Positions 1-64,000 of a DNA stretch of 64,000 nucleotides are shown in pieces. Positions within the stretch are counted from its first letter, which is position 1; the number at the start of each line of letters is the position of its first letter. The position numbers were made by a program, and so were the translations under genes. A model generated the notes under the pieces. That model was not told where the DNA came from and did not search any database. It saw only the letters and a list, made by a program, of their open reading frames with translations. Source of the DNA: Narcine bancroftii (lineage: Eukaryota); the NCBI RefSeq assembly GCF_036971445.1, contig NC_091476.1, positions 27,590,001 through 27,654,000 of the forward strand, written 5' to 3'.

Positions 1-395
1 AGAAGATTTTGTATTTAAATAGGAACCAAGGTTAATATTTAGTGACAGAGAAACTCCACTATTGAAGCATTTGATTAATATATGGATGTAGTAAATACTG
101 AAATGGAAATGAGGAATCCTGTGTTCTCTAAAATGCCTTTTGAATCAAAATAGACTTATCCCATTTATAATGAATCATCAAGTTTTGAATATTTGATTTT
201 CTAAGGGAATTAGAAATATAGATATGAAGGAGGAAATGTAAAGTCATTTGAACAATTAACAAATAAATGTAGAATGGAAAAATAATACAATATTTTCTTA
301 TTATCAAATAAAAGCATATTTGTGAGATAAACTGGGTCCAACAATGTTATTGCCTAAAAGTAGTGAAATAGAAACCTTGATTTGTAATAGATCTT
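1..395 (+). mobile_element. Degenerate L1-like ORF2 fragment
   Basis: Resembles the end of the L1 segment at 7450-7710 (F.YYQIK.YL.DKLG-like remnant). Confidence 0.5.
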
Positions 396-925
396 GTCTT
401 CATTTTGCATCTTTTAAATTAATTGTGGTACATTTGTGTTTCCAATCTTAACCATGGCTTCTTCGAGCTATAGATGGTCACTTTGATCTTGAGGATTGTG
501 CAGGCAAAAGTAGACAGGAGACCGATCCTTTTCTGCATAATTAATTACTGGCATTCTGCATTTGTTCATTTCTAGGATCTAATATGGTGGAATGTTTAAA
601 AGACTACAACTGAAATGATGATAGTAAATGGACAGCAAGATGATGTCAAACTGGACAACAGTTGGTGGACATTCTTGTGAGTTGGAGACCAAACACAAAG
701 ATTGGGCAGCCCCATGAGTTAAACACTTAATGCAGAAACCATTGTGGTGAGTGAATCCAGGCATTGTTTACAAATTTTGATATTGTTCATCTTTTTAAAA
801 ATAATTCTCTGTTTAACTCTGTTTCAGGATTGAACATTCTGACATTTCCATCTGTGGCCTCACTTCATAAGGAAGAGGTTGTTGCCTTTGGTGCTGCCAT
901 TAACCCTTAGGGTGATTGCAGAATT

Positions 926-34134
<33,209 letters not shown>

Positions 34135-35140
34135 TCAATGGACTTGAGCCAAACAGAGTATTTTGTGAAGGTGGATTACTATAATGCGAACACCAAACTG
34201 GTGTTCTACCAAAATTGTCTCTCAGAAATAATTATATTTTGCTCAAGAATAGATGTGACTAGCTCCGAGAATTCACAAGAACAGGAAAGGAAGTGAAGAA
34301 AATTGGTGCAAGGGTATGTTTAAAAAAAAAAAAAAATTCTTCATTCTGTTCTTTTATCTTTTCTACATCTCACCACTCAATCAGTAAGTATTAAAAGTTT
34401 CAGGCATTTTTAATTATATTGTTATATTTGGGTAATAAGTTCTTTGCTAGTACTTGTCGATTATTTGAATTTTCCAATTTTAGATAACTCTTACCTTCTG
34501 TGTTTTCATTCTCTTTTAAATTATTTGTGAGGTTTTGGACATCAGGACCAAGAAAGCTATAATGAATCAACAGTCTACAGTAAAAACACAGCAGGTCAAA
34601 TAGTGTACTTTATAAAGCAAAGATACATAACCAGCAGTCTATGCACAGCATTAAGAAGCGTACCAGTGCAACTTTACAAGTTGAATTAACAAAATCATAT
34701 TCTTCTGACTGAACTACATCAAGAATTTCAGTTGAGGAAAAATTAATATTTGTATATTTTTGATAAACCACATTTTAAAATGCTGTATGCATGTTGAATT
34801 TCCAGGTTTTATTCAACAATGTGTACATACTGAGGCAAAGACCAGACAACTAAAATATTGGCAAGTTATGAAGGATGTAAACAAAGGGCCAGATCTTATG
34901 AAGGGATATCTGCAATTATTCATACAAACTTTCTAAGAATAAACACATTAAAGACATTCAGATTTTGCATTCATTGGCCAAATTAAACCTGCTAAAATAA
35001 ATTTCAGAGTATGAATAAAAGGCTCCATTGTACTTGAGTGTTTACAAATCCTCAAATATTTACGAACCTTAAAAGTATGAAAAGGGAACTACTTTTTTCT
35101 CCATATACCTTCTCAGGTAAAATATTGATTTTAATAAACA
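34135..35140 (+). terminator. Probable SYTL4 3'UTR with a cluster of AATAAA polyadenylation signals (about 34938-35137)
   Basis: Repeat-poor AT-rich stretch after the stop codon with several AATAAA hexamers; true cleavage site unknown. Confidence 0.5.
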
Positions 35141-35439
35141 TTTACTATTTTACCTGTGATATCTTCAGTTTTTTTTTTAAATGTATGACAATATAATTTA
35201 TTCTTGAATGTTCATTTATTTTTGGTCCTGAGACAAAGAGCTTAGACTTTGCTTAGCATTCTTTTCCTATGACAACAATAGTCTTTAATGTAATTTGGCT
35301 TTCCCAGATATCCTGATGAAGTTACTGCTTGGATTGAGGACATGGCACTTAAAATTCCATTCAATATTAAAATTTTATGTAGTTAGCATCTTCAATTTAT
35401 ACAAAAGCTAAAATTAAAGAGGATGTGCTTGCTGCCTTA

Positions 35440-36770
35440 CAGCAAATAAATGTAGAATAATCCCCTGGGCCTGATAGGATATTCCCTCAGACCTTGAGGA
35501 AGACTAGTGTAGAAATTGGAGGGTAGCTCTTGTAGTTCTGTTGTTTTAAAAAAAAAAGCTCCAAAGTAAACCAGGAAATTACAGGTAGTTGAGCCTGATG
35601 TCAGTAGTACGGTAGGTAAATTATTGGAGGGTGTTCTGAGGGATCGGATATACAAGTATTTGGGCAGCCAAGGTGATGATTAAGGATAGTCAGCATTGCT
35701 TTGTGTGTGGTAGGTTGTGTTTAATGAATCTTAGAATTTTTTAGATTACCAAGAAAGTAGATGAAGGAAAGGGTGCAGATGTAAAAGGCCTTATAAATAA
35801 AGTCCATGCAGACAACAAGGTCCCACATGGGAGGTTAGTTCAGAAGGTTCAGACACTAAGTATCCATGGAGAGGTTGTAGAATGGGAGCCTGTAATTAGT
35901 GGTATGCTTCAGGGATCAATGCTGGGACCATTGCTGTTTGTGGTCTATGTCAATTATCTTGATGATAATGTGGGAAATTGTATCAACAAGTTTGCTGATG
36001 ACACGAACATTGGAGGCATTGTGGACAGCGAAGAAGGCTTCCAAAGCTTCCAGAGGGATCTGGACCAACTGTAAAAATGGGCCATAAAATGGCAGATGGA
36101 ATTGAATGCAGACAAGCATGAGGTGTTGCAATTTGGAAGGACTAACCAAGGTAGGACATACATAGTAAATGGTAGGCACTGAGGAGTGCAGAGGAACAAA
36201 GGGATCTGTGAACGCAGGTACATAATTCCCTAAAAGTGGCGTCACAGATAGACAGGGTTGTGAAGAATGCTTTTGACATTTTGTCCTTCATAAATCAATT
36301 AAGTACAGGATTGGGATGTTATGGTGAGGTATGGAATATTGTGTGCTGCTCTGGTCACCAAACTACGGGAAGGATATTAGTTAGATGGAAAGGATGCAGA
36401 GATTTACTAGGATGTTGTTGGGTCTTCTGGAGTTGAATCACAGGGAAAGATTAAACAGGTTGGGACTTTATTCCTTGGAGCATAGAAGAATGAGAGGAGA
36501 TTTGATAAAGGTTTACAAAATTATGAATGGTATAGACTGAGTAATTGTGAGTAGGCTCTTTCCACTTGGATTAGTAGAGATAAATACTAGAGGACATGGC
36601 TTTAGGGGGAACAACAGAGTGGTGGGTGTGTGGAATGAGCTGCCATCTGACATGGTAAATGCAGGCTCACTCAAGTTTTAAAAATAAATTAGATAGATAC
36701 ATGGATGGGAGAAATCTGGAGGGTTATGGAGTGGGTCTCGAGGGATGATGTTTCGGCACAGACTAGAAAA
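35440..36770 (+). mobile_element. Degenerate CR1 LINE (RT to 3' end)
   Basis: QGSMLGPLLF and KFADDT remnants, LQRDLDQL, typical CR1 3' region. Confidence 0.88.
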
Positions 36771-36854
36771 GGCAAAACATTTGAGGGTAACTCAAATAAG
36801 GGTTGTCTTACACTTGGGGCCACAGTTCATTCATTGAGTAGCTAATCCCTATAG

Positions 36855-39800
36855 CAGCCATTTTCCAACCTTTTTTTGGCAATGACCCCCCCCTTAGAAT
36901 TATGTTCAACTTTAATGGGCCTACTTACCTGTGAAGCAGTCAAGTTTAGTTGGTTTCTTCTGTACTTCTTGCAACTATGTATATTAAAAAAATTATGTGA
37001 GGTGAAAAGAAAGCAAGGCTTTTACTCTGAGTGCAACAACTGTGCCTTGATTCCAGAATAAAGAGAAAAATAAGAAATCATTCTTGTTCAATAAGAATGT
37101 AAGAAAGAAGAAAACATGAACATATATAATTTATTAAATTATTCTTAGAGCACACTGGTTTGTACACAATGAGTCATTAGGGAAGCTTAAGCATAAATTT
37201 GAAAATGAAAAGTTAATAAGAAATAATTCTTATAAGTTAAAAATTTTAGTGATATCCTGGAGCCATGTTCCTGTGCAAGTTTTTTTGATGTCAGACTCCA
37301 AATTGGATAATGATGTTTGAGGGTCACCTCTTGTGCTAGCAAGTCTGTTCCTGGATTTTATCAAGGCAATGACCTTGCTGAATCCACATTCAACTAAGTA
37401 TGTTGAGGGAAAAGCAATGAAAAATATTTTCCCATAGCTTTGGAAATCTGTTCGGCAGATCACTCTTAACCCAAAAATATATTTTAAAAATTGATTGAAC
37501 TTACAGTTGCAATTATATCACTCTGAAGATTAATCAACCACTTTTGAATTTCTGCGTCAACAATGGTGTGTTGTTCCTCTAATAGATCTCCTATCCAATA
37601 TGGGATACTGAGATTTAACACGTCATTAAATCTTTCCTACAGATCAGTGTGCATTTGCTTTAGGTGTTTCACATAACTGTAGTGTCATCACCCTTCAGTG
37701 CCGGTGTTCGGATTTGGAAATTGTAAAAATTCCCAACCTCTGATATTGTTCCAATAGACTTAAAGGAAAGTAACAATGGATTCCTTACTATCAATGAGAT
37801 TATTGTATTTACCCTGCAAGGTCTTGTTCAGTAAACTAAGTTTGTCAAAGATAACTTCCAGATAAAATATGTCCGCCTTTGCATCAACAAGTTTTTCTCC
37901 AAGCTCTTTATGAGAAAGAAAGGAAACAATCGTCCCAGAGTGCAACAAAACAATGAAGACACTTTGGATAGCCACCTCACCTTGGTATGCCGCAGCAGCA
38001 TCGAGAAATATTCATCATTTTCTTCACTCAGCTGCCAGGATATATGGTCTTGAAGAGAGTGTAATTTTATAAAGTTTAGTCTTCGTCCATGAAGCCAAGC
38101 CAAAGAGTCTTTATGACAATTGTAAGTGAAGCATTTGAATGTCCTCCTAGGTTTTTGGCCACTCCCTATGAATGACACAATGAACACTAAAGAATGAAGG
38201 TATAACATTTTTCAGGAATATGATGAACTCGCTGTATCTTCTACCATTGAAGCAGCCCTCAGTTGCACAAGCAACTATGTTCTTGAATGGAATATTGCTC
38301 TCATTTATGTAATTCTCAGCTTCTTTGAAAATAGTCAATCCATTAGAATCTGTTTTAAACCTTCTGGCAAACAACGTCTCTTCAATCAGTTCTTTTCCAT
38401 TCCAGAATCCAACCTGAGCCAAAGCGAAGGTGTGTTGTTCTCTTGCAGAGTGGATTCATCTGGTTATAAAGGGAATTTCTTGGATTGCTATGAAATGGCA
38501 ATCACTTCCCCTTGCCATCTCATCAATTCTTCTAGAAACAGTAGAATTACTCAGTTTTTCTGGCTATTGCCAAAGTTCATGACGTCAGATATTATAATGG
38601 ACACTGAAGGCAAAACAAGTGACTCAGCAATGTTATGAGCATTTCAACTTTTAGCAAATGACTTACCTTGTATGATCCAAGAACACCCTAATGTAATCTC
38701 TGTGACATTTCAGTAATCATCTGTTTGAGCATTGGTCTTCTCTCAAAATTATCTGTGTTTTTGAAAAAATGGCAGTGCTGTGGCTATTGTGGAACCAGGA
38801 GAGGGAGAAAGGAGACACAGTGCTACTCTCAAGGGTTCAACCGCACCTCTGGGGAGCAGTGGACTGTCGCGGGGCACCAGAATCTGTGAGAATATCCTCC
38901 CAGTTGTGGATAAGCACCACCCTACAGGACGGTGACCATGGTGATGGACCAACAAGGGGCCAGCAGCTGAGGGACCCAAACAGGCTTGTGGGCTGCGGGA
39001 GACTGGCTCATGGAAACCAGGTATTGGAAATGAGAATCAAGAGGGTGCTGAGGGCAAGAAGGGTTCTCGAATTGCCTTAGCCACTGAAGGCTTTCTGATT
39101 GTATCAGAGGTATGGATCTAGAGCTCGGGATGTTGATGGATCAAACAGGAATCTGCAACTACAGAGGCACTACAGGCAAATCCATGGACACTCAGTGACT
39201 CTGAAGGTACTCTTGCTTCTTTTACTCTTAGTGTAAGAGTTGTCAGGTGACAATAATGGTGACTGTTTGCCTTACAGCAGGCAGAAAGTAATTTCATGTA
39301 ATATTACATGTTCTGTACTATTGTGTGACAATAAAGGAATCTTGAATTTTAATCCAAGGGTTTAACTGCTCTTTATTTATGGTCTCCAAATTTTGTTTCA
39401 GCTTGCTTGGCCTCATGCTTGAAAACATATTCAAGCAAATCCAACACGTGGGCAGAGAATGGTTTTACAGAGATGTAATGAAACCACACGTTAAGTATTG
39501 CACTGAATACTGCCCACGTTTTTTTTCACCCCCCAAGGAACTCATGGGTAAAATTATTTCTGAAAGTAACAGAAATTAACTATTTAAAAAATGTAACCAC
39601 ATCTTACAAGGATTAGCTCAAAAGTCATCTTGATGGAAAATAATGAATAATACATATTGTACCTTCAATAAAAACTAGCAGAAGGAGACATACATTCACT
39701 ACCTGTCACGAAAACCTGAAGCAATATGAGAATGCTTGCGGATGTGAGAAATGGAGTAAAACCTTTCGGTCTGCACGCTTATTTCCTGGAATTCAAAGCA

Positions 39801-40310
39801 GTAGGAAAATTAGGTGGAAGGGATCTTATAACCAAAGCTGGTTCCATGTCAAACACAATCATGTTGGTTTGGAATGCTCTGAAAACATTGTTAATTTTCT
39901 GCATTTATCTAGGTGAGCCATTCTCAACCTTATTTTGGCTATGTACCCCACCTTAGGACTCTGCTCAAAATTTATCAGTCCCCTTCCCTGTGAAGCAGTC
40001 AAGGTTAGTTGGTTTCTTCCATACTTCTCTCCTACTAACTACATAAAAACATTATTTTCCAATTTCAGTCCTCCACCCCATAAAACCTACTGTGGTCTGG
40101 CGGGTGGAAGAATAACTGATCTAGGTTGTCCAAATGCCTCTTACCCTTAAAAATTCTGACATTGCTTGGCAACTGTGCATCTAAGTTCTTTTCATGCTCC
40201 TCTATACTCTTTGGGCCATCTTATTAAGGATTTCAGTCTGTGGCGCCCCCCCCCTCCCCCCAAGGTGGGAGGATGAGGGGTAGGTGTATGGTCCCCATTG
40301 AGAATGGCCG
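36855..40310 (-). mobile_element. Decayed hAT (Charlie/Buster/ZBED5-like) DNA transposon with transposase remnants at about 37230-38740, duplicated terminal segment and a nested repeat at 38750-39345
   Basis: HCVIHRE, LLRHTKVRWLS, FPSTYLVECGFS and SRNRL motifs on -; terminal sequence at 36855 repeated at about 39915; matching inverted end near 40300. Confidence 0.82.
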
Positions 40311-42819
40311 CCAAGGCTTCTGCTTGGAAATGAACTCATTGATTGCAGTTATGCTGGAATGTAAATGAGTTCAATATGACACTTGTATTTTGTGCAACAA
40401 TAGTATAATTTTTTTTAAAAAGCAGATATTGGATATCTGAAAAACAGAAAATATTGGAAATACTCAGCAGGTCAAGCTACATCTGTGGGAAGAGGAACAA
40501 AGCTACTATTCAGGTCAAAGACCCTTCATTTGTTTCTGGTCCATGACCTGAAATACAAATCCTGTTTATCTTCCAACATGGTGAGTTGTTCCAGCATTTT
40601 CAATTTTTTATAAATAACAAAGGGTCCTAATTAATTCAGATTTGAATCTGGGCCGATGTATTGAGATCTCTTATATGGAGGTATTTAATAATCAGTTTTT
40701 AATCCTCTTCCTTAGCCAACATAACACTGTGTGGCATTGCTTAGACGCCCCATTCCACTCTGGCAAGACTGAAAAGATGCACAATGTGCTGCTGCACGCT
40801 GTTTTCCCTGGACTCTCTTCTCAGACAGCTAAGCTTTCCATTTCTGGTATTTCTTCTGATCCTCTCCTTTTATAGTCAGCTTCCAGATATCCCACCTGTC
40901 AGCAGCCCTCTTCCTGATGCCTGGCATCTTCACTTGTGAAGAAATTATAGGCATTCAGCAAATTGTGACCTCGTGGACAATTCACTGTTTGAAGTGTCCT
41001 TGACAAAACAGCTGACAGCCATTCAATGAAGACCGTCAATCCAGTGCAAATATTATTGGCTTAGTAATAAATCTATTCTGATAGACTGAGCAGGCTCAGT
41101 TGTCCATATCATTATTGAGGACCGTCAGGTTTTCAACTTTTTCCTCCTCCCACGGGAGGAGTTTTTGACTTCAGTCTTCAAAATAATACAGTAGTGTAGA
41201 TGTATCTTAAAAATGAGTAATTAATTTTTTTAAGCAAGACTTTGTTTTTCGTATTCCCAGGTAGCTGAAAATGAGTAGTCAGAATATTTTTTTTCAAGAG
41301 CAGTAAAATTTGTCACATTTCCTGACTTTTTGCACTGTTGCTGGAATGTTAATTGGTTGCAGTCTGCAATTATCTATAATGGAGTGGTAATAAATTAAAA
41401 ATAATTTAAGGACTACACAAAGAGCTGGAGGAACTCAGTGGGTCAGGCAGCAGCTCCACCAGTCAACATTTTGGCCCAAAAACTCTTCTTCGGTAAGAGC
41501 AAGATCTGGGCGGACACCACCCTTTTGTTTGGGCATCTGTCTGGTTCTTGCTATTCCTGAAGGGGCTTTTGGCCTGAAATGCCAACCATCTGTTGTTTTC
41601 TACTGAGTTCCTCCAGTTTTCCAACATATGCAGAACTTTTTGTTTACCAAGAAGTATTTTAAATGGAATTGAAGTATTCTGATACATTTTTCAGCATCTT
41701 CTCTCACTTTTGCCCAAAACAAAATCAATCAGATTGCAAGTGAGCTGAGGACATTAAGATCTTCAGATGGGTTAAGTGAAATGTGAAGGTGTTATATAGA
41801 TTTTGCTAACTTGCTTGGTATTTTGAGCTTTTCTCTTTTGAAAAACAAAACTACAATTCTGTTGTATTTGTTCCAAGAACAACGTGAATTAAGGGGTTTT
41901 TACATTCTTGTGGTTAAGTCTGATTCTTCCCATGAATATTGCATTAGGTTATTTTTATGAATATAAATCTTACAGTTGAATTGCAGTAACTTGACAGATT
42001 TGCAAGAGAATTTGGTTTAATAAGTGGGTCACCTGAAATTCCTTTTAAACAACGTTTTCTGTAACAATTAATGAATATGACAAATACGATGAACCAGTCA
42101 CTATATCCCTATTACAAATTAAATAAGAACCTTTTTCTTTTTCTCTCAATCCTGCTCCACTCTCTCATATTTTATTAGCATATCGGAGATGGAAAAGCTC
42201 CAGGGCTCAGTGTCTGCCAAAGAGTGAGCAGGCTTTAAATATCTGGCTAATCCCTTGCCCACAATTTCAAAATGACTCAAGGTCATGGATCCAAGTTTCT
42301 TGGACTCTTTTGGTTACTGAACACCAATGGATTGACATATTAAGCATCCTTTGCAACAAAGTGTACCAGTTACATTAAATACAGCATTGCTGGTACTACA
42401 ATGCTAGGCTTTTTTTTTTAAATGGTGATCAAGGAGGAAGATCATGGACAAAGAATTAATATTCAGAAGAACTAAATGGGTTCTTTTCAGATAAGCATGC
42501 TGTTGCAGTACTGTTTGAACAATCCTGGACTTCAGCCATTCACAAAATAGAACAATACCGTACACAATGTTGTGCTGCCCTGTATAAACCTATTCTACCA
42601 CTGATCTCACCCATCCAAATTTCAACCCCATAACCTTTTATTTTTCTTCCAATCATGTGACTTTTAAATGGCCCTCTTTTAGCTGCCTCCACAACCACCC
42701 CCAGCAATGCATTTCAGGCAACCAACACTGTGCATGTATAAATATATATATTAAAAAAAACAACTTACCTCTGATGTCCTCCCTAAACCAGCCTGTTAGA
42801 GGATCCGACACTTTAAAAA

Positions 42820-43395
42820 AAAATTCCTGCAACCACCGAAGTCTCTCCCCAAAGTGGTGACGCTTGTGCTGGCCAGCGTACAAGTGGTTGTAAACTCTGG
42901 GAGCAGTGGACCAGCACAGGGCACCAGAAATGGAGAGAATACCCATTGTTGAAAAGAAGACCCTACAGGGAAGGTGACCATGGCAACAGATCAGCAAGGG
43001 GCTCAGCGGTTGAAGAATGCAGGCTGTTGGCAACTTGCAGTCGAAGGACTAACTCACACTGTGGGCTTCTGGCAACTTGCGGTCAAAGGACTCATAACAG
43101 GCTACAGACTGATTCATGGGAATCGAGTATTACAACCAGGATTAGAGAGGGTTGGAGTTGGAGCTTGGGTTGGCAATGGAGTTTGAGAGGCTGCAGATGT
43201 TGAGGGAGTGCTGAAAGTGAATTGACAGATACAATCTCTGAGGGGATTCTCTTTGGCTTCTGTTTCTCATGTTGTTGGGGTGCAGAACAATGCTCATAGC
43301 AACTCTTTGTATGCCTGACAGTAGACAAAAGTTTAAGTATAACATGTATCTTACCATTTTTCTGTATTATTAGATGACAATAAAGGAAACGAACC
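42820..43395 (+). mobile_element. Unclassified interspersed repeat (TGACAATAAA tail), similar to 38750-39345 and the reverse of 3870-4690; nested in a CR1 remnant
   Basis: Shared tctggg.gcagtggac...ggggcaccaga and ggtgaccatgg motifs and a common tail. Confidence 0.6.
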
Positions 43396-43399
43396 TTCC

Positions 43400-44180
43400 T
43401 CCACTCCTCCTTAAACAGGTCCTCTGGTATCGGCCATTGCGCCCTGAGACAAAGAGACTTTTTGTCCACCTTTCCCACGTCTATCATAATCTAATACTAC
43501 GCCTCTATCAAGATGCTTCTCATTCTCCATCATTCTAAAGATGAGTCCATCTTTCTTCATAAGACACTTTCTCCAATCCAGGCAACATTCTGATAAATCT
43601 CCCCTGAACCCTCTCTAAAACTTCCACATCTTTCCAATCATAAGATGAACCAAATTGAACACAATAATCTAAGTGTGATCCAACCAGAGTTTTAGAGAGC
43701 TGCAATATTATCTTGCAGTTCTTCATCTTAATCCCTGGACTAATGAAGGCCAGCACATCATACACCTTCTTAACTGCCCTAAACAAGTTCGCACCAATCT
43801 TCAGAGATCCATGGACTTGGACCCCTCGATCCACACTGATTCTCCATACTGTTAAGAATCCTGCCATTAACCCTATACTCCATCTTAAAGATCAAGTTTC
43901 AAGTTCAACCTTCCAAAGTGCAACACTTCACGCTTTTCTAAATTGAATTCCATCTGCCACTTTTCTGCCGAACTCTCCATCCTGTCTATATCCTGCTGTA
44001 CTCCAAGACAACTTTCTACACTATCCACGACACCTTTTACCTTCATGTCATCTTCAAACTTACTGACTTACCCCTTCGTTTCTATAAATCAAAGAGCTAC
44101 AGTCACAGACGAATGCACGTAGAACAATTTCCATCTACAATCAACCTCTATCATCTTATGGGCAAGCTAATTCCGAATCA
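43400..44180 (-). mobile_element. Degenerate CR1 LINE
   Basis: HLDYCVQF...LERVQGRFIRMLPGL..SYEER. Confidence 0.88.
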
Positions 44181-46414
44181 AAATTCACATTATGTTTAAC
44201 AACTGAAAGAAAATGAGTGCAATATTTTCATATTTACTGAGCACAAAGGTTATTTGTAAAATGAGCTGATGTGAGAAGACTCAGCAAATGGCGATGGAAA
44301 GATTGTTTAAAACTGATGAAATTTAATGTTGCTGCAGAGGAAGCTTGGTGTGTTCATGCAAAACTCAAGATGAGACTTCATTAGGAAGGATGAAGCTGAT
44401 GACAGGGTGACAGTGGTAATGAAAAAGCCCAGGCTGGTAAAAAAAAATAACTAATCATAGTACTCTGGAGATGGAAAATTTGGATTTGAGGAAAGATATT
44501 TTTATGTATGTATATATTTTTTAAAATTTAAAAAGTCCAAGGAGAAAGTACAAATTTTGCATTTGATGGAATGGGAATGAATAAAGATTTTTAAAAAGTG
44601 CTGCTGTTAAAATTGTGCACAACTGCACACAATTTTGACATCACAGTTGTGTCCACATCCTCCTCCTGAAACACTGCTCTTAGTTTCTGTACCAACCTTC
44701 ATTCACATTTTAAATCCACATTTAAACGAGGCAGTTTTTTTTTAAAAAAAGTCTTAAATTCATGACAATTTTTAACTACCCTTTCACTGTCATGCACACT
44801 ACTTTTATAAATAATAAAAGTAAATAGCTTCAAATTCAAAGGGTTAGACTCCTCAATGACAAGCTCTGATTCCTCGCTAGAAAAAACACAATTGTATCAG
44901 CTGGGATTTTAACTGAATGAAAGAATGCATACAAGGAAACTCTTCAACCATGCTTGCTTTAGCTGTTGCTTAAAATGCATAACCAAATTGAAATTTTGTC
45001 ACTTACATATTTCTTGTATTTCACAGAAATAGCTTTAATCTTCATCCCAAGAGTTCCTTTATCAAAATTCATCTTACAATATAATTATACTTTACCAATT
45101 ACAAGATTCACTTCACTTTTACATAGTGCACTGTCCGGCATGAGAAGACCATCTTGTTTCAAGTTAAAATCCTGCCAGACTTAGTGTTCCACTTTTGGGT
45201 AATGATTATTTAACTATTGTGCAAAGTTAAGATGCTTAGTAAATGACTAGACTTTAACACCATCCACCTTAAATTTTGCACAATAGTTTACAATGCACCA
45301 TACTAATGGCTATCACAGTAATGTGACATTTTATACAATATCCAGACAGGTATGTTTCAAAAAAAAACCAAAGGATATTTATTGTCAGAGAACCTGCACA
45401 TCATATTTCTGCTCTGGAAACTAATCTCTGATATCAGAAATTAATCTTCGATATGAAATTTGTAACTGATACCATGGATTATAATGAATTTTAATTCTTC
45501 TAATTACAATAATCAAGTGGCTGTCTTCTGCAACATACAGCTTTAGGTCATGGTGATTACCAAAGTATCAAAGTGATAAAATGCCAGGGGAGGTTATAAT
45601 ATAAAACTTTGGAGAAAATAATTTCCCTTTGGTTTATTAACTTCCTCAGATCTTGAACTGAGATATGCAACTTGTTCTTAATCTTCTGTAAGAAGGGTCT
45701 ATAATAGAACGCAGGATAAAGAATAAAATTTCAGATATTTACGCTACCCATGACTTTTTAAACTCAATAATATTTCAAATGGAAATGGAAAACCAGAGAC
45801 CAGGCTGATGATGCAAACACTGCAATTAGCTAGTAATGAACTCCATGTAAGTATGAAGTATGACTTGGCATTCAAAACTGAACATCAGCTAAGGAAATAC
45901 AGCCAGTTTTGCAGCCATGCATTTATCACAACTAGACAATGAAGAGAGAATATTTTTTTTTAAGATATTCCTGCACCCTTGCTGAATTATAGCAGAGGCA
46001 ATCACTGACAAGGAACACCTGGAGAGTACAAAAGAGATTTTAATTTTTGCAAAAGGATATTTTCTTTTTAATTTCTCTGCTGTTTTATTAACTCAATTTG
46101 GGGTTAGAAGTAATCATTTTCAAATTGCTTCCTTTAATTGCATTTGGCTAGATAAAGAATTTCTGAATTTTCTATACACATTTATATAGTTAGTAGTTGG
46201 ATTTAAATTAATTAGATTTGAGGACATTATTACTAAAACACCTTTTCCCAAACCTTTGTCAATGTGCTGTTTAAAATCATGTTAGCAAGTTGTTCTGAAG
46301 ACAACATTCCATGTATTCCAGGCATGATACAGAACATTGCATAAAACAAGCAACGACATCTGCCGCACTGCATTCAGAAAATAGAGTCAAGCTCTGGCAC
46401 TGCAGCTAGAACAG

Positions 46415-46546
46415 TTACTTCCTCAACCAGAGCCAACTATTGACAAAACAGGTTCCAAAAATGATGGAATAGAGAAGAAATTCTTTCCGAGCATGATCCC
46501 GACTCTCCTGTTCCAATAGCTGTAGGCGGCGATTCAATTTGTTCAA
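46415..46546 (-). CDS. MFF-like terminal exon: coiled coil plus C-terminal transmembrane anchor (LNKLNRRLQLLEQESRDHARKEFLLYSIIFGTCFVNSWLWLRK*)
   Basis: Acceptor cttctctcttgcag; KLNRRLQLLE and NSWLW match the MFF C-terminus as recalled. Confidence 0.95.
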   Translation of the reverse strand: MNKLNRRLQLLEQESRDHARKEFLLYSIIFGTCFVNSWLWLRK

Positions 46547-49500
46547 CTGCAAGAGAGAAGGTTTGGACTATTCATTGAAAATTATTTTTCTTCTGATTTT
46601 CAATCTGTTGAAACGAATCATCTACCAGGAGAACATTTGCTTTGAAGTTGTAACAGGAGGTCTGAGTTTCCAATACCTTGAATATCTTCAGTTATGCAGG
46701 TTAAAGCAATGGTTCTCAGACTTTTTCTTTCCACTCACGTACCACTAAGTATTCCGTATGCCATAGGTTCTCCGTGATAAGTAAGGAATTGCTTAAGTTG
46801 GTATGTGAATGGGAAAATCACTATCAATCGTACCCAATTGCCTTGTTATGTGCACGATTTCATAACTCCAAAGGAAATAGGCCAATTACAATTTTTCTCA
46901 TGCAAAATATTTCAGTAACAATTGGGACTAGAGCAGTGATTCTCAACCTTCCCTTCCCACTCACATACCACCTTAAGCAATCCCTTACTAATTACAGTGT
47001 TCTGATGGCATAGGGATTATTTAAAGTGATATGTGAGTGGAAATAAAAAGGTTGAGAACCACTGAGTTAAAGTATTCTATGTAATGATATATGCTGGACA
47101 CATTATTGGCCAAATCATGCAAGGTTTGGAGTCACACTAATATTTTGAAAGGCCTCAGATTTGCAGCACCCTAAGAGAGGGTGAGCTGAAACCAGTCTCG
47201 AGGCCTGTCAAGTTGTTCAAGGTAACTTTCAGCACAGAAACAGGTTGCTCAGGCCATCACGTCCATGTCAACGAACTTCTCAGTGAGCTATTGCCATTTT
47301 CCTGCATTTGGCCTATATCCCTCTCAGCCTTTCCTGTCCAAATAGCTTTCTAAATAACAAACGTTTTAACTGTTTCCGCCCTCCTCAGCTTCCTCTGGCA
47401 GCTCATTCCATATGCACTCCATCCTCTTAAAAAAAAACTCTGGACCCTTACAAATCTTTCCCTCTCATTTTAAATCTATGCCCTCCAGTTCTGGACTCTC
47501 CTATCCTCGGGCAAAGATTGTAACCATTCACCTTATCTTTCATAACTAAAGCCTTCAGACCCAGTAATATCCTTGTGAATTTTTTCTGTATCCCTTCAGC
47601 TTGAAGTAACCAGAACTCTGTGTAAAGCACCAATATCTTGTCCAGTTAAAACATGAGCCCCAACTCCTGCGCTCAGTGATGGAGGCTAGTATGGTAAATA
47701 CAATCATCATTCTATCTATCTGTGCTGCTACTTCCAAGGAACTATGTACCTGTTCAGTCCTAATCTGCCCCTAATCAGTTCTTGGCTATCCTCCTTAACA
47801 CTTTCCTGAACCGTATTCACTTACTGTGCATGTCCTGCTTTGGCTTGACATTCCAAAATGCATCACCTCACATGTATCTGAGGAAAATTCTATCTGTCAT
47901 TCTTTGGTCCACTTTCCAAATTGATCAAGATGCTGTTGTAAACTTAAACAAACTTCTTCATTGCCATTGTGCCACCAATTTTGGAATCAACCACAAACTT
48001 ACTAACCATGTTGACTATATTGTCAGCCGTATCATTAATATAGATGACAAACACCAAGGGACCCAGCACAGATCCCTGGAGCATGCCATTGGTCAGTTCT
48101 CAAATCAGAAAAATTAACCCTCCACTACCACTCTCTGACTCTTTCCACCAAACCATTTTTTGAGCCAATTGGGTAGCTCATTCTGGATTTAACCTGGACT
48201 AGTCAACCATGTGGGACTTTTTCCCCAAAGTCTTTGCTAAAGTAAATAGAGACTACATCCACTCCCATGCCTTTCCCAATCTTCTTGGTGGACTTTTCAA
48301 AAAAGTTCCAAAAAAAAAATAAAATAAAATTGAGATATGCTTTCCCACTCTCAAAGCCATGGTGACTTTCCCTAACCACTCCATGCCTATCCAAATGATG
48401 GCACCCAGTCTCTCTAAATTTCCTCTGGTAACTATATTAATGATTTGGATGGCAATATAGTTAACACAATTAACAAATTTCCAAATGGCCCCTAACTTAC
48501 CGGTGTAGTGGACAGTTACGAAAGATAAAGTTTATAACAGGATCCATATATTTGGGAAAGTGGGCCAAGGATTAGCAAATAGAGACAAATAGGAGGTGTT
48601 GTACAGTGAAATAAAGAAAAATAAAACTGAGCTAAATTTACTTTTAGCATAATGAACTGTGACACAAAACTAAGAAGCCAACTGAGGAAATTAGAGAACA
48701 TCCCTAATGGTGAGTCCAAAGACAGAGGAAAAGACATATGCACCTCAATGCATCCTTCTGCAGGCTGATGTGGCAGCCATCCCTGTAAATATTCCTGACT
48801 GAAATTCTTACCTGTCGTCGCAGGGTTACAATTTCCATTACACTGAAATTTTCAAGTACACCCTCAGGTATAGTGTAATCAGGGGCCATGCTGGAAAAGA
48901 AAACAAAAAAACACACTAGCTTTTTTTTGTTCTTTTCCATGAACAATTGTAATACCTTAAATATTCATACTGAACAGACCACTTCAGATTTCAGTCATGG
49001 AGGATAACAGCAGCATCTTAATTCTAATGAAATCCACTACAACTTGCATCTTTCAATGACAACACACTTATGCTAGAGCATGAATGTACTGCCGTGGTTA
49101 TATTGCCAGGCAAGTTTGAATCCTATTATGGTTGTTGAGGAAAATACATTGTTAATGATCTGGAGTTGAGGTAATGATGATCACACAACTACCAGATAGT
49201 TTTATATATCTTCAGATTTTGCTTTGAAAGATAAAATTACTTGACCTCATCCCCATCGGTCTATCTGTTGAACCCTACAACAGCATTGTGGAAACAAAGT
49301 CACATCTTCACACTCAGGACACTGTTTATCACAATGTTCGGAATTCCAATCACTCTACACGAAAGGAGCGAAACACGAGTCTGTGGACACCATGATTGAA
49401 GCAAAAACAATGCTGGTGAAACTCAGCAGGTCAAACTGCATTTCATACAGCAAAGGTAAAGATACATAACCAAAGTTTTGGACTTCAATCCTTCATCAAG

Positions 49501-52500
49501 GTATGAGCAAAATTTTTGTTCAGGCGCCTGCCTATATTTTAATCAAACCTTGATGAAGGGCTCAAGCCCAAAATGTGAGCCATGCATCTTTCTCTTTGCT
49601 ATAATAAAGTATGCTGTTTGACCTGCTGAGTCTCTGCAGCATGCGTTTTTACATGCTAAATGTCATTTGCTGAACAGATCTGAAACTTCAAATCTGGACA
49701 TTGCTGAGGCCCTGTGGAAACCAAGCAACAGCAAAATTGTGCACCACTACTCTGTGCAACCATATGGGCTTGCATACACATCACTTTAATCCGACAGTCA
49801 AGCCACCATCAACTCTTGTTCACTGAGGAGTGCAAGAGCACATGCTGGGTGCAGCAGCAAGTGCCAACCTCATGCTGCAACATGGAATGATTTGTGTGGT
49901 AAACAGAAAAAGGTGGCACTTAAGCCATCTTGCATATAATAGATTGACCAAAGTTTTGTCATCTTGTCACATCTCCACAAATGAGGCCAACCTCCCCCCC
50001 CCCCCCACCCCCCCACCCCCGCTTGAGTTGGTCAGCAAAGTTTGAATGCATGGTGGGGACATGTGCGTCGGTCTCAGCCCTCGCCTCGCTGCCAGGCAGA
50101 ACCACTCGCCAGTGGCTGAGTCACTGCTTCCCCTCTGTGGGATGATTGCACAGAATTTGATATCATCAGCTGGTCGGCTCTGACCTGTGTGTCACTGTGA
50201 TACTGCAGTGAGTAGCCTGTTCTTGTATTTCATGCCACTGCTACAATAATGTGATTTATGTTAAGTATCTATTTGATGCAATTTTCCCCACCTCCTCTGT
50301 AATACATATACACACATTTGGTGTTTACAGTGGTGCCTGAGTTTTGTGAATAGAAAGTAAATAAGGGCATGCCACTGATGGAGCATCGTCATTAAGGAAA
50401 GAGGGCGAGGGTTGATGGCGCAGAGTGGGGGGGGGGGGGGGGTGGGGTGAGTTGTGCCAGTGTGCTTGATGCCTCCTGCTTCGCGTAGCGCTCTGATCTG
50501 CCTGGTGTCCAGACTGACAGAGAGGAGAAGAACAGCGGCTCCTGTCACTCTGCAGCCAGTCAGTTACTGTCAGAAGCTTGTTTGGGGAGCGGGACATGGA
50601 GCAGGCAGCCAGCCTTCACAACCATGCTGCTTACCAGGAACCGATTACCCTTTGGAGGGCCATTTATTCCACCTCCCCCCATCAAACAATCCGATCAACA
50701 ACCCATTACCTTGATTCCACCCCCCCCACCCACTTCCTCGTCCACTGACCTGCACAGATAGCAGCCACCCCCATCATGCCCCAAAAAGGTTTCCAAATGT
50801 AGCCAGCTTCCTTCTCTTGGCAGCTCCCTCCATACAACAATCCTCATAGAAGCCTGCTGTTCAGAGAGGAAAGTAAGCCTTGTCTGCTGATGCAGCTGGT
50901 GGAGGCAACGGGGAGCAGGCCGCCGCAGAGAGCTCCGCGCTCATCTCGACCATCCAGTGCCCACCCACTGGCAATGCTATTGCTCTGCTCAACATGGGAT
51001 GAATGGACAAAACAGCTGTCTTAGTCTTCCTTACCCATAATCCCCCTCACAGCTGGAAGTGCCAGGGAAACGCAAAGCGATTCCAGCTGTGAGGGAAATT
51101 GTAGACAAGGAAGACGGCCATTTTGCCAATTCATAATGCATTGTGCAAAGTGCCAGAGCAGCCCGATAAGATGCTGGCATGGAGCAGAGCTCCAGGGCAC
51201 TCGTGAGCCCTGGCAGCGCAGCACTGTACCCCTAGGATGGAGATTCAACATTGGGCTAGGTACTCGGATATTGGGTGGATGAGGAAAGGACAGTGCATAC
51301 CGGTTCTATACCCCACCTGCCATACTCTAGATATGCCCTTGCTAAAACAAAATAAGAACATTTGTACTACAGTGGGCAAAGTCACACCCAGAACTCAGTA
51401 AAGACTTTGAGGCTACAGTAGGCTGGTGCAACCGTTTCATGAACAGAAAAATATGGTATTACACCAAAAAACAAAAATTGCACAGAAACTACAAAAGGAT
51501 CATGATTGTAAAGTTTATTTTATGTAACCATCAGAAAAACAAGTTTGCATTGGCAAATATCGGAAACATGGTGAAACCCCCGTGAATTTTGATATGATAG
51601 GCAATAGAATAATAGAATGGAAGGTTGTTAAAACTGTGCAAACCAGAAGTATAGGCCATGAAAAGACCAGGTTTACTGTGGTGTTATCAGGCATGGCCAA
51701 CAGGATGAAGCTAAGATCTATGGTAATCTTCAAACACAAAATTAAACCTAAAATAAAATTCCCTGCAGGTATTTTTTGTACATTTTTCATGAAAAAGGAT
51801 GGACAAATGAAAACTATGGAGAGACAATGTGTGGAACAGGTGGCTAGGGGGTTTTACGCAAAGAACGGTTTGCTGGTCTTGGATAGGTTTCATAGTCACT
51901 TAACTAAGACAACCAAAAGTAAATTAGCACTGCATAATACTTGCATGACGGTTATCCGGGTGGTTTGACATCTCTATTACAACCTCTCAATATCTGCTTG
52001 AACAAGCCATTCAAACAAAGTCCATGTGTGCAAGGGATGGAATACATGGATATTGAGTGCAGAAAAGTTGTTTACAAAAGGCGTGGCAGTGTGCGCTGCA
52101 TCACTTGATGTGCTGTGTAACTTCACGCTCAAGGCATGGGACAAAGTTAATGTAAAGACTGATAAAAATCTGTGTGTTGTTTTCAGACAATGATTGTGAT
52201 TTTGAAGGGTTCTAATTGTGTTGTTGTTTTCAATAAAAATCTCAATGAAAATCTGTTGCAGTTGTTTTGTTTTTGGATTTTCAAGGGCCGTCTTATACGC
52301 CGGATCGGCGTGGNNNNNNNNNNNNNNNNNNNNNNNNNNNNNNNNNNNNNNNNNNNNNNNNNNNNNNNNNNNNNNNNNNNNNNNNNNNNNNNNNNNNNNN
52401 NNNNNNNNNNNNNNNNNNNNNNNNNNNNNNNNNNNNNNNNNNNNNNNNNNNNNNNNNNNNNNNNNNNNNNNNNNNNNNNNNNNNNNNNNNNNNNNNNNNN

Positions 52501-55500
52501 NNNNNNNNNNNNNNNNNNNNNNNNNNNNNNNNNNNNNNNNNNNNNNNNNNNNNNNNNNNNNNNNNNNNNNNNNNNNNNNNNNNNNNNNNNNNNNNNNNNN
52601 NNNNNNNNNNNNNNNNNNNNNNNNNNNNNNNNNNNNNNNNNNNNNNNNNNNNNNNNNNNNNNNNNNNNNNNNNNNNNNNNNNNNNNNNNNNNNNNNNNNN
52701 NNNNNNNNNNNNNNNNNNNNNNNNNNNNNNNNNNNNNNNNNNNNNNNNNNNNNNNNNNNNNNNNNNNNNNNNNNNNNNNNNNNNNNNNNNNNNNNNNNNN
52801 NNNNNNNNNNNNNNNNNNNNNNNNTCATTGTTCCTGCAACTCCCTGTCTGAACCTTTCCAATTCTCCACAACACTACATCACTGACTCAGAATTAGCCAA
52901 GTCACTGGCTACCACAACCTTCAACAAAACAACCAGTTCTCAGCACTCTTCCTTACCTAGCTGCAGTATTGACCTTGGCTCACTGCAAGCAACTCACTGG
53001 ACTCAGGACTACTTGGTCTTTGCTACCCTCATCAGCATTCCCCTCCCCAACTCTCAGGTTCCTGTGGTTGGGTCAACTGAACATTTCTGGAAGTATTAGA
53101 CACTCACAAAAAGTTTTTTTTAAATATTTTGCTCCACATGAAACAATTAAAATCCATTTACACATCATAAATCAATGTAAATATTTATAACTTGGAATAA
53201 ATAAAACTACTCATCTTTCTCCTGCTGATGGATGCGTCACATTCATTTGAATGGAGCATGCAATGCTTAAGCCAGGTTTAACCAAATGCTGGCTCAGAAG
53301 GCCTGATCTAAAGTTTGAGTGCTGGGAAGAGACTATAATCCTGTTGCTTCATTAGACCATGAGGAGTTCATTGGAAAAGCATGGGGATTGCTGCAGTTGA
53401 GAGTAGTGGGGTAGAAGAAGGCTACACCATTTGCTTAGGCAGCTCATAGATTTTTTTAAAAGAGCATCAAGAATAGAAGCACAGGGAATGCCTAAAGTCA
53501 TAACGTAAAGGTGGGAAGAAAAGATTAATAGAAGGTCTAAGAACATGGTCACAGAAGCAGGTTTTTTGAAATTGAAAAACAATTTATCAGAGAGGAAACT
53601 TCTGCAAGAATACTCCAGATTCATAGCTTGATGTGTCAAGCATGTGCGCCTGAAACTGGGACTGACCTCACAACGTAGCTGGGAGTTCAAAGTATGGTGA
53701 CAATAGGTGGGGGCATAGTGCAGTAAACCTGTGGAGAAAATGTAAACAAGCTTATGAAATAAAAAGGCTATTGAGTTCAGGAAATGGAGACAAAAGATCT
53801 CTTTATTCAAAGCTTATTCTTGTAGAAGTTTCCTCTCTGATAAATTGTTTTTCAATTTCAACATATGTATTTAGAAAATAGCTTTAATTTTTTATCATTT
53901 ATGTTCCTTAAAACAAGTGGTTATGTACATTTTCACTTTCCTTTCAGTCACTGAAATGATTCTTCAAATATCCACAGAAATTTCCAGATTGAATTAAACC
54001 CAGCATTTTAGATTAATCTGGATGCATGCAAGTGCTGTATCTACATAAAGCAGCTTAATTGGTGTACAATTCTGGAAACTAAAGTTCTCAAACACAAGAA
54101 TAAAATGATTAGCATTAAGTGAATTTATCAAGAAAGAAAATAAGCCAAGCACCTTTGATTCCTTGTTTGATTAGGCACATCTAAGTGTGGGCTGCCAGAA
54201 AGGGGCTGATTACGGAACCGATTTCTGAAAGTGGAAAACAAATTAAATGTCTACACAAATATTTTTTAATCACAGTACTTTACATAGGACAAGATCATAG
54301 AATTTAATTATTTCTCCAAATTTTAATTCAATGTTTTTATAAGTATTCTTCACTGGTACAAATTATTCGCCAAGCAGAAATGTTAGCAAAGCAGTTTCTC
54401 TGATATCTTGGAATTTTATATTTTTGCATTCAAAGCAAAGGGAATCTGTAATTTTCCTCGAAAGCAACGCAGTATTTACATTTTTGGATATCTCTCAATC
54501 ACTCATACTATTTTGGGAAGAAAATCCCTCTTCCCTCCCCATTTTCCCCAGTAGATGTGCAAATTCTGTAAGGGAAGTTAATCACAATTCAGCACAGCAG
54601 GACTGAACACAAATGCAAAAAAAAAAACTTTTCCACATTTATATTATTGCTTATATGAGTCTCATGACATTCTACTGTTGGAAAATAAATCAGCTGAAAA
54701 TGTAAAATTTAGAGTGAAAAAGTATTGACAAGTAATATGTGCCAGTACAAAGAACAGACAGCATTATTTAGACGAGACGATTATATTTGGCACAAAATAC
54801 TGATTTTGTTTCTCCAGACTCTATCTCATTTGTCCACCATGTTGTTTTATGGCTAAATCAAAATGGATCCAGTGAAAAAATAAAGCAGATTTGTTTTTGT
54901 GATTTGCATTGGAGGCATTAAATTATTTTGCTTCAACACACCTGACTTCAGCAGAGAGAATTCAGACAGTGTATGGCTTTTAGGCTTCCCCTACTTTTGT
55001 TCAAAGTTTATCTAGATCATGTTAGCTGAAAAGTATACTTTTACAAATTTCAACAAATTATCAAATCAGCTCATTTTTTCCCCAAACATCATTACTTATA
55101 AAACACTAAAAATTGGCAATTCACCTGTTAAAAAGTCATCCTGATAACTATAAAGAGGCTGTTATCCAAACATATGGACAATTACTGTCCATAGGTTAGA
55201 TGAAAATCAAAGAATTAGCTGTTGGTAGGATTTTTTTTTTTAAAGAATAAACCAAGAGGCCTGTTATGGAAGAGCATTGAATCGCTCTTCCAGTTATCTC
55301 TGGCGCCTGATGCCAATTCAAACTAGCCACATGTGCTGATCAATCGTGTATCTGTGAAGATGTTAATGTCATCTATGTACAGGGAGACTTTGCCTAGCGA
55401 AGTCACCTCTCTTATACCCTCATGCTTCCTGATGGATTTAGATAAAGCTCTATGCAGCATGTAAACCACAGGCAACCCTGCCTGAATCCAGACTTTTGGG

Positions 55501-58500
55501 GAAGCTATCGGTTTCTCACTCATTAATTTGAGCTGCACTATAATGTCCATGTGGAGCAGTTGAATCTAATTTCTGGTTCCCATTTTGGAGAGCACACCCA
55601 TCATGAAGGCCTTGTCCTAGCAGTAGTAGTTTATTTATATAGCGCATTTAACACAATGCACGTTGATCTAAAATGCTGAACATACAATTAGGAATAAATT
55701 GGTTACTATCTAAACGATGACAGGCAGCCAAAATACACCAGCATGGGTATCTTTTTACATACACTATCCAACTTAGAACATTAACTATTTAAACGTAACC
55801 CGTTTCTCCAGATCCCAGCAATGAACAGCTTCTCAGTTTCAAATGAACAACAGTGCTACAAAGCCCAGACTTTAAAGAACAAGCAGTGAACACAAATAAG
55901 CCCGGTGGCAATTCCATTTGGTGTAACAAAAAGTCCAACTGCAGCCATCTCAGGGCTGGTTTACCAGCATCGGCAGGCCTTTCAGCTTCAAAAGGGAAAC
56001 TACCAACCAAGTCACAGTTTCTCAAGGCGGCAGAGCAACAGTTCACCTCAAAGCCCCCCGACCTCGGACAATCTGATAGCCTTGAGGCCTCGCGCCTCAG
56101 GTTGACATCGACCATGAACAACATATCCTTCGGAATTTCTCAGGACTAACATTGTTCCACTGCTTTGGTCATATCAGGACACCACCTCTGAATCTGCCAC
56201 ATTGCACCATTTCCACGACCATCAAAGCAGGCAGCACTGGAAGGTCGAGGCCACATACCATGCAATCCCGCAGCTCAGTCTCTTCGTTAGGCCTCACTCC
56301 ATGACCATTGAGTTCAAATCTTGTGGCTTCATCTCAGCGACCCACTCATTGCGTTTCTCCAAAAACTCTTGTCAAATCCAGGTTTGTGCATGGCGTGTCT
56401 ACTTGTTAGTTACAGCAGTCCTGGGATCCAGAGCAGCTGGCTGCTGCGACCACAGTCGCGCTGCCATCTTGCAATGCTACAAGCTCGCACCTGGCCATTC
56501 ACATTCCAGTACTACACATAGGTGATGATATCTTTAATAGTGCAAGGAGGTCAAAGATTCTTCTGCCAGCAATAACACAGGTTTGGTTTGGGTCGATCAT
56601 CTGTCCCAGAGCAGATTTGACTTGATTGCTGATGGCCTTTGACAGGATTTTGTAATCAACATTTAACAATGAAGTGGATTTCCAATTCCTGATATTCTCT
56701 TTCTCCCCATTCAGCTTGTAGTTGAGGAGGAGGAGGATGATGCCCTTCCTAATGGAATCGGACATGCTGCCAGCCAGAAGCATAGAGCTGTACACTTCCA
56801 ACAGGTCAGGGTGCATCCCAGTCCCATAGAGCCATATTCAACACAGTCAGTAAGCAGTCATTTTCGCCTCAAAGGAATAGGTGGACCCATTCAGCTCATC
56901 CAATCAGTGGCTTACAGGCATAAAAGGGTCGACTGATCCTCAGTATGTCTGTCCATGAGGATGTTACCGTCCATTTCTCTCCACTCACTCACTGAAGCCC
57001 TCCAGCTTGTCATTATTTGCTCAAGATTCCAGCATCTGCAGTTCCTGAGTTGGTCAGTTTCATTAACTAATGCATAGATATTTGATAGGATACATATTTT
57101 AAAAGATGACTAGGGCTGATAAGATCAATGAGTAAAAAAGAAACATACTATGTTTATCTAGTTCTTGCGATCCAAAAAATTGTCACAAAATAAAAACACT
57201 TCTTGGGGATTATCATTTACTTAAATAGAAAATATTGGTTACTGAAGATATGAATACTTAATAACAGCAGTATGGTTAGCTTTTTTTCCCCCATACGAAA
57301 CATTCATGAAGTGCACATTTTCTGTGAATTAACAAACAAAATATTGATTGCAGGAAAAAAACAATCAGATGCATAAGTAGTTACTGGAAGACAGTTAACA
57401 TCTAATGATGCAGCTCAGAGGGCTTAATTACAGAAAGTTAGCAGGACATCAACAACATTTTAAAGCTGCACAAGCCAGTTCTGATCACCTGCTTCCCATT
57501 TTCTGATGGAGTGATTCCATTAAGTGCTCGAACAATTTGCGTCCAGCATAACTTAATACATCACGCACATAATAAAATGAAAATAGAGCCTGGCCAGGTC
57601 CAGGTGAAGGGAAGGGAAGCTTTGGAACATTGGAGTGATGATTCCTACAATTTAGATAGAAGCATAGCATTGTTAAAGTAAATGATTCACAAGAGTTCAA
57701 ATAATCTGCAATAATTTTGGTTACAGGAACAATTTCAGGAATGAAATGCATAAACATTAGTCATGAGATACTTAAAAACAAATCCCAGCACAGGAAATGC
57801 CAATCAACCCATTCAATCATTTCCTTCTCTACTATTCTCACTTTTTAATCTTGCATGGTCCGAGCACAGAAATGAAGATCTTAAGTCTTAAAGGAAATAG
57901 TTGCTTAGTGTTCAGTTAACATCTTCAAAGACCTTCGATATCTAGTTGGATAAATAGTTATGGGGCATTTATGATTCTGCTCAAAACAATCTTAAGTCCA
58001 TCGACGTTTACCAGCAGTAGAAAGAAGAGTGCAAATTCGTTAAAGCTTATCCAATGTTGATTTAAAATAAAACTTTACCAATGAAAATTCTACTGAGTCC
58101 AGGAGGTGATCATGAATGATATGGGGGGGGGGGGCTTTGTAGTACACATCACAGCAAGAAATGAGTCTGGGTACACTTCAGATAACCGCCTGTCAATGCT
58201 TGTGCACTGAAATCTCAGGGTAGTGATGCCATCCATGTACTCTGACTATAAATCTGATATCTAACACTGGCATTTTACATACCATATATTTTAGCACACA
58301 AGTGGAGTCTTGAAACACTCAAAAACCACTCAAAAATTAGGGGTCGACTTGCATGCCAGATACAAAAATGAGACCTTAAATTCAACTCAAGAAACAGCTT
58401 GATGTAGATTTAGCATACAAGGTGAAATAAAACACCAAAAAAGAACCCAACCTTCATACTTTCATTGTTTTGGTGGAAGTTCTATGATAACAATCACCTT

Positions 58501-59968
58501 CCAGCAACACCTAACAGCTCAATCGAGGCAATTCTTTGGGGGGTGGGGCCAACATACGCCAGATATATGATAAAACCATGAAAATGGGGACCTGACTTAT
58601 CTGAAATAGAGAGTACTTTTTTTGGTAGAGTTTTTAATTAAAGACTCACATGCAGTAGACATTAGTTGGCAACATGTGTTTGAAAATCTTGGAGCAGTGG
58701 ACTGGATTTGTTGTCATCAATGAAGCTATTGTGTTCCCCACTGCCCTCAGAGAAACTTGCACACAGAAACCTGGCAATCTGTCATGTGCCTTGATCAGAG
58801 ATTGACATTTTGATGTCTTTTTCTCGCTCTCTGAACATCACTATCAATATTCCAAAATCCATATAAATCAGTCGCTCTTGAATGTTGTGTTTTCAGATGC
58901 CCTAAACAATCATTCGTTAAGATTTTGTGTGATCTTTTTATTTACCCACAACCAAAACCAAGATCAAGCTCAGTTTTCTTATTTGTGATTCAGATATTTT
59001 TTTTCTTGAAACAGCAATGTACTGAAGTACATTACTTGCATCATTGAAGGGATACAGTCTGACAACGTTTACTCCATGGGAATAAGACATGCATAAGCCA
59101 CTTAAAAACTTAAACTCTAGACTTAAGATTATAATATCACTAACTTTTAAAAAAAGTATCAAATTTTACACTGCCCAATACTTCCTCAAGTAACTAAAGT
59201 CTATCTCAGTAATTTAAAATTACATCATGTGAAGGAGTTTGGTCACAACAAACTAATGAATGTAAAATATTCAACTTACAAATTCCTCTGTCTTCTGGCC
59301 ACATTTGATAGGCAGATTTCATTCTCACTTAATGTTCGTGATCTACTGGAATTCTGAGAGGTGTTCATCTTTAAAAAAAAAATGCTTTTTAAACTGGTTT
59401 CTAACTGAGGAGTTAGATTCAAAAGTAGACACTTTAATTAGCAGACAAATTCGGGCCTTCTCAATGATGACCTTGTGGTAAGGTTGGATATTTGAAAATC
59501 TAGATAAATATTAAATGGAATAAATTATTAATTTTGGAAGTTGAGTGGACAATTTCCTGAAGTTAAACTGTTTAAAAGATGTGTCAATGTTTAATTTATG
59601 AATAATCACAGAATCTCTCATTTCAATCCAGTGAAATGCACCTCAAAAGCCTTAAAGTGCTTTCGGATGTCCCATAATTGTGTAAGACTCGATAGAAATG
59701 CAACATTTATTTTTAAACCACTTTCCTTCTTTGTAAAGATTTTTAAATGTATGCTACTTAAATATATAATCTCTATATTATAAAAGGACATAATTTTAGT
59801 CATAATGTACCTGGAGTGGACTCTCAGATCTCTCCACATTCATAGACTGGGAAGCTCCAAACATTAAATGAGGAGAGCTGCTAAGTGGTGGAGGATCAGT
59901 ATTCAAGGGATGATTCTGGAACCAACCATACAAGTATGGCCTTGCTCCAATATCCTGCATTTCTGTTT
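46415..59968 (-). CDS. MFF/FATE1-family tail-anchored protein (divergent mitochondrial fission factor paralog); 5'-partial, five coding exons
   Basis: Exons 59968-59811, 59368-59280, 57644-57489, 48890-48812 and 46546-46415 splice in frame (phases 1-0-2-2-0). They end in LRRQ|LNKLNRRLQLLEQE...YSIIFGTCFVNSWLWLRK*, the MFF coiled-coil plus TM signature. Confidence 0.9.
47230..48425 (-). mobile_element. Degenerate CR1 LINE
   Basis: SHHGF..GK, IQKKFTRILLGL and RTGGHRFKMRG remnants. Confidence 0.82.
48812..48890 (-). CDS. MFF-like penultimate exon (MAPDYTIPEGVLENFSVMEIVTLRRQ)
   Basis: Strong acceptor ttttcttttccag; donor CAG|gtaaga; ends at LRRQ in phase 0. Confidence 0.92.
49375..49650. mobile_element. 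Penelope-derived inverted-repeat element; relatives at about 9270-9455, 12500-12715, 26090-26205, 40430-40605 and 41410-41630
   Basis: actcagcaggtcaaac...ccttcatcaagg mirrored by ccttgatgaaggg...tttgacctgctgagt; family assignment is from recall. Confidence 0.55.
51300..52313 (+). mobile_element. pogo-family (POGK-like) DDE transposase remnant, frameshifted
   Basis: ATVGWCNRFM, HGETP..FDM, GHEKTRFTVVL, LLVLDRFHSHL and LQPLNICLNKPFK motifs. Confidence 0.85.
52314..52824. other. Assembly gap (511 N)
   Basis: Run of N. Confidence 0.99.
55300..56900 (-). mobile_element. Tx1/L1-type RT remnant interrupted by an L2-like LINE 3' portion (about 55622-56500)
   Basis: NWKSTSLLNVDYKILSKAI..DPNQTC at 56499-56816 and VSLYIDDI at about 55370; the insert has an L2-type 3' end (tttatttatatagcgc on +). 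Confidence 0.7.
57489..57644 (-). CDS. MFF-like symmetric 156-nt exon (NHHSNVPKLPFPSPGPGQALFSFYYVRDVLSYAGRKLFEHLMESLHQKMGS)
   Basis: ttgtag| acceptor, AG|gtgatc donor, phase 2-2; Pro-rich segment then an amphipathic helix, like an MFF cassette exon. Confidence 0.78.
59280..59368 (-). CDS. MFF-like 89-nt exon (MNTSQNSSRSRTLSENEICLSNVARRQRN)
   Basis: tttaaag| acceptor, TT|gtaagt donor; RSRTLSEN aligns with MFF RERSMSEN. Confidence 0.85.
59811..59968 (-). CDS. MFF-like 158-nt exon (TEMQDIGARPYLYGWFQNHPLNTDPPPLSSSPHLMFGASQSMNVERSESPLQ)
   Basis: ttttctctttag| acceptor, CAG|gtacat donor, phase 1-0, open frame; GC-richer than its flanks. Confidence 0.78.
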
Positions 59969-60841
59969 CTAAAGAGAAAAGTATATTTCCTTAAACCCAA
60001 CTAACAAATATTGCAATGTTAAATAATTTGATGCTATTAATGTACCTGAGTATTTATAGCTCTACAAATTAAAAATTCATGTACTGCATTTCTATTGCAA
60101 TTCAAAGTGTCAAAAATATTAAACAAGAGCATTACTTCATACATGTTCTTTCTAAGCCAGAGTGGAATTTTTTTTAAATGTTCCTACCAATCGGCACAAT
60201 TACCTTAAACTTCAATAAATATTTAATGCCCCTCATAAATCTCACTGCAATAGATTGTATCATAAAAATCACGTAAAGCAATTTACACCATCAAATCTAC
60301 TAATATATGGAATCACTAAAATCTTAAGAATATAGATATTTGCATATTCTTTAATCATTCATCTTTTGTAAAGTACAATTTTTTTTCAACCCAACATCAG
60401 AAATCATGGTCCATCATGTTAAAATCTTAAAATCAAATACATTTATACAGTACTTTTCATAACTTCAAGATATTCCAAGGTCCTTTACAAGCAATCGTGG
60501 TGAAGTATAATCCCTGTTGCAATGCAGCTAATTTGCTTACACCAAGGTCAACACATGTTAATGTGAATATGAATAAATCATTTGGTTTTTTTTTTAAATT
60601 CAGAAAAATGAAGATATCCGAAACAAATCAGAAATGCTAATTTATTTAAAATTTTTCAGGGTTGAACTGACCTCACAGATTGGATAAAAAAAAATTCACC
60701 TAACATGAAATTAGAACAATTGTCCTCGTTTCAGGTAAATCCCTCCCTTCTCTCTTTCCCTTCGCCTGTTGACTTTTCCCACGCAAACTGTGTCGCCCAA
60801 CCTCAGTCAGAAGAATCTCTTGTCCCGTGTCATCAAGGAGA

Positions 60842-63800
60842 GGGGCAGGAGCAGGACCTCGGGCTCCCGGGGCAGGAGCAGGACCTCGGGCTCCCGGGGC
60901 AGGAGCAGGACCTCGGGCTCCCGGGGCAGGAGCAGGACCTCGGGCTCCCGGGGCAGGAGCAGGACCTCGGGCTCCCGGGGCAGGAGCAGGACCTCGGGCT
61001 CCCGGGGCAGGAGCAGGACCTCGGGCTCCCGGGGCAGGAGCAGGACCTCGGGCTCCCGGGGCAGGAGCAGGACCTCGGGCTCCCGGGGCAGGAGCAGGAC
61101 CTCGGGCTCCCGGGGCAGGAGCAGGACCTCGGGCTCCCGGGGCAGGAGCAGGACCTCGGGCTCCCGGGGCAGGAGCAGGACCTCGGGCTCCCGGGGCAGG
61201 AGCAGGACCTCGGGCTCCCGGGGCAGGAGCAGGACCTCGGGCTCCCGGGGCAGGAGCAGGACCTCGGGCTCCCGGGGCAGGAGCAGGACCTCGGGCTCCC
61301 GGGGCAGGAGCAGGACCTCGGGCTCCCGGGGCAGGAGCAGGACCTCGGGCTCCCGGGGCAGGAGCAGGACCTCGGGCTCCCGGGGCAGGAGCAGGACCTC
61401 GGGCTCCCGGGGCAGGAGCAGGACCTCGGGCTCCCGGGGCAGGAGCAGGACCTCGGGCTCCCGGGGCAGGAGCAGGACCTCGGGCTCCCGGGGCAGGAGC
61501 AGGACCTCGGGCTCCCGGGGCAGGAGCAGGACCTCGGGCTCCCGGGGCAGGAGCAGGACCTCGGGCTCCCGGGGCAGGAGCAGGACCTCGGGCTCCCGGG
61601 GCAGGAGCAGGACCTCGGGCTCCCGGGGCAGGAGCAGGACCTCGGGCTCCCGGGGCAGGAGCAGGACCTCGGGCTCCCGGGGCAGGAGCAGGACCTCGGG
61701 CTCCCGGGGCAGGAGCAGGACCTCGGGCTCCCGGGGCAGGAGCAGGACCTCGGGCTCCCGGGGCAGGAGCAGGACCTCGGGCTCCCGGGGCAGGAGCAGG
61801 ACCTCGGGCTCCCGGGGCAGGAGCAGGACCTCGGGCTCCCGGGGCAGGAGCAGGACCTCGGGCTCCCGGGGCAGGAGCAGGACCTCGGGCTCCCGGGGCA
61901 GGAGCAGGACCTCGGGCTCCCGGGGCAGGAGCAGGACCTCGGGCTCCCGGGGCAGGAGCAGGACCTCGGGCTCCCGGGGCAGGAGCAGGACCTCGGGCTC
62001 CCGGGGCAGGAGCAGGACCTCGGGCTCCCGGGGCAGGAGCAGGACCTCGGGCTCCCGGGGCAGGAGCAGGACCTCGGGCTCCCGGGGCAGGAGCAGGACC
62101 TCGGGCTCCCGGGGCAGGAGCAGGACCTCGGGCTCCCGGGGCAGGAGCAGGACCTCGGGCTCCCGGGGCAGGAGCAGGACCTCGGGCTCCCGGGGCAGGA
62201 GCAGGACCTCGGGCTCCCGGGGCAGGAGCAGGACCTCGGGCTCCCGGGGCAGGAGCAGGACCTCGGGCTCCCGGGGCAGGAGCAGGACCTCGGGCTCCCG
62301 GGGCAGGAGCAGGACCTCGGGCTCCCGGGGCAGGAGCAGGACCTCGGGCTCCCGGGGCAGGAGCAGGACCTCGGGCTCCCGGGGCAGGAGCAGGACCTCG
62401 GGCTCCCGGGGCAGGAGCAGGACCTCGGGCTCCCGGGGCAGGAGCAGGACCTCGGGCTCCCGGGGCAGGAGCAGGACCTCGGGCTCCCGGGGCAGGAGCA
62501 GGACCTCGGGCTCCCGGGGCAGGAGCAGGACCTCGGGCTCCCGGGGCAGGAGCAGGACCTCGGGCTCCCGGGGCAGGAGCAGGACCTCGGGCTCCCGGGG
62601 CAGGAGCAGGACCTCGGGCTCCCGGGGCAGGAGCAGGACCTCGGGCTCCCGGGGCAGGAGCAGGACCTCGGGCTCCCGGGGCAGGAGCAGGACCTCGGGC
62701 TCCCGGGGCAGGAGCAGGACCTCGGGCTCCCGGGGCAGGAGCAGGACCTCGGGCTCCCGGGGCAGGAGCAGGACCTCGGGCTCCCGGGGCAGGAGCAGGA
62801 CCTCGGGCTCCCGGGGCAGGAGCAGGACCTCGGGCTCCCGGGGCAGGAGCAGGACCTCGGGCTCCCGGGGCAGGAGCAGGACCTCGGGCTCCCGGGGCAG
62901 GAGCAGGACCTCGGGCTCCCGGGGCAGGAGCAGGACCTCGGGCTCCCGGGGCAGGAGCAGGACCTCGGGCTCCCGGGGCAGGAGCAGGACCTCGGGCTCC
63001 CGGGGCAGGAGCAGGACCTCGGGCTCCCGGGGCAGGAGCAGGACCTCGGGCTCCCGGGGCAGGAGCAGGACCTCGGGCTCCCGGGGCAGGAGCAGGACCT
63101 CGGGCTCCCGGGGCAGGAGCAGGACCTCGGGCTCCCGGGGCAGGAGCAGGACCTCGGGCTCCCGGGGCAGGAGCAGGACCTCGGGCTCCCGGGGCAGGAG
63201 CAGGACCTCGGGCTCCCGGGGCAGGAGCAGGACCTCGGGCTCCCGGGGCAGGAGCAGGACCTCGGGCTCCCGGGGCAGGAGCAGGACCTCGGGCTCCCGG
63301 GGCAGGAGCAGGACCTCGGGCTCCCGGGGCAGGAGCAGGACCTCGGGCTCCCGGGGCAGGAGCAGGACCTCGGGCTCCCGGGGCAGGAGCAGGACCTCGG
63401 GCTCCCGGGGCAGGAGCAGGACCTCGGGCTCCCGGGGCAGGAGCAGGACCTCGGGCTCCCGGGGCAGGAGCAGGACCTCGGGCTCCCGGGGCAGGAGCAG
63501 GACCTCGGGCTCCCGGGGCAGGAGCAGGACCTCGGGCTCCCGGGGCAGGAGCAGGACCTCGGGCTCCCGGGGCAGGAGCAGGACCTCGGGCTCCCGGGGC
63601 AGGAGCAGGACCTCGGGCTCCCGGGGCAGGAGCAGGACCTCGGGCTCCCGGGGCAGGAGCAGGACCTCGGGCTCCCGGGGCAGGAGCAGGACCTCGGGCT
63701 CCCGGGGCAGGAGCAGGACCTCGGGCTCCCGGGGCAGGAGCAGGACCTCGGGCTCCCGGGGCAGGAGCAGGACCTCGGGCTCCCGGGGCAGGAGCAGGAC

Positions 63801-64000
63801 CTCGGGCTCCCGGGGCAGGAGCAGGACCTCGGGCTCCCGGGGCAGGAGCAGGACCTCGGGCTCCCGGGGCAGGAGCAGGACCTCGGGCTCCCGGGGCAGG
63901 AGCAGGACCTCGGGCTCCCGGGGCAGGAGCAGGACCTCGGGCTCCCGGGGCAGGAGCAGGACCTCGGGCTCCCGGGGCAGGAGCAGGACCTCGGGCTCCC
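60842..64000 (+). repeat. 27-bp GC-rich minisatellite (GGGGCAGGAGCAGGACCTCGGGCTCCC)n, about 117 apparently identical copies, running off the window
   Basis: Directly visible; 21/27 GC; two CpG per unit. Confidence 0.99.

Follow-up and report, generated by a model that had tools for sequence, protein, structure and literature searches.

Background

The closest described relatives of the gene treated here are the Drp1 adaptor MFF and the mammalian protein FATE1. In Mff, the motifs R1 and R2 constitute the minimal Drp1-binding region, and deletion of a further motif, R3, abolished the binding of full-length Drp1 in yeast two-hybrid assay (both in the accessible part of PMC4666140). Human FATE1, as described in the available portion of bioRxiv 2025.08.18.670752, is located on mitochondria and ER, promotes hyperfusion, is restricted to testis and does not recruit Drp1; it is devoid of R1, and this absence was linked there to the failed recruitment. 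Zhang et al. 2010 assigned FATE1 to branch 5, younger than the divergence of opossum, which means eutherian origin, and it was placed in mammalian strata (PMC10380301). FATE1, MFF and PRRG3 do not appear in the available part of the text supplement of an ohnolog paper (PMC4504502) or in the accessible main texts of PMC9803222 and PMC6778780; a "fate1" match in a newt paper (PMC7096497) was spurious.

The pair GPR50/Mel1c offers an instructive parallel. According to the available part of PMC2323367, a fast-evolving X-linked gene thought to be eutherian-only was recognised from synteny as orthologous to a gene conserved outside mammals, in a block that includes CD99L2. This pair belongs to an unrelated protein family, and in that case intermediate species were examined.

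We describe a gene on chromosome C17 of the ray Narcine bancroftii. Our overall reading, which we consider probable, is that it represents a seven-exon, full-length paralog of MFF, likely born in an early-vertebrate duplication, likely orthologous to FATE1 and predicted to encode a second tail-anchored Drp1 adaptor.

Gene structure and transcripts

The gene has seven coding exons on the minus strand and an open frame of 295 aa without internal stops. Plain positions below refer to the window, the 64,000-nucleotide stretch that was analysed; two features beyond its edge are given by their C17 coordinates.

G000:C17:27695211-27697810, same strand as the paralog: PRRG3-type transmembrane Gla gene, next gene upstream
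G000:C17:27660538-27660739, minus, 6.5 kb past the window edge: coding exon 1, 202 nt, with start codon, R1 and R2
59969..64000, minus: in-window part of intron 1, leading to coding exon 1
60842..64000, no strand: tandem array of a perfect 27-bp GC-rich unit in intron 1, 117 copies in the window, 260 in total
59811..59968, minus: coding exon 2, 158 nt, phase 1 to 0; exon 2-3 joint in 4/4 runs
59280..59368, minus: coding exon 3, 89 nt, phase 0 to 2, from homology and contig joints
57489..57644, minus: coding exon 4 (cassette), 156 nt, phase 2 to 2
54153..54224, minus: coding exon 5, 72 nt, phase 2 to 2
48812..48890, minus: coding exon 6, 79 nt, phase 2 to 0; predicted coiled coil begins here
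46415..46546, minus: coding exon 7, 132 nt including stop; predicted coiled coil, transmembrane segment, RK tail
43570..46414, minus: 3´ UTR, observed to 46000; far end approximate, inferred from X1 contig
2177..34134 (approximate), plus: SYTL4, downstream neighbour, tail to tail; zinc-finger and C2 exons

An earlier sequence-only reading had proposed five minus-strand exons, not listed singly, spliced in frame into about 203 aa. Minus-strand exons with AG/GT ends indeed lie at 59968-59811, 57644-57489, 54224-54153, 48890-48812 and 46546-46415, and both quoted exon motifs are present. The product itself does not hold: the five-exon chain closest to this size (597 nt) has stops in all three frames, because phase 0 at the end of the 59968 exon meets phase 2 at the start of the 57644 exon. 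The missed 89-nt exon 59368-59280 restores the frame; by homology and RNA joints it also displaced other candidates for a phase 0-2 exon between exons 2 and 4. Exon 1 shows 100% tblastn identity to residues 1-67 of the database protein P0001 and matches Miff with E 2.2e-7, and the loose end of an X2 contig at 59970 corresponds to the 3´ end of this exon.

The expectation of a spliced transcript was borne out by contigs of four runs (X1-X4) of one study, whose RNA status is guessed, none being on record as RNA. These RNA-like contigs carry GT-AG joints where predicted, covering each of the five junctions of the 295-aa form that fall inside the window. Inclusion of exon 4 is documented by the exon 4-5 joint in four of the four runs and by the exon 3-4 joint in three, its skipping by the joint 54224-59280, again in three. 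Exon 6 is joined to exon 7 in all four runs, and its joint to exon 5 is listed in three. The 3´ UTR is based on record 1 of X1 (3006 letters), letters 31-577 of which lie on 46546-46000. Contig depth varies among the runs and is highest in X2; depth is no measure of expression.

Depending on exon 4, the products are 295 or 243 aa long. Because the shorter form is identical to P0001, a Narcine bancroftii entry with the name "mitochondrial fission factor-like isoform X4", the gene cannot be called hidden, as had been claimed; it is an already annotated, unstudied family member. That the C17 locus is a real, expressed MFF paralog is virtually certain.

Comparison with MFF

Only two loci in the genome encode Miff proteins, one on C17 and one on C21 (six Miff matches in all). 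The separate, conserved MFF sought by the sequence-only reading is the C21 gene, which is 90% identical to Mobula MFF, 66% to mouse MFF and 31% to the C17 paralog. It begins about 17 kb past a collagen IV C4 domain, much as human MFF follows COL4A3. The C17 gene neither groups with MFF proteins nor adjoins COL4A3, unlike the C21 gene, and is not an MFF ortholog.

The two genes nevertheless share their architecture: seven coding exons, R1 and R2, a cassette central exon, coiled coil, C-terminal anchor and basic tail. Their intron phases agree in 6/6 cases, in keeping with the previously noted match of exon phases; the chance of such agreement is about 0.0014, assuming uniform and independent phases. 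Exon lengths are 202/158/89/156/72/79/132 in the paralog versus 211/164/89/165/63/85/132 in MFF. The paralog differs in chromosome and neighbours, in strong divergence of exons 2-6 and in its separate side of the tree, and an R3-like motif is not readily recognisable in it. Exon 2, which presumably harbors R3 in MFF, has 9/53 residues in common with MFF; exon 1, the second most MFF-like exon, has 22/67. The exon 3 motif RSRTLSEN aligns with RERSLSEN of MFF.

P0001 matches Pfam PF05644 (Miff) with 95.6 bits against a cut-off of 23. Exon 7 alone reaches 43.1 bits (E 5.6e-11), so its reported MFF-likeness stands. Exon 1 encodes both R1 (MRIPNRLKV) and R2 (MQIPERI), which were found in 11/11 paralog and 8/8 MFF rows examined. 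The protein is a complete paralog of MFF architecture with R1 and R2, and not a partial intermediate, whereas the earlier reading had seen in it a bridge between MFF and FATE1. A C-terminal coiled coil is predicted by homology. It is followed, as anticipated, by a single hydrophobic anchor (hydropathy 1.58) and a short basic tail, RK. The transmembrane segments of paralogs are somewhat more hydrophobic than those of MFF (1.58-2.19 versus 1.35-1.65), and two diagnostic columns (A/C versus F/W) set the paralog apart. In ESM Atlas, the C-terminus falls in generic Mff clusters only (best 0.89), and a PDB search with the paralog profile gave 0 matches. Complex prediction for the coiled-coil/anchor segments of paralog and MFF, run without alignments, scored 0.05, a value that we place on neither side of the argument.

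Distribution and phylogeny

Members of the paralog group are known from sharks, rays, chimaera and ray-finned fishes. In a tree of 34 proteins, the 15 rows of MFF and the 19 of the paralog fall on separate sides with 100/100 support, although it is unrooted, contains neither FATE1 nor an outgroup and raised a long-branch warning. Cartilaginous and ray-finned fishes are present on both sides, which agrees with the proposed ancient origin of the paralog. Seven diagnostic columns unite shark and ray-finned paralogs against nine uniting shark paralog and MFF, and exon 7 is nearer to the ray's own MFF; the unity of the paralog group therefore rests partly on parsimony.

Among the 120 matches listed out of 1156, and among the 60 of a second search, none is named as a paralog from a lobe-finned fish or tetrapod; searches of this word-based type are bound to overlook relatives that evolve fast. 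A metagenome scan for host DNA returned 97 pattern matches and no relatives. Database entries with the automatic names "mitochondrial fission factor-like" or "homolog A/B-like" represent this gene and its apparent orthologs; they come from sharks, rays, chimaera, bichir, sturgeon, bowfin and teleosts. The listed names contain no link to FATE1; curated orthology databases may already provide one.

Chromosomal context and relation to FATE1

The stop codon of the upstream Gla gene lies 34,472 bases from the start codon of the paralog. The names PRRG3/PRRG1, SYTL5, TMEM47 and those of the COL4A subtypes follow position rather than named matches, and an ESM Atlas search gave the Gla gene no name. 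For the Gla, SYTL and TMEM47-like neighbours alike, the nearest paralog is found on C16. This set matches the human Xp block TMEM47-PRRG1-SYTL5, and the C17 Gla gene therefore represents the PRRG3 side. A search for LANC_like (the PRRG1-LANCL3 anchor) gave eight matches, all of them on C1 or C9 and not on C16, and does not bear on this assignment. The TMEM47-like gene near the paralog has no known human counterpart.

FATE1 is located on the plus strand in human, as is PRRG3. The human X carries PRRG3 (150.86 Mb), FATE1 (150.88) and CNGA2 (150.90) in consecutive rows of the accessible part of the PMC4696107 supplement (Xq28). The paralog, too, immediately follows a PRRG3-type gene of the same orientation, the name PRRG3 being assigned as above. 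At its other flank CNGA2 was not found; the place is taken by SYTL4 (best PDB match synaptotagmin-like protein 4, E 1.6e-22; Pfam FYVE_2 and C2), so the Gla gene is the only immediate neighbour common to the paralog and human FATE1. The nearest CLZ-bearing CNGA gene is 29 Mb off on C17 and VMA21 10 Mb off. C17, a carrier of genes from the X-conserved region, also holds CSTF2, SYTL4, a PHKA gene, VMA21 with a PAS gene 150 kb from it, a CD99L2-family gene and a collagen IV pair. Collagen IV pairs are three, on C16, C17 and C21; MFF on C21 and its paralog on C17 thus lie on paralogous chromosomes, as genome-duplication ohnologs should.

On the strength of the PRRG3-type neighbour, directly upstream and on the same strand, we regard the C17 paralog as likely orthologous to FATE1. 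This rests on synteny and parsimony, the paralogs compared being those of cartilaginous and ray-finned fishes. The orthology proposed by the sequence-only reading is thus retained on another footing, since this neighbour lies beyond the window. SYTL4, whose X linkage had been invoked, lends little weight, being 51 Mb apart from FATE1 on the human X; the noted likeness of the penultimate-exon motif to human FATE1 is a putative one. Besides being the genome's second Miff gene, the ray paralog has in common with FATE1, as far as the latter's available description reaches, a C-terminal coiled coil and anchor. It differs in retaining R1, in its length of 243-295 aa, much above that of FATE1, and in being spliced in 4/4 samples. 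FATE1 comprises 183 aa.

Proposed function and history

We lean slightly towards recruitment of Drp1 by the paralog, judging from MFF biology. The tail would insert in the mitochondrial outer membrane, and perhaps in that of peroxisomes as well; the coiled coil would oligomerise, and R1 and R2 would bind the Drp1 stalk. Because exon 2, the likely site of R3 in MFF, has diverged, the binding would probably be weaker than in MFF or be regulated differently. In the lineage leading to placental mammals, the gene would have kept its adjacency to PRRG3, lost R1 and the central sequence, and become testis-restricted as the pro-fusion FATE1. In this full form, with FATE1 as an approximately 450-million-year-old MFF ohnolog which is a complete second Drp1 adaptor in fishes and was converted in placental mammals by loss of R1 and central exons into a testis-restricted pro-fusion factor, the scenario is quite possible and stays tentative.

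The same origin and orthology are compatible with a fish protein that is already FATE1-like, with no productive Drp1 recruitment, acting as a fission damper or ER-mitochondria spacer, perhaps through titration of Drp1 or through coiled coils shared with MFF. The diverged exon 2 (9/53) would suit this, as would the altered, more hydrophobic transmembrane segment, which could shift targeting toward ER, and the dual location and hyperfusion reported for human FATE1 in the accessible part of its description. We find it unlikely, since R1 is retained in all 11 paralogs examined and exon 1 is MFF-like.

Two other histories depart from this origin. The old paralog might have been lost in tetrapods or early mammals, FATE1 being a separate later MFF duplicate of the eutherian ancestor. 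The lack of tetrapod members among the matches listed (120 of 1156; 60) and the branch 5 dating of Zhang et al. 2010 would fit. Losses do occur in this block, if the TMEM47-like gene indeed lacks a human counterpart. The new copy would, however, have to land beside PRRG3, in exactly the place of the old paralog; the searches are of a kind that overlooks fast-evolving relatives; and GPR50, in the available account of PMC2323367, turned out to be an old ortholog by synteny. We therefore rate a separate origin of FATE1 as quite improbable. Hardly tenable is a recent, lineage-specific or decaying MFF duplicate, or the genome's only MFF. Exon 7 is admittedly 58% identical to the ray's own MFF (25/43, versus 20/43 to the paddlefish paralog), yet the whole paralog is 65% identical to its chimaera counterpart versus 31% to its own MFF, and the separate C21 gene, open frame, splicing and tree split refute this reading.

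Reassignment of FATE1 to an early-vertebrate MFF duplicate is a worthwhile evolutionary point. Should the two genes prove orthologous, the age of FATE1, so far dated to the eutherian ancestor, would reach back to the jawed vertebrates, and the fish protein would represent a natural intermediate between a fission adaptor and a fusion-promoting, apoptosis-blocking cancer antigen, in which loss of R1, divergence of R3 and changes of the anchor could be swapped singly. Fish models may also carry an overlooked third Mff-type protein; a zebrafish peroxisome inventory, in its accessible part, names only Mffa and Mffb (PMC8919083).

Structure and splicing of the MFF paralog

The seven-exon minus-strand gene that meets SYTL4 tail to tail is a real, spliced, ancient and full-length paralog of MFF, annotated as MFF-like. 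The sequence-only reading had assembled five exons in frame into about 203 aa. Its five exon-like segments are present, and the last of them is the only one with a Pfam match, to the MFF family Miff (PF05644) as that reading expected. Their direct join (597 nt), however, contains stops in all three frames, because phase 0 at the end of the first segment does not fit phase 2 at the start of the second. Homologs reveal two further exons.

Exons of the paralog (window positions)
6.5 kb past the window end, added first exon, 202 nt, revealed by homologs
59968-59811, minus strand, exon-like segment, exon 2, ends in phase 0
59368-59280, minus strand, added exon, 89 nt, revealed by homologs
57644-57489, minus strand, exon-like segment, exon 4, starts in phase 2
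54224-54153, minus strand, exon-like segment
48890-48812, minus strand, exon-like segment
46546-46415, minus strand, exon-like segment, last exon, Miff match (E 5.6e-11)

With exon lengths of 202/158/89/156/72/79/132, the complete gene spans 888 coding nt (295 aa) free of internal stops. Omission of exon 4 leaves 243 aa identical to P0001, a database isoform named "mitochondrial fission factor-like isoform X4" of Narcine bancroftii; the gene is therefore already annotated, contrary to the supposition that it was hidden.

The stretch is present in four sequencing runs of one study, which are presumed to be RNA and whose contig depth is no measure of expression. Their contigs carry GT-AG joints at the predicted sites between exons 2-3, 4-5 and 6-7 (4/4 runs each) and between exons 3-4 and 5-6 (3/4 each). 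Skipping of exon 4 (joint 3-5) is seen in 3/4 runs, and no joint of exon 2 to exon 4 occurs among the 15 joints listed of 60. A contig of run X2 has a loose end at 59970 that matches the 3´ end of exon 1.

Intron 1 contains a GC-rich 27-bp unit, open in six frames, with 260/260 copies identical, which occupies 60842-64000 and about 3.9 kb past the window. This is either a very young minisatellite or an array smoothed by assembly.

Relationship to MFF

The window gene is a paralog distinct from MFF. Six Miff matches in the genome fall at two loci, the paralog on chromosome C17 and a seven-exon gene of 302 aa on C21. The latter is 90% identical to Mobula MFF, 66% to mouse MFF and 31% to the window gene, which bears out the expectation of a separate MFF in this genome. 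A collagen IV C4 domain lies about 17 kb ahead of its start, just as human MFF follows COL4A3. Its exon lengths are 211/164/89/165/63/85/132, and because all six intron phases equal those of the paralog, we infer that the paralog arose by DNA duplication and not by retroposition.

A profile built from nine cartilaginous-fish paralogs matched 1156 proteins; the 120 listed comprise 26 cartilaginous-fish or unnamed paralog rows, two paralogs from sturgeon and paddlefish, and 92 that are named MFF or unnamed. The sturgeon/paddlefish profile gave 60 proteins (45 named ray-finned, 4 unnamed, 11 cartilaginous-fish), none of them named as lobe-finned fish or tetrapod; both searches require exact shared words, and fast-evolving relatives escape them. 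For the tree, 32 database rows were hand-picked from 168 for taxon spread and joined by both genes of the ray genome. In this unrooted tree, which carries a long-branch warning, 15 MFF rows separate from 19 paralog rows at 100/100, in agreement with the proposed antiquity of the paralog, and both sides include cartilaginous and ray-finned fishes. Seven diagnostic columns unite shark and ray-finned paralogs against MFF, whereas nine unite shark paralog and MFF against ray-finned paralogs. On these counts, one origin for all paralogs is the most economical interpretation but falls short of proof.

Genomic neighbourhood and probable FATE1 orthology

One of 15 matches in a Gla search falls 37 kb upstream of exon 1 of the paralog, on the same strand. 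In its last exon, this Gla gene codes for a membrane-spanning segment and a pair of PPxY motifs, the anatomy of a PRRG protein. Between the two, visual inspection of the long open frames on the minus strand and of the 150 best-ranked out of 267 exon candidates showed no other gene; for the initial 13 kb of the gap, this inspection covered the long minus-strand frames alone. The local order on C17 is CSTF2, TYW2/TRMT12 gene, SYTL4, paralog, Gla gene, PLA2G12 gene, a gene we take to be TMEM47-like, and PHKA gene; of 15 exons submitted to Pfam, 11 had matches below E 0.001.

The Gla, SYTL and TMEM47-like genes each have their best paralog on C16, at 51.0, 31.4 and 51.6 Mb respectively, and this C16 trio corresponds to human TMEM47, PRRG1 and SYTL5 on Xp (34.6-37.9 Mb). 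C17 also has CSTF2, VMA21 and a CD99L2-family gene, which tie it to a block other than the Xp one; the C17 Gla gene is therefore read as PRRG3. The human PRRG3 sequence would agree with this reading. On the human X, the gene table of PMC4696107 places PRRG3, FATE1 and CNGA2 consecutively at 150.86, 150.88 and 150.90 Mb, and SYTL4 at 99.9 Mb. Distances on C17 speak against a simple synteny match, with 10 Mb to VMA21 and a PAS gene and 29 Mb to a CNGA gene. Three collagen IV pairs, on C16, C17 and C21, fit an ohnolog origin of the paralog and MFF.

On synteny and gene-count parsimony, the paralog is likely the FATE1 ortholog, as the sequence-only reading had proposed. In the data of Zhang et al. 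2010 (PMC2950125), ENSG00000147378 (FATE1) stands on branch 5 and ENSG00000130032 (PRRG3) on branch 0, branches 5-7 being younger than the opossum split; PMC10380301 places FATE1 among mammalian-human strata. GPR50/Mel1c (PMC2323367) is a precedent, a fast-evolving X-linked gene of mammals that synteny revealed as an old ortholog. Among 20 papers on FATE1 with Mff none is evolutionary, judged by title, and among six listed for FATE1, PRRG3 and CNGA2 none covers FATE1 and PRRG3 together. In this survey of the literature, as distinct from orthology databases, passages from two of 11 papers on FATE1 orthologs, testis and X chromosome yielded no non-mammalian FATE1.

Several further features were observed around the gene. 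An exon of the TMEM47-like gene (G000:C17:27757461-27757598; L039, L041) is 49% identical to that of its C16 paralog; the gene is apparently an ohnolog that is not known to have a human counterpart. A group XII secretory phospholipase A2 gene (C17 ~27.735-27.740 Mb, L037) adjoins the PRRG3-type gene. The TYW2/TRMT12 gene between CSTF2 and SYTL4 (~27.53-27.56 Mb, L030-L032) is multi-exon, and since human TRMT12 is intronless and on chromosome 8, the C17 locus is suggested as the ancestral site. At 4187-4459, where the SYTL4 region has an open frame, a 42-bp unit is repeated in tandem (6.5 copies); a second tandem repeat, with a 118-bp unit in 5 copies, occupies 31096-31682. In the gap between paralog and Gla gene (C17 ~27.664-27.674 Mb, L011), inspection by eye showed two LINE-type elements whose long frames resemble reverse transcriptase.

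Drp1 motifs and putative function

R1 and R2, short MFF motifs linked to Drp1 binding, are found in 11/11 paralogs and 8/8 MFFs examined. According to PMC4666140, these two repeats make up the smallest part of Mff that binds Drp1, and in yeast two-hybrid assays full-length Drp1 no longer bound once R3 was deleted. Across all three groups 33 columns are conserved, 12 of them in exon 1, and exon 2 has 9 of 53 residues in common between paralog and MFF; R3 is likely located there. Human FATE1, according to a preprint (bioRxiv 10.1101/2025.08.18.670752), has an R2-like motif as its sole remaining repeat and fails to recruit Drp1; it is found at both mitochondria and ER, and acts through Mfn2 to promote hyperfusion. 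The fish paralogs examined, in contrast, retain both R1 and R2. With these motifs kept, exon 2 diverged and Drp1 recruitment missing from human FATE1, the fish protein would be a tail-anchored, oligomeric Drp1 adaptor, probably a weaker one, from which FATE1 behaviour may have been derived later. We lean towards the adaptor role, as likely but unproven.

Two side observations concern the products of the gene. The six-residue alternative last exon of isoform P0025 maps to 20633 on the minus strand, 28 kb downstream and antisense inside the SYTL4 span; such an end would deprive the protein of its anchor and of most of its coiled coil, with a soluble R1/R2 protein as predicted outcome. Exon 3 (59280-59368) contains a basic RxxS kinase-type motif, kept in MFF and cartilaginous-fish paralogs and present as LRRSxS in ray-finned paralogs, which resembles the AMPK site region of MFF.
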